This document shows positions 1-49,085 of a stretch of 49,085 nucleotides of DNA, in pieces. Under the pieces are notes generated by a model, which ran no database searches, was not told the DNA's origin, and was given only the letters and a program-made list of their open reading frames with translations. The stretch is from a virus, in the UHGV virus genome UHGV-0323165; one strand, given 5' to 3'. Within the stretch, counting starts at the first letter, position 1. Every line of letters starts with the position of its first letter. The position numbers were made by a program, and so were the translations under genes.

Positions 1-224
1 ACAATACCCTTTGGCTGGTCGAATATCTGGATGTGGTCAAGCTCGCTCAGCTCAAACGCCAGCTCATCATCGTCGCCCAGCTTTACGCCGTTGCGGACGA
101 TCAGCAGATCGCGGTGAAAGGTAGCGTCATTTGCCGCCAGCCAGTCATAAAAAAGGGTGCCTTTTGGCACCCTGCAACGCAGCTTAGGCGTTCCTGGAAA
201 ATTCGATATCTCAACCAGCGCCAT
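1..224 (-). CDS. tail assembly protein I-like, partial (runs off left edge)
   Basis: Minus-strand ATG at 224 overlaps the last four codons of the K-like gene and the frame stays open to base 1 (MALVEISNFPGTPKLRCRVPKGTLFYDWLAANDATF...). It sits downstream of the K-like gene as lambda I does. It is absent from the ORF track because it is truncated. Confidence 0.45.
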   Translation of the reverse strand, partial: MALVEISNFPGTPKLRCRVPKGTLFYDWLAANDATFHRDLLIVRNGVKLGDDDELAFELSELDHIQIFDQPKGI

Positions 225-627
225 ATGAAAAGTACTCCACTTTGGTAAATGCACGCTGAATGACCAGCAGTGAGTCCATGCGCACGCTTCCGTTCTCGCC
301 GCGCGAGTGTAACGCCATCCGGTTCAGTACCAGGCCAACGTGTGCCGGTTGCGCGCCCCGGTACCCGACGAATATCCCGCCATCGACAGGTTTATCGACC
401 TGGCGCCAGAAAACGACGTCACCCTGATAGCAGGTGAAGAAGTCCTCACCGGCTTCGTAGTCCGGCGTCTGGTGCAGCTCAATGCCGAGAACGTGCCGGT
501 AATACAGTACGCATAATCCCCAGCAATCCACCATCTCGAACGAGCAGGCCCGGTTAGCCCAAGGCACGCCGATCATCTTCCGAATAAAATCAGAGGTACT
601 GAAGTCCCGTGTATTCGACTGGATCAT
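211..627 (-). CDS. tail assembly protein K-like (NlpC/P60-type Cys/His peptidase fold)
   Basis: 138 aa containing C..H residues (MVDCWGLC..H). It occupies the position after the L-like gene in the tail module. Confidence 0.65.
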   Translation of the reverse strand: MIQSNTRDFSTSDFIRKMIGVPWANRACSFEMVDCWGLCVLYYRHVLGIELHQTPDYEAGEDFFTCYQGDVVFWRQVDKPVDGGIFVGYRGAQPAHVGLVLNRMALHSRGENGSVRMDSLLVIQRAFTKVEYFSYGAG

Positions 628-1060
628 AAAGGCGACCGATGTTGTTATTTAATGGGTTGGTAATGGAAAGGGTTACAGATGCGGCATCTGAATCAACGTC
701 AACAGTCTTCACAAAAAGCGTCCAGTTTTTCATAGGCGCAGATGTATCTCCGCTATCGAAAATCTGCCTGGTAGCCGTGACTGGTGACAATCTTGAAACC
801 CCTTTCCATTTTTTCATCAGCGTTTTGATATCTGATGAAAGCCGCCCCAACTTAACAGTGGCGTCGATCACCGGCGTGCCGCTCTGCTGACTCTCTTCGA
901 TTTCAAAGCGCGCAGGCTTGTATACCTGACCTGCAAGCGTTTTTTCGAAGAACTGTTTGTCTACCAGACGCACATAACCGAAGGAAGGATGGTAAAAGGT
1001 AATTGTGTCGTAACTGCCGCGAATCGGCCGCTGTTGCTTGTACTCCCTTAGGCTCGGCAT
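590..1060 (-). CDS. minor tail protein L-like
   Basis: ORF 590..1138 trimmed to the internal Met at 1060 (MPSLREYKQQ...). This gives a TAATG overlap with the upstream gene stop. Second gene after the tape measure. Confidence 0.55.
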   Translation of the reverse strand: MPSLREYKQQRPIRGSYDTITFYHPSFGYVRLVDKQFFEKTLAGQVYKPARFEIEESQQSGTPVIDATVKLGRLSSDIKTLMKKWKGVSRLSPVTATRQIFDSGDTSAPMKNWTLFVKTVDVDSDAASVTLSITNPLNNNIGRLYDPVEYTGLQYL

Positions 1061-1557
1061 TACGGCACCCTCGGCAGTGATTCCGGATCGCGCCCGTCCG
1101 GATAACCAGTGACAACGATATCCAGCCATGAATCCCACGGCGGCGGCAGCTCAACAATGATGTCGTCGAACTCATCGTCGGCGTTGTACAGATGGTTAGC
1201 AATTACGGTTCCCGTCCAGGTCACCACTCCGCCGTCGATACTGGTTTGCACCGGCATCTGCGTGAAGTGAAGCTCCTGCTGCTGGAGACCGCTGCCGCCT
1301 AGGTTGATATTCATCCGGAACCAGTTCAGGCCCCGGTTGAGATAGTTTGGGCTGCGTAGCCACTGCTGGAATGCTCGCTCCTGTGCCAGAGTGAAGATCC
1401 ACGTCAGTGACCATGTCACTTTCAGGTCGTCGGTTTGATTCTCGAAGATTGCCGGTCCGACCGCTGGCTGATCGGTCTGGAACCCGGTATCGAGAGTCAT
1501 GTTTTTGCTGGCCTTCTGAGCCAGCGGCAGCCAGTCTGGATAGTCGATAATTGGCAT
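1060..1557 (-). CDS. minor tail protein M-like
   Basis: 165 aa immediately downstream of the tape measure. Its start overlaps the tape measure stop at 1557. Confidence 0.5.
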   Translation of the reverse strand: MPIIDYPDWLPLAQKASKNMTLDTGFQTDQPAVGPAIFENQTDDLKVTWSLTWIFTLAQERAFQQWLRSPNYLNRGLNWFRMNINLGGSGLQQQELHFTQMPVQTSIDGGVVTWTGTVIANHLYNADDEFDDIIVELPPPWDSWLDIVVTGYPDGRDPESLPRVP

Positions 1558-4235
1558 CAGCCCTGACCCCTTGGCGTGCGTTTGGCAGTAGTATTTCCTG
1601 TGATTGCCTGACTCATAATGCCCCCATTGTTCATATCGGCAACGAACGCCTCGACAGTCAGAGTATTTCCAGCTTGCGTGGCTCTGGCGTCATACATATG
1701 CTGTCCTGATGACATATCATTGAATATGACGCTAACCTGAATTCCACCGCCTCCGGCAGTCATGTCCTTATTGCTGATCACCCTGCCATTGTCGCCCGGT
1801 ATCATGTACTGCTTACCGGTGCTGGCCTGGTAAATCTCCGGCATTCCGCCTTCGCCGACCTGGTACATGCTGCCAGCAGATACAGGTCCACCGTTCTTCC
1901 TTGCGCCAGCAACCGCCAGCGTCTTCGACAACCCTACGGTTGAAGCTATCCCGGCCATTGCGGGAACAGAGTTCGCACCGAATGATGCCAGACTCGCAAG
2001 GGCAGCTGCTGGAGCCCAGGCCGAAGCGAGAATCGCCGCCTGAGATGCTCCAGCAGCAGTAGCTGCTGCGCCCAATGTCTGACCGATAATGAAGTTTTTG
2101 AGTGCCTCAACCCCAACCTGGACTAGCGCATTGACCACGCTGTTCAGCATCGTATTCCCGAGCGAACGCATAGCATCCTGCGCTGACATCGTTCCGGTGA
2201 TCAGCCCGGTTAACGCATTGGATGCATTGCCTGAAAACGCATCCACCGCGTTTGTCAGCATTTCATAACCAAGACCTTGCTGGCTGAGCAATTGCCACTG
2301 AGCGGCTGTCATCTGCTCATTGAACTGGTTTTCCTGCGCAGTCTTTAAGGCAAGGTACTGGGCATCGGTAGCTGCTTTTGCAGCAACGAACTGATCGTAA
2401 TTTATTTTCCCTTTTTGGTAACTTTGCTGGAGTATCGCCTGTTCCTGCTGCTGATATTGCTGCATCAGGGCTAACTTCTGGTTATTTTCGTTCACCAGTT
2501 GCTGTACCGGGTCAACTTCGGCTCGGGCAGAAGCTACCGGATTGACTGTGGCCTGGGCGTTAATCTTGGCGAGGTTATTCTGGTGCTCGAGCGCCATTTT
2601 CTCCGTGGCAGCGTTATACTCCTTGAGGTCTATTTTCCCAGCGTTCAGTGCGGCCTTCAGATTTTGCATGGATTCGGCGTAGGATTTATTCTCCGCCTGC
2701 AAAGGCATTGCATTAAGTGCTTCCGTAACCCCTTTAGCTGCCGCTGATGCATCCCATGCTTTTGCTGCATATTCACCGGCCTTTTTGATTTGCTCCTGGG
2801 TTGCAGAATTACCCAGTGACTGCTGAGCACGTAATATAGCCTGCTCTCTGCTTAGCTCCTCAGTTGAATCAGCTGCCAATTCTGACTGCTGACGCAAATT
2901 TTCAAGCTTATTTGCAATTGATTCGGACTGCGCCTCAGTTTTCTTGCCAGTTTTATTGCTTTCCTTTCTTGCCTCGGTTATTCGGTACGTCTCCGCATAT
3001 TCATCCTGAAGGGTCTTGATGCGTTTCGGATCCGTAACCCCAGCATCGGCAGCATCATACTGAGCTTGAAGTCTTGCTCTTGCCTCTCCTTCCAGTTTGG
3101 CTAGAGCGAGCCTGCGCTCAGAGTTTTTCACCAGCTTTGATGTTGCTGCATCGTCTCCGCTTGTTTCGGTCTTGAACCCTTGGTTGTTCTTAGCATCCCT
3201 TGCTGCTTTAGATCTGATGTGAGCAATTTCACCTTCGACCTGCTTTAACTGAACTGCGGCCTGCGCACGACGAGCCTGGAACACGGAGTCTGTCTCATAC
3301 CAACGCTGACCATCTTTAAGCTCGGAGTTTAATTCTTGCTGTAGCTTGATAAGCTTCGGCATCCTGGCAGCATCACCGACATTTTTATTGTAGTAATTAA
3401 GATTATCAGCAACACTTTGCATCAACCCCGCCAGGGTCGAGGTTAAGCCAATCGCATTATTGATGTCGTTAATGGCGTTTTTAAATGCTACGTCCAGACT
3501 ATTTTTCGCCCTGTCGATATTGACAGGCATCTTGTCGAACTCTTCGTTAACAGACTGGGATTGTTTTTGAATAGCGTTAAGGGCATCTTCAGCCGTTAAC
3601 TTGCCCTCCAGCATTCTCTTGCGGAGATCACCAATCGATATTCCAAGTCCAGACGCAATCTGGCGAGCAAGCTCTGGCATTTGCTCAAGGATGGAGTTGA
3701 ACTCTTCGGCTCGTACAGTGCCGCCAGCGATTGACTGCCCGAACTGGCGAAGTGCGTTAGCCATTTCCTCAGAGGATGAACCGCCTATGGTGCCTATCTT
3801 TTGAAGCGTAGAAGTAAGAGCAAGGATCTGGGAGTTTGTTGCTCCTGCGCTTTTTAATGCTGTGGTTAGTGATTCCCACAAACGCTCTGTTTCAGAAAGG
3901 CTGTTACCTGTTTGTGATGCAATAGCTGAAAGAGCTGACATAGTCTCTTTCGCTGTATCAATACTTGGGCTGAGCCTGGTGATTCTGGCCTGCAAGGTGG
4001 CCATCTCATCACCAATCGCAATGAGCTTTTTGGCTGCATCGATGGTGAAAGCTGCGGCAATCGCCACCCCGACCTTATTGAGCGCGCCCTCAAAACGTCC
4101 TACAGACCGAGAGGTTGAATCAAACTTACCCTCCATCTGGTCTAAACGTTTATTTACCTGCTTCTGAGCCTGAATAAGGCCTGCAACATTAGCCTCAATG
4201 TCGTAATAAATCTCACCCGCTTTTTCAGCCATCAT
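1557..4235 (-). CDS. tail tape measure protein
   Basis: Roughly 890 aa, alpha-helical, coiled-coil and Ala/Gln-rich. The C-terminal hydrophobic Gly/Ala stretch is typical of tape measure proteins. A GGAG motif sits upstream of the MMAEK start at 4235. The first ATG of the ORF track (4247) overlaps a terminator hairpin. Confidence 0.9.
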   Translation of the reverse strand: MMAEKAGEIYYDIEANVAGLIQAQKQVNKRLDQMEGKFDSTSRSVGRFEGALNKVGVAIAAAFTIDAAKKLIAIGDEMATLQARITRLSPSIDTAKETMSALSAIASQTGNSLSETERLWESLTTALKSAGATNSQILALTSTLQKIGTIGGSSSEEMANALRQFGQSIAGGTVRAEEFNSILEQMPELARQIASGLGISIGDLRKRMLEGKLTAEDALNAIQKQSQSVNEEFDKMPVNIDRAKNSLDVAFKNAINDINNAIGLTSTLAGLMQSVADNLNYYNKNVGDAARMPKLIKLQQELNSELKDGQRWYETDSVFQARRAQAAVQLKQVEGEIAHIRSKAARDAKNNQGFKTETSGDDAATSKLVKNSERRLALAKLEGEARARLQAQYDAADAGVTDPKRIKTLQDEYAETYRITEARKESNKTGKKTEAQSESIANKLENLRQQSELAADSTEELSREQAILRAQQSLGNSATQEQIKKAGEYAAKAWDASAAAKGVTEALNAMPLQAENKSYAESMQNLKAALNAGKIDLKEYNAATEKMALEHQNNLAKINAQATVNPVASARAEVDPVQQLVNENNQKLALMQQYQQQEQAILQQSYQKGKINYDQFVAAKAATDAQYLALKTAQENQFNEQMTAAQWQLLSQQGLGYEMLTNAVDAFSGNASNALTGLITGTMSAQDAMRSLGNTMLNSVVNALVQVGVEALKNFIIGQTLGAAATAAGASQAAILASAWAPAAALASLASFGANSVPAMAGIASTVGLSKTLAVAGARKNGGPVSAGSMYQVGEGGMPEIYQASTGKQYMIPGDNGRVISNKDMTAGGGGIQVSVIFNDMSSGQHMYDARATQAGNTLTVEAFVADMNNGGIMSQAITGNTTAKRTPRGQG

Positions 4236-4237
4236 TA

Positions 4238-4267
4238 GCTCCGGCAATAAAAAACCCGCCGAAGCGG
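4238..4267 (-). terminator. rho-independent terminator between the G/GT-position gene and the tape measure gene
   Basis: Minus-strand aacccgc-ttcg-gcgggtt hairpin followed by TTTTTTATT. Confidence 0.55.
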
Positions 4268-4268
4268 G

Positions 4269-5012
4269 TTAACTTTTTCTTTTTGAGGACTTTTCGCGCT
4301 CAATCATTTCCTGCCAGCGGCGATCGTCATCGTCCATAACAGCATCATACTCTTCCCTGGTGAAGCCTTTCTGGTCAGGATATTTGGCGTTAAGCATCAT
4401 GGCGAATTCGGTCATGGTAAGGTTTTCAGCCTCTTCCCTGCTGATCCCGAAATGGTTGCGCGCCGCCATGATGTATTCAGTCGCATGAAACTCCGGTGTC
4501 GTTTCCTTGCTTTCGTGCTTCTGCAACTTACGAACCTTGGCCCGTCCGATAACGCCATGCATGATCAGCGACTGAGCTATCAGAATCAGGTTCTCAGGCG
4601 GGAGAGTGCCACGGCGCCATACAAACGTTCGCCGTCCAGTGCGTGATGGCTCATGCCAGCCTGTCAGCTCTGAAACGTCCTCGTCACAGCAGGACTGGAT
4701 GACATTAATGGCCGAGAGAAGCGCCTCACGCACAAACGCGGCAGAGCCTGCTGCATCAAGTGCCCACCGAGGCAGGGAAACATCGCCGAAGTAATGAGCG
4801 TAAAATCTGCGCTGATGCTCTGGTATCGCACTGTGAATCTCTCGCGCCGCTTCAAGCATCTTTGCCACATCGTCATTGAACAGCGCATAGAAGGTGCGGA
4901 CGATATGCTCTGGCTCGCCGATCCGAGTCATGTTACGGAACGATGGCCGGAAGAAGTATTCACGGCCGCCAGCACCAATCAGGCACTCGCCAATCTCTTT
5001 CAAAGGTGTCAT
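4269..5012 (-). CDS. putative tail assembly chaperone (G/GT position), single 247-aa ORF
   Basis: Lies between the major tail protein and the tape measure. Start taken at MTPLKEIGE (5012) with GGAGA 5 nt upstream. Acidic C-terminus. No frameshift site was verified. Confidence 0.4.
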   Translation of the reverse strand: MTPLKEIGECLIGAGGREYFFRPSFRNMTRIGEPEHIVRTFYALFNDDVAKMLEAAREIHSAIPEHQRRFYAHYFGDVSLPRWALDAAGSAAFVREALLSAINVIQSCCDEDVSELTGWHEPSRTGRRTFVWRRGTLPPENLILIAQSLIMHGVIGRAKVRKLQKHESKETTPEFHATEYIMAARNHFGISREEAENLTMTEFAMMLNAKYPDQKGFTREEYDAVMDDDDRRWQEMIEREKSSKRKS

Positions 5013-5062
5013 ATCGTTCTCCATAACCAGTATCAAGGGCAGCACGCCGCCCTTTGTAGTGA

Positions 5063-5818
5063 TTACGGCGCAGCAGTCACGGTAACAGCGCAGGTATCGG
5101 TGAAGTCACCATCTGCGGTTGTAGCCGTAATAGTCGCGGTGCCGGCGGCGACTGCTGTTACCAGGCCGGTTGAGCTGACAGTGGCGATAGATGCCGCCGA
5201 AGTCGTCCAGGTGATCGCCTTGTTAGTCGCATCGGTTGGCTGAACTGCACCGCTCAGCTGCTGGGTTGCGCCAACCACCAGAGATGCAGTTGCAGGGGTA
5301 ACTTCAACGCCAGTGGCCGCGATGGAATCAGCGACTTCAAACACAACGGTGTCGGCGTCGTAGACCTTCCACTCTCCAGAGAAGGTGGAGATATCGTTGG
5401 TACCGAAGTCACCAGACCATGAAGTTGTGTTCATGTAACCCTGGATGTAAGTACCGGCGTTCTCACCCGCGAAGTCGAAACGAACCCACAGGTTAGGCTG
5501 ACGGCCTGCCTGTACTTCGTCAAAGATGTACTTCGACAGACGCCACGCGCCGATCTCGTTATCTTTGTCAGACTTACGAAACTCACCTTCACCGGAGATC
5601 GTCAGATCCATGTTGTTGACCAGGTTCTCCACCAGCCCTTTAGCATCATCTGCCTCGGAGTTGATGGTATTCATCGAATAGTCGATACCCTTGGTCGTCA
5701 TAGCGCCGAGACGCTTCCACTCGGAAAGCGCTGGAACTGCGTCGGGGCAGCCAAAGGCCATGCGTAGCACAGCTACTTTCCCGATCAGCTTGCCAAAATC
5801 ATTAGCACAGCCTTGCAT
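5063..5818 (-). CDS. major tail protein with C-terminal Ig-like (Big_2) domain
   Basis: The N-terminal part resembles lambda gpV (LSEWKRL..). The C-terminus is a Thr/Ala/Val-rich Ig-like repeat (ATGVEVTPATASLVVGATQQL...). GAGAGG RBS 6 nt upstream. Confidence 0.8.
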   Translation of the reverse strand: MQGCANDFGKLIGKVAVLRMAFGCPDAVPALSEWKRLGAMTTKGIDYSMNTINSEADDAKGLVENLVNNMDLTISGEGEFRKSDKDNEIGAWRLSKYIFDEVQAGRQPNLWVRFDFAGENAGTYIQGYMNTTSWSGDFGTNDISTFSGEWKVYDADTVVFEVADSIAATGVEVTPATASLVVGATQQLSGAVQPTDATNKAITWTTSAASIATVSSTGLVTAVAAGTATITATTADGDFTDTCAVTVTAAP

Positions 5819-5833
5819 GTGTACCTCTCAAAT

Positions 5834-5857
5834 AAAAAAGGCCGCCGGATGGCAGCC
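5834..5857 (-). terminator. rho-independent terminator upstream of the major tail gene
   Basis: Minus strand ggctgcc-atcc-ggcggcc hairpin (one G-U pair) followed by TTTTTT. Confidence 0.45.
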
Positions 5858-5876
5858 TGATGGGTTGGTGATTGGG

Positions 5877-6260
5877 TTATTCGCCGTAGACGCACATGAA
5901 CTGGAGTCTGAAGACCAGGCGCCCCTCTTCGGTCAGGATGGGTGCAGGCATATTGCCGAGGTTTTGAATAAGGCCAAGGCATTCGTCGTTAATGTCGTTC
6001 TGTTCGACATAATTGATGATTTCCTGAGCCTTCTCAGCGGCTGCGCGGCGCTTATCTTTGGCGGAAATGACATCCACCAGCACGTAGTGATCAGAACCGA
6101 GGTCATTTCGGATGTCGGTACCGCCGTTAGGCCGGAACACGATGAAAGCGTCGGTTAACTTCGTTGTGTCGTCCCACGCCAGCAGCTGAACGATGAATCC
6201 AGTGGTAAGCCCGGCATCAACGAAATAGTTACGCACGCGCTCATACATGGCTGGTGTCAT
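5877..6260 (-). CDS. tail terminator / tail completion protein (gpU-like position)
   Basis: 127 aa directly upstream of the major tail gene, matching HK97/lambda gene order. Confidence 0.45.
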   Translation of the reverse strand: MTPAMYERVRNYFVDAGLTTGFIVQLLAWDDTTKLTDAFIVFRPNGGTDIRNDLGSDHYVLVDVISAKDKRRAAAEKAQEIINYVEQNDINDECLGLIQNLGNMPAPILTEEGRLVFRLQFMCVYGE

Positions 6261-6625
6261 ACTGAAAGCTCCTTGCGCATCACGGCATCAATCTGGCTGC
6301 GGGCGTCTTCAAAGCCTTTGGTGAGGAACTCTTTCTGCGCGGTGGCACGGCGAAATGTTTGCGGCACATTCGGGTCGTGAACGAAAACAGCGTAATTCGC
6401 CGTGTAACCCACACGACCTGTCAGCCGAACGCCGCTGTTTATCAACTCCCGATACTGGCTATTAAGCAGCGTTGAGGTGTCGATCGGCGTATAAAGCGCG
6501 GCCTGAGAGCTGCCGATTATCATTGCTGACTGTAGCGACCGGACAATCTTTCGCCCTTTCACGTCGTTTATGATGCGGTTGAGCCCGGCTTTAGACTGCT
6601 TAACGCCACGCACTTTAATGCCCAT
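6257..6625 (-). CDS. HK97 gp10-like head-tail joining protein
   Basis: 122 aa neck-module protein. ATGA-type overlap with its neighbours. Confidence 0.45.
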   Translation of the reverse strand: MGIKVRGVKQSKAGLNRIINDVKGRKIVRSLQSAMIIGSSQAALYTPIDTSTLLNSQYRELINSGVRLTGRVGYTANYAVFVHDPNVPQTFRRATAQKEFLTKGFEDARSQIDAVMRKELSV

Positions 6626-6627
6626 GG

Positions 6628-6978
6628 CTACACTCCCGTCAGGATGGCGTAATCATCCGACAGCCGCTCGAACGTGTCGGCATAGCGGATAACCTGCCGC
6701 ACCTCATCGGCACCAGCCACAACCGGGTCAGCCTCGGTAGAAACGCCAATCAGCAGATAATCACCTGCGGCCGCCAGCGCAAACTCCGTCCAGACGGTAT
6801 TCTTCACGACGATTTCGGCGCCAAGACTGGCTAACTTCTTGCTGAGCCCGCCCTCGTAATCACAGAGTATTTGCTCAGGTTCGGCATAGCCCAGCGGGTC
6901 GCCGTATTCGTCATTGCCTTCAAGCTTGCGCCAGATGGTGGCTGTCGCGGTGTAACTCCACGAAGCAATACTCGACAT
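6628..6978 (-). CDS. head-tail adaptor / head closure protein
   Basis: Trimmed to MSSIASWSY (6978), which is preceded by GGAAGGAGGG. About 116 aa. Confidence 0.45.
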   Translation of the reverse strand: MSSIASWSYTATATIWRKLEGNDEYGDPLGYAEPEQILCDYEGGLSKKLASLGAEIVVKNTVWTEFALAAAGDYLLIGVSTEADPVVAGADEVRQVIRYADTFERLSDDYAILTGV

Positions 6979-7152
6979 CAGCCCTCCTTCCAGCGCAGCA
7001 CCTTCGCGCCAGTCGCCCGGATGCGCGGGCAGTTGATGTGCCACTCCCCGTCCGATTTCACGTAGCCAGTAGTCTCCCGCCCGGTGTCGGTCATCACCCA
7101 TACGCGGGTGAACGAACGCGGCAGCCCGTGCTTAACTGATTTGTACGTCATC

Positions 7153-7186
7153 ACTTACTCCAATAAAAAACCAGCCGTAGCGGGTT
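7153..7186 (-). terminator. possible terminator after the HNH gene
   Basis: Imperfect hairpin plus a T6 run on the minus strand. Confidence 0.3.
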
Positions 7187-7195
7187 TAATTAGCC

Positions 7196-7687
7196 TTACA
7201 CGTTCCTAGCAAATTCGCCGTGAAGGGATGATCTCGTATTTCTCAGCCACTCTTCGACTTCGTGACGCGATTTAGATGAAAAATGATTGCGTACACCTTT
7301 AACCTGAACACTGCCTCGCCATGCTGCGTCCGCCTTGTTCCAAGTCAGCCCCTTAACGCCGGTGGTATTTTTAGCGCTGCGTTTTTGGTTTTGAAGATTT
7401 TCTGAGACGCTGGCAACTCGTAGATTGCTAATATCATTATTGACCCTAACCCCGTCAATGTGATCAATCTGCAAGCCCTCGGGTATTTCTCCATTGTGGA
7501 GTTGCCAAACAATGCGATGAGCGGCTATTTCTTTGCCGTTAAGCTTCGTTCGGTAATAACCATAGGAACTTATGGACCCTACTGGATCGCCTGCTTTTAT
7601 TCTTCGACCAACATTTATTTTCCATCTAAGAAATGACGGTGAGGTCGGGTCATATGAAAAATATTCAGATAGAATATGGCTAGCCAT
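7196..7687 (-). CDS. HNH homing endonuclease with AP2-type DNA-binding domain
   Basis: HNH-like His/Asn motifs (..AAHRIVWQLHNGEIPEGLQIDHIDGVRVNNDISNLRVAS..) followed by an AP2-like C-terminus. It is a paralog of 38894..39532 and is inserted between the connector and adaptor genes. Start MASHIL has GGAGGT 7 nt upstream. Confidence 0.8.
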   Translation of the reverse strand: MASHILSEYFSYDPTSPSFLRWKINVGRRIKAGDPVGSISSYGYYRTKLNGKEIAAHRIVWQLHNGEIPEGLQIDHIDGVRVNNDISNLRVASVSENLQNQKRSAKNTTGVKGLTWNKADAAWRGSVQVKGVRNHFSSKSRHEVEEWLRNTRSSLHGEFARNV

Positions 7688-7796
7688 GCTCGTTACCTCC
7701 ATAACGACGATGTGGTTAGAGCCGAATCCATGTTAGCGCATGATTCGGCTTGTTTATTTTACCACCAACTGTTTATTCAAACAGTATTAATCGTCG

Positions 7797-8195
7797 TTAT
7801 TTTTGGCAAAAACATCCGCCCTTACCGATCCAGATACCAGCGAATGCCGGGGTGGCGGTAGGGTCGGCAGGAATAAGGGAGGTTGCACAACCGTACTTAT
7901 CCAGCCCGCGCAGCAGGTTCACTGATGCTTTCCAGCGGTCGGTGAACGACTGGTACCGGAATGAGCGCGACGCCCCGCTTGGAGCCGTCTGACTGGAGAT
8001 GTATTTGTCCCCCTGCCCGAGCCCCATAAGCGCCAGCAGATAGAGCTGAATCAGTAGCGCTGTAGCTGGTGAGTAGTGCGCATCGAGGCATTCCTGAATG
8101 CTATTGGCCTGCTCTACGAGCGCCTCTAAGATGAAATCAGGCAGCGTGATACCGACTGACTTCAGATATTCCTTGGCCTGTTCTGTGGTGATCAT
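7797..8195 (-). CDS. head-tail connector protein (gp6-like)
   Basis: 132 aa in the position after the capsid gene cluster. Confidence 0.5.
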   Translation of the reverse strand: MITTEQAKEYLKSVGITLPDFILEALVEQANSIQECLDAHYSPATALLIQLYLLALMGLGQGDKYISSQTAPSGASRSFRYQSFTDRWKASVNLLRGLDKYGCATSLIPADPTATPAFAGIWIGKGGCFCQK

Positions 8196-8225
8196 GCGAG
8201 CCTCTGACAGCCCTCCGGAGAGGGC

Positions 8226-8248
8226 ATAAAAAAACCGCCTTAGCGGCG
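8226..8248 (-). terminator. rho-independent terminator between the small post-capsid gene and the connector gene
   Basis: Minus strand ccgcc-gctaa-ggcgg hairpin followed by T7. Confidence 0.5.
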
Positions 8249-8252
8249 GCTG

Positions 8253-8546
8253 TTATTCAGCAGGGAAAAGCTTTTCGAGCTCGCCGTCAGGCAACAGCTC
8301 ACTGAGCTTTTCAGCGCCCAGGGTGCCTTTAAACTCAATCCCCAGCTCAGTAAGGCGGTCCTGAATAATCTCCTTGCGAGATTTCTCGCCAGTACCGGCA
8401 CCAGGTGTCGACGGGGTAAGTTCTCCGCCTGCCTCACCATTCATGAGACGGACGTTAGACTTCAGCGCCGGGTGCACTTCTTTCAACTCCACCACGTCGC
8501 CAACCTTAACGCCGAACCACGCGCGCACAACTTCGTATTTAGCCAT
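8253..8546 (-). CDS. small protein with C-terminal HeH/SAP-like motif
   Basis: 97 aa. AAGGA RBS. The C-terminus (LTELGIEFKGTLGAEKLSELL) resembles a HeH/Rho-N fold. Lies directly after the major capsid gene. Confidence 0.5.
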   Translation of the reverse strand: MAKYEVVRAWFGVKVGDVVELKEVHPALKSNVRLMNGEAGGELTPSTPGAGTGEKSRKEIIQDRLTELGIEFKGTLGAEKLSELLPDGELEKLFPAE

Positions 8547-8555
8547 GCTGTTTCC

Positions 8556-9632
8556 TTACGCCAGGTTGGCGCCGTAGACAACGCCGGACAGGCCCTGATC
8601 GTCTGCGGTAATTTGCAGACCTTCAGCAGACATGATCTGGAAGTTGTAGTTAACGTTAGGCAGTGGGCGCGGAAGCGGAACAACGCCTACAGCCATACCC
8701 ACCAGTGGGGAGATCACGTCACGGCGACGAACATACGCGATAAACTCGTTACCGGTCAGCGCGAAGCTCATGCGGATTTCTTTCACCGGCGCGAACGGCA
8801 GAACCGCCTGCAATACAGTGCCGCTTACAACGCCATTCACCACGTACGGCTGCGCCAGGTTTGCCCAGATTTCCGGGGAAACCCACATCACATCGTATGC
8901 GGCGACTTTGTTCGTGCGTGCGGTGGTACCGAATGCGCCTTTACCGAAGAACGCAAAGAGCGCGGTCATGTCAGCGGTGGTAAGGTCGATATTCGCGCCA
9001 CCAGCACCGGAACCGAGGTTGATCTTCTTGGTGTTTCGGTGGTTCTTAATTCCCTGCGCCGGGTAGGACTGAACCTGAATTTTTGAATCGCCGTTGAGGT
9101 AGTAGTTGACGCGCTTCTGGTTGAACTTGCGCATCTTCGCCATCTGCGAATCCAGCACCAGATCAATGCCTACAGAGTTAAGGCCAGCAGCATGACGCCA
9201 GTTAACGCCGTAGCCAGCAGTGAACACTGGAATCGGGTCGCCGTCGCTCGCGTAGTCAGTGTGGTCGAAGGAGAACGGCGCCTGACCATCGATGCTTACT
9301 GACACGTCATCGGCGATGTCGCCAACCACGTTATACAGCTTGGCGGTTTTACCGACCGGCAGCACCGTCTGAACTCCGATCAGGTCGTTCACGATTTCCA
9401 TGCCAACTTCCTGATCCCGAAGTTGCAGCACCTGGTTGTCAATCTCAGCCCAGAAGTCACGGGAGAAACCGCCAACGGCGTTACAGGCCAGCATGTCAGG
9501 CGTCATGATTGCGCGGTTAGCCGCAATGATGGAATCGTTCTGTAGGTTCCACATGTTGCGGTTTGCCCACAGCTCACTCCAGTGCCCGCCAAGGCGGGAG
9601 TTAGTCGCCAGCGTCTCTTTTGAGAAGTACAT
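8556..9632 (-). CDS. major capsid protein
   Basis: 358 aa in the position after the protease/scaffold and decoration-like genes. Followed by a terminator. Expected to be highly expressed. Confidence 0.8.
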   Translation of the reverse strand: MYFSKETLATNSRLGGHWSELWANRNMWNLQNDSIIAANRAIMTPDMLACNAVGGFSRDFWAEIDNQVLQLRDQEVGMEIVNDLIGVQTVLPVGKTAKLYNVVGDIADDVSVSIDGQAPFSFDHTDYASDGDPIPVFTAGYGVNWRHAAGLNSVGIDLVLDSQMAKMRKFNQKRVNYYLNGDSKIQVQSYPAQGIKNHRNTKKINLGSGAGGANIDLTTADMTALFAFFGKGAFGTTARTNKVAAYDVMWVSPEIWANLAQPYVVNGVVSGTVLQAVLPFAPVKEIRMSFALTGNEFIAYVRRRDVISPLVGMAVGVVPLPRPLPNVNYNFQIMSAEGLQITADDQGLSGVVYGANLA

Positions 9633-9649
9633 ATGTTTTTGTCCTTTTG

Positions 9650-10099
9650 TTACGCGCCAGCAGCGGCGGCAGTGCCAACGCGCATGCGCACGCGGATGAA
9701 GTCGGTGGTGCTGGCCGCGATGGTGTATTCATCCTGGCTGTATCCGATCACTGAATCAGTGTCATCGGTTGCCAGGGTAAACTGACCGGCAGTACCCAGC
9801 TTGATCGGGCTGTCTTTTTTATACGCACCAGGCAGGCAGCGCAGCGCCAGTTCACGACCTTCTTCGACGTAATTGCCGACAGCCGAATCACCGGCAGGGA
9901 TTGATTCGGTGATGGTCAAGCCCTGGTGATAACCGACATCGATGATGTACAGGCGTCCGGTTAGCGCAGTGGCCTGAGCGAATTCATCGGATGAGTTGAT
10001 GGTTGCGGCGGTACCCGGAAGTAGCGCTGCGGCCGTAGTGCGAGTTTCGGTCTTGTACAGAGACTGACCGTCGATATTAACGCGACGATAACGTGGCAT
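9650..10099 (-). CDS. head decoration-like protein (DUF2190-type)
   Basis: 149 aa, Ala/Thr/Gly-rich, between the protease/scaffold and capsid genes. Confidence 0.4.
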   Translation of the reverse strand: MPRYRRVNIDGQSLYKTETRTTAAALLPGTAATINSSDEFAQATALTGRLYIIDVGYHQGLTITESIPAGDSAVGNYVEEGRELALRCLPGAYKKDSPIKLGTAGQFTLATDDTDSVIGYSQDEYTIAASTTDFIRVRMRVGTAAAAGA

Positions 10100-10111
10100 T
10101 ATTCCGGCTCC

Positions 10112-11377
10112 TTACTTGAAGTGTTCGTCTGCGGCAGGTGCGCCGGTTTCTTTGTGCTGTTGAGCATTGTTGGCGCCCAGCGGAGCAGCTTCGCCCAGCG
10201 ACTTGAACATTGCGTCCAGCGCATCACCAGAAAGCGCGTTGGCCACGATGTCGCCATGGACCTTGGCAACCGCATCACGTTTGGCTTTCTCTTCAGCGCG
10301 TGAGTTGGCGGTCAGGGTGTCAGCGAGTTGCTTCTGGTTGGCCTGTAGCGCATCAACCTTTTCCGCGAGAGGCTTAATAGCCGCTTCAGTATTGGTCGCA
10401 ACAGCCTGGCCGATCATGCTGCCGATTTGTTCCAGTTCTTCTTTGGTTAAAGGCATGTCGCCCTCCGTTTTGTGGTTTGGTGCAGGCTGTTCCTGCGGTG
10501 TGAATAGAGCTTTGAATTTGTTAGCGACGACTGCCACCCACGACTCCTGGCGCGCTACTGCGGTGCCGGTATCGTCGATAGCGATCTTCCCGCCATCAGC
10601 GGAATAGCCGTAAACCTGCGCATCGCCGCCATTTCGCACGATAACTACCTGCGAATCAGTGAAGTCAGCAACCCAGGCATATTCATCCGCGCCCGCCGCA
10701 AACTTCGCTTTGGCTGCGCGATCAAGACGCTGTTCGCGCTCCCGGTAGGATTCACCCACCAGCGCGCCGGAGTTCGCTTTAAGCGGCTGCGCCAGATCGG
10801 CGTTTACCATCAGGCCAACGCCCTGCTCAGGGGTGGCGGCTCCGACTTCGTGCAGCAGGATCGCGTCGTGGTCCATGCCGTGGATATCAGCTACCCACTC
10901 GGCACCCGTAGCGCGTTGTTGCTCGTTCGGCTCAAGCTGGTCGAGGAATGCGGCCACACTAGTATGAATCGGTGGGACGTCTTCACCACGCTCAATGGCA
11001 GCGACACGTTCAAGCAGTTCTTTACCGCCTTCTGACTCACTGGCGCGGGCCACATCAACCCACTTTTCGAGGTAAATACGATTGCCGGACTTCTTAACGT
11101 TGCGGTTCCATGCTCCGATATGGCCTGCGTTAATCCCCTCTGGCGAGAAAGCAGAAACGAACTGACCGTTAACCTGAGGGTGGCCCAGCGGCGCCAGGGT
11201 GCCTTCCAGGCCCTGATAGTGGGCGTCGATTTGCTCCTGTGTGTACAAGCCGCCATTCATGACGACGTTCGCCGGAAGCGTATAACTAGGCAGCACAAGA
11301 TGTTCACGACCGTTATATGTTTCTCGCCGGATAGACTGGCTGTTCACCTTCGTGGTGATATTGACCTGCATTGGCAT
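10112..11377 (-). CDS. prohead protease / scaffold fusion (DUF2213-like)
   Basis: 421 aa with a globular N-terminus and a long alpha-helical, charged C-terminal half typical of scaffolds. Lies between the head morphogenesis and decoration genes. Confidence 0.5.
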   Translation of the reverse strand: MPMQVNITTKVNSQSIRRETYNGREHLVLPSYTLPANVVMNGGLYTQEQIDAHYQGLEGTLAPLGHPQVNGQFVSAFSPEGINAGHIGAWNRNVKKSGNRIYLEKWVDVARASESEGGKELLERVAAIERGEDVPPIHTSVAAFLDQLEPNEQQRATGAEWVADIHGMDHDAILLHEVGAATPEQGVGLMVNADLAQPLKANSGALVGESYREREQRLDRAAKAKFAAGADEYAWVADFTDSQVVIVRNGGDAQVYGYSADGGKIAIDDTGTAVARQESWVAVVANKFKALFTPQEQPAPNHKTEGDMPLTKEELEQIGSMIGQAVATNTEAAIKPLAEKVDALQANQKQLADTLTANSRAEEKAKRDAVAKVHGDIVANALSGDALDAMFKSLGEAAPLGANNAQQHKETGAPAADEHFK

Positions 11378-11386
11378 GGTTAAACC

Positions 11387-12337
11387 TCAAGCTGCCTTTT
11401 TGCAGCAGTGACAAACTGAATGATTGACCTTCATCTTTTTCCAGTGGCTGTCGAATTCCTTCTTAGCCATTTCGATGACGTTCGGATAAAGCGGCTTACC
11501 ATCCGCATCAACAAGCACTTCAACTTGGCCGCATTTGCAATTAATTGCGTTAGCATCAACGGCGTACCAGTCCCTGACCTCTTGAACCGTGTATGTATGC
11601 GCATGCCTAAGGGCGTGCTTTATTCGCGTCGTGGGGCTTAATGCTGAAAGGTGAAGAAGCCTGATATTTAAGCCGAGATCATCCATCGATGATTCAGTCT
11701 CATCCCATCGGGCCCGGCGAAGCGCGGTAGTCACTTCAGTTCGCGCTATACGATTCGCCCGGCGCTTCTCGATGCCGGTCTGCTCCGTAAGGTTACGGGC
11801 AATATCCAGCGGGTTCAGCCCGCGCCCCACTCCATCAGTCAGCACGCGCGCCATATCTCGCTTAACGTCAGCAGTCAGCCCCTTCATTTCCTCAAACACA
11901 CGGGCATGCACCAGCGCCATGCGTTGCTGGTATGGGTCGCTTGCGAGGATTGACGCCAGCGACTCACGCCCGGCTGCGTACACCGGTGATTGCTGACTGA
12001 GGTTGTAGAACGACTGCCCGGTCCCTTTCTCCGAAGCCAGATCGATGTACTCGTAAAACCACAGGTCGTAATCACCACCCTCAAGCAGCACCTGATCAAC
12101 CAGGTAACTGGCATCGTTCAGGATGATGGAGAGTAGCGTTGGGTTTAGCTGGTATTCGTATCTGGCGTTTACTGCGAGGGAGGAAGGTATTTTGTCGAGT
12201 GCTGATTTGTACGCTTTGCCAATCTTATTCATCCGCCTGGCGAAGTCTTTCATTGCCCGGCGTTCCAGCGCATCGGATCCGGTCGGATCCTGGTAGTTAC
12301 GCGGCAGAATAGGTGGCTTAGTCTTCTTCGTCGCCAT
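11387..12337 (-). CDS. head morphogenesis protein (Mu gpF / SPP1 gp7-like)
   Basis: 316 aa immediately after the portal gene. Confidence 0.6.
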   Translation of the reverse strand: MATKKTKPPILPRNYQDPTGSDALERRAMKDFARRMNKIGKAYKSALDKIPSSLAVNARYEYQLNPTLLSIILNDASYLVDQVLLEGGDYDLWFYEYIDLASEKGTGQSFYNLSQQSPVYAAGRESLASILASDPYQQRMALVHARVFEEMKGLTADVKRDMARVLTDGVGRGLNPLDIARNLTEQTGIEKRRANRIARTEVTTALRRARWDETESSMDDLGLNIRLLHLSALSPTTRIKHALRHAHTYTVQEVRDWYAVDANAINCKCGQVEVLVDADGKPLYPNVIEMAKKEFDSHWKKMKVNHSVCHCCKKAA

Positions 12338-13646
12338 CCTCTTCTCCTAACGGCTCTTCATCGTCATTGTCATAGCCCGCAGCCGTGCGAATCTCTTCAC
12401 GGCTGAATGCTGGTTCGTCACCGCTGCCCTGCATTGTCTGGTTAATCTCTCCCATGGTCTTAGCGTTGGTGAGCTTCTCAGTACCGGTCTGTTCGTTCAG
12501 GTCATCCCAGATAACAGTCTTCTGGCTTACTGAGTCGACGATCTGCAGGTCGATAAGCTTGTCGCAGAAGTCATCTATTTCAAAAGACAGGTCCACGCGG
12601 CGCGACTGGCAACGAGAATTAAAGTATTTCTGGTCTTCGGTGCTGGAGCGCTCGGCCTGCTGATTACCAACCAGAATGCGCGTCGGGATATCAACACCGG
12701 CGGCAGCGGTTTGCAGGTTGACGTTATAGGTCGCTGAAGGATCCGCTACCGCAGTGACCAGCGGTGTGACTGTAGCCGCTTGGGTTGTCATCAGAACATC
12801 GTTGCCACGGTTCATTTCCCCGGCAACTTCGTTAAACTTATCCTGCAAATCGTCAATGCTCACGCCATAAAGTGACGCAAGATTGTTGAAGTCGATTTCC
12901 TTCTCAAAGTTGACATTAAGCTGGCGAGCGGCGTTCTTCAGGAATGACTCGCCGGACCCGCCCTCTACTTTCTCAAGGCTCACAAAGGCGTTATAAGCGG
13001 GCTCAAGAAAGCCAATGGCATCATTCGAGTAGTCACCCAGGATGAAGACGCGATCGGGATGCACGAATCGTTGATTGGTCCCTCCGTTTGGCAGACTCTC
13101 AACGTATTTCCACTGCTTTGGCTGACCGTAGTCTGCCGAATTCTCGTCAGTTACCCATTGACTGACAGTTAACGAACCGGCCCATGCGATCGTAACCTTT
13201 TTTAGTGACTTCCCTCGAACAACCGGCTGGTCCCACTTTCTGGAGTCATTGATGTGCAGCAGGATACCAGCATAGCGACCGACTAAACGGCGGCGGTCTG
13301 CTTCAGCAAAAGCGCGCCAGAGTCGCTTAGTGAAAACCTTTTTGGCGCTCTTCTCCCAAGGGGTTTCATCCTTGCTCTCGTCGGCGTCGTCACCCTCGAT
13401 GATTTCAGGGTTAGTCTGCCAGCACTTGCCCACCAGCTTCTCAACGGCACCGTGAGCGATACCACCGCGCCGATACAGGGCATAGAGATTTTCGTAGGTT
13501 ACCTGCTCAGGGAAGCCATATTCACACCATGCGGAGTGGCGCTTATTGTCCAGCCCCATTGTTGGCGCCATCAGTCCCATACGGGCGCGAGCCATTCGCG
13601 CATCGTTCAACGCATGGTTGACGGCGAGAGTTAATTTGTCAGTCAT
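12318..13646 (-). CDS. portal protein
   Basis: 442 aa with an acidic C-terminal tail (DEEPLGEEDGDEED), lying after TerL. Confidence 0.8.
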   Translation of the reverse strand: MTDKLTLAVNHALNDARMARARMGLMAPTMGLDNKRHSAWCEYGFPEQVTYENLYALYRRGGIAHGAVEKLVGKCWQTNPEIIEGDDADESKDETPWEKSAKKVFTKRLWRAFAEADRRRLVGRYAGILLHINDSRKWDQPVVRGKSLKKVTIAWAGSLTVSQWVTDENSADYGQPKQWKYVESLPNGGTNQRFVHPDRVFILGDYSNDAIGFLEPAYNAFVSLEKVEGGSGESFLKNAARQLNVNFEKEIDFNNLASLYGVSIDDLQDKFNEVAGEMNRGNDVLMTTQAATVTPLVTAVADPSATYNVNLQTAAAGVDIPTRILVGNQQAERSSTEDQKYFNSRCQSRRVDLSFEIDDFCDKLIDLQIVDSVSQKTVIWDDLNEQTGTEKLTNAKTMGEINQTMQGSGDEPAFSREEIRTAAGYDNDDEEPLGEEDGDEED

Positions 13647-13674
13647 GGATTGTCCGTTGGTGGATTTCAGGCAA

Positions 13675-13697
13675 TAAAAAAGGCCGCCGGAGCGACC
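13675..13697 (-). terminator. rho-independent terminator after the moron
   Basis: Minus strand ggtcgc-tcc-ggcggcc hairpin followed by TTTTTT. Confidence 0.5.
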
Positions 13698-13715
13698 TGT
13701 ACATTTAAAGATGTT

Positions 13716-14000
13716 TCACTGTGTGTTCAATACGTAATCTGAAATATCTTCAGCTAGTTTTCCATATTTTTTGGCTGTTGGCTTGAGGGTATCATCAGCC
13801 AGTGTTGATACTTTTTTGTTTAAAATGTAATCCCTCACGTATTGCTCGTGGATCAATACACCTGGGTTTTCCGCAATTACTTTTTTTAACGCCAGATAAA
13901 AGAGTTTTTCTTCATCTGCATGAAGAGTGTACCAGGTACTACGCTCAAGCCATGAATCAAAGTGATGAAGACCAGAGATCATATCGCTATCCTTTTCCAT
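13716..14000 (-). CDS. hypothetical moron protein (AT-rich insert between terL and portal)
   Basis: ORF 13716..14042 begins at a TTG. Internal ATGs lie at 14000 (MEKDSD) and 13982 (MISGLHH, AAGGA 8 nt upstream). The region is visibly AT-rich against GC-rich flanks and carries its own promoter-like motif and terminator. Confidence 0.5.
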   Translation of the reverse strand: MEKDSDMISGLHHFDSWLERSTWYTLHADEEKLFYLALKKVIAENPGVLIHEQYVRDYILNKKVSTLADDTLKPTAKKYGKLAEDISDYVLNTQ

Positions 14001-14014
14001 TGATAAAGAACAAC

Positions 14015-14042
14015 AATATAACTGGTGGATTTTTATGTTCAA
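14015..14042 (-). promoter_or_regulatory. sigma70-like promoter for the moron (TTGAAC - 16 bp - TATATT)
   Basis: Read on the minus strand inside the last codons of terL. Confidence 0.35.
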
Positions 14043-14043
14043 G

Positions 14044-15528
14044 CTATCTGCCTTGTAGGCGCTTAGGAATCATCATCCCCACAGGTTGCGATCCATTCAG
14101 TTCAGTCAGTGCGTAAACCATCGCGTCGAGGCGGTCAGGTGATTTCTTTGCGGTGGCGGGGATGTATTCCATCAACTGGTTCTCCAACACGTAGAGATTG
14201 CCGTGATTTGCCACCCGGCCCTGTTCGTATAAAGCGGATATCGGTTCAGCTCGAGCATATTTCCCTTTGCTGGCATGGACACGGATGATGCGACCTTTGA
14301 ACCCGGCGTTGCGGAGTGTCTCCTCCGCCATATCTCCGCCCTGGTTCGTCTCAATGACTATCGCGTCTGCTTCGTGTTGCTCATAAGCCGATATGGCTTT
14401 CTTGGCCCATCCAGCTGGTGAATATTTGCCGCTGTAATCGCCATCCACAGAGAACTGCTTTTTGTCACCGGCACCATATGAGCTGGCAGCGACAATGCCT
14501 GTTTCATCGCTTTCGTCGCTGTTTGTTGCCTGTGGGTCAATCGCCACGACAGTGCGAATCTTATCGTGATGAATTTGCAGCTCGCGTGCCGCGCTGATCA
14601 TCACTTCTGTCCAGAGAGCGCCTTCAGCATTAAACCTGCGAGGCTTCTGCATGTACTGGGCTTCTGCGGTGCGCCGGTGAGAGAACAGCGATACGCGGTG
14701 AGATTCGTTGTGCTTAAAAGGCCACAGCCAGCCATCGGCCAAGCCATGGTCAATCGGTATAGCGTGGGTGTTTTCGGGGTACTGAGCAGCGTATGGCTGA
14801 CTATTGTCGATAATCACCGGCAGATTCAGGTGATGCCATTTCTCACCACTCCCTCCCCGCAGAAGATAGCCGCTCAGGTCGTGGTAATGGATCCGCTGCA
14901 TGATGACAATCATCGGCGTCGTCTCGATCGCCAGTCGTGACTTGATTGTCTCGTTAAAACGGTTGTTGACCCCGTCGCGGACGATCTCAGAGTAAGCGTC
15001 ATCAGGCTTTACCGGGTCATCGATAATCAGCGCGCCCTGCCAGCCCGGTTCCATATGGCCGGCACGAAAACCGGTAACCTGCCCGGCAGCAGACGACGCA
15101 TAAACGCCCCCGCCATGCTCAGTCCACCACATCGCCTTGCTGTCTGCGTCATCGCGCAACGACATCGGCCACATCGACTGGTAGGCCTGCGACTTAATCA
15201 TGCCGCGCGCGGTTGAGGAGTTCAGCAGTGCAAGGTTGTGCGAATAGGACAGGTGCATAAAGCGAGCCCGGCAGTTCAGCGCCAGTCCGCGCCCCATCAT
15301 ATTGATGGTCGCCAGTTCCGTTTTCGTGTAGCCAGGCGGAACATTAATGATCAGGCGTTGAATCTCACCATCAATGACGCGGTCCAGCGTTTGCTGAATC
15401 ACCTTATGGTGAGGCGCGACAATCATCTTTCCGCCGGTGCGCTGCTTAAAGAAGTAACGAGCGTAATAGAGCCCATCCTCTTCGCATTCAACCTTACGGG
15501 CAAATGCCCTTTGCTCAGCAGTCGTCAT
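14044..15528 (-). CDS. terL: terminase large subunit
   Basis: 494 aa with an ATPase N-terminus and a nuclease C-terminus, lying after the small subunit gene. Confidence 0.9.
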   Translation of the reverse strand: MTTAEQRAFARKVECEEDGLYYARYFFKQRTGGKMIVAPHHKVIQQTLDRVIDGEIQRLIINVPPGYTKTELATINMMGRGLALNCRARFMHLSYSHNLALLNSSTARGMIKSQAYQSMWPMSLRDDADSKAMWWTEHGGGVYASSAAGQVTGFRAGHMEPGWQGALIIDDPVKPDDAYSEIVRDGVNNRFNETIKSRLAIETTPMIVIMQRIHYHDLSGYLLRGGSGEKWHHLNLPVIIDNSQPYAAQYPENTHAIPIDHGLADGWLWPFKHNESHRVSLFSHRRTAEAQYMQKPRRFNAEGALWTEVMISAARELQIHHDKIRTVVAIDPQATNSDESDETGIVAASSYGAGDKKQFSVDGDYSGKYSPAGWAKKAISAYEQHEADAIVIETNQGGDMAEETLRNAGFKGRIIRVHASKGKYARAEPISALYEQGRVANHGNLYVLENQLMEYIPATAKKSPDRLDAMVYALTELNGSQPVGMMIPKRLQGR

Positions 15529-15994
15529 CCTCCATCATCTCCTGCCGTGCGGATTTGTATTCCTCTTTGCTCATGGTGATCGTCTGGATGGCGCCACCAT
15601 TCGGGCCGGAATGTTCAAACTTGTGCTTATTGGTGTAGGCATCGCCGCACTCCTTCGCCGCCTGCTCAATGATTTCGGTCGCCAGAGCAATGTTTCGCAT
15701 CTTCTCGGCGTTATTCATCATCCGGTCAAGCGCGCGGAGACGATAAGCTTTGTTGGCGATCGGAATGTCGCTAATTTCTGTCTGGAAGCGCTTGCGGGTC
15801 TCGTGGAATAGATCAACCCATTTCTGAGCCAGACCTTTCCCGCTTGCCTTTGTCGGATCGTGCGATTCAATTTGCTGAGGTGTAACTTTGATGCCGAATT
15901 GTTTTTGGACAGCCTCACCAACAATTGCCAGCGTGTCAAAGCATGCAAGTGATTGAATGATGAAGGCTTTGACTTCTGGTTTTAACGCAGCCAT
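15515..15994 (-). CDS. terminase small subunit (putative)
   Basis: 159 aa, acidic C-terminus, immediately upstream of and overlapping terL. Confidence 0.5.
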   Translation of the reverse strand: MAALKPEVKAFIIQSLACFDTLAIVGEAVQKQFGIKVTPQQIESHDPTKASGKGLAQKWVDLFHETRKRFQTEISDIPIANKAYRLRALDRMMNNAEKMRNIALATEIIEQAAKECGDAYTNKHKFEHSGPNGGAIQTITMSKEEYKSARQEMMEDDDC

Positions 15995-16024
15995 ATATCA
16001 CCACTCTTCCAAAGCATTCTATAT

Positions 16025-16663
16025 TCAAGCCAGTTTCATCAGGCACGTCCCGCATGCTCTGGCTATGTTAATTTTCGCCACCTCTGCAGGTCGATTGGCT
16101 GCGTCCACCAGTTCTTGCACGTCGGCGCTGGCACCGTACCGGCGCACTACACCAACGAACTCTTCGACGTCGTGGCCGCGCAATGTCAGTACCGGCTGCC
16201 CGGTCTCTTTGTTGAACTTAGGCGCGCCGAAATCATCCGTGGCCTGTGCGATGTGGTAAAGCTCATGCTCTACCAGTGCGCAGAACTCAAGGTCGCTGCA
16301 TTGTGAGCAGTAATCGGCTGCCAGGGTGATGATGAACTTCGGGATGCGCCCGAACCATTCATGCATCTGCTGTTCCATTCTGGCTTTCTGCCATCCACCG
16401 GCGCGTAGCATTACCTGTTCAGCCTGACCGAGAACGTAGCGCCCTTTCTTCGCAAACGAGTCAGAGGCCCACATGAAGCAGAGATCAGCCTCTAACAGGT
16501 GCTCGTGGTCAGGGTTATGGATGCTTCCGGTATCGCTGAGGATTTGCCGTTTTATCCACTCATGCACTTCGTTAGCGGGAATGAGCCTGGTGTATGGCTG
16601 CCAGTTGTCGGAGGCGATGAAGTTAACTGGCGGATAAGGCCTGCGCTCGTCATCGTTAGCCAT
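16025..16663 (-). CDS. putative phage metallopeptidase-domain protein (HExxH)
   Basis: Contains an HELYH motif (VEHELYHIAQ). 212 aa upstream of the terminase genes. Confidence 0.5.
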   Translation of the reverse strand: MANDDERRPYPPVNFIASDNWQPYTRLIPANEVHEWIKRQILSDTGSIHNPDHEHLLEADLCFMWASDSFAKKGRYVLGQAEQVMLRAGGWQKARMEQQMHEWFGRIPKFIITLAADYCSQCSDLEFCALVEHELYHIAQATDDFGAPKFNKETGQPVLTLRGHDVEEFVGVVRRYGASADVQELVDAANRPAEVAKINIARACGTCLMKLA

Positions 16664-16666
16664 GGA

Positions 16667-16873
16667 TTACTCCGTTGCTTGTTCGGTCTGCTCTGCCGGT
16701 ACTGGGGTGAACTCCACTCGCTTTACATCAGCAGGAGCGAAGTACAGCCACTGGCCCGTTTCCGTCGCCAGCGGCACAAAGCCGTTAACCAGCTCAGGCT
16801 GACGTCGTGACATCTTGCCCGTGAATGTTTCGCCTGTCTGGGTGGTTAGCGTGATTTGGTAGATATCTGACAT
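16667..16873 (-). CDS. hypothetical protein
   Basis: 68 aa ORF contiguous with the downstream gene. Confidence 0.35.
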   Translation of the reverse strand: MSDIYQITLTTQTGETFTGKMSRRQPELVNGFVPLATETGQWLYFAPADVKRVEFTPVPAEQTEQATE

Positions 16874-17107
16874 GATTACCTCTTTGCCTTGTCGCAGCTG
16901 TTGCCCTGCTTCTCAGAAGTGCTTAGCCACTTACGGCTTACCCGTCAGCAAGATGTGATCACCATCCTTGCGGGGTTACACAGATCATTATCGAAGCCCC
17001 TCAGAGAAGAGCTTCTGTAACGACCTACTTATTTTCGGTCTGCTTATCCCATTCCTCGCGGAACTTGGATGGGTTGTCGAAACCTTCACTGCACTGGTTG
17101 GTTTTCA

Positions 17108-17338
17108 TCACTTTTCCCCCGATTTTTTTGTTTTCTGGCAGTTCGCCTGCCACGATTTGTTATGTGCCAGGATGTCACGCTTCGTCTGGCGGTCAAGAAC
17201 ATCAATGTCGTGATCAGTCAGGTAGATTGGCTTTACCCAGTCACAGGCTGTATCAACCACCACCGGGACGCTTCCACGTGTCACGCAGCTCGCGATCAAC
17301 ATCGTCATCAGGCATGCGGTTAACATTCTGCTGTACAT
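17108..17338 (-). CDS. o-spanin (Rz1-like lipoprotein), overlapped architecture
   Basis: Signal peptide with lipobox (LIASC). It starts inside the Rz gene in another frame and extends past the Rz stop. Confidence 0.5.
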   Translation of the reverse strand: MYSRMLTACLMTMLIASCVTRGSVPVVVDTACDWVKPIYLTDHDIDVLDRQTKRDILAHNKSWQANCQKTKKSGEK

Positions 17339-17531
17339 TGCTGGCCTCTTTTGTTGCCTCTACACGGCGTTCGGCTACTGACTCAATGGCTGCGGCCTTT
17401 TCTTCTGTGCGCTGCCGGTCTGCTTTTTCTTCAGCCTGTTCACGACCGCGAAAACGGCCCACACCAAACGCACCAAGCACCATCAGGATCGCAACTCCGA
17501 TTGCCGCCAGTACAGATTTGAGTGTCGTCAT
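17253..17531 (-). CDS. i-spanin (Rz-like)
   Basis: N-terminal transmembrane helix followed by a charged helical periplasmic segment. Lies directly after the endolysin gene. Confidence 0.5.
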   Translation of the reverse strand: MTTLKSVLAAIGVAILMVLGAFGVGRFRGREQAEEKADRQRTEEKAAAIESVAERRVEATKEASNVQQNVNRMPDDDVDRELRDTWKRPGGG

Positions 17532-18070
17532 AGGCTCACCCGCTCGCGCATCCAGCCATAAACGAATGACTCGTTAGCTGGTCTCTGTTCTGCCAGCTCA
17601 AGATAACGCTGGCCCTGGCTACAGTTCAGTGCCCGAAGCAATACGATTTCCCCTTCGTCACCTCGTTTCGCCAGGAAGGATTTCAGTGCGCCGATGCTAC
17701 GTGGGCCGATTTGCCCGTCGGCGATCAGATCCGGATAGAACTGCTGCTGGTTATTGAAAACGTTCAGCCAGCGCTGGAACCATTTAACCTGCACCGATGG
17801 CCCCATGTTCACACCGGTATCGCATAGTTCGGCGGCAATGGCAGGGGATACCTCTGCCACCTGGTCAAAGCGCGGGCCATACCAGTAATCAGACTCAAGG
17901 ATCGCCAGAGCCTGCTCACGTGTAAGGTTTCGCATATCACCGGTATAACCATGCGCTCGGGCGGTTGCCTGAGTAATTCCCCAGTTCGTTGGGCCGCCCT
18001 TATCGTTAGGGTGATCAACATAACCGCCCTCTTTGCCGAGGATGGTGTTAAAGATATCGTCTTTGGTCAT
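17528..18070 (-). CDS. endolysin, GH108 N-terminal domain plus PG_binding_3 C-terminal domain
   Basis: GGYVDHPNDKGGPTNWGIT motif of the GH108 family. Trimmed to MTKDDIF at 18070. Confidence 0.85.
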   Translation of the reverse strand: MTKDDIFNTILGKEGGYVDHPNDKGGPTNWGITQATARAHGYTGDMRNLTREQALAILESDYWYGPRFDQVAEVSPAIAAELCDTGVNMGPSVQVKWFQRWLNVFNNQQQFYPDLIADGQIGPRSIGALKSFLAKRGDEGEIVLLRALNCSQGQRYLELAEQRPANESFVYGWMRERVSL

Positions 18071-18072
18071 GG

Positions 18073-18348
18073 CTATTCCGTAATGACGACCTTCGCCAGG
18101 TTCCCGCGCGCCAGCCACACCGCCATGCAGATGACGGAGTTAAGCAGCAGATCGCCGAGGTTAACCTGAACGTAGTGGCCGAGAAGAATGTTGAAGGCAT
18201 TGAATCCGGCGGCAAGGATGACCAGGTAGGCCAGCACCGCGACACTCAGGCGATGACGCTTTCCCTCTTTCCGGAAAAACATCAGCCTGACCATGATTAA
18301 CAGGCAAACTATGGCGTTTGCATCCATCAGAAGAAGCTGCCATGTCAT
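18073..18348 (-). CDS. holin-like small membrane protein (second holin or antiholin)
   Basis: 91 aa with two or three hydrophobic helices, between the holin and endolysin genes. Confidence 0.45.
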   Translation of the reverse strand: MTWQLLLMDANAIVCLLIMVRLMFFRKEGKRHRLSVAVLAYLVILAAGFNAFNILLGHYVQVNLGDLLLNSVICMAVWLARGNLAKVVITE

Positions 18349-18746
18349 TTATCTTCCTCCCCCAGCCCCGGCATCTTCCCGCTTTTGGATTTGCGGAGAA
18401 TACGCAGCAGGACTGCCACGGAAATGGAAGCAGTGACAATTGCACCGACAGCTGGCGATACCTCAATGCTGGCCGGTGGCTTCATCAGGCTTAACGGCGT
18501 GTTGATGATTCCGGCCATGATTTTCGCCATGGGGACGGAGAAGAACACGCCACTGATAAACGATATCAGCGCAAAGATAGCCTGCTTCCAGAGTTGATGG
18601 GGATCTGAGGTCAGAACGTATAGCGCCGTTCCGGCGAGGGATCCGAGCATCACTGCTGGAGTCGCCTCCGGAAACAGCGTGGCAAAGGTTACACCGACTG
18701 ATGACGATGTAAGACCAACGCCTACGATAGTGAAGGTCTCAGACAT
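18345..18746 (-). CDS. holin
   Basis: Trimmed to MSETFTIV (18746). About 133 aa with several transmembrane helices and a basic C-terminus. First gene of the lysis cassette. Confidence 0.6.
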   Translation of the reverse strand: MSETFTIVGVGLTSSSVGVTFATLFPEATPAVMLGSLAGTALYVLTSDPHQLWKQAIFALISFISGVFFSVPMAKIMAGIINTPLSLMKPPASIEVSPAVGAIVTASISVAVLLRILRKSKSGKMPGLGEEDK

Positions 18747-18826
18747 ATTTATTCCGTGTGTAGTTGGTTCAGGCCCTCGGGACGATTTAACAAGTAGGCG
18801 TGTCGATGATGGTTCCCGGAGCCTGA

Positions 18827-18853
18827 AAATAAAAAAGCCAGCGACAGGCTGGC
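18827..18853 (-). terminator. rho-independent terminator just upstream of the holin gene
   Basis: Minus strand gccagc-ctgtc-gctggc hairpin followed by TTTTTTATTTT. Confidence 0.55.
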
Positions 18854-19137
18854 AATGTGAGGGTAAGGCAATGTCGGCTCTCTGGCCGAAGGGTCCCAGG
18901 TAGTGGGTTCTGTGTGTGGCGATCGGACTCGAACCGATACTCAGGTTCAGCATTAGCATCATGCCTGCCCTGCCGGATAACCGGTTGATGCGTTACTCTA
19001 CCCATTCAACCCGCAAGCGGGAATTGAGTTACACCACAACGGACAGAGCACTGAGCATTTCGTTGGCGCTCCATGCTGCTGCGTGGGTTGGGTTATGAGC
19101 CCTTCACGCCAATGCTCTTTCCTGTTGTGTAGAAACT

Positions 19138-19177
19138 AAAAAGCCCAAGGCGTTAACCTCGGGCTTGAATTTTTTTG
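19138..19177 (-). terminator. tR'-like terminator downstream of the late-promoter region (bidirectional hairpin)
   Basis: agcccaagg-cgttaa-cctcgggct hairpin flanked by an A5 run and a T7 run. Confidence 0.45.
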
Positions 19178-19286
19178 CTTCGGAACGACTGAACGGATTC
19201 CCAGCGTTAGAGATGAATCTATCCAGTTTTTCCGCGAAATGCAATACCTATTTCCTATATATTTTCAATTTTAGGGAAAATTATTT

Positions 19287-20096
19287 TCATCTCGTTACTT
19301 TTGAGAGAATGGCATCAGCCATAGACTCCTGCTTATGGCATTCGGCGACAAGTTCCTCAAAGAGCGGCTGAAGTTGTTCATAGGCCGCCGTTTTCTTTAT
19401 CTCCGCAACAGTATTAATTCCCTCAATCACCGTTGAGAATTTCAGTCTGGCGTAACCTCTTCCACCGCAGCGGTCACAGGCTTTCATCACCGGAACGCCC
19501 TGGCGATCGCTTTCTGCTTTGTCCAGTACCTTGCCTTTGCCATGGCAGCGACACGAATTGCTGATAATGCCCTTTCCGTTACACGGCTTGCATTTGACCC
19601 GCACCACCTCACGCGCCTGCGTCCAGCTCTCCCAGTCACTTGGGCGAACGGCCCGCGACATTTTCGACCAGTATGGCGGTTTCCCCCATGGATATGAGAC
19701 CTTGTTGGTAAAAACTTGTGCCTCTGTAAATCCGCTACCATCACAGCAATCACATTTTCGAGTGCTGGCAGCACTTCTTGAATAATCCTGGTATGCAAAA
19801 GCGCAGAGAACCTTAAGCACGCCTGACCGAGCTGATTCATCGAGTTCCGACAGTGCTCTGAATTTACCTGATAACTTACGTGCCTGCTCATAGAGTCTCT
19901 CCAGTGCTATATCTGGGCTGCTAATGCCGATTTTCGAGAGGTAAAGATCGAAACCAAAGCCGCACTTATGACCGGCAAGACCAAGCGCCGCCATAACGTC
20001 AGTGCCGGTGAGGCTGTCTGATGCGGTTGCGCGAGGAGAGTCACTGAACATCGGTGATTTAGGCGCAAAGTATTTAGCGATTGATTCGAGGTTCAT
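19287..20096 (-). CDS. putative late antiterminator (Q position) with four DnaJ-type CxxCxGxG zinc-finger repeats
   Basis: Lies between the nin genes and the late terminator and lysis genes. Repeats are CDCCDGSG, CKPCNGKG, CRCHGKGK and CDRCGGRG. Confidence 0.45.
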   Translation of the reverse strand: MNLESIAKYFAPKSPMFSDSPRATASDSLTGTDVMAALGLAGHKCGFGFDLYLSKIGISSPDIALERLYEQARKLSGKFRALSELDESARSGVLKVLCAFAYQDYSRSAASTRKCDCCDGSGFTEAQVFTNKVSYPWGKPPYWSKMSRAVRPSDWESWTQAREVVRVKCKPCNGKGIISNSCRCHGKGKVLDKAESDRQGVPVMKACDRCGGRGYARLKFSTVIEGINTVAEIKKTAAYEQLQPLFEELVAECHKQESMADAILSKVTR

Positions 20097-20208
20097 TATG
20101 CGGCTTCCTTATGAGGCTGATTGGTTTTGGTCTGGCTGTGCTTTGCTACTGGTGGCATGCTGGCGCGCTTAACGCTTTCTGCCTGGTAACGCAGGAAGTC
20201 GGCGTGGT

Positions 20209-20853
20209 TCATGCGGCCTCCCGCTGTTTCAGTGCTTTGAGTTTGGCGCGGTACTCATCGCGGATCCGGATGAAGTCTTCACGGCGGTAGTTGGTCATTT
20301 CGTGGGGGCCGTTGAGCCAGTCGACGTATTCCTGGCCGTAACGAGCGACCAGGCCAGCTTCGTATTGCTGCGCGACCGTCGCCTCTTTGGCGGTGTACTT
20401 CCCAGCCCCGGCATTACACGATTTGCACTGCTTATGGGCGTTGCGTTCTTCAAAGCGCAGCTCAGGGTTGGCGCCGACCGTTTTGAAGTGGCCGCAGTCC
20501 CACTGGCCGCCGTGCAGATCAGGCGGGTTGGTCTCGCCGCAGCTGATGCATGGCAAATCGGCATCGCGCGCACGGATGAAGGCGTTGAAAGCCTGCTGAG
20601 TCTGCGCCTTGTAGTACCCGGCAGGCCGTAGCTCTGCCAGGCGCTCCTTGCGGCGTTTGCGCCCAGCCTTCTCTGCCTCTTTCTGCTCCTTAATGCGCTT
20701 AGCGGCGGCTTTCACCTTCTCCTTCTCGCGTTCTTCCATTGCGAGGATTGCGCCGTGTTCCGGGCAGCACCAGCGGATCCGGATATCGTGGAATTTCGGC
20801 ACGAAGTATTCACCGCATACTTTGCACTTACGGCGGGATGGTTTACGCATGGG
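20209..20853 (-). CDS. ninG: NinG/Rap-family recombination protein
   Basis: [16 protein letters not shown]... matches the lambda NinG N-terminus. Basic with a Cys cluster. Confidence 0.8.
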
Positions 20854-21511
20854 AACCACCTTGGACCTGTACCAGCGTGAGTTTTCCGCAGAACACGGCA
20901 CCGGTGTCGATGTACATCTGGTTGGCATATTTCAGGGGCTGGCGCGCTGGGGTGTGTCCGAAGATAAACAGATCTGCACCGGCTATTGCCGAGACAATGC
21001 CGTCCAGCGCGTCGCTAACCCGCTCACGGTTCCAGATCACCATTTCTTCTGGTACTGGCTTATCGAATGCGTATTCGTTGTGCGGGTAGTCTGCGTGGCA
21101 GATGACGACCTTCTTATTGCCGGTAATCAGTTCGATAATCATCGGGAGATTGGTAATCTTTGGCAGAAGGTATTTGAGTTGCACATCCTGCTCAGAATCA
21201 AGTTGGTGCCACCATCCACCGCCGTTTGACATCCAATGTCCGAAACTTCCGCCGTTTACCAGTGCATCGAGCATCATCTGCTCATGGTTGCCACGAACAG
21301 CACGGAACCACGGCATAGTAATCAGATCCAGGCATTCGACGTTTTCCGCGCCGCGGTCAACAAGGTCGCCAACCGAAATCAGCAAATCACGCGCCGGGTC
21401 GAACGAAACTTTTCCGAGCTCATTCATCAGCAGCGTGTAGCACCCATGCAGATCGCCGACGACGAAAATATTGCGCCAGTCAGCGCCATTAATACGTTGA
21501 TACATGCTCAT
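20843..21511 (-). CDS. serine/threonine protein phosphatase (lambda PPase/NinI-like)
   Basis: GDLHGCY..GDLVDRG..GNHE motifs. Near co-linear with lambda ORF221. Start MSMYQ at 21511 has a GAGGAG RBS. Confidence 0.9.
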
Positions 21512-21678
21512 GCAGATTTTCTCCTCGCCGCGAGTCGCAGCCATTTCTGATCCACCAGACTGGCGGTGTAGTCTTTCAGGGTCGGGATGTCGGACGGCTT
21601 AACAGCGGGCTTACGCTGACGGCGCGCCGGAACGCGGAAGATTTCGTTTGTGATGACGCGGGAAAGTGGAGTAGACAT
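21508..21678 (-). CDS. small basic hypothetical protein (56 aa)
   Basis: Below the ORF-track threshold. ATGA overlaps at both ends couple it to ninB and the phosphatase gene. Confidence 0.35.
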
Positions 21679-22133
21679 CAGGCCTCCTGCTTATCGCGCA
21701 GCACCTGGAACTCGCTGCTTTGAGGGATGGTGAGCACCAGGCCAAACTGAGCGCACCAGCCTTCTACCTGGCACATGAAATGGTGCATGTCGCCAGTGTC
21801 CAGATCGGACGTGTGGCGCAGCTCTAATTCAATCGTCTTAATTCCGGTGACGAAGTCGGTGTATTCAACCTCTTCATAACCGAGATAGGTCTTTTTGAGG
21901 TTGCGCTTTACCCATGCAGGCGTGGCGTCAGTGCGCCCAGACTTGATCAGGTAGTCGCTAATTTCCTTGTACCAAACGTGGCTCAGACTATTTTGTGAAA
22001 GGCTTCTCTTCTCGCGCCAGTCTTTGAGTTGGAGCCGGAAGCACTCACCGTTTTCGAGAAGTGGCTTCAGATGCTGAGTAATTGCGCCAAGGTTTCCACG
22101 GTGTAGCTTTATGCCGTCTTTTGGGAGAATCAT
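21678..22133 (-). CDS. ninB: NinB/Orf-family recombination mediator
   Basis: 151 aa with an SLSQNSLSHVWY motif resembling lambda NinB. Confidence 0.7.
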   Translation of the reverse strand: MILPKDGIKLHRGNLGAITQHLKPLLENGECFRLQLKDWREKRSLSQNSLSHVWYKEISDYLIKSGRTDATPAWVKRNLKKTYLGYEEVEYTDFVTGIKTIELELRHTSDLDTGDMHHFMCQVEGWCAQFGLVLTIPQSSEFQVLRDKQEA

Positions 22134-22317
22134 ACGGCCTCCTTAACGGAAGCCGCAGAATGCAGAAAATCGCAGGTGCATTTCTGCATCTGTGACAAGG
22201 TGAGGAGTTCAGATTGTGGTCGCATTTAAGTCCCCTTAAATGCGCAGAAGTCACCGGAGTTGTTCAGGCTCCGATGACATGATTATGGCGGGTTGATTTC
22301 AGAAAATCAAAGGCTGA

Positions 22318-22539
22318 TTATTCTCCGAGGAAAGTATATTTTTCTCCGTCAAAATCATGGAAATAAAATCCCTTGGCTGTTCTCTCATCGAAAATGAACT
22401 CGAACAGCTCATCATCAGCGGCGCCGTCAAAAATGACTTCCGTGACGGAGTCTTTAGGGAAAACTAACATTTCCGGCGATCCGTCAGTGAACTCTGCGTC
22501 CATAACGATTTTTGGGTTCTTTAGTAATGCAACTTTCAT
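22318..22539 (-). CDS. hypothetical protein
   Basis: 73 aa, acidic, in an AT-rich stretch. Confidence 0.35.
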   Translation of the reverse strand: MKVALLKNPKIVMDAEFTDGSPEMLVFPKDSVTEVIFDGAADDELFEFIFDERTAKGFYFHDFDGEKYTFLGE

Positions 22540-22541
22540 TT

Positions 22542-22784
22542 TTAGTCATCCTGTTTCAGGTAAACCGGATCGCTACCTTTCGGCAAAGTTATCGACTTCT
22601 GGCGATAAAACTTAAGGCGATCAAGGAAGTAATCCCTCAAATGCTCGGGCTGCTCCCGCATCACCACTTCAGTGATAACCGGCATGTTCAGGCGCTCTTT
22701 GTACGCCACCCCGGACGCGGCTAGATCAACGTTAACCTTATCACGTTCATCGTCACTTTTAGCTGCTAAGTTATGTTCTGACAT
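22542..22784 (-). CDS. hypothetical protein
   Basis: 80 aa, taking the MSEHNL start. Confidence 0.35.
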
Positions 22785-23049
22785 GGAATCCTTTAAGGTA
22801 GGCAATATGCGTGGAATATTTTTAGACAGTAAACCGTGTAGTGAAGAAAACAGCAGATCGAAGCATCTCGTACAGTTCGATGATGGATCTTACAGCGTTT
22901 TGTATAGCTCAAACGATATAATTTTCAAAAAAGGTGAAAAATTTAGCAGTGATGACGGCCACTGGAAATCTGATGATTTTGGTAGTTTTCAGATAGTAGC
23001 GATCCCTAAAATGTCAGAGGAAGATGCAAATAGAGAGTTTGAACGATAG
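22783..23049 (+). CDS. hypothetical moron protein on the opposite strand within the nin region
   Basis: 88 aa ([11 protein letters not shown]...). AT-rich. Followed by a perfect hairpin terminator. It is the only plus-strand gene in a minus-strand block. Confidence 0.45.
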
Positions 23050-23073
23050 GCCTCTTTTGAGGCCTATTTGTTA
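23048..23073 (+). terminator. rho-independent terminator
   Basis: aggcctc-tttt-gaggcct hairpin followed by ATTTGTT. Confidence 0.6.
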
Positions 23074-23086
23074 TGCGTCGAATGGG

Positions 23087-23389
23087 TTAGGCATGGATGT
23101 TCACCTTGATAGCGAAAACCCTGACCGGGTCAGGCCCGAAGTGCGGGTGTGTTATCATCTTCACTTCGTAGCCAGCATACGGGACGTCGATGCGCTTGCT
23201 CGCGTCATCACGCTTCGGATAGCCACGAGTAATTATCAGGCGGTCGAAGCGACGCGGTAATTGCTGGTTATGACCATGAGATAGCCTGCGGCACCAGTAC
23301 GGATTTACCAGGCGATACTCTTCTGTTTTCTCGCCTGCCTTCATCAGGTCGAAGTATTCACCGTTAACAGCCAGTTGCAGGTTAGCCAT
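23087..23389 (-). CDS. ASCH-domain-like protein
   Basis: About 100 aa with a GxKxxExR-type N-terminus (MKAGEKTEEYRL). GGAGGT RBS. Confidence 0.45.
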   Translation of the reverse strand: MANLQLAVNGEYFDLMKAGEKTEEYRLVNPYWCRRLSHGHNQQLPRRFDRLIITRGYPKRDDASKRIDVPYAGYEVKMITHPHFGPDPVRVFAIKVNIHA

Positions 23390-24081
23390 CACTTCACCTC
23401 CTGCTGCGGTCCTTCTGGCAGTGGCATCCAGTGGGTTACGGTTATTGGATGGTATTCAATGCCGTAGTTCTGCTCGTAAACCTGCGCGTACCATCCCACA
23501 TCTCTTTTATCGAATTTCCCGTACTGAGCAACATGCAACTCAACACCGAAATCCTTACGTGGCCAGATAAAAACGAAATCATCGTTCTCCGGCATCCGCT
23601 CACTGCAAGCCACCCAACCATCCGGAATCGCCGGAGAGTTGCCGCATTGCGCCGGAGAGATGCAGTTTTGCGCCGGGCGGCAACCGGAGTGCGCCGGAGA
23701 ATTGCCATCGGCACCCTGAAGCATGGCGGCGCGATAGGCGTTCCAGCCGACAGCTTTTCCGTGTTCAAACGCGCTGTCAAAGTCATCATCCATTTCCATC
23801 GCAGCGGGCACAGATACCGGCGCTGGCGGGGCGGTGTAAAGCGGCGTTACTTCTCGCAGCGGGTCGACGTAAGCATTGCCACTATCGAAGCTGACGTTGT
23901 TTTTTGCGCCGCCGCCTGACAGTAGCCACGCCACAGGCTCCGCTTCGAGCGATGCCAGCGCGATACGCATTGCCGCTAGCGTGTTGCTGTCGTCTTCGTC
24001 AAGACCGAACGGCATTTCATCGCGGGCAGCTTCCATGTCGGCAATTTTCTGATTCAGCCATTGTTTGGAAATAGTGCTCAT
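23389..24081 (-). CDS. hypothetical protein with DUF551-like C-terminal domain
   Basis: 230 aa. The C-terminus is Trp-rich (WVACSERMPENDDFVFIW...HWMPLPE). Confidence 0.45.
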   Translation of the reverse strand: MSTISKQWLNQKIADMEAARDEMPFGLDEDDSNTLAAMRIALASLEAEPVAWLLSGGGAKNNVSFDSGNAYVDPLREVTPLYTAPPAPVSVPAAMEMDDDFDSAFEHGKAVGWNAYRAAMLQGADGNSPAHSGCRPAQNCISPAQCGNSPAIPDGWVACSERMPENDDFVFIWPRKDFGVELHVAQYGKFDKRDVGWYAQVYEQNYGIEYHPITVTHWMPLPEGPQQEVK

Positions 24082-24611
24082 GATGCCTCTCCTTTACCGG
24101 CTGCGGCGACCGGCATATCGCACATGTTTGTCGGATGCGGGTTTTCGCGAATAATTCGAGCCATTCGTGCCGCCGGGGTTTCTGTCTCTTCGTTGAATTC
24201 ACGAATTACAGCCGCCAGCTTTTCGGCGTCAGCAGGTGAAATATCACCATCGATAAACATAACTGGCTTACCCTGCGTCGCCTCCAGCTCAGCAATCCGT
24301 TTGCGTGCCGCTGTGAGTTCTGCCATGTGCTCACGGAGGCTGTCAGTTGCTGCTTCCAGCTTGTCCCAATCAGGATTGAAGTTTGCCAGCTGCGCTAGCT
24401 GGTCTTTCAAAAAGCTGATGCTCTTGTCTTTGGCTTCCAGCTCATCCAGCAGCGCAAGCATCCGTTTCGCAATGGCTACTTCGTCAGGGAACTCCTTTTG
24501 CCATGCTTCATTGAGTAATTTGCTACTGACAGGGTTCATACTGAAACGCTCAACCATGAGCGTGGCCAGTTCTTTTGTCATTGCAAATGCGCGTTTGTCG
24601 ATGTTGCTCAT
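24078..24611 (-). CDS. hypothetical coiled-coil protein
   Basis: 177 aa in an ATGA-coupled chain of genes. Confidence 0.45.
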   Translation of the reverse strand: MSNIDKRAFAMTKELATLMVERFSMNPVSSKLLNEAWQKEFPDEVAIAKRMLALLDELEAKDKSISFLKDQLAQLANFNPDWDKLEAATDSLREHMAELTAARKRIAELEATQGKPVMFIDGDISPADAEKLAAVIREFNEETETPAARMARIIRENPHPTNMCDMPVAAAGKGEAS

Positions 24612-24856
24612 TGGGCGGCCTCCATTTCAGGTAACTCAGAAAGCTGTTGAAACCCCTCTTCGAGTTCGCAAAATTCTATCGAACCAGTGAATTCAGGCTC
24701 ATTAAGCTTCAGACGAACATAATCAGCCGATGCAGGATCTAGAGTCACAGTCCACCAACCATATTCATCTCTGCTGGCACCGCTTCCGTCGTACTCGACA
24801 TCAGCGGCAAGGCCTTTCTCTTTCAGGATTTTGTTAATTTTTCGACGAGTACTCAT
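24608..24856 (-). CDS. hypothetical protein
   Basis: 82 aa, coupled to its neighbours. Confidence 0.4.
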   Translation of the reverse strand: MSTRRKINKILKEKGLAADVEYDGSGASRDEYGWWTVTLDPASADYVRLKLNEPEFTGSIEFCELEEGFQQLSELPEMEAAQ

Positions 24857-25371
24857 GACTGCACTCCTTTGCGAAGCTCTGATGCGAGGTCACCGCAGAT
24901 AGTTGCTGCTGCATCAAGCCCGACCATTTCATCTTGATAGCAATTAATAATTGCGTTGCTAATTTTCAGGCAAGCTTCATCAAATGCGCTGGCCCGCACT
25001 TCAGCCAGGAAGGATTCGGTGTCAGGGGTTTCTACGCGGAAATAGACCGGATCGCCGTCTTCAAAGTTACCTGGGTCATAAACCAGATTTTCATGGTCAT
25101 CTTGGCTGTAGACTTCCTGACGGATAAGTCCGTGCTTGAGAGCCAGCTCCTCAATATCAGCACCATCAGCGGAACCACCTTGCCAAGCGATAGAAAGCAA
25201 GGCATCGACAAACGCATTCAGCCCCGCATTCTCCGCAGCCAGCGCCGCGCATCTGGCTTCAAATGCGGCGTAGTCTTCGTAATCAACCATATCGCCTTCA
25301 GCACTCTCTACCACGTCGCAATGGCACGCATGCTCATCACAGGCCACCCACTCATAACGTTTCACGTTCAT
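24853..25371 (-). CDS. hypothetical acidic protein
   Basis: Trimmed to MNVKRYEW (25371), which has GGGGGAGGG upstream. Contains a CDEHACHCD motif. Confidence 0.45.
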   Translation of the reverse strand: MNVKRYEWVACDEHACHCDVVESAEGDMVDYEDYAAFEARCAALAAENAGLNAFVDALLSIAWQGGSADGADIEELALKHGLIRQEVYSQDDHENLVYDPGNFEDGDPVYFRVETPDTESFLAEVRASAFDEACLKISNAIINCYQDEMVGLDAAATICGDLASELRKGVQS

Positions 25372-25712
25372 ACCCCTACCCTCCCCCAAACCATCAATAC
25401 TCGCTTCATCGCCGCGCTGTTCCGGCACTCCTGGCAGATCACGTTCGTATCTGTGCGCTGCACCAACTTCGAATTCCCCTTCGGCATGGCCGGTATGGTT
25501 TCCGGTGCGTATTTCATGCCGTAGCTGGTCAGCCGATAAAGCCGCTGGCCATGCTTACCTTCGAACTCGATCAGGCCGTCTGCAAACAACGTGCTTAACG
25601 GGCCGGAAATCTTTTTGGTGGTCATGCCGATCATGGTGGCAATACGCCCACTGTTCAGGCCCGGGTTATTACGCAGGGCTGCAAGAATCTGCCCACGAAT
25701 TGTTATGGTCAT
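25368..25712 (-). CDS. putative winged-helix DNA-binding protein
   Basis: 114 aa with a wHTH-like N-terminus and a CQEC motif, immediately after the DnaC-like gene. Confidence 0.4.
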   Translation of the reverse strand: MTITIRGQILAALRNNPGLNSGRIATMIGMTTKKISGPLSTLFADGLIEFEGKHGQRLYRLTSYGMKYAPETIPAMPKGNSKLVQRTDTNVICQECRNSAAMKRVLMVWGRVGV

Positions 25713-26563
25713 GCTGACCCCTTAGAACGGTAAGAATCCCACGTGAATGACAGAGTGCACCCGCCGCCATCGCTCATGCGATCAAGAACTCGTTCGCCGA
25801 TGAATGCAGCCAGTTCTTCCCGGGTCTGGTTGCTGATCAGGATGGTTGGCTTCATCCGCTCATAACGGGTGTTGATGATTTCGAACATGATCAACTTCTC
25901 GGCGTCGCTTCCGAACTGCACGCCGACCTCATCGATAATCAGCAGGTCGGGCTTCGTGAAGTAACGGATAACTTCGTCTTCAGTACGGCTTGACCCCTTC
26001 GACCAGGTTGACTTGTACTCCCTGGCAATTTTCAGCGCGGTGGTGAACACAGCTGAGCTTTGGTGCTCGGTGATTGCATGCCGGGCGATAGCCAATGCGA
26101 GGTGGTTCTTGCCAGTTCCAGGCTTGCCACACATCACCAGGCCGCCACCCTTCTGCAAACGCTCAGGCCAGCGGCTGGCGTATGCCTGACAGACCTTCAG
26201 GGCGCGTTTCGCTTCTTCGTTCACCGGTTCATAATTCTCCAGTGAACAGGATTCAAACCTGGCCGGGATGCTCAGTCCATCCAGCAGGCGCTCGATGTTT
26301 CTTTTGCGGGCTGCTTCGTTGATGCTAATTCTTTCCGCCTGCAAGCGGCCTAACTCCTCTTTGAGGCATTCAGGGCAGCAGCTTGGGCGCGGGGGAATTT
26401 TCACGACTGAGTTTAAGAAATGCCTGGTCCTGCATTCAAAGGGGCCATGCGTTTCGCAGTTCTCGGTGCTGATAGTTAGCTCGATATCTTCATGCTGAAC
26501 TGGCGGCTGGCTCAGCTCAGCAATGCGTTTCTCAAGTTGATTGATTTTTTCATCCAGCGTCAT
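25709..26563 (-). CDS. DnaC-like helicase loader (IstB-like AAA+ ATPase)
   Basis: Walker A motif GKPGTGKNHLA, Walker B LLIIDEVG, zinc-ribbon-like N-terminus. Start MTLDEK at 26563 has a GAGGGA RBS directly after the O-like gene stop. Confidence 0.85.
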   Translation of the reverse strand: MTLDEKINQLEKRIAELSQPPVQHEDIELTISTENCETHGPFECRTRHFLNSVVKIPPRPSCCPECLKEELGRLQAERISINEAARKRNIERLLDGLSIPARFESCSLENYEPVNEEAKRALKVCQAYASRWPERLQKGGGLVMCGKPGTGKNHLALAIARHAITEHQSSAVFTTALKIAREYKSTWSKGSSRTEDEVIRYFTKPDLLIIDEVGVQFGSDAEKLIMFEIINTRYERMKPTILISNQTREELAAFIGERVLDRMSDGGGCTLSFTWDSYRSKGSA

Positions 26564-26565
26564 GA

Positions 26566-27420
26566 TCAGTCCCTCGCCCATGCAGGAATTTCAGTCTGGC
26601 CGTAGTCTTTGCCAGCAAAGTTCTCAGATACGCGAGACTGCGCGCGAGGCGGCTGCTTGGCTGTCTTTGGCTCAAACAAACCCTGCCAGCCATTCGCGAT
26701 GCTCTGGTTGATGATTTCTTCAGGCTGGTATCCGCTGCACTTGCAACGCTCAAGCAGGTTGATGGCCTGGGTTACCGTCTGCTGAGACTTAATCGGTTTC
26801 TTCAGGTCGCGACGATAATCGACCCATGACTTCCAGACTGAAACTGACAGCCATTCAGGAAGCTCGACACCAGCCGGATCGAACGGAACCGGTTTGGGGG
26901 ATTTAGGGGGTTTATTAATATTGTCTTTATTGTCTTTTGTATGTTTGTCTTTTGTGTTTACCTGATTTGGGTAAGTGTCGTTACCTGATTCGGGTAAACA
27001 TTCCTTACCTGATTCAGGTAAATTTACCTCTTTCAGGTAACGTTTATTTTCATTACCGGTTTTGGGTAATTTCACCCATTCACTAACCGTTTTGTTAATG
27101 CCGACAGAACGTCCGATTTGGGTGAATACTCCACGCTTCACTAACGAGCTTTTAGCAGCAGAGCATTTGTGCGGAAGAATGCCGGTAAGGGCAGATAACT
27201 GATCGTTACTAACCCAGTCAGCTTTTTTGTTGAAACCGTATGTTTTACGCATTACAGCCATGAAGACCAGCAACTGATGCTGAGACAATCCAGCCAGCAT
27301 GACAGCCTCCAGAAGTTCATTGGCAATACGCGTATAGCCATCATCAAGATCTGCCACGCGCGGCTCCACGACCTGCAAATCAGGCCTGATTGGTGAGATA
27401 TTGTTAATTGCTAAGTTCAT
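26566..27420 (-). CDS. replication initiator (lambda O-like) carrying internal origin iterons
   Basis: Trimmed to MNLAINN (27420), which has a GGGGAGG RBS. The coding sequence contains five 17-bp iterons. Basic Lys/Pro-rich linker and C-terminal domain. Confidence 0.7.
26958..27069. repeat. five 17-bp iterons TTACC-N7-GGTAA (putative phage origin)
   Basis: ttacctgatttgggtaa, ttacctgattcgggtaa, ttacctgattcaggtaa, ttacctctttcaggtaa and ttaccggttttgggtaa at 26958, 26981, 27005, 27024 and 27053. An AT-rich stretch follows. Confidence 0.6.
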
Positions 27421-27598
27421 CTGCAGCCTCCCCGCCTTTCTTGAAGATAATTTCGACACAAAGCAGAATGCAGTTATCGCAGATAGCAACGCCTGGACCG
27501 GCAACTATGGTTTTCACGTCGCTATCAATATTGCTTCTGTCGCAGAAAGAGCATTTATGAGTTGCGTGCTGATTTGCCTTTTCGTTTATTGCTGGCAT
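27404..27598 (-). CDS. small protein with ClpX-type C4 zinc-finger (ClpX_ZB-like) domain
   Basis: CSFCDR...[16 protein letters not shown] matches the ClpX N-terminal zinc-binding domain pattern. Start MPAINEK at 27598 has GGGAG upstream. Confidence 0.5.
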
Positions 27599-27686
27599 AC
27601 TTACTCCCGTTACTTGGCGTAACACAGTGTGATAAGGGCCTTTGAAGTGACCGCTTCAAGGGCTTTCGCTTTTTTGGTAGTACCCA

Positions 27687-28253
27687 TCACATAACTCCCG
27701 GCGCCATAGCGGCCAGACTTGTCACCACCGCAGCGATTGATTCAGTTGGCAGGAAGCGCAGCAGTGCTTCAGCAGCTTCTCTCACCTCTTTCTCAAGGCG
27801 TTGTATCGGCTGACCAAGTAACTTCGCCTGATGCGCTTCAGTGCACTCTTTCATGGCCTCGGCTATCAGTTCGGCCTCAGTCTTTGCGACCAGACCGAAC
27901 TCTCTCGCCACTTTCTCGTTATCCCGCGCCATCACGTCGATAATGACGGGGATCAATAGCATCAACCCCTTGTCGTTCTTCGGGCCCGGATCGTTAATCA
28001 TCCGGAAGAAGTTCTGCTTCGTGTTGTGTTCAGAACCTGCCAGTAACAACCCCTTCCCGCCGCGCGCCAGCCACTCTTTCGCAACCAGCTGAGAAATGTG
28101 AACCTGAGACTGGCCCGGCGTAGCTTTTTGCCAGGCCTTAACTGCCTCCCGTATTCGAATTAGCTTACGGTTATTGCGCGGAACACTTTGATAAATCGAA
28201 ATCAACGGACGTTGTTCAAGTCCGGTACTCTGTTGATACGCAAGTGAATGCAT
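27687..28253 (-). CDS. hypothetical protein at the cII position (possible lysogeny regulator)
   Basis: 188 aa immediately downstream of the cro-like gene with an AAAGG RBS. Homology not recognised. Confidence 0.3.
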   Translation of the reverse strand: MHSLAYQQSTGLEQRPLISIYQSVPRNNRKLIRIREAVKAWQKATPGQSQVHISQLVAKEWLARGGKGLLLAGSEHNTKQNFFRMINDPGPKNDKGLMLLIPVIIDVMARDNEKVAREFGLVAKTEAELIAEAMKECTEAHQAKLLGQPIQRLEKEVREAAEALLRFLPTESIAAVVTSLAAMAPGVM

Positions 28254-28282
28254 TGCTTTGCCTTTCGTGGTTAGGGCCGCCG

Positions 28283-28510
28283 TTAAGCGGCATGGTTCTC
28301 TGGGTGTGGAAACAGGTCGGGAAGATCAGGTCGAATTTCGTGTGCCTTAATCTCGCCACCAGTAGCGTTTACGATGGCTGTTACTTTTTCCGGAGATACG
28401 GAACCACCGTTAAGCCACTTGTGAACCGCTGGCTGGCTAACGCCGCAAATATCTGCGAGTCGCTTCTGGCTGCCAACGATTTCTAAAGCTCGTTGAATAA
28501 CTTTGTTCAT
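28283..28510 (-). CDS. cro: Cro-like HTH repressor
   Basis: 75 aa with an HTH (QKRLADICGVSQPAVHKWLNG), divergent from cI across the operator region. Confidence 0.7.
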   Translation of the reverse strand: MNKVIQRALEIVGSQKRLADICGVSQPAVHKWLNGGSVSPEKVTAIVNATGGEIKAHEIRPDLPDLFPHPENHAA

Positions 28511-28543
28511 GGATTTTACCTATCCGATTACTGGATTAATGAA

Positions 28544-28572
28544 AAGATAACCCAAGTTATGGGCATTGTCCA
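28544..28572 (-). promoter_or_regulatory. pR-like promoter (TGGACA - 17 bp - TATCTT) overlapping the OR1-like operator
   Basis: Read on the minus strand. The operator lies in the spacer and -10 element. Confidence 0.4.
28547..28560. promoter_or_regulatory. operator OR1-like (ATAACCCAAGTTAT)
   Basis: First of three ATAAC-N4-GTTAT inverted repeats spaced 24-25 bp apart. Confidence 0.55.
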
Positions 28573-28585
28573 TAACCTTTGTTAT
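28572..28585. promoter_or_regulatory. operator OR2-like (ATAACCTTTGTTAT)
   Basis: Second ATAAC-N4-GTTAT repeat. Confidence 0.55.
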
Positions 28586-28613
28586 TTTACTCTACATAAC
28601 CTCGGTTATATAT
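28585..28613 (+). promoter_or_regulatory. pRM-like weak promoter (TTTTAC - 17 bp - TATATT) giving a leaderless cI mRNA
   Basis: The -10 element ends 7 nt before the cI ATG and there is no Shine-Dalgarno sequence. Confidence 0.3.
28596..28609. promoter_or_regulatory. operator OR3-like (ATAACCTCGGTTAT)
   Basis: Third ATAAC-N4-GTTAT repeat, adjacent to the cI start. Confidence 0.55.
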
Positions 28614-28620
28614 TGATAAG

Positions 28621-29310
28621 ATGAAAACATTTGCAGAACGACTGAACGCGGCTATGTCGGCCGCTGACATATCTCAAGGACAGTTGGCTGATAAAGTCGG
28701 TATATCCCAGCCTGCAATTCAAAAGATGACGTCAGGTAAAACGAGCGGCAGCCGTAAGATGGTCGAGCTAGCTCATGCTCTGGGTGTAAGGCCGGAATGG
28801 CTTAGTTCTGGAGTGGGGGAAATGCGGATTGATGGTAATGTGCCATCGGCGGCCCAACCGGTCTCGGAAACAATTGATGTCTTTCGGGTTGATGTTTTAG
28901 ACCTGAAAGTAAGCGCTGGTCCGGGGTCTTTTATGATTTCTGAATTTGTTGAGGTCCTGCATGCTATTGAGTTCACAACTGAGCATGCCAGATCTCTTTT
29001 CGGGAACCGCACTCAAAATGATGTGAAGGTGATGACCGTAGACGGTGACAGCATGTGCCCAACGATTCAGTCGGGAGATCGCCTGTTCTTTGACGTTTCG
29101 GTGAGGAACTTCAAGGTTGACGGAGTATACGCATTTGTCTTCGGGCAGCACTTCCATGTCAAGCGCCTGCAGATGCAGGGCCTGCAGTTAGCCGTGCTTT
29201 CAGATAATCCGGCTTACAAAGATTGGTATGTGACAGAAGAAAATCAGGACCAGCTATACATCATGGGTAAAGCGCTTATTCACGAATCGATAGCTTACAA
29301 CAAACTGTAG
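28621..29310 (+). CDS. cI: CI repressor (HTH plus S24 LexA-like peptidase domain)
   Basis: N-terminal HTH (QGQLADKVGISQPAIQKM), Ser in GDSM and Lys in VKRL of the C-terminal domain. Confidence 0.85.
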   Translation: MKTFAERLNAAMSAADISQGQLADKVGISQPAIQKMTSGKTSGSRKMVELAHALGVRPEWLSSGVGEMRIDGNVPSAAQPVSETIDVFRVDVLDLKVSAGPGSFMISEFVEVLHAIEFTTEHARSLFGNRTQNDVKVMTVDGDSMCPTIQSGDRLFFDVSVRNFKVDGVYAFVFGQHFHVKRLQMQGLQLAVLSDNPAYKDWYVTEENQDQLYIMGKALIHESIAYNKL

Positions 29311-29390
29311 CAGTGGCCGGAAGAGACTTTTGGTTAGAGACGAAGCTGCGGCTGGTTTAGCAGGCGCACTGAAATTACGCTGAGGGGATA

Positions 29391-29774
29391 ATGGAAGAAT
29401 CAGATCAGGAAAAACGAGAGCGCGAGCTAATGGAGGTGCTTTGGCGAAAATTTAGAGCGCTATCACCTGAATTACTGTCTCAATTCCTAGCAGAACGAGG
29501 CGTTCCAATCGTCTCATGCCCTATATGTGGCAGTGCAGATATGGCCGTACCACAGGCCAGCGAGCAAATTTATGACGGAGATAAGCCGACTGGAGAATGG
29601 TTTACGTATGTAAACCCATCAAAAGTAAGCTCATTTGGGTTTGAACCATTACACTCCTTGCTTCAGTACAACTACCGCATAATTTGCAAAAATTGCGGAT
29701 ATGAAAACAGATTCTCTGCGCACCCAGTTCTATCGTGGCTGGAGAAGAATGACAAAAAAACTAATGCCGAGTAG
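29391..29774 (+). CDS. hypothetical zinc-ribbon protein (CPICG...CKNCG), first gene of the rex-position cassette
   Basis: 127 aa. GAGGG RBS. No terminator after cI. Lower GC than the flanks. Confidence 0.55.
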   Translation: MEESDQEKRERELMEVLWRKFRALSPELLSQFLAERGVPIVSCPICGSADMAVPQASEQIYDGDKPTGEWFTYVNPSKVSSFGFEPLHSLLQYNYRIICKNCGYENRFSAHPVLSWLEKNDKKTNAE

Positions 29775-29858
29775 ACTATGAATCAGCACAAAGAAGATGC
29801 AACAGTCGTCTGGGATCGTTTTCCACAACATGGTGGCGGTAGCGGCGGAGGTGGTGAG

Positions 29859-30107
29859 ATGGAAAGTAGAGTTGCAAGACTGGAATCCGATATTGAGTAC
29901 ATAAAGCGCGATGTATCTGATATTAAATCGGATATTAAGTCTATTGATTCCAGGTTAGCAACAATTGAAACAGCAATTGGCTCGCTTAAAACCACCATTA
30001 AAGCCTCCGCTGTTGTCATCACAGTGGTTTTCTCTTTTTGCGCATATATTTTTGGTAATTATGTAGCCAAAATACTTGATGCACTAAATGGGTTGGTTCT
30101 CAAGTAA
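29859..30107 (+). CDS. small coiled-coil protein with C-terminal transmembrane helix (XhlA-like architecture), second gene of the cassette
   Basis: Start taken at MESRVARL, which is preceded by GGAGGTGGTGAG. The ORF track begins at 29778, which would add a GGGSGGGG N-terminus. The C-terminal hydrophobic helix is VVITVVFSFCAYIFGNYV. Confidence 0.5.
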   Translation: MESRVARLESDIEYIKRDVSDIKSDIKSIDSRLATIETAIGSLKTTIKASAVVITVVFSFCAYIFGNYVAKILDALNGLVLK

Positions 30108-30114
30108 CCCCGGC

Positions 30115-30136
30115 CCCGGCATTGCCGGGTTTTTTA
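30115..30136 (+). terminator. rho-independent terminator ending the cI cassette operon
   Basis: cccggc-att-gccggg hairpin followed by TTTTTT. Confidence 0.65.
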
Positions 30137-30331
30137 ATTTCCTTTCCGCGCTATCTCAGCGGCATCCCTGTTAATACCCTTCCCTATCACGTTTCCTGTT
30201 TCCTTCCGGTACTGCTTCAGCTTGTCGATGATGTTTTGCTGGGTCATAGGTAAATCAGCCAGTGACAATTCCATCACCGCCCGCCCCATCGCCTGAATTT
30301 TCATGCTTATACGCTCTTCATCCAGAACCAT
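30134..30331 (-). CDS. hypothetical small protein convergent with the cI operon
   Basis: Start MVLDEERI at 30331 has AGGAGGG 6 nt upstream. About 65 aa. The ORF track begins at 30370. Confidence 0.4.
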   Translation of the reverse strand: MVLDEERISMKIQAMGRAVMELSLADLPMTQQNIIDKLKQYRKETGNVIGKGINRDAAEIARKGN

Positions 30332-30442
30332 GCACATCCCTCCTGCTGTTTTTTTAAGCATAGCACTCATGATTTACAAAAATAAATTCATTTAGTTATC
30401 ATTGATTTATAACTTATGTGATTGATATTATAAATTAGGTTA

Positions 30443-30471
30443 TTGCCATCACTCATAACTAAGGTTATCTT
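30443..30471 (+). promoter_or_regulatory. pL-like promoter (TTGCCA - 17 bp - TATCTT) overlapping a fourth operator copy
   Basis: Same arrangement as the pR-like promoter. Reads rightward away from cI. Confidence 0.4.
30455..30468. promoter_or_regulatory. operator OL-like (ATAACTAAGGTTAT)
   Basis: Same ATAAC-N4-GTTAT inverted repeat as the three OR sites. Confidence 0.5.
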
Positions 30472-30947
30472 TAACCCATCGAAACGAAACATCGACAGCT
30501 GAGCGAAGTTAGCCAGCGGCGGACAGCAAGTCGCCTGCTCATTAAGAATTCAGTCAAGCAGCAAATCACCCGGAGCGCTCCTGGCAAATTGAAATGGCGC
30601 CCAATGGGATTGAGGCAGGTGTGTAACGCGTGGCGGGTATAGCACACGAAGAGGACTCCGCACCGGAATGGTTTGCTGCTCAGTTCCCGAACATCGGGGA
30701 AGCTTCAGTTGGAATGTTTTGGGATTGGATGAATGCGCAGGCTGATGCGCTGGGTGACGGAACGGGCAGAGCGAAACTGATAACCCGCCGTCACTGGAAT
30801 TGACCGGACTCGGATTAGCCGAGACAGGGCCGAATGACAAAAGTCACCACCCGCTGCGGGGCCAGCAGTAAGCCGGAGTTCAGCACCGGCCATCCAATCA
30901 CCAAAGCATTTCTCCCGCATCAGCGGGTAACGACAGAGGGTAAGTCA

Positions 30948-31616
30948 ATGATTCGTCTTAACAACGAAATTAAAAATCAGCTATGCCATAACCTGCTTCT
31001 CGCATCCCCATTGTTTGAGAAAGCGAAAGCTGCGGTTAATGAGAGGGCGAAAATTGTTGAAGAAATTCGACAGGCATTGCTCAAGCAAGAAAACACTAGC
31101 GATGAGCAAATAACTAAGGCTCGGGAAGATTTCAAAGATAACTCCTTCATCAAGATGCAGGTCGGCGCTAAAACTGCAATTTTAAAGGTCATTATCAATG
31201 GTGAGTATCACGAATTAGCCAGGAACGGTTTGGATCATCGCTATCGCCACCGTGGAAAACATATTGGTAAGCACGATCTTGAAAGCGACCTATTCTTCGG
31301 CGCTTCCTTCGCGCCTGTAGTTGATTGGGGTTATGTTCCTGAAAGTTACAGCACGCTGAAGAAGGTTGGAAAATTACACGACCGACTCACTGAATCGACG
31401 GTAACCATCAACGTTCTTTACGATGAAGTTGACGCCTTCCAATTGCAGGTTAAGGGTGCTCTAACCAAAGTCTCAACCGTTAAAAAACTGGCTGAGATGT
31501 GGCCTGAGGCAGTGCCATATTTGCCTGAGGTGCAGCGCCGTGAAGCGACCAGCACCGCACTTGCCATTCCCGTTGAAACACTAAACGCCCTTTGCGGCAT
31601 ACCAAAGAATGAATGA
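30948..31616 (+). CDS. hypothetical protein, first gene of the early-left operon
   Basis: Start MIRLNNEI has GAGGG 7 nt upstream. About 222 aa. Followed by a terminator. Confidence 0.5.
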   Translation: MIRLNNEIKNQLCHNLLLASPLFEKAKAAVNERAKIVEEIRQALLKQENTSDEQITKAREDFKDNSFIKMQVGAKTAILKVIINGEYHELARNGLDHRYRHRGKHIGKHDLESDLFFGASFAPVVDWGYVPESYSTLKKVGKLHDRLTESTVTINVLYDEVDAFQLQVKGALTKVSTVKKLAEMWPEAVPYLPEVQRREATSTALAIPVETLNALCGIPKNE

Positions 31617-31637
31617 CCCGCCACGGCGGGTTTTTTA
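31617..31637 (+). terminator. rho-independent terminator (tL1-like)
   Basis: cccgc-cacg-gcggg hairpin followed by TTTTTT. Confidence 0.6.
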
Positions 31638-31780
31638 TCGGCCATACCTCAGCAACTTCACAGAGGTTGCTTAGTTATGACAACCGGCGGCCATCCACCG
31701 CCACTATTTTTGTATCTTCGCACAAGCGCAGAAGTCTTGTATTAACCGTTCCGTTCGCCGCGATAAGGCCAAGAGGATTT

Positions 31781-32029
31781 ATGAGTAACAAATCAGGCGG
31801 TCCAGCCTTCCCTTACTCAGGGGTTCATAAGGGTGAAAAAGAAAACCTGATAGTCGACAGCCATGGCATGACGCTGCGCGATTACTTCGCGGCGAAGGCT
31901 ATGCAGTCGGCTTTGTTAGCGCCGAAGCCAGAGAACCCGGTGGAACGCATGGATATTTATGCTCAGTCAGTAGCTGAAATCTCTTACGAGATGGCTGATG
32001 CGATGCTCCGCGCCCGGGAGGCATCATGA
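31781..32029 (+). CDS. hypothetical protein
   Basis: Start MSNKSGG has an AAGAGGA RBS. 82 aa. Confidence 0.5.
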   Translation: MSNKSGGPAFPYSGVHKGEKENLIVDSHGMTLRDYFAAKAMQSALLAPKPENPVERMDIYAQSVAEISYEMADAMLRAREAS

Positions 32030-32184
32030 CAGTCACCCACAATGGCAAGCAGTACACCGCCAAAAAGCTCAATGATAACGAGTGGCAGCTGACGTCGGTA
32101 TCGAACCCGCGTGAAAAGATGACACTGAACCGCTGGCACATGAAGCTGGCTGGCCTCCTGGAACAGGTTGAGGTGAAGGTATGA
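32026..32184 (+). CDS. small hypothetical protein (52 aa)
   Basis: ATGA overlap with the upstream stop. Below the ORF-track threshold. Confidence 0.3.
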   Translation: MTVTHNGKQYTAKKLNDNEWQLTSVSNPREKMTLNRWHMKLAGLLEQVEVKV

Positions 32185-32321
32185 TCAATCATCACCTGCT
32201 GCGCGCGGCGCAGAGCAAAGCAGCCATCGCCCTGTTTATCGGTGATGGCGCCATGTGGATGGCAGCCTACGACGAAATGAAGGTTGCCATCGGTTATCCG
32301 TGGCATAGAAAAACAGCCTAA
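32181..32321 (+). CDS. small hypothetical protein (46 aa)
   Basis: ATGA overlap with the upstream stop. Below the ORF-track threshold. Confidence 0.25.
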   Translation: MINHHLLRAAQSKAAIALFIGDGAMWMAAYDEMKVAIGYPWHRKTA

Positions 32322-32392
32322 CCCCCCCTATTCAACCGATCGGCCTGGCATTACGCGGGCGGGATCTGCACATCCAAATTTCAGGAGAAACC

Positions 32393-33469
32393 ATGAGCGA
32401 AGTAACGGATTTAGTCGTCATCGAGAAACAGAACGCAATGGCGGTATTCACCACCAAAGAGCAGCTCGACCCGATTATTGAGGCGATCGAGAAAGAAGCT
32501 CGCAGCCTGGTGCCGGATGTGTCGACCCGCAAAGGCCGCGACGCTATCGCATCCATGGCGCACAAGGTTGCCCGTTCCAAAACCTACATCGACAACGCCG
32601 GTAAAGATCTGGTTGCTGAGCTTAAGGCCCTGCCGAAGCAGATCGACGAAAGCCGCCGCATTGTGCGTGAGCGGCTGGACGCGCTGAAGGATGAAGTGCG
32701 CAAACCTCTCACTGACTGGGAAAACGCCGAGTCGGCAAGAAAGGACGCATTGCAGCAGAGGCTTACTGATTTGCGATCCCTGGCTGATGTGATTGATGGC
32801 GTGGGTAACTACCTGCCGTCAGTTGAAATTCAGCAGCGCATTGAGTCAGCAAAAGCCGTTGCACTTGATGAAAGCTGGCAGGAAGTAGCAGCTGAAGCTG
32901 GCGCGGCTAAAGACACAACCATCCAACAACTTGAAGCTGCCATGATCGTCGCAAAGCAGCGTGAGCATGAAGCTGCAGATCTTGAGCGCCTTCGTAAGGA
33001 GGCAGAAGAAAAAGCTCGCCTGGAGCGCGAGGAGAATATTCGCCGGGAAGCAGCTGAACGGGCACGCCGCGATGCAGAAGCGAAGCACAAAGCGGAGATT
33101 GAAGCCCTAGCGCGCCGTGAGGCTGAAGAGAAAGCTCGCGCTGAAGCTGCGGAGCGCCAGCGCATCGAAGCGGAACAGCGTGCGGCACGTGAGAAGCAGG
33201 AAGCGGAAGAGCGTGCACGACGTGAAAAAGAAGAAGCCGTTGCCGCTGAGCGCCGCCGCCTGGAAGAGGAAGAATCCGCCCGTCTGGCCGAAGAGCAGCG
33301 CAAAGTTGAAGAAGAAGCGCGCCGCGCCGCAGACAAAGAGCACCGCCGCACGGTCAACCGTCGCGTCATCGCCGACCTTATAGCTCAGGGCATCCCCGAA
33401 GAATTCGCGCAGAAAGCAATGCTGGCGATCGCTGGCGGCAAAGTGCAGGACGCGCACATCAAATATTGA
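32393..33469 (+). CDS. coiled-coil protein with E/R/A-rich low-complexity C-terminal half, upstream of recT
   Basis: AGGAG RBS. 358 aa. The repeat-like charged region spans 32960-33360. Confidence 0.55.
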   Translation: MSEVTDLVVIEKQNAMAVFTTKEQLDPIIEAIEKEARSLVPDVSTRKGRDAIASMAHKVARSKTYIDNAGKDLVAELKALPKQIDESRRIVRERLDALKDEVRKPLTDWENAESARKDALQQRLTDLRSLADVIDGVGNYLPSVEIQQRIESAKAVALDESWQEVAAEAGAAKDTTIQQLEAAMIVAKQREHEAADLERLRKEAEEKARLEREENIRREAAERARRDAEAKHKAEIEALARREAEEKARAEAAERQRIEAEQRAAREKQEAEERARREKEEAVAAERRRLEEEESARLAEEQRKVEEEARRAADKEHRRTVNRRVIADLIAQGIPEEFAQKAMLAIAGGKVQDAHIKY

Positions 33470-33476
33470 GGCAACC

Positions 33477-33758
33477 ATGAACGCACACCTCACTTACGAC
33501 CGAATCGAAGATCGGCGCTGGGTTGAGCAGCAGCTCATCGAGGAGAAAGAGAAGTGGATCGACGACAGAGCGAAAGAACTGATCGCCATGTTCCCGAAAT
33601 ATGCTTTGCAAATGAGTAGCATGTTTCTCCCAAAAGAAGCGCAAATGGCACTAGTCGGTGAAAAGGCAGAGGAAGCCTATAACGACTATGTCACACGCAT
33701 CTGTTACGACCGCGCCGAAGAAGAGTGGGATCGCCTTCATCCAACCTGCCCGTTTTAA
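33477..33758 (+). CDS. hypothetical protein
   Basis: 93 aa, coupled into the operon. Confidence 0.45.
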   Translation: MNAHLTYDRIEDRRWVEQQLIEEKEKWIDDRAKELIAMFPKYALQMSSMFLPKEAQMALVGEKAEEAYNDYVTRICYDRAEEEWDRLHPTCPF

Positions 33759-33775
33759 CTTTGAGGGATTTAACA

Positions 33776-34522
33776 ATGAGTACTGCACTTTCCACCATGG
33801 CCGGGAAACTGGCCGCACGCCTCGGCATGGATGCCGGTACAGACCTGATGAATACGCTGAAGAATACAGCGTTCAAAGGTGGCAACGTCACGGACGAGCA
33901 GTTCACAGCCCTGCTGATCGTCGCCAACCAGTACGGCCTGAACCCATGGACCAAAGAGATTTATGCCTTCCCAGATAAAGGCGGGATTGTCCCGGTCGTC
34001 GGCGTTGATGGATGGGCTCGCATTATCAACGAGCATCCTCAGTTTGACGGCATGGAGTTCTCTTACGACAAGGAAGAAGGCGTGTGCACCTGCAAGATTT
34101 ACCGCAAAGACCGCAAGCACCCGACAATCGTTACCGAGTACATGGGCGAGTGCAAACGCAACACTCAGCCATGGCAGTCCCACCCTACCCGCATGCTTCG
34201 CCATAAGACACTTATCCAATGCGCGCGCCTGGCCTTTGGTTTCGCTGGCATATTCGACCAGGACGAGGCAGAGCGAGTGATTGAAGGAACAACGGCAGAG
34301 GTTCATGCGGGTCATGAATCAGATAGCCGTCGCCCGGATCTGATCGCAAAAGGTGAGTCCGCCGCGCGCCTTGGAACAGTCAAGTATCAGGAGTTCTGGG
34401 TGGCGCTGAGCGCCGAAGAGAAACAGGTGATCGGCGCAGTTGAGAAACGACGCATGTATGACATGAGTCTTGCTGTCGACAACGCCGAACCTGTCAATGT
34501 CGCAGAGACGGAGGCTGAATGA
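33776..34522 (+). CDS. recT: RecT-family single-strand annealing protein
   Basis: Start MSTALST has a GAGGG RBS. The sequence is RecT-like (..ALLIVANQYGLNPW..). Confidence 0.85.
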   Translation: MSTALSTMAGKLAARLGMDAGTDLMNTLKNTAFKGGNVTDEQFTALLIVANQYGLNPWTKEIYAFPDKGGIVPVVGVDGWARIINEHPQFDGMEFSYDKEEGVCTCKIYRKDRKHPTIVTEYMGECKRNTQPWQSHPTRMLRHKTLIQCARLAFGFAGIFDQDEAERVIEGTTAEVHAGHESDSRRPDLIAKGESAARLGTVKYQEFWVALSAEEKQVIGAVEKRRMYDMSLAVDNAEPVNVAETEAE

Positions 34523-35136
34523 TAGAGCAACGCACCCCTGAATGGTTTGCTGCGCGCTGTGGCAAGGTCACAGCCAGTCGCCTGGCTGATGTCATGGCCA
34601 GGACTAAGTCGGGCTACTCCACCAGCCGCCAGAACTACATGGCCGAGCTGATTTGCCAACGGCTGACCGGGAAGCTGGAGGAAGGGTTTTCGAATGCCGC
34701 GATGATGCGCGGCACTGAACTTGAGCCAGTGGCGCGCGAAATGTACGCGCTGAATGAGTTCGATGCGGAAATCACTGAAGTTGGACTCATCGATCACCCA
34801 ACCATACCCGGATTCGCAGCCAGCCCGGACGGACTTGTTAACGACGACGGGCTTATCGAAATCAAATGCCCCAACACCTGGACCCATCTTGAAACGCTGA
34901 AAACTGGTGAGCCAAAGCGCCAGTACATGCTGCAAATGCATGCACAGATGATGTGCACCGGGCGGAAATGGTGTGATTTCGTTAGTTTCGATGATCGCCT
35001 GCCGCCTGACCTCGCCTATTTCAAGAAGCGGATTCATTTCGATGAAGAGCTGGCGCGAGAAATCGAATCTGAGGTTAAGAGCTTCCTTGCAGATCTGGAA
35101 TCGGAAATTCAGAAAATCACAGAGCGTGCAGCATGA
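34519..35136 (+). CDS. YqaJ/lambda-exonuclease-family 5'-3' exonuclease
   Basis: PD-(D/E)XK motifs (..GLIEIKCP..). ATGA coupling to recT. Confidence 0.8.
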   Translation: MIEQRTPEWFAARCGKVTASRLADVMARTKSGYSTSRQNYMAELICQRLTGKLEEGFSNAAMMRGTELEPVAREMYALNEFDAEITEVGLIDHPTIPGFAASPDGLVNDDGLIEIKCPNTWTHLETLKTGEPKRQYMLQMHAQMMCTGRKWCDFVSFDDRLPPDLAYFKKRIHFDEELAREIESEVKSFLADLESEIQKITERAA

Positions 35137-35561
35137 AACGCACACCCTTCTACCGCAGGCCCGGGCGAACCGGACAATTCTCTGGCCTCCGTGAGCGCGT
35201 TATCTGGATGATTCAGGCGCGCGGCCGCCCGGTCACCGGCAGCGAAATCGCCGAGAATTTTGGCGTAACGCTCATCGAGTTCAACCGGGTCGCCAACGGC
35301 ATTACACGCGGCACCGGACAGATAGCACAGATTGTTGAGTCGGAGAAATGGCTCAACGAGGACGGCATCCGTGACCGCACTTTCGACCTCGTAACGAAGC
35401 CGAAGGTCGTAACGCCGCAAGGTAAATCGCGCCTGTTCACCCGGCGCGCCATTGAGCAATCGCAGGAAGGAAGACGGCAGGAATGCATAGCGCGGGCCGC
35501 CCGCCGTCGCCGACTGATTGCTCAGGGCCTCTACATCGACGAAATGGAGTCCATCCTATGA
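35133..35561 (+). CDS. hypothetical basic protein
   Basis: 142 aa with ATGA coupling at both ends. Confidence 0.45.
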   Translation: MKRTPFYRRPGRTGQFSGLRERVIWMIQARGRPVTGSEIAENFGVTLIEFNRVANGITRGTGQIAQIVESEKWLNEDGIRDRTFDLVTKPKVVTPQGKSRLFTRRAIEQSQEGRRQECIARAARRRRLIAQGLYIDEMESIL

Positions 35562-35710
35562 CTCACGCTCACGACGACATCAGGGTTGGCACTCTGTGCA
35601 TTCCCTTCATTGGTAACGGCTGGCTAATGCCATGGGGTGAAGTGGTCAGCAATCCATTAAAGGCGCAGAGACTCGCTGATGAATATCGGGAAAGGCAGGA
35701 GGCGGCATGA
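35558..35710 (+). CDS. small hypothetical protein (50 aa)
   Basis: ATGA overlaps at both ends. Confidence 0.35.
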   Translation: MTHAHDDIRVGTLCIPFIGNGWLMPWGEVVSNPLKAQRLADEYRERQEAA

Positions 35711-37617
35711 AATACGGAAGCGTGTGCAGCGGCATCGAAGCTGCCAGTAAAGCGTGGGAACCTCTCGGCTGGAAACCTGCCTGGTTCTCTGAAATCGAAC
35801 CATTCCCATCCGCAGTCCTCGCCCATCACTGGCCGGAAGTAACCAATCTTGGCGACATGACCAAAATCGCCGATGCGGTGCGCGCTGGTGATGTCGAAGC
35901 GCCTGATGTTCTTGTCGGTGGCACGCCCTGCCAGGCATTCAGTATCGCAGGCTTACGTGAAGGCCTGTCTGACGACCGCGGCCAGTTAACCCTCTCTTAC
36001 GTGGAATTAGCCAATGCAATCGACGCAAAGCGCCGCGAACGCGGTGAGCCAGAAGCAATCATCGTCTGGGAAAACGTCCCCGGCGTGCTCAGCAGCAAAG
36101 ACAATGCCTTCGGGTGCTTTCTGGCAGGACTTGCCGGAGAAAGCAGTGAATTGCAGCCAGCAGGGGGAAAATGGACGCACGCAGGTTGTGTGTCTGGACC
36201 AGAAAGGGTTATCGCCTGGCGCGTCCTTGATGCTCAATTTTTCGGAGTGGCCCAACGACGCCGCCGTGTGTTCGTTGTCGCAAGTGCTCGAAAAGGATTC
36301 GATCCCGCAGCGGTACTTTTTGAGCTCGACAGCGTGCGCCGGGATTCTGCGCCGCGCCGAGAATCGCAAAAGGCAGTTGCCGCACTTACTGCAAGAGGTG
36401 TTGGAACGTGTGGCGCAGACGACAATCAGGCACAAGCTGGACATCTGATAGCTCAGTGCGCTAATGGTGACGTTAGCCACACATTAAAGGGTGAAGGGTT
36501 TGATGGTAGTGAGGACGGAACCGGGAGAGGTGTTCCAGTTGTGGCTTTCGGCGGTGGAAATACCAGTGGAAACATCGATGTTGCTGCCTGCCTGACTGCG
36601 AAAGGCCAGAGAATAGACTTTGAAGTGGAAACCTTCGCAGTGCACGGCACGCAGGATCCAGATACCAACCGAGAACTTGCGCACACGCTCGGACGCAACA
36701 ACGGACAGGAAAACGCGATAGTTACTGAACCATTCACATTGGCAATCCGTGGGCGATCAGAAGGAAGTACGGTCGAAGTGAGAAATGACGGCACAGCCAA
36801 CGCGCTGTTGACGCCGAATGGCGGCCGTGCAGGCATGGGTGTAGGGGCTATCGGGTGGGGTATGCAGGTTCGCCGCCTAACACCGATTGAGTGTGAGCGC
36901 CTTCAGGGCTTCCCTGATAATCACACCCTGATCGGCTGGCGCGGGAAGAATGCTGATGAATGCCCGGACGGTCCACGTTATAAAGCTATCGGCAACAGTA
37001 TGGCAGTGCCGGTAATGCGCTGGATTGGTGAGCGCATCGCCGCAGCGCTGCCAGCAGAGAAATTGAATGGTGATTATGGCGGAAGTAAAACCCCGCTCGA
37101 CCAGCGCGACCTCTGGCGCACTCCACCAGCCCTCTTCGCTGCATTGGATGCTGAGTTCTGCTTTCAGTTGGATGCCGCCGCGGCGCCGCATAACGCGCTA
37201 TGCCGCAAGTTCATTACAGCCGAGCAGAACACACTGGAAACGCCCTGGGCTGATTATCTGAATGTGCCTGTCTACGTCTGGCTTAACCCGCCATACAGCG
37301 ACATCACCCCTTTCGTGAAAAAGGCTGCCGCCGAGAGCTCCAATCAGATCGGCACGGTCATGCTGGTACCGGCAGACACTTCGGTTGGCTGGTTTAAGGA
37401 GGCTATTCAAACCGCCAGTGAGGTTCGCTTCATCACCGCCGGGCGGCTGGCATTTATTAACCCGGTCACCGGTAAGCCAGTGTCGGGAAATAACAAAGGG
37501 TCGATGCTCATCATCTGGCGACCGTACCCGCGTACACACTGCCACTTCGCAACTGTGGACCGGGACGAGCTGATGGCTTTCGGGGTGAAACTTCTCGCCC
37601 GCCGGGAGGCCGCATGA
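35707..37617 (+). CDS. fused DNA methyltransferase: C5-cytosine MTase N-terminal part plus phage Dam-like N6-adenine MTase C-terminal part
   Basis: C5 motifs: motif I SGIEAAS, GGTPCQAFS and ENVPG. C-terminal (D/N)PPY-type motif NPPYS with a phage Dam-like context. AGGAGG RBS. Confidence 0.75.
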   Translation: MKYGSVCSGIEAASKAWEPLGWKPAWFSEIEPFPSAVLAHHWPEVTNLGDMTKIADAVRAGDVEAPDVLVGGTPCQAFSIAGLREGLSDDRGQLTLSYVELANAIDAKRRERGEPEAIIVWENVPGVLSSKDNAFGCFLAGLAGESSELQPAGGKWTHAGCVSGPERVIAWRVLDAQFFGVAQRRRRVFVVASARKGFDPAAVLFELDSVRRDSAPRRESQKAVAALTARGVGTCGADDNQAQAGHLIAQCANGDVSHTLKGEGFDGSEDGTGRGVPVVAFGGGNTSGNIDVAACLTAKGQRIDFEVETFAVHGTQDPDTNRELAHTLGRNNGQENAIVTEPFTLAIRGRSEGSTVEVRNDGTANALLTPNGGRAGMGVGAIGWGMQVRRLTPIECERLQGFPDNHTLIGWRGKNADECPDGPRYKAIGNSMAVPVMRWIGERIAAALPAEKLNGDYGGSKTPLDQRDLWRTPPALFAALDAEFCFQLDAAAAPHNALCRKFITAEQNTLETPWADYLNVPVYVWLNPPYSDITPFVKKAAAESSNQIGTVMLVPADTSVGWFKEAIQTASEVRFITAGRLAFINPVTGKPVSGNNKGSMLIIWRPYPRTHCHFATVDRDELMAFGVKLLARREAA

Positions 37618-37680
37618 CGCCAGAAACAGACAACGCCATCCGCGCCGCCTGCCGCCGCTGCACCGAAGAAATCTAGCAGG

Positions 37681-37833
37681 CAATGCGCAAGAAGCCAAAG
37701 CCAAACTGGAACGAAACGGTTCCTCCCATCATCAACAAGCATCACAAGAAAATTGAAGCTCTGGGAGTTAGCCTCCTGGAGTTCGTCGTATACACAGGGC
37801 TGATTAATCGCCGCTTCGGAGTGGAATCGTGAA
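37681..37833 (+). CDS. small basic hypothetical protein (50 aa)
   Basis: Below the ORF-track threshold. Its stop overlaps the GTG start of the next gene. Confidence 0.3.
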
Positions 37834-38125
37834 AGTTTATATTGCCGGGCCGATGAGCGGCCTACCTAATTTTAACCGTGCCGCTTTTAACCATGCGCAT
37901 TTTCATCTCTGGTCGAAAGGCCATATTGTTCTGAATCCCGCCCGTCTACCAGATGGATTAACCCAGGCCGAGTACATGGACATCTGCCTGTCTATGCTTC
38001 GCTGTGCTGATGCTATCTACATGCTTGAAGGCTGGGAGCACTCCGCTGGCGCCCGCGCGGAGAATGCCCTGGCCAAGAAGCTGGAAATGGAAATTATCTT
38101 CCAGGAAGAGGATCGCGCCGCATGA
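37829..38125 (+). CDS. DUF4406-family protein (nucleoside deoxyribosyltransferase-like fold)
   Basis: MKVYIAGPMSG... is the typical N-terminus. GTG start with a GGAGTGG RBS. Confidence 0.6.
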   Translation: MKVYIAGPMSGLPNFNRAAFNHAHFHLWSKGHIVLNPARLPDGLTQAEYMDICLSMLRCADAIYMLEGWEHSAGARAENALAKKLEMEIIFQEEDRAA

Positions 38126-38313
38126 ACAGAGCCTCACCAGTTGATTTGAGAAAAAGCCTCGAAATTGCCAACCATCTTGCGCACATCGGCATTCGCTTTG
38201 TGCCGATCCCGGTGGCGACCGAAGAAGAATTCCAGACGCTGGCCGCCGAGCTATCGCGACGGCTTGAGCAGATGGCTGTCGAAGCCGAAAAGAATGAAGG
38301 CGGTGCAGCATGA
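38122..38313 (+). CDS. hypothetical protein
   Basis: 63 aa with ATGA coupling. Confidence 0.4.
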   Translation: MNRASPVDLRKSLEIANHLAHIGIRFVPIPVATEEEFQTLAAELSRRLEQMAVEAEKNEGGAA

Positions 38314-38401
38314 AGGCACTAATCACCAGGTCGCTATCGCGGCCTTTTTTATTGCTGGCGTTCACCTTCAACCGAATTAACAGACAGTTCGCGGAGTGAC
38401 T

Positions 38402-38671
38402 ATGGAAGATTTTAAAGGCACTAAAGGTAATTGGTCATACAGCAAAGAGACCGGAACAATTCGCGGCGACGGCGGCCTTATCGCCGAGTTACTGATTAAT
38501 GGCTCCGAAGATGATAACGGCGCGCTCATGGCCGCCGCACCAGATTTACTGGAAGCGTTACAGCTAACCGAGAAAGCAATGGCAGAAGGCCGAAACGTTA
38601 CATACCCGGAATGGTACGGCGTAATCAACAAAGCCCGCGCGGCCATCCACAAAGCCCTCGGTAAGGAGTGA
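38402..38671 (+). CDS. hypothetical protein
   Basis: ATG at 38402 with GGAG 5 nt upstream. 89 aa. Confidence 0.45.
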   Translation: MEDFKGTKGNWSYSKETGTIRGDGGLIAELLINGSEDDNGALMAAAPDLLEALQLTEKAMAEGRNVTYPEWYGVINKARAAIHKALGKE

Positions 38672-38673
38672 CC

Positions 38674-38892
38674 ATGGCCGATATCATCGATACCGCAGCA
38701 GAGATTGAAGAGCTTCAGCGTAACGCTGCCCTTTCCGCTCACCGCATCGACCGTAACGCCGTATCAGCTGAGCGTTGTGAAGAATGCGACGAACCAATTC
38801 CCGAGCCGCGACGCGCTGCCGTTCCCGGCTGCCAGACGTGCGCGGAGTGTCAATTTATTTTAGAAAAGAGAAGAAAATTGCAGGGAGGTTGA
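38674..38892 (+). CDS. TraR/DksA-family C4 zinc-finger protein
   Basis: CEECDEPIP...CQTCAEC motif. AAGGAG RBS. Confidence 0.6.
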   Translation: MADIIDTAAEIEELQRNAALSAHRIDRNAVSAERCEECDEPIPEPRRAAVPGCQTCAECQFILEKRRKLQGG

Positions 38893-38893
38893 T

Positions 38894-39532
38894 ATGTCTG
38901 ATTTGAGTCATGAGAGACTTCTGCAACTACTTGAATATGATGAATTAACAGGAGTTTTCATAAGGAAGGTTCGCACAAGCGCGAGTACTAAGAAAGGTGA
39001 GCGTGCTGGATTCAATAATGGTGATGGATATCTACGCGTCATGGTTGATGGAAAGAGATATCTCCTTCATCGCCTAGCTTGGTTCTATGTCCATAAACGT
39101 TGGCCAAAGAACGTTATTGACCATATCAATGGAGATGGAAGCGATAACAGAATCTCAAATCTGCGTGAGGCAGATTCCGAACAGAACTCCAGAAATTCAA
39201 GGCTCAGGGTTGATAATAAATCTGGAGCTAAGGGTGCTAGCTATCACAAGCGAATAGGCATGTGGATTGCCACAGCAAGATTAAACGGCAAACAAGTGCA
39301 TCTTGGCGCCTTCAAAACAAAAGAAGAAGCCATCTCCGTTTCGAACCAATTTCGAACTGAGAATCACAAAGAATTTTGCAATCTTGGCTCAGCAGAAGAC
39401 ATTAAGAGAAACACACGCATAGCCACAATTGACGGGCTAATCGATGGGTATCTCAAAAAAACAGGCGGCAATTACAAAGGCCTTGGTGCCGCCATCGTCG
39501 ACTATATCTCCCTTCTCAATAAGCTTGAATGA
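38894..39532 (+). CDS. HNH homing endonuclease with AP2 domain (second copy)
   Basis: LHRLAWFYVHKRWP...IDHINGDGSDNRISNLR motif. Paralog of 7196..7687. Confidence 0.8.
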   Translation: MSDLSHERLLQLLEYDELTGVFIRKVRTSASTKKGERAGFNNGDGYLRVMVDGKRYLLHRLAWFYVHKRWPKNVIDHINGDGSDNRISNLREADSEQNSRNSRLRVDNKSGAKGASYHKRIGMWIATARLNGKQVHLGAFKTKEEAISVSNQFRTENHKEFCNLGSAEDIKRNTRIATIDGLIDGYLKKTGGNYKGLGAAIVDYISLLNKLE

Positions 39533-39640
39533 CGCAACTGATAGCCAGTTATGAGCTGGCTATTGGGTGCGAAAGCACTGCATCACATCCCTTGATGTTA
39601 TTGCCGCCTACGGGCGGCTTCTTTTTGCCTGGAGAAAACC

Positions 39641-39889
39641 ATGAGCGACATTATTCAGTTGGTACCGAATAAATGGGTCACAGAGGAACTTTTAACTGCG
39701 ACAACCGGCATGTCAAAGCACATGATTCAGCATGCCCGCCGGTCTACCTGGATGGAGGGAAAGCATTATCGCCATGTTGCCCCTGATATGGCACCTAAGC
39801 AAAACAGCCCAATCATGTATAACCGCGATGAGATAAACCACTGGATCGAGCACCAAAGCCCAGCGAAACGCCGGAGAATATCTGCTTAA
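39641..39889 (+). CDS. xis: excisionase
   Basis: 82 aa DNA-binding protein immediately upstream of int. Confidence 0.55.
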   Translation: MSDIIQLVPNKWVTEELLTATTGMSKHMIQHARRSTWMEGKHYRHVAPDMAPKQNSPIMYNRDEINHWIEHQSPAKRRRISA

Positions 39890-39921
39890 ATGTCCTTTGG
39901 CACATCAAACGAGGAATGATT

Positions 39922-41202
39922 ATGGCAGCATACCCAACAGGCGTAGAGGTTCATGGCGAATCGTTACGCATATGGTTCATATATCAGGGGAAGCGTGTCA
40001 GGGAAAATCTCGGCGTTCCTGACACGCCAAAAAACAGGAAAATGGCAGGCGAACTTCGGGCTTCAGTCTGCTTTGCGATAAAGACAGGCACATTCAATTA
40101 TGCCTCGCAATTCCCTGATTCATCGAACGCAGAGAAATTCAGCACTGTCAGAAAGCAAATCTCACTACTTGAACTGAAATCGAAATGGCTTGGGCTTAAA
40201 GAGATGGAGCTTAGCCTCGGGACGTTGAGGCGTTACGATTGCCACCTCACAACCACTATCGAAACAATTGGTGAGCACAGGTATATCGGCAGCCTGAACA
40301 CTGAAGATATCCTTAGTGCCAGGAAGGAGCTACTGAACGGCTGGCAGAAGACCAGACATGGCCTAAATCATCCACCCAAAAAGGGAAGAAGCGTTCCTAC
40401 AGTCAATAGCTATATGGCATGCCTTGGCGGGATGCTGAGCTTTGCTTTCAAAAGTGGCTACCTGAAAACCGATCTGATGGCAGGTATTACCCCTCTCGCA
40501 AAAGAAAGACCCATTCCAGATCCTCTTACTTCTGATGAGTATCAGAGAGTGGTTGCGGCCTGCCCAACGCTACAGTTTCAGAATATGGTTATCTTTGCGG
40601 TAAATACAGGCGTCAGGCATGGCGAACTAAGCGCGTTATCCTGGGAGGATGTGGATACTGTCAACTGGACTGTTACAGTGTCACGGAACTATTCCCTGAA
40701 GGGAAACTTCACCCTGCCAAAAACCAACTCCGGGATTCGAACAATACAGCTGACCCAGCCAGCAATTGATGCACTCAAGGCGCAAATGCCACTGACCAGA
40801 ATGATGGCATCCCACAAGGTAAGCGTCAGCCTACGGGAATACAAAAAAAAGAGAACCGATGAATGCACCTTTATATTCTCGCCGTCCATTACTTCAATGA
40901 ACGGTAAGAAGACGATGTGCTACGTCCCCGGATCCATTAATTCAGCCTGGCGCACTGCCCTGCGTCGTGCAGGCGTCCGACAAAGACGGTCTTATGAAAC
41001 CAGGAACACATATGCGTGCTGGGCACTGGTCGCCGGAGCGAACCCAAATTTCGTTGCGCACCAGATGGGCCATTCGTCAGCGCAAATGCTATTCACGGTT
41101 TACGGTAAATGGATGACCGAGAATAACCATGACCAGGTGAGCATTTTGAACGCATCATTTACTCAAAATGCCCCACCGATGCCCCATAGAAAAACCGCAT
41201 AA
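39922..41202 (+). CDS. int: tyrosine integrase (lambda Int family)
   Basis: Arm-binding N-terminal domain followed by the catalytic R..HxxR..Y region (..HQMGHSSAQMLFTVYGKW..). Confidence 0.9.
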   Translation: MAAYPTGVEVHGESLRIWFIYQGKRVRENLGVPDTPKNRKMAGELRASVCFAIKTGTFNYASQFPDSSNAEKFSTVRKQISLLELKSKWLGLKEMELSLGTLRRYDCHLTTTIETIGEHRYIGSLNTEDILSARKELLNGWQKTRHGLNHPPKKGRSVPTVNSYMACLGGMLSFAFKSGYLKTDLMAGITPLAKERPIPDPLTSDEYQRVVAACPTLQFQNMVIFAVNTGVRHGELSALSWEDVDTVNWTVTVSRNYSLKGNFTLPKTNSGIRTIQLTQPAIDALKAQMPLTRMMASHKVSVSLREYKKKRTDECTFIFSPSITSMNGKKTMCYVPGSINSAWRTALRRAGVRQRRSYETRNTYACWALVAGANPNFVAHQMGHSSAQMLFTVYGKWMTENNHDQVSILNASFTQNAPPMPHRKTA

Positions 41203-41394
41203 CCTTAACTATCTGATTTAACATATTAATATCACTTCAATCATGATTCATCTGGAGACTATTAAGTCTTTTAACGAAGTGGCTTGATGTTGGATTGATG
41301 TGCGGTAACTTCTGCTATGTTGCCGCGATACGATTTGTCATGTGCAATGAACTAACGTCGTTTCGCGGTAACTTTATGCCCCACCCATGCCCCA

Positions 41395-41715
41395 TCACAT
41401 CACCGGGGAGTCATCTTCCCTTACTCGGTTGATGAAGAACGTCGCCACTCCCAGCACCTCCACTTCGGCAAGTGCAGCCCCCTCTATTGCCTCTCCATCA
41501 TCCGTAATGAGCGCCTTGCCCATCAGCTTGGCAAACTGCGTGCGTCCATCACTCAGAATCAGAAGGACATCTCCTTCGCAGGTTTTCACGCATGGTTCGA
41601 TAACCGCAAAACCAATATCTGTCTCCAGCACTTTGCTATCCGCTCCAATGTTACACAGCACAACAGGTGATAGTTGTTGCTCGACGTAATCCGATGCCGG
41701 TGAAGGAAAGCCCAT
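41395..41715 (-). CDS. UmuD'-like S24-fold protein lacking the catalytic serine segment
   Basis: Begins MGFPSPASDYVEQ, which matches UmuD just after its Cys-Gly cleavage site. The conserved Lys region (FAKL) and the C-terminal dimerisation strands are present. The SGDSM segment is absent. Confidence 0.5.
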   Translation of the reverse strand: MGFPSPASDYVEQQLSPVVLCNIGADSKVLETDIGFAVIEPCVKTCEGDVLLILSDGRTQFAKLMGKALITDDGEAIEGAALAEVEVLGVATFFINRVREDDSPVM

Positions 41716-41954
41716 TATTGCACCCTCCCCATGTTACGCAGGATCCAGTATCGGTTATCGCTGTGGTCTGTTGTCTTATCCACAAAGTCTTGCTGGTAAC
41801 GTTCTATCCATGCATTGGCATCTGACCGGGTAAAGTGCCAGTTGTAGTCACGCAGCTTCTCTATGAAGCTATCGGTCCGAAGGTACTGGTAGCCCTTTGG
41901 GTTTAGCTGTATTGCCGCAATAAAGGCGGTCTTTATGTCTGCTGTGCGTGGCAT
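41715..41954 (-). CDS. hypothetical protein (79 aa), upstream partner of the UmuD'-like gene
   Basis: Start MPRTADIK has a GAGGTGA RBS. TAATG overlap with the downstream gene. Confidence 0.45.
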   Translation of the reverse strand: MPRTADIKTAFIAAIQLNPKGYQYLRTDSFIEKLRDYNWHFTRSDANAWIERYQQDFVDKTTDHSDNRYWILRNMGRVQ

Positions 41955-42175
41955 GGTCACCTCACAAAATAACTGTATGCATGTACAGTATAAATTGATA
42001 AAAAGGTAGATCAAGTGGCTCTCGCTCTGCTTTTGGTAAGCTTTTGCTGGCGTTTAATTTTTAATTTTGAGTCATCGCGATAGAAATGGTTAGCATCCTT
42101 TGGTTTTTACACTTTTGATATCATGCTAGTATTGGGATAATTCTTAATAGATTTCACTTTACAAGGGATTTGAGA

Positions 42176-44116
42176 ATGTCTTCTCTATCGCACCCTAAGT
42201 ACAGGGCTGACATAGATGGTTTAAGGTCGATAGCAGTTCTTGCGGTGGTTATTTTTCATGCTTTCCCATCGCTTTTACCTGGAGGCTTTGTAGGTGTTGA
42301 TATATTCTTCATCATTTCAGGATATTTAATATCTACTATTATCTTTAACAATGTTAACACAAGCTCTTTTAGCTTTGTTGACTTCTATATACGCCGCGCT
42401 AACAGAATATTTCCGTCGCTGGTATTAGTTCTGCTGTCATGCTGGGTGTTTGGCTGGTTCTCTTTATATTCAGATGAGTTTGCCAATTTAGGTAAATTGA
42501 TGGCTGGCGGTGCTGGTTTTGTGGCTAACATCGTCCTGTTGTTTGAAAGTGGTTATTTTGATGCCGCTTCAGAGACAAAGATCCTTTTGCATTTATGGAG
42601 TCTCGGCATTGAAGAGCAGTTCTATCTTATCTGGCCGGTGCTGCTAATAGCAGCAAAAAGACTCAAGTTTAACTTCCTGTATGTGACGCTATTCTGCATA
42701 TTAATTTCATTTATATATTCAGTTAAAACTCTTCCAGCTGACCCTACTCTTGCGTTTTACTCGCCATTGTCAAGGTTTTGGGAGCTTTTGCTGGGTGCAT
42801 TACTTGCATGGATCACAATAAATCAGAAAAAAATTTCTCGTGGTGAAATAAATAAAGGATATGCGCTGCAACATGCAGCGTCATTTTCTGGTGTAGCATT
42901 AATCACTTTATCCTTGATATTCGTCAGCAAAAGCAATTTTCCTGGTGTTATGGCTTTAGGGCCTACCATTGGATCAATTCTCATCATAGGCTCTGGTCCT
43001 TTCGCCTACTTTAACCGGTATGTATTATCATCTCGTCCACTCGTTTTCATCGGGATAATAAGCTACCCGCTATATTTATGGCACTGGCCGATATTTACAT
43101 ATCTGAGAGTCATCAACGGAACAGAGCCAACATGGTTGGTTATGTCTGCTGCTATCTTAGCCTCTATCGTCCTGTCCGTAGCGACATACTATTTATGGGA
43201 AAAACCAATCCGATTTAGTAATAAAAAAGGGCTAACTGCTATCTTACTGACGTTGTCTGTTGCGATCATCGGTTTTTCTGGGTACTACACTTTCACCAGC
43301 AAAGGGATTCCGTCACGCTCAACGGTTGAGAACGCCAAGCTCATCAACTCCCAGTTCGTTGGTGCTGAATGGAAATTCTCTAAAAATGATATCTGCCTGA
43401 ACCGCTATCCATTTGAAGACGCGGATAATTACAAGTGGTGGTTCTGCATGCAGAATGAAGACAAATCACCAGATGTTTTGATTCTTGGAACTAGTTTCGC
43501 AAATCATCTATTCCCTGGGCTTGTTGATAATGACCCAGAGCATAAAACATTCCTGTCAATTGGAACGTGCGACCCTTTCCTCGACGAAAAACAATCTGAG
43601 TGGATGCCAGCTATCCACCCTTGCTATGGTTCACGTGCAGGCGATCAGTTTAGATTTATCAATAAAGTTATTGAGAATAATAAATCCATACATACTGTTG
43701 TGATTGATGGTCTTTCAGTTAACCCTGATAAGGAGTACCTGAACAGAATCGGCAGTTACGTGAAACATCTTAGTGACATGGATATCAAAACTATCATTTT
43801 CCTTCCTCATGCGCGGCCTGGTTTTAACACCAAAGCTTGCTTTGCCAGACCTTTCAAGGAGCCTACAAATTCATGTGTAGTGGATGCGGATGAACATAAT
43901 AAGACTGTAAAAGCATATGATACTTTCGCACATGAACTAAGAAAACAATCACCAAGCACAGTTTTCTTCGATCAGAGCAAAGCATATTGTGATGGTAAGG
44001 AATGCCATTTCATAAAAAACAGCCTTCCATTATTCAGGGATGAAGGTCATTACTCATTTTATGGCAGTGACCTGATAGGAAAGGAATTCTACAACTTCAT
44101 TAGAAAACAAAACTGA
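42176..44116 (+). CDS. O-antigen acyltransferase (OafA/Oac-type: acyltransferase_3 membrane domain plus SGNH C-terminal domain)
   Basis: A membrane domain with multiple transmembrane helices and conserved His/Arg residues (RADIDGLRSIAVLAVVIFH), followed by an SGNH-like C-terminus. Strongly AT-rich. AAGGGA RBS. Confidence 0.85.
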   Translation: MSSLSHPKYRADIDGLRSIAVLAVVIFHAFPSLLPGGFVGVDIFFIISGYLISTIIFNNVNTSSFSFVDFYIRRANRIFPSLVLVLLSCWVFGWFSLYSDEFANLGKLMAGGAGFVANIVLLFESGYFDAASETKILLHLWSLGIEEQFYLIWPVLLIAAKRLKFNFLYVTLFCILISFIYSVKTLPADPTLAFYSPLSRFWELLLGALLAWITINQKKISRGEINKGYALQHAASFSGVALITLSLIFVSKSNFPGVMALGPTIGSILIIGSGPFAYFNRYVLSSRPLVFIGIISYPLYLWHWPIFTYLRVINGTEPTWLVMSAAILASIVLSVATYYLWEKPIRFSNKKGLTAILLTLSVAIIGFSGYYTFTSKGIPSRSTVENAKLINSQFVGAEWKFSKNDICLNRYPFEDADNYKWWFCMQNEDKSPDVLILGTSFANHLFPGLVDNDPEHKTFLSIGTCDPFLDEKQSEWMPAIHPCYGSRAGDQFRFINKVIENNKSIHTVVIDGLSVNPDKEYLNRIGSYVKHLSDMDIKTIIFLPHARPGFNTKACFARPFKEPTNSCVVDADEHNKTVKAYDTFAHELRKQSPSTVFFDQSKAYCDGKECHFIKNSLPLFRDEGHYSFYGSDLIGKEFYNFIRKQN

Positions 44117-44122
44117 GTTAAA

Positions 44123-44149
44123 GGGGCCGAAAGCGGCCCCTTATTTTTA
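44123..44149. terminator. bidirectional rho-independent terminator between convergent genes
   Basis: ggggccg-aaag-cggcccc hairpin flanked by T runs on both strands. Confidence 0.65.
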
Positions 44150-46774
44150 CACCTTGTATGAAATGTTGATTTCAGTCCAACCAGCCGTTGCACTTTTGTA
44201 CTGCTCTCCCACAACTAACTGTCCATTTGGCCTTGCGTAAACCTGACAGACACCCAAAGCCCCGGCATCCCTGGAAAAACAAGTAGCAGCAACCTGCTGT
44301 GGAGGTAGTGCAAAATCAGGAATACTCATGACAGAGGTGTTAGCTGCCCCACCAACAATGGCACCAGTAATGTATACCGTGTCATCAATTCTGGAGACAG
44401 TGGGAAGGCCATAAGTGGTTTCTGCGTAAGCCGTTACCCCGCTTGCCAGATTGGCAAGATGCGAGATGGAAGCTTCACTCGGAGATGTAAGCTCACGGGA
44501 AAGTGCCGACATAAATGCAGCGGCTATAGCTATTTGCCCCCTTGTGTTTGGGTGGATATTGTCATTCATCCACATATCACTAAACCTGTCAGTGTTGTTA
44601 AATGCCCCTAAATACCCGTAGTTTTCCCCAAAGAAATCGTCAGGAAACGCCAAAGCGAATCCATTTGCATCACACGCCCAGCGAAGAACTGCCTGGTATT
44701 GAGCGATCTGTACCATGTTTACTGGTGCATTGCCGCCGCCAGTAATAGTGGAAGATGTATATTTAGGGAACATACCAAAAATCGGGAATGCTCCATCGGA
44801 AAGAACCTTATTCCCGAAAGTAACAACGTCATTGTAATACTGCGACAACCCAACATTACCCTGACAGTCATTTGTTCCCAGTTGAATGAGAACATAGTCA
44901 GAGCCGGTGAAGTTATAGTTAGCAATATTGATAACAAAATCACGAAGACGCCACCCTGAAACTGATGTGTTGGTAACCGATCTGATTCGTCCGATGCCAG
45001 GCATGTGCTCGCCATAGGCCTCTAACAGACGCGGCCATTCATTCGATGATCGCGCACCTCGGGTTATGCTGTCTCCGACACAGGTAAGCGTCTTTGGCAT
45101 TGCATATGGGTTCAGCTTACGGTTTTTATGATGCCCGTACTTGATACGCATACTACCGCGGGCATTCTGATCCATAACTACGATGCCTTCTCTAACAAAA
45201 GTGCTCGAAGTGCTCATTGTATGAATCAACTTACCGTTTAAGGTAAGCCCTATTTTTCTAGCATCAAGCATGCGCACGCCTGCACGTACCCCATTATTAG
45301 CACCAGCCTTAATGATTTCAGCAGGATGATATACAGTTATCGTTCGTACGGTGCTGTTACCATTAGTGAATACAATGTTCGTGCTATCAGTATCGGCAGT
45401 TGTAGTAGTAATGGTCATGCGCATACCCAGGGTTGTGCTCGACCCGCCAGCATGCCCCAGCATTTTTGCTCCTACAAAGATAGTCCCTGAGGATCCATTA
45501 CCAGAATTCTCCAGAAGTACTTCAAACTCTGACCCTGTTTTAAGCGCGAAGCTAACACCCTGCCATGAAGATCCTGCAGCCGCTGCATCTGACCAGAAAA
45601 TTTGGTCAGCCTGAATTGTCATACCCGTACCAGTGTATGTGTAGTTGATACCAGATGAGTTGACATCAAGAGAGCTATACTGAATTGCGCGCGCGGTTTG
45701 CGTAAAGTTCATTGGTAGCGTTTTCGCTCCAATTCCGTTCACTGCCGTGGCGATAGCAGTTGCGATTGCAGACTTTAGATCGTAATCATTCGAGCCGCGT
45801 TTAGTGGTGTAATCAGTACTTGAAGTAGGCGTGGTCTGGTTAAAAACAACGTCACTTTTAAGGCGTGGTTTCTTACCTTCGTCGTCGTTCGTTGCTCCAT
45901 TATGGATGACAACTCCGGGGTCTGAAGAAATCCATGACTGCGCCCAGTTATACGAGTACGCCGCATCAATCAGATAGTGAGCGCTCGTCCAGCCGTCAGG
46001 CAAAGGGAAATGAATAACGCCGTTCGTGCCAACGCTTGCCTGAGCTTTAGCAAACATAGCCGCGCTGTCAGTCATTGAGCCGGAATAAGCAGCTTCAGGA
46101 CGAATACCAAAAACCCTGGCGTCAAAGACATTACCTGACTGCTGAAGTATCCAGCGCCCTGTCGTTACGCCATTGGCTGCAACCACCCTGCCGCCATCAT
46201 CAGTGGCAGTCGATGTCGCAGACCAGACATATGTCTCCAGTTTGCTGGCAGGGCGATCAGCGTAATAACCAAGCAGCAGGATTTTCTGCCCGTCATACTC
46301 AGGCACAACAGTTCGCAGTTCTGTCATGCTTGAGCAGGAGCCAATTAACTTAAATCCATCCTTCGCAGACACCTGCCCTCGCAAAACAGCATCACCAACG
46401 CTCAACCATTTACCCGGTCCGATCCCACCAGTAGATTCCGGTGTTGAGTTAGCAGGAACTACCTTTGGTCCGCCAGCAAACGAACCCGTCCATTTGTAAT
46501 AGCTGTTATCTGCTGTATTGAATAAAACCTCGTTAGGATTATTCAGGGTAGCGCCAGTTGTGAATGTAACACCTGTAAGCGGGACGTAGCCAAAGGCATT
46601 CATCACCTGCTGGGCAAGATAATTAACACCTTCGATGGTGTAGTGTTTAACTCCGAAACGGTCGGTATATGTCCAGCCCATCGATGTAACGTACTCATCG
46701 ATTTTTCCGGCATTAAACTTCAGGTCGATAGGTGATTCACTTGGAACTGGCAGATTTGTTGGTGTAGTGGCCAT
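44147..46774 (-). CDS. tailspike / side tail fiber-like protein with C-terminal SGNH (GDSL) hydrolase domain
   Basis: 875 aa. Conserved phage-fiber-like N-terminus. The C-terminus carries a GDSIT motif (CVGDSITRG), a GTND motif and a DNIHPN motif typical of SGNH esterases. Follows J, after a terminator. Confidence 0.65.
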   Translation of the reverse strand: MATTPTNLPVPSESPIDLKFNAGKIDEYVTSMGWTYTDRFGVKHYTIEGVNYLAQQVMNAFGYVPLTGVTFTTGATLNNPNEVLFNTADNSYYKWTGSFAGGPKVVPANSTPESTGGIGPGKWLSVGDAVLRGQVSAKDGFKLIGSCSSMTELRTVVPEYDGQKILLLGYYADRPASKLETYVWSATSTATDDGGRVVAANGVTTGRWILQQSGNVFDARVFGIRPEAAYSGSMTDSAAMFAKAQASVGTNGVIHFPLPDGWTSAHYLIDAAYSYNWAQSWISSDPGVVIHNGATNDDEGKKPRLKSDVVFNQTTPTSSTDYTTKRGSNDYDLKSAIATAIATAVNGIGAKTLPMNFTQTARAIQYSSLDVNSSGINYTYTGTGMTIQADQIFWSDAAAAGSSWQGVSFALKTGSEFEVLLENSGNGSSGTIFVGAKMLGHAGGSSTTLGMRMTITTTTADTDSTNIVFTNGNSTVRTITVYHPAEIIKAGANNGVRAGVRMLDARKIGLTLNGKLIHTMSTSSTFVREGIVVMDQNARGSMRIKYGHHKNRKLNPYAMPKTLTCVGDSITRGARSSNEWPRLLEAYGEHMPGIGRIRSVTNTSVSGWRLRDFVINIANYNFTGSDYVLIQLGTNDCQGNVGLSQYYNDVVTFGNKVLSDGAFPIFGMFPKYTSSTITGGGNAPVNMVQIAQYQAVLRWACDANGFALAFPDDFFGENYGYLGAFNNTDRFSDMWMNDNIHPNTRGQIAIAAAFMSALSRELTSPSEASISHLANLASGVTAYAETTYGLPTVSRIDDTVYITGAIVGGAANTSVMSIPDFALPPQQVAATCFSRDAGALGVCQVYARPNGQLVVGEQYKSATAGWTEINISYKV

Positions 46775-46784
46775 ATATTTTCCA

Positions 46785-46810
46785 TAAAAAAACCCGGCGC
46801 AGTGGCCGGG
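46785..46810 (-). terminator. rho-independent terminator after the J-like gene
   Basis: Minus strand cccggc-cactgc-gccggg hairpin followed by T8. Confidence 0.55.
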
Positions 46811-46831
46811 TTGGGATTGTCGGGAAATGTC

Positions 46832-49085
46832 TTATTGGTAGATGGCGTCGCTGTATTCCGCGACAGTCAGGGAGACTGTGTTATCGGTGTTCGGTTTGAT
46901 GCTGTTGACCGTCCATAGCTGGCTGTCCAGTTCCTCCACCGTCGCAATGAGATAACGCGACGGGAGTTGCACTGTATCTCCGTTCCAGATGTTGAGTTGA
47001 ATGTCTGGTATTGCTGCAGTAAATCCGTACTTCGTGTCGCTGCGGGCCGCCGCAGGATAGCGCAGTGTCGGGTTGCCCAGGCTGTCGGTCACAAGCACAT
47101 ACATTGAACCGGTAAACGTGATCGGCTCGCTGGTATCGAAGTTATTCCCGGCGCGGCCGGTGATGTAACCCTGCTGCTGGTTGCTGTCGTAAATATCAGC
47201 TATCTGCACGACGCTACCGACCTGGATAATACCGTCCTCAAACACCTTTGCGTTCATTTTCACCCTGGAGTAGATCAGGCGTTTCGTTTCTCGCAGGGCA
47301 CGCTCCCGCGCCTGGTACTCATTTCGGAAGCCGACTATCTCCAGTTTGTTCGGGTTCTCCGCTTCCTGTTCGACGATGACGCCGTTCAGCACGCGGTAGT
47401 TGATGTACGTCTTGTTGTTCGTTGTAGGGTGGACGTATGACACCTGCACGCCGTCATAACCGCCTGGCAGCGTGGCCTCGTACGTCATTTTGTACTCGTC
47501 CGTCTTCATGTTAGCCCGGTTGAATACGGCAGCCGGGTAATCAACTTTTTGGTCCCGGGTAAACGTCAGCACGCCGTCGTCCCAGTACGCCACCACAGAC
47601 GCCGCATTGCAGATCGCCTGCACGCGGTCACCAAGCGAGTCGTTCTCGTCGTCGAACGTGTAGTCGAAGTAACCCAGGCGCTCATCAGGCAGGCTTTCAG
47701 CGATCGAGTACAGTCCGTACAGGTCAATGCTGCTTACCGGCTGCTCGCCCATAACCAGCCATGTGTGCGCCACCGCATCAGCGAACGAGCGCGAAGGACG
47801 CAGCGTGTAATCCACCGTCTGCGTGTCAAGGTTGTATGTGATTGTGTGCCGGGTCACCAGCGCGTTATATTTGCGCTCGCGGCTACCCAGCGCGTTCTCG
47901 GTCGCCCTCACTTTCACCCGCACCAGCGTGTCTGTAGGATGAACGACGTTTGTCCGGATGTTGATGCTGTGGATCTCTTCGACCTTCAGCAGACTTGCAT
48001 CGCTGGAGTTATCTGTGCGCTGGAAGCTGACCGCGTATTTCCCAAAGCCCCCTGAAGGCGTGATTTTGTCAGTGCGGTAGAACACCTCACTTGTGGAATC
48101 ATGCGGGGTCGTCTGCCGGTATGTGAAAGTCTGCTGGGTGCCTGGCACCTGGTTATAGTCGTCGTCGATTTTCCAGATGACTACCTTCCAGTTCGTTTCC
48201 TTATTTCCTCCAAGGCTGGACTGGGTATGCAGCCACAACTGCGTTGACTCGACAGGGGAGAAGAACGGTCCGACGATCAGAGCCTCGTTGTCATTGAGGA
48301 TGAACTTCGTGGTGTTTATCGTCGCGTTGGCCGGGATATCCTGTGGACCATCAAGCTGGTTCATCGTGAAGGTGTACCAGCGAACCGGGTTAACCACCGC
48401 GCCGTCGTTTGTTTCGACAGCGGAGATCAGTGTGCCTGAGAATGTTGCATCCTTCGTTACACTGCCAGATGCGGTGTTGTACGTCACGTTTATCGTGAAG
48501 GTCACTGCATGCGGAAGTACGAGCCCCATGAAGTAATCGAACTCGGCCTGTTTAATGATTTTCATCGCAATCTGGCCGCCGGAATACGTTCCGCTGACCA
48601 CTGTTGTTGCGGTGGCTGTTTCGATAGGGAAGTCGCTGGCTTCGTTCTGCCCGGGAACCTCCTGCCCGTCGACATCATCGAACCCGTACCCCTCGACGAT
48701 CTGCGGGATGACTTCGCCCGGCTGGAAGAACTGGAATTCCGCACCAGCCAGAGAGCCCAGGCTTGATTCTGAGTAGCGCACAGACTCGTAATCGTATTTG
48801 CCGATCCCGATGCACATCCACTCTGTGACGTACTTCAGGCCGCCGTCGGTAGACGTCTGGTGAACGTATTCGAATACCGACTCCTGAATCAGGTCCGGGA
48901 ACGAACGAATCTGTCCGTAGATGTCCGGCTTGGCTTTGTAGACGCGTGCGGTGTTTGTCTGACCGGTCAGGCTATTGTTCGGTGAATCGACGGAGTTGCC
49001 GCCGTTATTGGCGATTGCAGGCTTCGGTGCCAGGAACGAAAACACCTGGCCCACTACTTTAAAGATCGGGCTCAGGATGTCGCCG
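46832..49085 (-). CDS. host specificity protein J-like central tail fiber, C-terminal roughly 750 aa (5' end beyond window)
   Basis: The frame remains open to the right window edge. The M at 49054 in the ORF track is an internal GTG. Large beta-rich protein in the position expected for J. Confidence 0.85.
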   Translation of the reverse strand, partial: GDILSPIFKVVGQVFSFLAPKPAIANNGGNSVDSPNNSLTGQTNTARVYKAKPDIYGQIRSFPDLIQESVFEYVHQTSTDGGLKYVTEWMCIGIGKYDYESVRYSESSLGSLAGAEFQFFQPGEVIPQIVEGYGFDDVDGQEVPGQNEASDFPIETATATTVVSGTYSGGQIAMKIIKQAEFDYFMGLVLPHAVTFTINVTYNTASGSVTKDATFSGTLISAVETNDGAVVNPVRWYTFTMNQLDGPQDIPANATINTTKFILNDNEALIVGPFFSPVESTQLWLHTQSSLGGNKETNWKVVIWKIDDDYNQVPGTQQTFTYRQTTPHDSTSEVFYRTDKITPSGGFGKYAVSFQRTDNSSDASLLKVEEIHSINIRTNVVHPTDTLVRVKVRATENALGSRERKYNALVTRHTITYNLDTQTVDYTLRPSRSFADAVAHTWLVMGEQPVSSIDLYGLYSIAESLPDERLGYFDYTFDDENDSLGDRVQAICNAASVVAYWDDGVLTFTRDQKVDYPAAVFNRANMKTDEYKMTYEATLPGGYDGVQVSYVHPTTNNKTYINYRVLNGVIVEQEAENPNKLEIVGFRNEYQARERALRETKRLIYSRVKMNAKVFEDGIIQVGSVVQIADIYDSNQQQGYITGRAGNNFDTSEPITFTGSMYVLVTDSLGNPTLRYPAAARSDTKYGFTAAIPDIQLNIWNGDTVQLPSRYLIATVEELDSQLWTVNSIKPNTDNTVSLTVAEYSDAIYQ

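Follow-up and report, generated by a model that had tools for sequence, protein, structure and literature searches.

What do the two small genes that follow the cI repressor gene in the viral genome UHGV-0323165 contribute to the phage that carries them? The stretch between cI and N is a known hotspot that harbours abortive-infection systems such as RexAB and BstA (PMC8585504), and the original prediction for this locus, made from the 49,085-nucleotide stretch of DNA analysed here (the window), proposed a superinfection-exclusion or abortive-infection module. The two genes (gene 1 and gene 2, together the cassette) are a good candidate for a new phage-exclusion system; the features that bear on this reading are summarized in Table 1.

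The cI gene, gene 1, gene 2 and a single intrinsic terminator form an operon within the immunity region, and ORF and terminator scans placed each of these elements where it had been predicted to lie. The position is equivalent to that of rexAB, as proposed, with three OR operators on one side and three OL operators on the other; the operator pattern ATAAC-N4-GTTAT has six matches in the window (0.77 expected), all of them within OR or OL. The repressor matches HTH_3 (6e-18) and Peptidase_S24 (1e-08) in Pfam and phrog_4 in PHROGs (1e-59), and its gene shares 95.8% nucleotide identity with HK639 cI. No terminator-like element was found by scanning between the cI stop codon (29310) and gene 1, again as predicted, and the spacer (29305-29395) folds no better than shuffled sequences (z -0.66); the terminator at the end of the cassette consists of a 6-bp all-GC stem, a 3-nt loop and TTTTTT (free energy -11.3 kcal/mol), and its minus strand carries no U-tract. 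The -10 element of the PRM-like promoter ends so close to the cI start codon that the cI mRNA is probably leaderless, by analogy to lambda PRM. From this layout we infer that the cassette is co-transcribed with cI from the repressor-maintenance promoter, so that its products should be made in the lysogen. A promoter-like site (29749-29777) and a terminator-like hairpin within gene 2 (30007-30027) were also recorded; the number of such matches is within chance expectation in both cases.

Table 1. Coordinates of the cI operon, of the elements within the cassette and of the flanking features in the window.
Feature	Position	Strand	Basis or remark
Endolysin (lysis gene)	17528-18118	opposite to cassette	
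Holin (lysis gene)	18345-18962	opposite to cassette	
Q	19287-20096	opposite to cassette	
OR, three operator-like inverted repeats (ATAAC-N4-GTTAT)	28547..28609	.	pattern matches
PRM-like promoter	28586-28614		promoter scan; -10 ends 7 nt 5' of cI ATG
cI repressor, 229 aa, first gene of the operon	28621..29310	+	HTH_3 and Peptidase_S24
Left junction of the exchangeable slot	29307..29335	.	homology breakpoints
Gene 1, 127 aa	29391..29774	+	ORF call
Gene 1 Cys codons	29517, 29526, 29685, 29694	+	sequence
Gene 2, long form, 109 aa	29778..30107	+	ORF call; phrog_6136 at 5e-31
N-terminal extension peptide of gene 2, residues 1-18 (...VVWDRFPQH)	29778..29831	+	aromatic-Pro motif typical of type-A pairs
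Gly-rich stretch GGGSGGGGE, also encoding the internal Shine-Dalgarno GGAGG (29847-29851)	29832..29858	+	
Gene 2, predicted short form, 82 aa, from internal ATG	29859..30107	+	start conservation
Gene 2 predicted coiled coil	29859-30005	+	heptad analysis
Gene 2 predicted transmembrane helix, followed by a 12-aa tail	30006-30068	+	hydropathy
Intrinsic terminator closing the cI-gene 1-gene 2 transcript	30115..30136	+	terminator scan
Conserved 78-aa ORF, right flank of the slot, outside the cassette	30134..30370	-	phrog_3975 at 7e-33
PL-like promoters	30373-30471		promoter scan
OL, three operator-like repeats, right boundary of the immunity region	30409..30468	.	pattern matches

The cassette is a mobile accessory module in an Enterobacter phi80/HK639-like prophage. 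HK639 has the same cI but other cargo (three ORFs) in the slot, the cargo of the phi80 slot is 40A, and BHUENT6 carries an identical cassette downstream of a different cI; four different repressors precede an identical or 70-88% identical cassette. At the left junction, homology to HK639 stops at about 29306, and homology to ENT1 and BHUENT3/6, whose cI differs, begins at about 29335. The comparisons with HK639, BHUENT6 and ENT1/BHUENT3 show a swappable unit, in line with the moron-like acquisition that had been suggested; the accompanying claim of a lowered GC content stands in direction, but the drop is modest (0.445 in gene 1 and 0.409 in gene 2 vs. 0.487 in cI and 0.517 in the whole window). 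The 78-aa ORF to the right of the cassette has its counterpart in HK639_46 and lies in a region with 82-84% nucleotide identity to an unannotated stretch of phi80, and the OL/PL region is 97.6% identical to the pL region of HK639. A counterpart of the HK639 putL-like RNA downstream of pL was considered and rejected: homology to HK639 stops at 30521, short of this RNA. An Rfam scan of 28000-31200 gave no matches.

Gene 1 encodes a small cytoplasmic zinc-ribbon protein that is a member of a small family. The two predicted CxxC pairs are present (CPIC, C43 and C46; CKNC, C99 and C102) and represent the two knuckles of a generic zinc ribbon (Lar, TFIIS/TFIIB-type). Structure prediction with AF2 was unusable from the single sequence (pLDDT 56) and confident with the family alignment (pLDDT 91), and the model revealed no known fold beyond the generic zinc ribbon; a PDB sequence search with gene 1 returned noise only. 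The scores of gene 1 against the Lar restriction-alleviation families are below their cut-offs (TIGR03655, 19.3 vs. 39.6 bits; PF14354, 14.1 vs. 28.6 bits). The family became visible by exhaustive search, with a word-indexed protein search giving 5 close relatives only.

For gene 2, the predicted coiled coil followed by a C-terminal transmembrane helix is recovered in both the 109-aa form and the 82-aa form that starts at the in-frame ATG at 29859. Read from the N-terminus, the sequence begins with a short peptide and continues with a Gly-rich stretch, an Ile-rich coiled coil of seven heptads and finally the C-terminal transmembrane helix; the a/d heptad pattern is perfect over residues 28-76 (14 of 14 positions hydrophobic), and the hydrophobic segment spans residues 77-97 (Kyte-Doolittle 19-residue maximum, 2.06). 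Gene 2 is predicted to be a tail-anchored inner-membrane protein whose cytoplasmic part is the Ile-rich coiled coil. This coiled coil is probably trimeric; a PDB sequence search with gene 2 gave weak similarity to trimeric coiled coils only.

Both genes are maintained by selection. Compared with a 70-88% identical relative, gene 1 is under purifying selection (pN 0.06, pS saturated) and the core of gene 2 has a dN/dS of about 0.05. That the two ORFs are spurious or decaying remnants without function, a reading to which the lack of a characterised homologue and a GC content below that of the neighbouring genes might lead, is refuted by this conservation and dN/dS, and we regard it as exceedingly improbable: the four Cys residues of gene 1 are invariant across 58 family representatives (one per cluster), its AF2 model is confident, the exact cassette proteins are present on about 290 contigs, and conservation of the pair extends from Enterobacterales as far as Desulfobacter and Methylocystis.

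Gene 2 has two candidate translation starts. The long start is located 3 nt past the gene 1 stop and has no Shine-Dalgarno sequence of its own, so that the long form is presumably translationally coupled to gene 1; across loci, the long start abuts or overlaps the stop of the partner gene. At the internal start, GGAGG is placed 7 nt 5' of the ATG in this gene 2. When related loci are counted as independent, all 41 loci have a frame that is open for at least 20 codons 5' of the internal start, GGAGG is found 4-10 nt 5' of this start in 36 of the 41 (14.0 expected), and glycine at offset -4 is encoded by GGA in 32 of 35 cases (background 16%); the internal GGAGG was replicated in 34 of 45 IMG/VR loci. 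The internal start codon is kept as ATG, or as TTG or GTG where the residue is Leu or Val, and the 82-aa product is already called by some gene callers (P0039). Both starts are probably used, which would give 109-aa and 82-aa isoforms, with the alternative start conserved across the gene 2 family. The N-terminal extension is under weak constraint only (dN/dS of about 0.4 across its 27 codons), so that the long isoform may be a minor product or one that can be dispensed with; the aromatic-Pro motif of the extension is shared by 44 of 45 distinct type-A pairs, i.e., those with a zinc-ribbon partner, even though their C-terminal halves diverge. Dual-start conservation in the family was not part of the original prediction.

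Each of the 54 distinct homologues of the zinc-ribbon protein in viral contigs has a gene 2-like ORF that overlaps it on the downstream side, and gene 2 is, judging from the sequences, the constant partner of a wider family: gene 2-type proteins have at least two unrelated upstream partner families, while their G-rich/RVAKLESD core is constant. A strict co-variation of the N-terminal peptide with the partner type was examined and not upheld, as the aromatic-Pro motif is near-universal in type A and the peptides of type B vary too much among themselves to allow a clean test. A related version is common in prophages of E. coli, Salmonella, Klebsiella, Enterobacter, Photorhabdus and Xenorhabdus. 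In lambda-immunity prophages of E. coli, a sister cassette (type-B partner plus gene 2 homologue) replaces rexAB; its partner gene begins 7 nt past the cI stop, and a terminator lies ahead of pL-N; E. coli genomes gave no megablast match to the cassette, because the E. coli version carries a different partner type.

The proposed search for the pair at the hotspot downstream of cI gave a divided answer. Gene 2 relatives do follow repressors, being found directly 3' of lambda-type cI (E. coli) and of RacR-like and other S24 prophage repressors (upstream neighbours, HTH_3 in 13 of 39 and Peptidase_S24 in 9 of 39), but the zinc-ribbon type is mostly located elsewhere: among 80 such loci in IMG/VR, for which neighbours were typed by tblastn and tape-measure genes run off the loci, 55 have a tape-measure gene within 3 kb on their downstream side and 7 follow a repressor. 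No consensus promoter or terminator was found at the tail-module copies of the pair, and lysogenic expression is therefore not a given for the whole family. One gene 2 relative (L074) directly follows cI without a partner, which indicates that the membrane protein need not be toxic by itself.

RexB is polytopic, whereas gene 2 encodes a predicted single-pass tail anchor with a coiled coil and an internal second start; the cassette proteins have no sequence relationship to RexA or RexB and are less than half the size. The likeness is one of organization: both pairs fill the slot that lies 3' of cI within the immunity region, ahead of the terminator preceding pL, and both consist of two genes of which one encodes a membrane protein, for which co-transcription with the repressor in the lysogen would be expected (PMC8585504). 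RexAB is defined by abortive infection in which the membrane potential is lost on superinfection. That the cassette is transcribed with cI is read from the ORF order, the operators and the terminators between cI and pL. SieB of P22 and lambda is, as Ranade and Poteete reportedly described in 1993, a prophage-expressed abortive-infection membrane protein whose gene also gives Esc, an N-terminally truncated in-frame modulator, and the internal Shine-Dalgarno and ATG of gene 2 would predict the same two-isoform logic; SieB differs in that its Pfam family has no match in the cassette, is encoded in the pL operon and not after cI, and has no zinc-ribbon partner. The lambda holin/antiholin S105/S107 also has two in-frame starts, with isoforms that differ by an N-terminal extension of 2 residues, and gene 2 likewise appears to be a small phage membrane protein gene with isoforms differing only in their N-terminal extension; the extension of gene 2, however, has 27 residues and comprises a conserved, partner-type-specific peptide and a glycine tether, and its product is a predicted single-pass coiled-coil protein, not a 3-TM holin. 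SieB exclusion is a documented prophage function (PMC10883804). BstA of BTP1 has the same locus architecture as the cassette, being located 3' of the prophage repressor with a presumably shared promoter and its own terminator (PMC8585504), but the proteins are unrelated, and BstA is single, large and DNA-associated.

Neither cassette protein could be assigned to Rex, SieB or any other named family, in agreement with the original prediction: PADLOC, Pfam and NCBIfam gave nothing at curated thresholds, and in Pfam there was no match at E<=1 to the Rex families with either protein or to the SieB family. PADLOC v2.0.0 (5027 defence models) had no match for gene 1, for the partners of type B or for the SPN3UB pair and none to its BstA model, and gave chance-level coiled-coil noise only for gene 2 (E>0.003); an absent PADLOC match is neutral for a new system and lends it no support either. 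PHROGs placed the cassette genes in families without known function only, and no description of the pair was found in a literature search whose coverage stopped short of a recent E. coli prophage defence screen.

We give slightly less than an even chance to the cassette being a lysogen-expressed phage-exclusion module of the RexAB/SieB kind, with gene 2 as effector in two isoforms and gene 1 as sensor or brake. The 109-aa form, made by coupling to gene 1, would carry the N-terminal aromatic-Pro peptide on a flexible glycine tether, and the 82-aa form would begin at the Shine-Dalgarno and ATG hidden in the glycine codons. On its release or re-assembly, the coiled-coil membrane protein would disturb the membrane or the membrane potential. 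The N-terminal peptide of the long isoform would be the docking site of the zinc-ribbon protein, and the proportion of long to short isoform would determine the threshold or make the phage immune to its own system; the partner, and not the membrane protein, could also be the effector. A broader version, in which a widespread prophage exclusion family combines a constant tail-anchored, probably trimeric two-isoform effector with interchangeable partners (zinc-ribbon, beta-rich, others) that dock on the N-terminal peptide and decide what is sensed, is possible but on the doubtful side. If the cassette excludes phages, it would be a compact addition (about 750 bp) to the repressor-linked prophage defences; it would then also offer a simple model for coupling one membrane effector to swappable sensors, and would show how an internal start within glycine-linker codons can set isoform ratios, which bears on the abortive-infection self-immunity of prophages.

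A toxin-antitoxin-like addiction module or other lysogenic conversion, in which a small membrane toxin (gene 2) is restrained by gene 1 and the prophage is stabilised, or envelope physiology, stress tolerance or vesicle formation is changed, appears unlikely to us; two small, translationally coupled and always co-inherited genes, one of them for a membrane protein, in a cassette that moves between elements would fit it, and the partnerless L074 relative is also counted on the side of this wider reading, but known toxin-antitoxin families are unmatched in Pfam and NCBIfam and close relatives occur only in phage or prophage contexts. This reading overlaps with abortive infection and is not cleanly separable from the exclusion module. 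Still less probable is a block of DNA entry, in which the inner-membrane protein hinders incoming siphoviruses at their injection channel or at the step of tape-measure insertion, without cell killing. It is modelled by analogy on the HK97 gp15 moron, which adjoins the tape-measure gene, and it would suit the predicted membrane anchor and the position of most zinc-ribbon-type loci upstream of tape-measure genes, although this linkage may merely mirror an accessory-gene island that also holds anti-repressor genes. A precedent is P22 SieA, which like other prophage-expressed exclusion proteins is located in the inner membrane and blocks DNA injection (PMC10883804). Nearly all of gene 2 is, however, predicted to be cytoplasmic, with about 12 residues beyond the transmembrane helix, and its partner is a cytoplasmic zinc protein.

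We rate as similarly improbable that gene 2 is an XhlA-type lysis accessory, one that assists the phage holin in timing or enhancing lysis and lies after cI incidentally. The XhlA likeness that had been pointed out holds for the architecture (a coiled coil and one C-terminal transmembrane helix in about 70-110 aa; PBSX XhlA, PF10779, has about 80-90 aa with an N-terminal coiled coil) but not for the score: XhlA is the best named profile match of gene 2 (E 7e-4, profile positions 1-59 of 67), at 20.2 bits, with 21.6-23.0 bits for the relatives P0010 and P0013, all below the curated cut-off of 34.7 bits. The dual starts recall holin/antiholin pairs, and the tail-module copies would be late-expressed. 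In many prophages, by contrast, the gene is placed under the repressor promoter, which is the reverse of being expressed late; the neighbours of gene 2 are cI and a terminator, in the immunity region of a phage with a Gram-negative host, the window's own holin and endolysin are located after Q, about 11 kb away and on the other strand, and the close relatives HK639 and phi80 are viable without the cassette. XhlA is not known to have a Gly-rich extension at its N-terminus, an internal start or an obligatory partner encoded upstream, as gene 2 does. PBSX XhlA is a membrane protein that acts together with a holin, XhlB, and is required with it for lysis (PMC5589764). Relatives of gene 2 are named 'hemolysin XhlA' by NCBI, and hundreds of genomes carry this label on sub-threshold similarity.

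The two-gene cassette downstream of cI, comprising a zinc-ribbon gene (gene 1) and a gene for a coiled coil with a transmembrane helix (gene 2), is real, conserved and uncharacterised. The immunity region of the window derives from an integrated phi80/HK639-like siphovirus prophage, and the exact cassette proteins are encoded on some 290 Enterobacter cloacae complex contigs. Six copies of the inverted repeat ATAAC-N4-GTTAT are present in the 49-kb window (0.77 expected), all at OR or OL, and likely represent the cI operators; flanked by these two repeat groups, the cassette lies inside the immunity region, like rexAB in lambda. The OL/pL segment has a GC content of merely 23.6%. A PRM-like promoter ends 7 nt upstream of the cI ATG in the promoter scan, which suggests a leaderless cI message. 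The original prediction had described the cassette correctly in every particular: the terminator scan found no terminator-like signal in the spacer between cI and gene 1, which folds no better than shuffled sequence, and a canonical terminator directly after gene 2; the lower GC content is a real yet modest drop (gene 1, 0.445; gene 2, 0.409; cI, 0.487; window, 0.517). A promoter-like site (ATGACA-17-TAGACT; 29749-29777, plus strand) at the 3' end of gene 1, just 5' of gene 2, and a terminator-like hairpin (30007-30027, plus strand) within the transmembrane-coding part of gene 2 are both within the scan's chance expectation.

Features of the window, of the gene 2 protein and of the related cassette in E. 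coli/Salmonella lambdoid prophages
Feature	Position	Strand	Remarks
Lysis cassette (Q, holin, endolysin)	17.5-20.1 kb	-	separate from cI cassette
CII-like gene	27687-28253	-	
Cro/YdaS-type gene	28283-28510	-	
OR	28547-28609		three ATAAC-N4-GTTAT copies
cI	28621-29310	+	HTH_3 plus Peptidase_S24
Gene 1	29391-29774	+	127 aa
Gene 2	29778-30107	+	109 aa
Internal Shine-Dalgarno (GGAGG)	29847-29851		
Internal ATG	29859		
Terminator, canonical	30115-30136		3' of gene 2; six GC pairs plus T6
78-aa ORF, conserved	30134-30370	-	right flank of slot; phrog_3975, HK639_46; OL and pL beyond
OL	30409-30468		three ATAAC-N4-GTTAT copies
Integrase	39916-41202	+	phrog_1, 4e-69; marks prophage end
Gene 2 peptide (...VVWDRFPQH)	residues 1-18		
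Gene 2 Gly-rich stretch (GGGSGGGGE)	residues 19-27		
Gene 2 seven perfect heptads	residues 28-76		Ile/Val/Leu at 14/14 a/d positions
Gene 2 hydrophobic helix	residues 77-97		Kyte-Doolittle 2.06
Gene 2 short tail	residues 98-109		
Sister cassette (beta-rich Cys-free partner, ~141-150 aa, plus gene 2 homologue)	L006:4577-5372		replaces rexAB after lambda-type cI

The window and HK639 share cI at 95.8% nucleotide identity, and homology ends at the cI stop codon; the slot that follows is occupied by three unrelated ORFs and a terminator in HK639, and by gene 40A in phi80. In the Enterobacter phages ENT1, BHUENT3 and BHUENT6 the cassette shows 99% nucleotide identity (100% at the protein level), with homology beginning at window position 29335, and in BHUENT6 it lies 3' of a different cI (232 aa). 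A RacR-like HTH protein and a further S24 cI, both distinct repressor types, each precede a cassette of 70-88% identity. By these sequence comparisons, the cassette is a swappable module. The 78-aa ORF sits between the cassette terminator and OL/pL, convergent with gene 2, and shows 82-84% nucleotide identity with an unannotated stretch of phi80. On the minus strand the terminator lacks a U-tract, so antisense read-through from this ORF into gene 2 is conceivable; the ORF starts some 39 nt from the outermost OL repeat, a hint of a promoter that diverges from pL. The pL region (30357-30833) is 97.6% identical to HK639 as far as 30521; past this position, no counterpart of the HK639 putL-like antiterminator RNA and no Rfam match were found.

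Gene 1 reached the threshold of no curated family; generic zinc-ribbon and Lar models were the sole ones to score (14-19 bits). The PHROGs match of gene 1 is phrog_4293, of function not known. Searched exhaustively with HMMER, 1.84 billion representatives yielded only 58 clusters of relatives, mainly of 110-165 aa. In the family alignment C43, C46, C99 and C102 are invariant and the N-terminal helix (motif TPExF..FL..G) is conserved; pN is 0.06, with pS saturated. The gene 1 product is a genuine and conserved zinc protein, and no pointers to enzymatic activity were found in it. One protein from the scan (P0087, 1031 aa) has four separate stretches that match gene 1 over its C-terminal zinc-ribbon half; elsewhere, the module may therefore exist in repeated form.

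Isoleucine at both a and d positions of a coiled coil is trimer-favouring, and this pattern in gene 2 favours a trimer; PDB sequence matches were trimeric coiled coils only. The proposed XhlA likeness stood for the architecture and fell short in profile score (Pfam XhlA, E 7e-4, 20.2 bits; cut-off 34.7). Relatives reach 21.6-23.0 bits and are labelled 'hemolysin XhlA' at NCBI despite these sub-cut-off scores; by curated thresholds, gene 2 is not a member. The family core consists, in order, of a G-rich stretch, M, RVA(K/R)LESDVEYIKRD, the coiled coil and the transmembrane helix, with the N-terminal 20-50 residues and C-terminal halves variable. In two IMG/VR loci (L153, L155) the homologue is truncated or frameshifted ahead of the transmembrane helix, and the zinc-ribbon gene is intact.

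The gene 2 family has a conserved internal start, which is new. GGAGG lies 4-10 nt (usually 7) 5' of the conserved Met with which the coiled coil begins in 36/41 distinct loci, which are not phylogenetically independent; 14.0 were expected under synonymous resampling with the codon usage of each locus itself, and at least 36 arose in 0/200,000 simulations. Loci with Leu or Val in place of Met use TTG or GTG at this codon. At offset -4, GGA encodes the Gly in 32/35 cases (background, 16% of Gly codons in the same loci). Two methanotroph loci encode the GGAGG through Pro-Glu-Asp instead of Gly-Gly, which points to selection on nucleotides rather than amino acids. An independent IMG/VR set has GGAGG in 34/45 loci and a 4-mer in four more. 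The frame upstream of the internal start is open for at least 20 codons in 41/41 loci (other frames, 3/41 and 20/41). This extension starts at the partner's stop, has a dN/dS of about 0.4, and carries an aromatic/Leu-Pro motif in 44/45 type-A (zinc-ribbon partner) pairs, whose C-terminal halves are unrelated. The simplest reading is two predicted isoforms: as no Shine-Dalgarno sequence precedes 29778, the long form would be made via coupling to gene 1, and the 82-aa short form would be translated independently.

Nearly all gene 2-like genes have a same-strand upstream partner whose stop overlaps or abuts their start (41-43 distinct loci in species-representative genomes). Type-A partners occur in Symbiopectobacterium, Xenorhabdus, Vibrio, Cellvibrionaceae, Desulfarculaceae and Methylocystis, and type-B partners (beta-rich, ~143 aa) in E. 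coli, Serratia, Photorhabdus, Xenorhabdus, Morganella and Phaseolibacter; a few belong to neither type, and one gene 2-like gene (L074) lies directly 3' of cI without a partner. In IMG/VR, an overlapping gene 2-like ORF follows 54/54 distinct type-A homologues. P0010, a homologue of gene 2, is found directly 3' of lambda-type cI in lambdoid prophages of E. coli and Salmonella, with a 145-aa Cys-free protein upstream (14-nt overlap) and terminator, pL and N downstream, i.e. exactly in the rexAB slot. This sister cassette, whose partner starts 7 nt past the cI stop, recurs at L011, L014, L017, L032, L047 and L055 and in more than 1000 E. coli contigs (CAS10083/CAS10084 among them); its partner matched no family in Pfam, PADLOC or others. 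The Enterobacter versions 3' of RacR-like or other cI repressors have partners of 141-150 aa, related to the E. coli partner (BLASTP, 3e-06) and unrelated to gene 1.

Upstream neighbours of pairs in representative genomes include HTH_3 (13/39) and Peptidase_S24 (9/39). In viral contigs, the commonest site of type-A pairs is the tail module: a tape-measure gene lies within 3 kb downstream in 55/80 loci and a repressor upstream in 7/80. These pairs share an accessory island, between the major tail protein and tape-measure genes, with anti-repressor and regulator genes; two small ORFs in the same interval are probably tail chaperones. No consensus promoter or terminator was found at tail-module pairs. 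The two kinds of site identify the module as phage cargo that lands preferentially at two or more sites, and the cI wiring, as far as sequence tells, is valid for the window and most type-B pairs and is not universal.

The slot between cI and N is a known hotspot and home of the abortive-infection systems RexAB and BstA (PMC8585504). In logic and position the cassette is similar to RexAB and SieB, but it is a member of neither family, as predicted for RexA/RexB; known defence models gave no match, and no description of the pair was found in the literature, with incomplete coverage of relevant screens. We tentatively favour, at somewhat under even chances, a lysogen-expressed exclusion module, in which a membrane coiled-coil effector would be regulated by its docked partner and the isoform ratio. 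A toxin-antitoxin-like or other conversion function ranks next and is unlikely. An entry block is a little less probable again, on a par with an XhlA-type lysis accessory, for which the gene 2 architecture speaks; the window's Q, holin and endolysin genes lie apart, and HK639 and phi80 do without the cassette, which makes a core lysis role unlikely. Two parts of the cassette deserve bench work: its embedded internal start and its pairing of a constant effector with variable partners.

Elsewhere in the window, the early-left operon begins with a gene (30834-31616, plus strand) for an Nmad5 (nucleotide-modification-associated domain 5) protein (Pfam, 5e-30), and a transposase-like ORF (16025-16663, minus strand; phrog_513, 7e-102) lies between the lysis genes and the small/large terminase region. 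The DNA past about 41.3 kb looks like host DNA, which would place the prophage-chromosome junction within the window.

Follow-up and report, generated by a model that had tools for sequence, protein, structure and literature searches.

A conserved, boxA-headed structured RNA in the early-left leader of a lambdoid prophage is a candidate antitermination element

Early antitermination in lambdoid phages has two textbook solutions, an N protein working with nut sites and the put RNA. How, then, does polymerase leaving an early-left promoter cross a strong terminator when the leader encodes no recognizable N protein and carries no recognizable put RNA? The 49,085-nt stretch of DNA analyzed here (UHGV virus genome UHGV-0323165, hereinafter the window) raises this question. 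It is a lambdoid prophage whose left operon reads on the plus strand, and a preliminary description made from the letters and open reading frames had singled out a roughly 470-nt leader without a credible gene after pL, followed by the first early-left gene and then by a strong terminator. Our analysis confirms this arrangement.

The leader lies downstream of an immunity region in which cro (28283–28510, minus strand) and a cI-like repressor gene (28621–29310, plus strand) flank OR, with its three ATAAC-N4-GTTAT operators (28547–28609). On the 3' side of cI are two genes and a terminator (30115–30129), then a 78-aa gene on the minus strand (30134–30370) and OL, where a pattern search places three more ATAAC-N4-GTTAT repressor operators (30409–30468) overlapping pL. 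The pattern occurs at six sites in 49 kb, three in OL and three in OR, compared with a chance expectation of 0.77. The pL-like early-left promoter is σ70-like (TTGCCA-17-TATCTT; 30443–30471, plus strand) and lines up with the 'putative pL' annotated in HK639 and with the −35 and −10 elements of phi80 pL. The transcript presumably starts near 30478, giving a leader that reaches the ATG at 30948 after about 470 nt.

A transcript from pL that has passed the first gene meets a tL1-like intrinsic terminator (GACCCGCCACGGCGGGTT followed by a T-run; 31615–31638, plus strand) that overlaps the stop codon of that gene. With a 7-pair stem, five G-C pairs and a run of six T residues it is canonical, which bears out the strong intrinsic terminator previously noted at 31617..31637. 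A second, weaker terminator-like hairpin (31686–31702) with its T-run (31686–31710, plus strand) is the counterpart of the second annotated terminator of HK639 and of the phi80 tL1B region, and more terminator-like sites lie en route to int at 38328 and 39603. The downstream terminator module is homologous in 117 loci representing all leader classes, including phi80 and HK639, in the latter of which two terminators are annotated. The weakness of the second terminator and the presence of promoter-like matches downstream would fit an operon that has no dedicated antitermination at all, either because the terminator is leaky or because the downstream genes have promoters of their own, with any RNA in the leader conserved for unrelated reasons. 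Yet shuffled sequence yields more promoter-like matches, the first terminator has a canonical form, additional terminator-like sites stand before int, and the module is kept in all 117 loci, among them HK639 with an annotated put-like RNA upstream; we therefore regard a leaky or bypassed terminator as quite improbable.

Searches for an N-like antiterminator were all negative. No match to lambda N, phi80 N or HK022 Nun was obtained by tblastn of the window, and when the genes of both early operons were compared with PHROGs and Pfam, the only antiterminator returned was a Q-like protein (19287–20096). In these searches the left operon comprises Nmad5, two small unknowns, Kil, a 358-aa unknown and a Gam-like protein, with the RecT- and exonuclease-like labels further downstream resting on open reading frames and on the labels of the preliminary description; the right operon comprises CII-like, NinB, NinI-like and NinG/Rap proteins and the Q-like antiterminator. 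A scan of both early operons for open reading frames with an arginine-rich N-terminus yielded only out-of-frame artefacts and the CII-like protein. The sister prophage of E. coli YPE10 is annotated in RefSeq with a repressor gene, 576 unannotated nt, Nmad5 and kil, and further on RecE/RecT and int, its sole annotated antiterminator being of the Q type. The earlier claim that the prophage has no N-like antiterminator gene thus stands throughout the window, N-like genes away from the leader having been searched for as well and not found.

The preliminary description had also entertained a tiny unannotated antiterminator in the leader, or the 222-aa first gene as a novel antiterminator. The gene (30948–31616, plus strand) does occupy the position of N, and a 29-aa leader open reading frame does exist. 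Its product, however, is a full-length member of the Nmad5 family (Pfam PF18757; E 2.9e-30, 106.3 bits against a cut-off of 27), with residues 2–219 aligned to profile positions 1–206 of 206, and RefSeq names the gene 'Nmad5 family putative nucleotide modification protein'. The start at 30948 is backed by a GAGGG Shine-Dalgarno sequence 7 nt upstream (30936–30940) and by the Nmad5 match beginning at residue 2; an in-frame upstream ATG at 30834 gives an alternative 260-aa reading. An identical Nmad5 gene follows a put-type leader in one related locus (L013), and the leader RNA described below precedes many unrelated first genes. Across leaders the first gene can be phi80 'N', Nmad5, DUF551, DUF2528, or a gene for a zinc-binding or HNH-like protein, and we treat it as variable cargo.

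The leader open reading frames fare no better. The frame beginning MFWDW, given earlier as 39 aa, is 29 aa from the ATG at 30714 (30714–30803) and 57 aa from a GTG at 30630, and the statement that the leader holds no open reading frame of 60 aa or more needs correction for the minus strand, which has frames at 30550–30840 (96 aa) and 30705–30920 (71 aa). None of the leader frames on either strand matches a PHROGs family, no arginine-rich small frame is among them, and across relatives their conservation extends no further than the shared nucleotides, about six codons. Antitermination by the first gene product or by a leader peptide is on these grounds highly improbable.

What the leader does contain is a conserved RNA. 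A boxA-like element, UGCUCAUUAAGAA (30536–30548, plus strand), forms the 5' boundary of a mobile RNA module: it heads the module in all subtypes, and conservation across unrelated upstream contexts begins exactly there. Three sites in the window lie within two mismatches of rrn boxA, and this element is the only one of them in the early region. Its sequence GCTCATTAAGA agrees with the NusB/NusE consensus GYTCTTTAANA at 10 of 11 positions (PMC5725501), departing from it only by T5A, and is a predicted binding site for these host factors. A GU-rich GGUGUGU lies downstream of boxA in the window and is not conserved in the family, and a hairpin just before boxA (30518–30535) is missing in one subtype.

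Eight nucleotides after boxA begins a multi-helix domain of about 125 nt (30557–30680, plus strand), which is supported by folds, by a covariance model and by covariation. A closing helix pairs 30557–30568 with 30669–30680 and encloses inner helices and hairpins at about 30570–30582/30652–30666, 30599–30616 and 30619–30647. A terminal hairpin, UUCCCGA-ACA-UCGGGGA (30684–30700, plus strand; helix 9 of the model), follows, giving a core that spans 30536–30701 in total. Within the larger fold a 3-pair stem carries a conserved A-rich loop (AAAnnGAAA), and there is no simple boxB. The preliminary description had listed several stable stems in the leader; the leader is indeed structured, but GGAGCGCTCC (30572–30581), read there as a hairpin of its own, pairs with approximately 30652–30661 in the conserved fold. 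By folding energy alone the support is modest, with z-scores of −3.66 over the leader as a whole and −1.74 over its core.

Comparative evidence carries the fold. A covariance model was built from two relative subtypes with the subtype of the window excluded (25 sequences, 44 pairs). It aligns to the window at 30536–30701 over its full length (model positions 1–177; 68.4 bits, E 2.7e-17) and has no other significant match in the 49 kb, the next hit being a terminator at 13.5 bits. Covariation was counted on 86 matches comprising 74 distinct sequences, in an alignment that was itself fitted to the model and that represents few deep lineages (three subtypes and a few divergent variants). Standard pairs occupy 97.6% of cells across the 74 distinct sequences, compared with 30–44% when the pairing partners are slid. 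Compensatory changes on both sides are found in 17 of the 44 pairs, including all seven pairs counted in the closing helix, several of them with three pair types, and three of the six pairs in the terminal hairpin. The minimum-free-energy folds of the window subtype and of the divergent subtype, predicted separately, agree. We are highly confident, on this evidence, that the leader contains a conserved, structured RNA headed by boxA.

Relatives were drawn from IMG/VR, GTDB and E. coli loci, and they fall into three subtypes. Loci of the window subtype are 98–100% identical to the window over 30471–30706, after which similarity ends abruptly, a few bases past the terminal hairpin. The divergent subtype has the same predicted architecture with a closing helix of GAGUGAC/GUCACUC as against GCAGCAAAUC/GGUUUGCUGC in the window. 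The third subtype, found in about 105 of 5,426 complete E. coli genomes, belongs to other temperate phages with VapE-, DUF2800-, DUF2815- and DNA-polymerase-type genes (for example E. coli IAI1, 2753105–2753279, and vB_EcoM-606R2 and its relatives). Here the RNA stands without the shared 5' leader block and starts with a perfect boxA, GCUCUUUAACAA, matching all 11 consensus positions, some 35–45 nt past the promoter adjoining the repressor gene; a terminator-like hairpin follows within about 20 nt of the RNA. Each of the 116 copies of the RNA examined directly follows an early promoter and operator beside a repressor gene, and about 21 different such contexts are represented. The string CTCCTGGCAAANNGAAATNGCNCCC is suggested for scanning metagenomes to enlarge the alignment.

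Rfam 15 has no family for this RNA, whether the whole window is searched at gathering scores, the leader at E values up to 10, or six third-subtype loci; the only matches were chance-level ones to isrK and mir-320, and a scan for tRNA and tmRNA was empty. The prophage small RNAs Pas, AgvB and AsxR were considered and are unrelated, being located in late regions or already in Rfam. The RNA is a new family of about 165 nt that is absent from Rfam and of which we found no description in the literature searched.

The modules that flank the RNA core show how the leader is assembled. Upstream of boxA is a shared 5' block with three small hairpins (30476–30535, plus strand; hairpins at 30479–30495, 30498–30517 and 30518–30535), delimited by alignment with phi80 and HK639 and by folding. 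Put-type leaders share the first ~48 nt of this block with boxA-type leaders but not the third hairpin, which is confined to the boxA type. The first ~60 nt of the transcript are near-identical in phi80 and those up to about +48 in HK639. Pattern scans for the block found it in at least 119 IMG/VR contigs and 28 GTDB species genomes, from genera that include Enterobacter, Citrobacter, Kosakonia, Siccibacter and Trabulsiella. Downstream of the core, 30707–30895 (plus strand) holds a junction motif (GGAATGTTTTGGG, 30711–30723), a hairpin (30735–30750) and a variable spacer, contains the 29-aa open reading frame, and differs between loci that share the same RNA module. A portable 3' block (30896–30947, plus strand), consisting of a hairpin CCCGC-AUCA-GCGGG (30914–30927) and the GAGGG Shine-Dalgarno sequence, completes the leader. 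Whatever the leader class, this block immediately precedes the first gene, and in the window the 55 nt upstream of the ATG at 30948 are identical to the sequence preceding phi80 'N'.

Between the 5' block and these downstream modules, leaders carry one of several mutually exclusive cassettes. One is the HK639/HK022-type put RNA, which has no boxA and is annotated in HK639 as 'putL-like antiterminator RNA'. Another is the phi80 nutL-type cassette, consisting of a boxA and about 160 nt and occurring in two divergent subtypes (GenBank M11919, 'nutL regulatory signal'). The window type has a boxA and about 155 nt, and there are at least two other cassettes. The junction motif, for which GGAATGTTTTGGG is the form in the window, reappears after every cassette type. 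The phi80-type cassette is also structured, with compensatory changes between its two subtypes in 7 of 29 pairs. The possibility that the phi80-type, third-type and put cassettes are distant members of the window RNA family was rejected, since the covariance model misses them, and they are treated as different RNAs in the same slot. All cassette types are followed by the same genes and terminators, and they are most simply read as functional alternatives to one another. No protein family tracks cassette type within 7 kb downstream.

Among these alternatives, put is the one that the preliminary description had named in the first of its three readings, a cis-acting RNA antiterminator of the HK022 type. 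The put RNA acts alone on polymerase, through the β' zinc-binding domain and without Nus factors, and King et al. (2011) are said to have tested the putL-like RNA of HK639. The window RNA sits in the slot that holds the put RNA in sister phages with the same pL, the same initial ~48 nt of transcript, the same portable 3' block and the same terminator module. Like put, it is a folded RNA, the first to be made from pL, in a phage that has no N gene, and the HK639 annotation has a single copy in the left operon, as does the window. The resemblance ends with the RNA itself. The put core sequences (AAACCAUGCGUCGG and GGCGGGYUCAGGA) have no match in the window leader beyond chance; put folds into two stems of about 65–70 nt, whereas the window RNA forms a multi-branch domain of about 125–150 nt plus a hairpin; and the window element is headed by a boxA, which put-type leaders lack. 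The published view is that put needs no dedicated trans-acting protein factors (PMC9378689), whereas the boxA of the window implies that Nus factors would be involved and argues for a factor requirement other than that of put. The window RNA, judged by these features, is not a member of the put family. The part of the earlier proposal that survives is a conserved and covarying RNA in the putL slot of HK639; the put type itself does not.

The phi80 leader resembles that of the window in its surroundings. Homology extends over the 5' block, the hairpin before boxA, the position of boxA, the junction motif and the 55-nt block ahead of the first gene, with near-identity in the blocks, and in both a terminator comes directly after the first gene. 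The ~160-nt domain after the phi80 boxA, in contrast, is a different RNA that cannot be aligned with the window domain. The functional labels of HK639 and phi80 used here are those of GenBank feature tables. With lambda nut the window RNA shares a promoter-proximal position, a boxA at its 5' end, a left operon that it would serve across terminators and an implied role for host Nus factors. It differs from lambda nut in having no N, no 15-nt boxB next to boxA and no nutR, and in being about ten times the size of boxB. No second copy of the RNA, boxA or leader repeat was found on the pR side or in the right operon with the covariance model and a boxA scan. The window element is thus not a classical nut site, and the comparison of the leader with put and nut that the preliminary description had proposed leaves a shared slot on the one hand and, on the other, neither put signatures, a two-stem fold nor a simple boxB. 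The RNA is present in a single copy, with no nutR or putR counterpart, and the annotations of HK639 and phi80 show no such counterpart either. The phages of the mEpimmI group, labeled 'Nus-dependent non-lambdoid', represent another system, in which an N-like Gp17 is used together with ordinary nut sites (PMC11893012).

The homology of the flanks to a leader annotated in GenBank with 'nutL' and 'N protein' nevertheless invites the reading that the window RNA is a nut-type site that needs a phage N-like RNA-binding protein, one too divergent to recognize or supplied by another prophage, with the folded domain serving as an elaborate equivalent of boxB. A boxA is a hallmark of nut sites, the short stem with its AAAnnGAAA loop recalls boxB loops, and in some sister loci the leader is followed immediately by a gene for a small basic protein, of 70 aa with the stretch KKRQKPRKQAI in HK225 and of 68 aa beginning MAQANKQARRRR in another locus (L052). 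Against this, the window has no homologue of N, Nun or phi80 N and no arginine-rich open reading frame of the expected kind; the phi80 N gene is confined to phi80 and four identical contigs and is absent from about 50 other distinct phi80-type leaders; widely differing first genes follow the RNA; no protein is consistently common to the window and the unrelated phages with the same RNA; and none co-varies with cassette type. A requirement for such a protein therefore seems to us rather unlikely.

The boxA elements of rrn leaders and CRISPR arrays, which act with Nus factors and SuhB, offer another comparison. Like the window, they combine a near-consensus boxA with a long untranslated RNA and no dedicated protein, and the hairpin just upstream of boxA in the window is placed as boxB is in rrn leaders. 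These systems, however, counter Rho-dependent termination, whereas polymerase in the window must pass an intrinsic terminator; moreover, an rrn-type boxC is not conserved across the window RNA family, and the large structured domain has no rrn counterpart. In the absence of N, Nus factors are effective against Rho-dependent termination only (PMC5725501), so an extra RNA domain would be needed to pass the intrinsic terminator at 31615–31638. The conserved domain is the obvious candidate for this extra function, by analogy with N–boxB or with put RNA bound to polymerase (PMC9378689). Towards its 3' end the leader is C-rich, G-poor and unstructured, a composition that makes this region a plausible candidate for Rho loading; a possible Rho entry site there would give a second reason for a boxA in this leader.

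The same features could be taken to mean that the RNA has some other job and does not suppress intrinsic terminators, as a shield against Rho, a regulator of first-gene translation, a sensor of a ligand or factor, or a processed small RNA. Consistent with this, boxA/Nus complexes that lack N target Rho-dependent events and are able to repress translation (PMC5725501), Rho may load on the 3' stretch of the leader, and the third-subtype RNA, with its terminator-like hairpin, resembles an aptamer-plus-terminator arrangement or a small-RNA gene. In the window, however, no terminator follows the RNA directly and no obvious alternative pairing links the RNA to the downstream terminator. No Rfam riboswitch or small-RNA family matches it, and it is swapped one-for-one with put, a known antiterminator, before the same terminator module. 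We judge a function other than antitermination to be unlikely.

The reading we prefer, to which we give roughly an even chance, is that the leader at 30536–30701 is a cis-acting, Nus-assisted processive antitermination RNA that works independently of phage proteins. We infer the antitermination activity from the position of the RNA and from its exchange with put and nutL cassettes; the dependence on Nus factors and the independence of phage proteins would likewise follow from this comparative analysis. According to this antitermination model, once repressor leaves OL and pL fires, the first structured RNA to emerge would be boxA, 8 nt later the ~125-nt domain and then the terminal hairpin. Host NusB/NusE would bind boxA and bring NusA, NusG and SuhB along to the elongating polymerase. 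The folded domain would stand in for lambda N–boxB or for the put RNA of HK022 and HK639, making a persistent contact that suppresses intrinsic terminators. Polymerase modified in this way would pass the leader, the Nmad5 gene, the terminators at 31615–31710 and the sites at 38328 and 39603, and would read through to kil, gam, recT, exo, xis and int.

A stronger form of this proposal, which we put forward tentatively and consider somewhat doubtful, is that the RNA is a self-sufficient, protein-free version of nut, in which boxA-bound Nus factors and the fold of the RNA itself replace N–boxB and confer resistance to both intrinsic and Rho-dependent terminators. If true, early antitermination in temperate enterobacterial phages would have a third mechanism beside N/nut and put, and the interchangeable RNA cassettes (those of the window and phi80 and at least two more) would recombine independently of immunity regions and cargo genes.

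The window leader thus points to a further solution to early antitermination, one that is widespread and unannotated. If the RNA functions as we propose, it would illustrate how N can give way to an RNA that continues to rely on Nus factors, would constitute a compact and portable antitermination part, and would explain how recombination genes, kil and int/xis are expressed in many prophages that appear to be 'N-less'. The general need of this leader type for the phi80 'N' is doubtful, since that gene is confined to phi80. Even if its function proves to be different, the element represents a new RNA family, about 165 nt long and covarying, at a genomic position that has been well studied.

The pL transcript opens with a shared 5' leader block of ~48 nt (30476-30523; CCAUCGAAACGAAACAUCGACAGCUGAGCGAAGUUAGCCAGCGGCG) that is almost invariant between put-type and boxA-type leaders and recurs across many different immunity regions. 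The unrelated temperate phages that carry the same boxA-headed structured RNA are without this block. On the other side of the cassette, a junction motif in the 30711-30750 region (GGAATGTTTTGGG) lies directly 3' of every cassette type, whether put, phi80-type, the window's own type or a third boxA type. It is followed by a hairpin at 30735-30750 (GCGCAGGCUGAUGCGC), which overlaps the 29-aa ORF of the leader. The hairpin bears a compensatory change (GAGC...GCUC) in the compared locus L086, and this substitution pattern favours an RNA feature over the 29-aa ORF.

Several other loci, including L128, L129 and L042, have an alternative junction just 3' of the cassette, consisting of a strong Shine-Dalgarno sequence and a three-codon mini-ORF (AGAGGAGTGATTCCA ATG AAG CAC TAA); a conserved hairpin region comes after it. 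The mini-ORF junction could serve as a translational coupling or regulatory device.

The leader ends in a portable block (30896-30947) comprising a hairpin (CCCGC-AUCA-GCGGG) and a Shine-Dalgarno sequence. In most leaders, of all classes, this block sits directly 5' of first genes that are unrelated to one another, and the phi80 copy is identical. It appears to mark a recombination junction or to serve as a translation-initiation module.

The RNA also occurs in other arrangements. In L158, L160, L172 and further loci of the unrelated phage group, a terminator-like hairpin (e.g. AAAGGCUUCGGGCCUUUUACU) lies ~20 nt 3' of the RNA, and this close spacing is seen in the RNA subtype lacking the 5' block. 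The hairpin may act as the first terminator that has to be overridden, or it may form the 3' end of a discrete ~230-nt RNA. A rearranged copy is present in L210 (~854-873), where the tL1-like terminator, together with the sequence on its 3' side, is joined directly to mid-cassette sequence (from GGCGCCCAAUGGG onward), so that boxA and the 5' half of the RNA are missing.

Upstream of pL, a 78-aa gene on the minus strand (30134-30370; phrog_3975, a PHROG of unknown function) lies between the cI-operon terminator and pL, diverges from pL and points towards the cI operon. It is 96% identical to HK639_46 at the DNA level, and phi80 also contains homologous DNA, with no annotation there. Two plus-strand genes 3' of cI (29391-30129), in the rexA/rexB position and ending at the terminator at 30115-30129, are likely lysogen-expressed accessory genes. 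One product, of 127 aa, gives a faint hint of a zinc ribbon; the other, of 109 aa, has weak coiled-coil/XhlA-like matches and a hydrophobic C-terminus. A 73-aa Cys-rich protein is encoded on the minus strand at 27404-27625, flanked by the CII-like gene and the replication gene. It has a match (E 4e-11) to a PHROG with the annotation 'protease', and on visual inspection it is a candidate ClpX-type zinc finger.

Small proteins follow the leaders of some sister loci. The phi80 'N' (3239-3535 in the phi80 locus, L001) is confined to phi80 plus four identical IMG/VR contigs, and was not found 3' of other phi80-type leaders. In HK225 (L206), pL is phi80-like and the cassette is of the phi80 type, and a basic 70-aa protein comes next (HK225_041, 2297-2509; MTQTYIPAC...KKRQKPRKQAI); in L052 a put-type leader precedes a 68-aa ORF beginning MAQANKQARRRRISALCRR. 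These small proteins of HK225 and L052 may be unrecognised N/Nun-like proteins.
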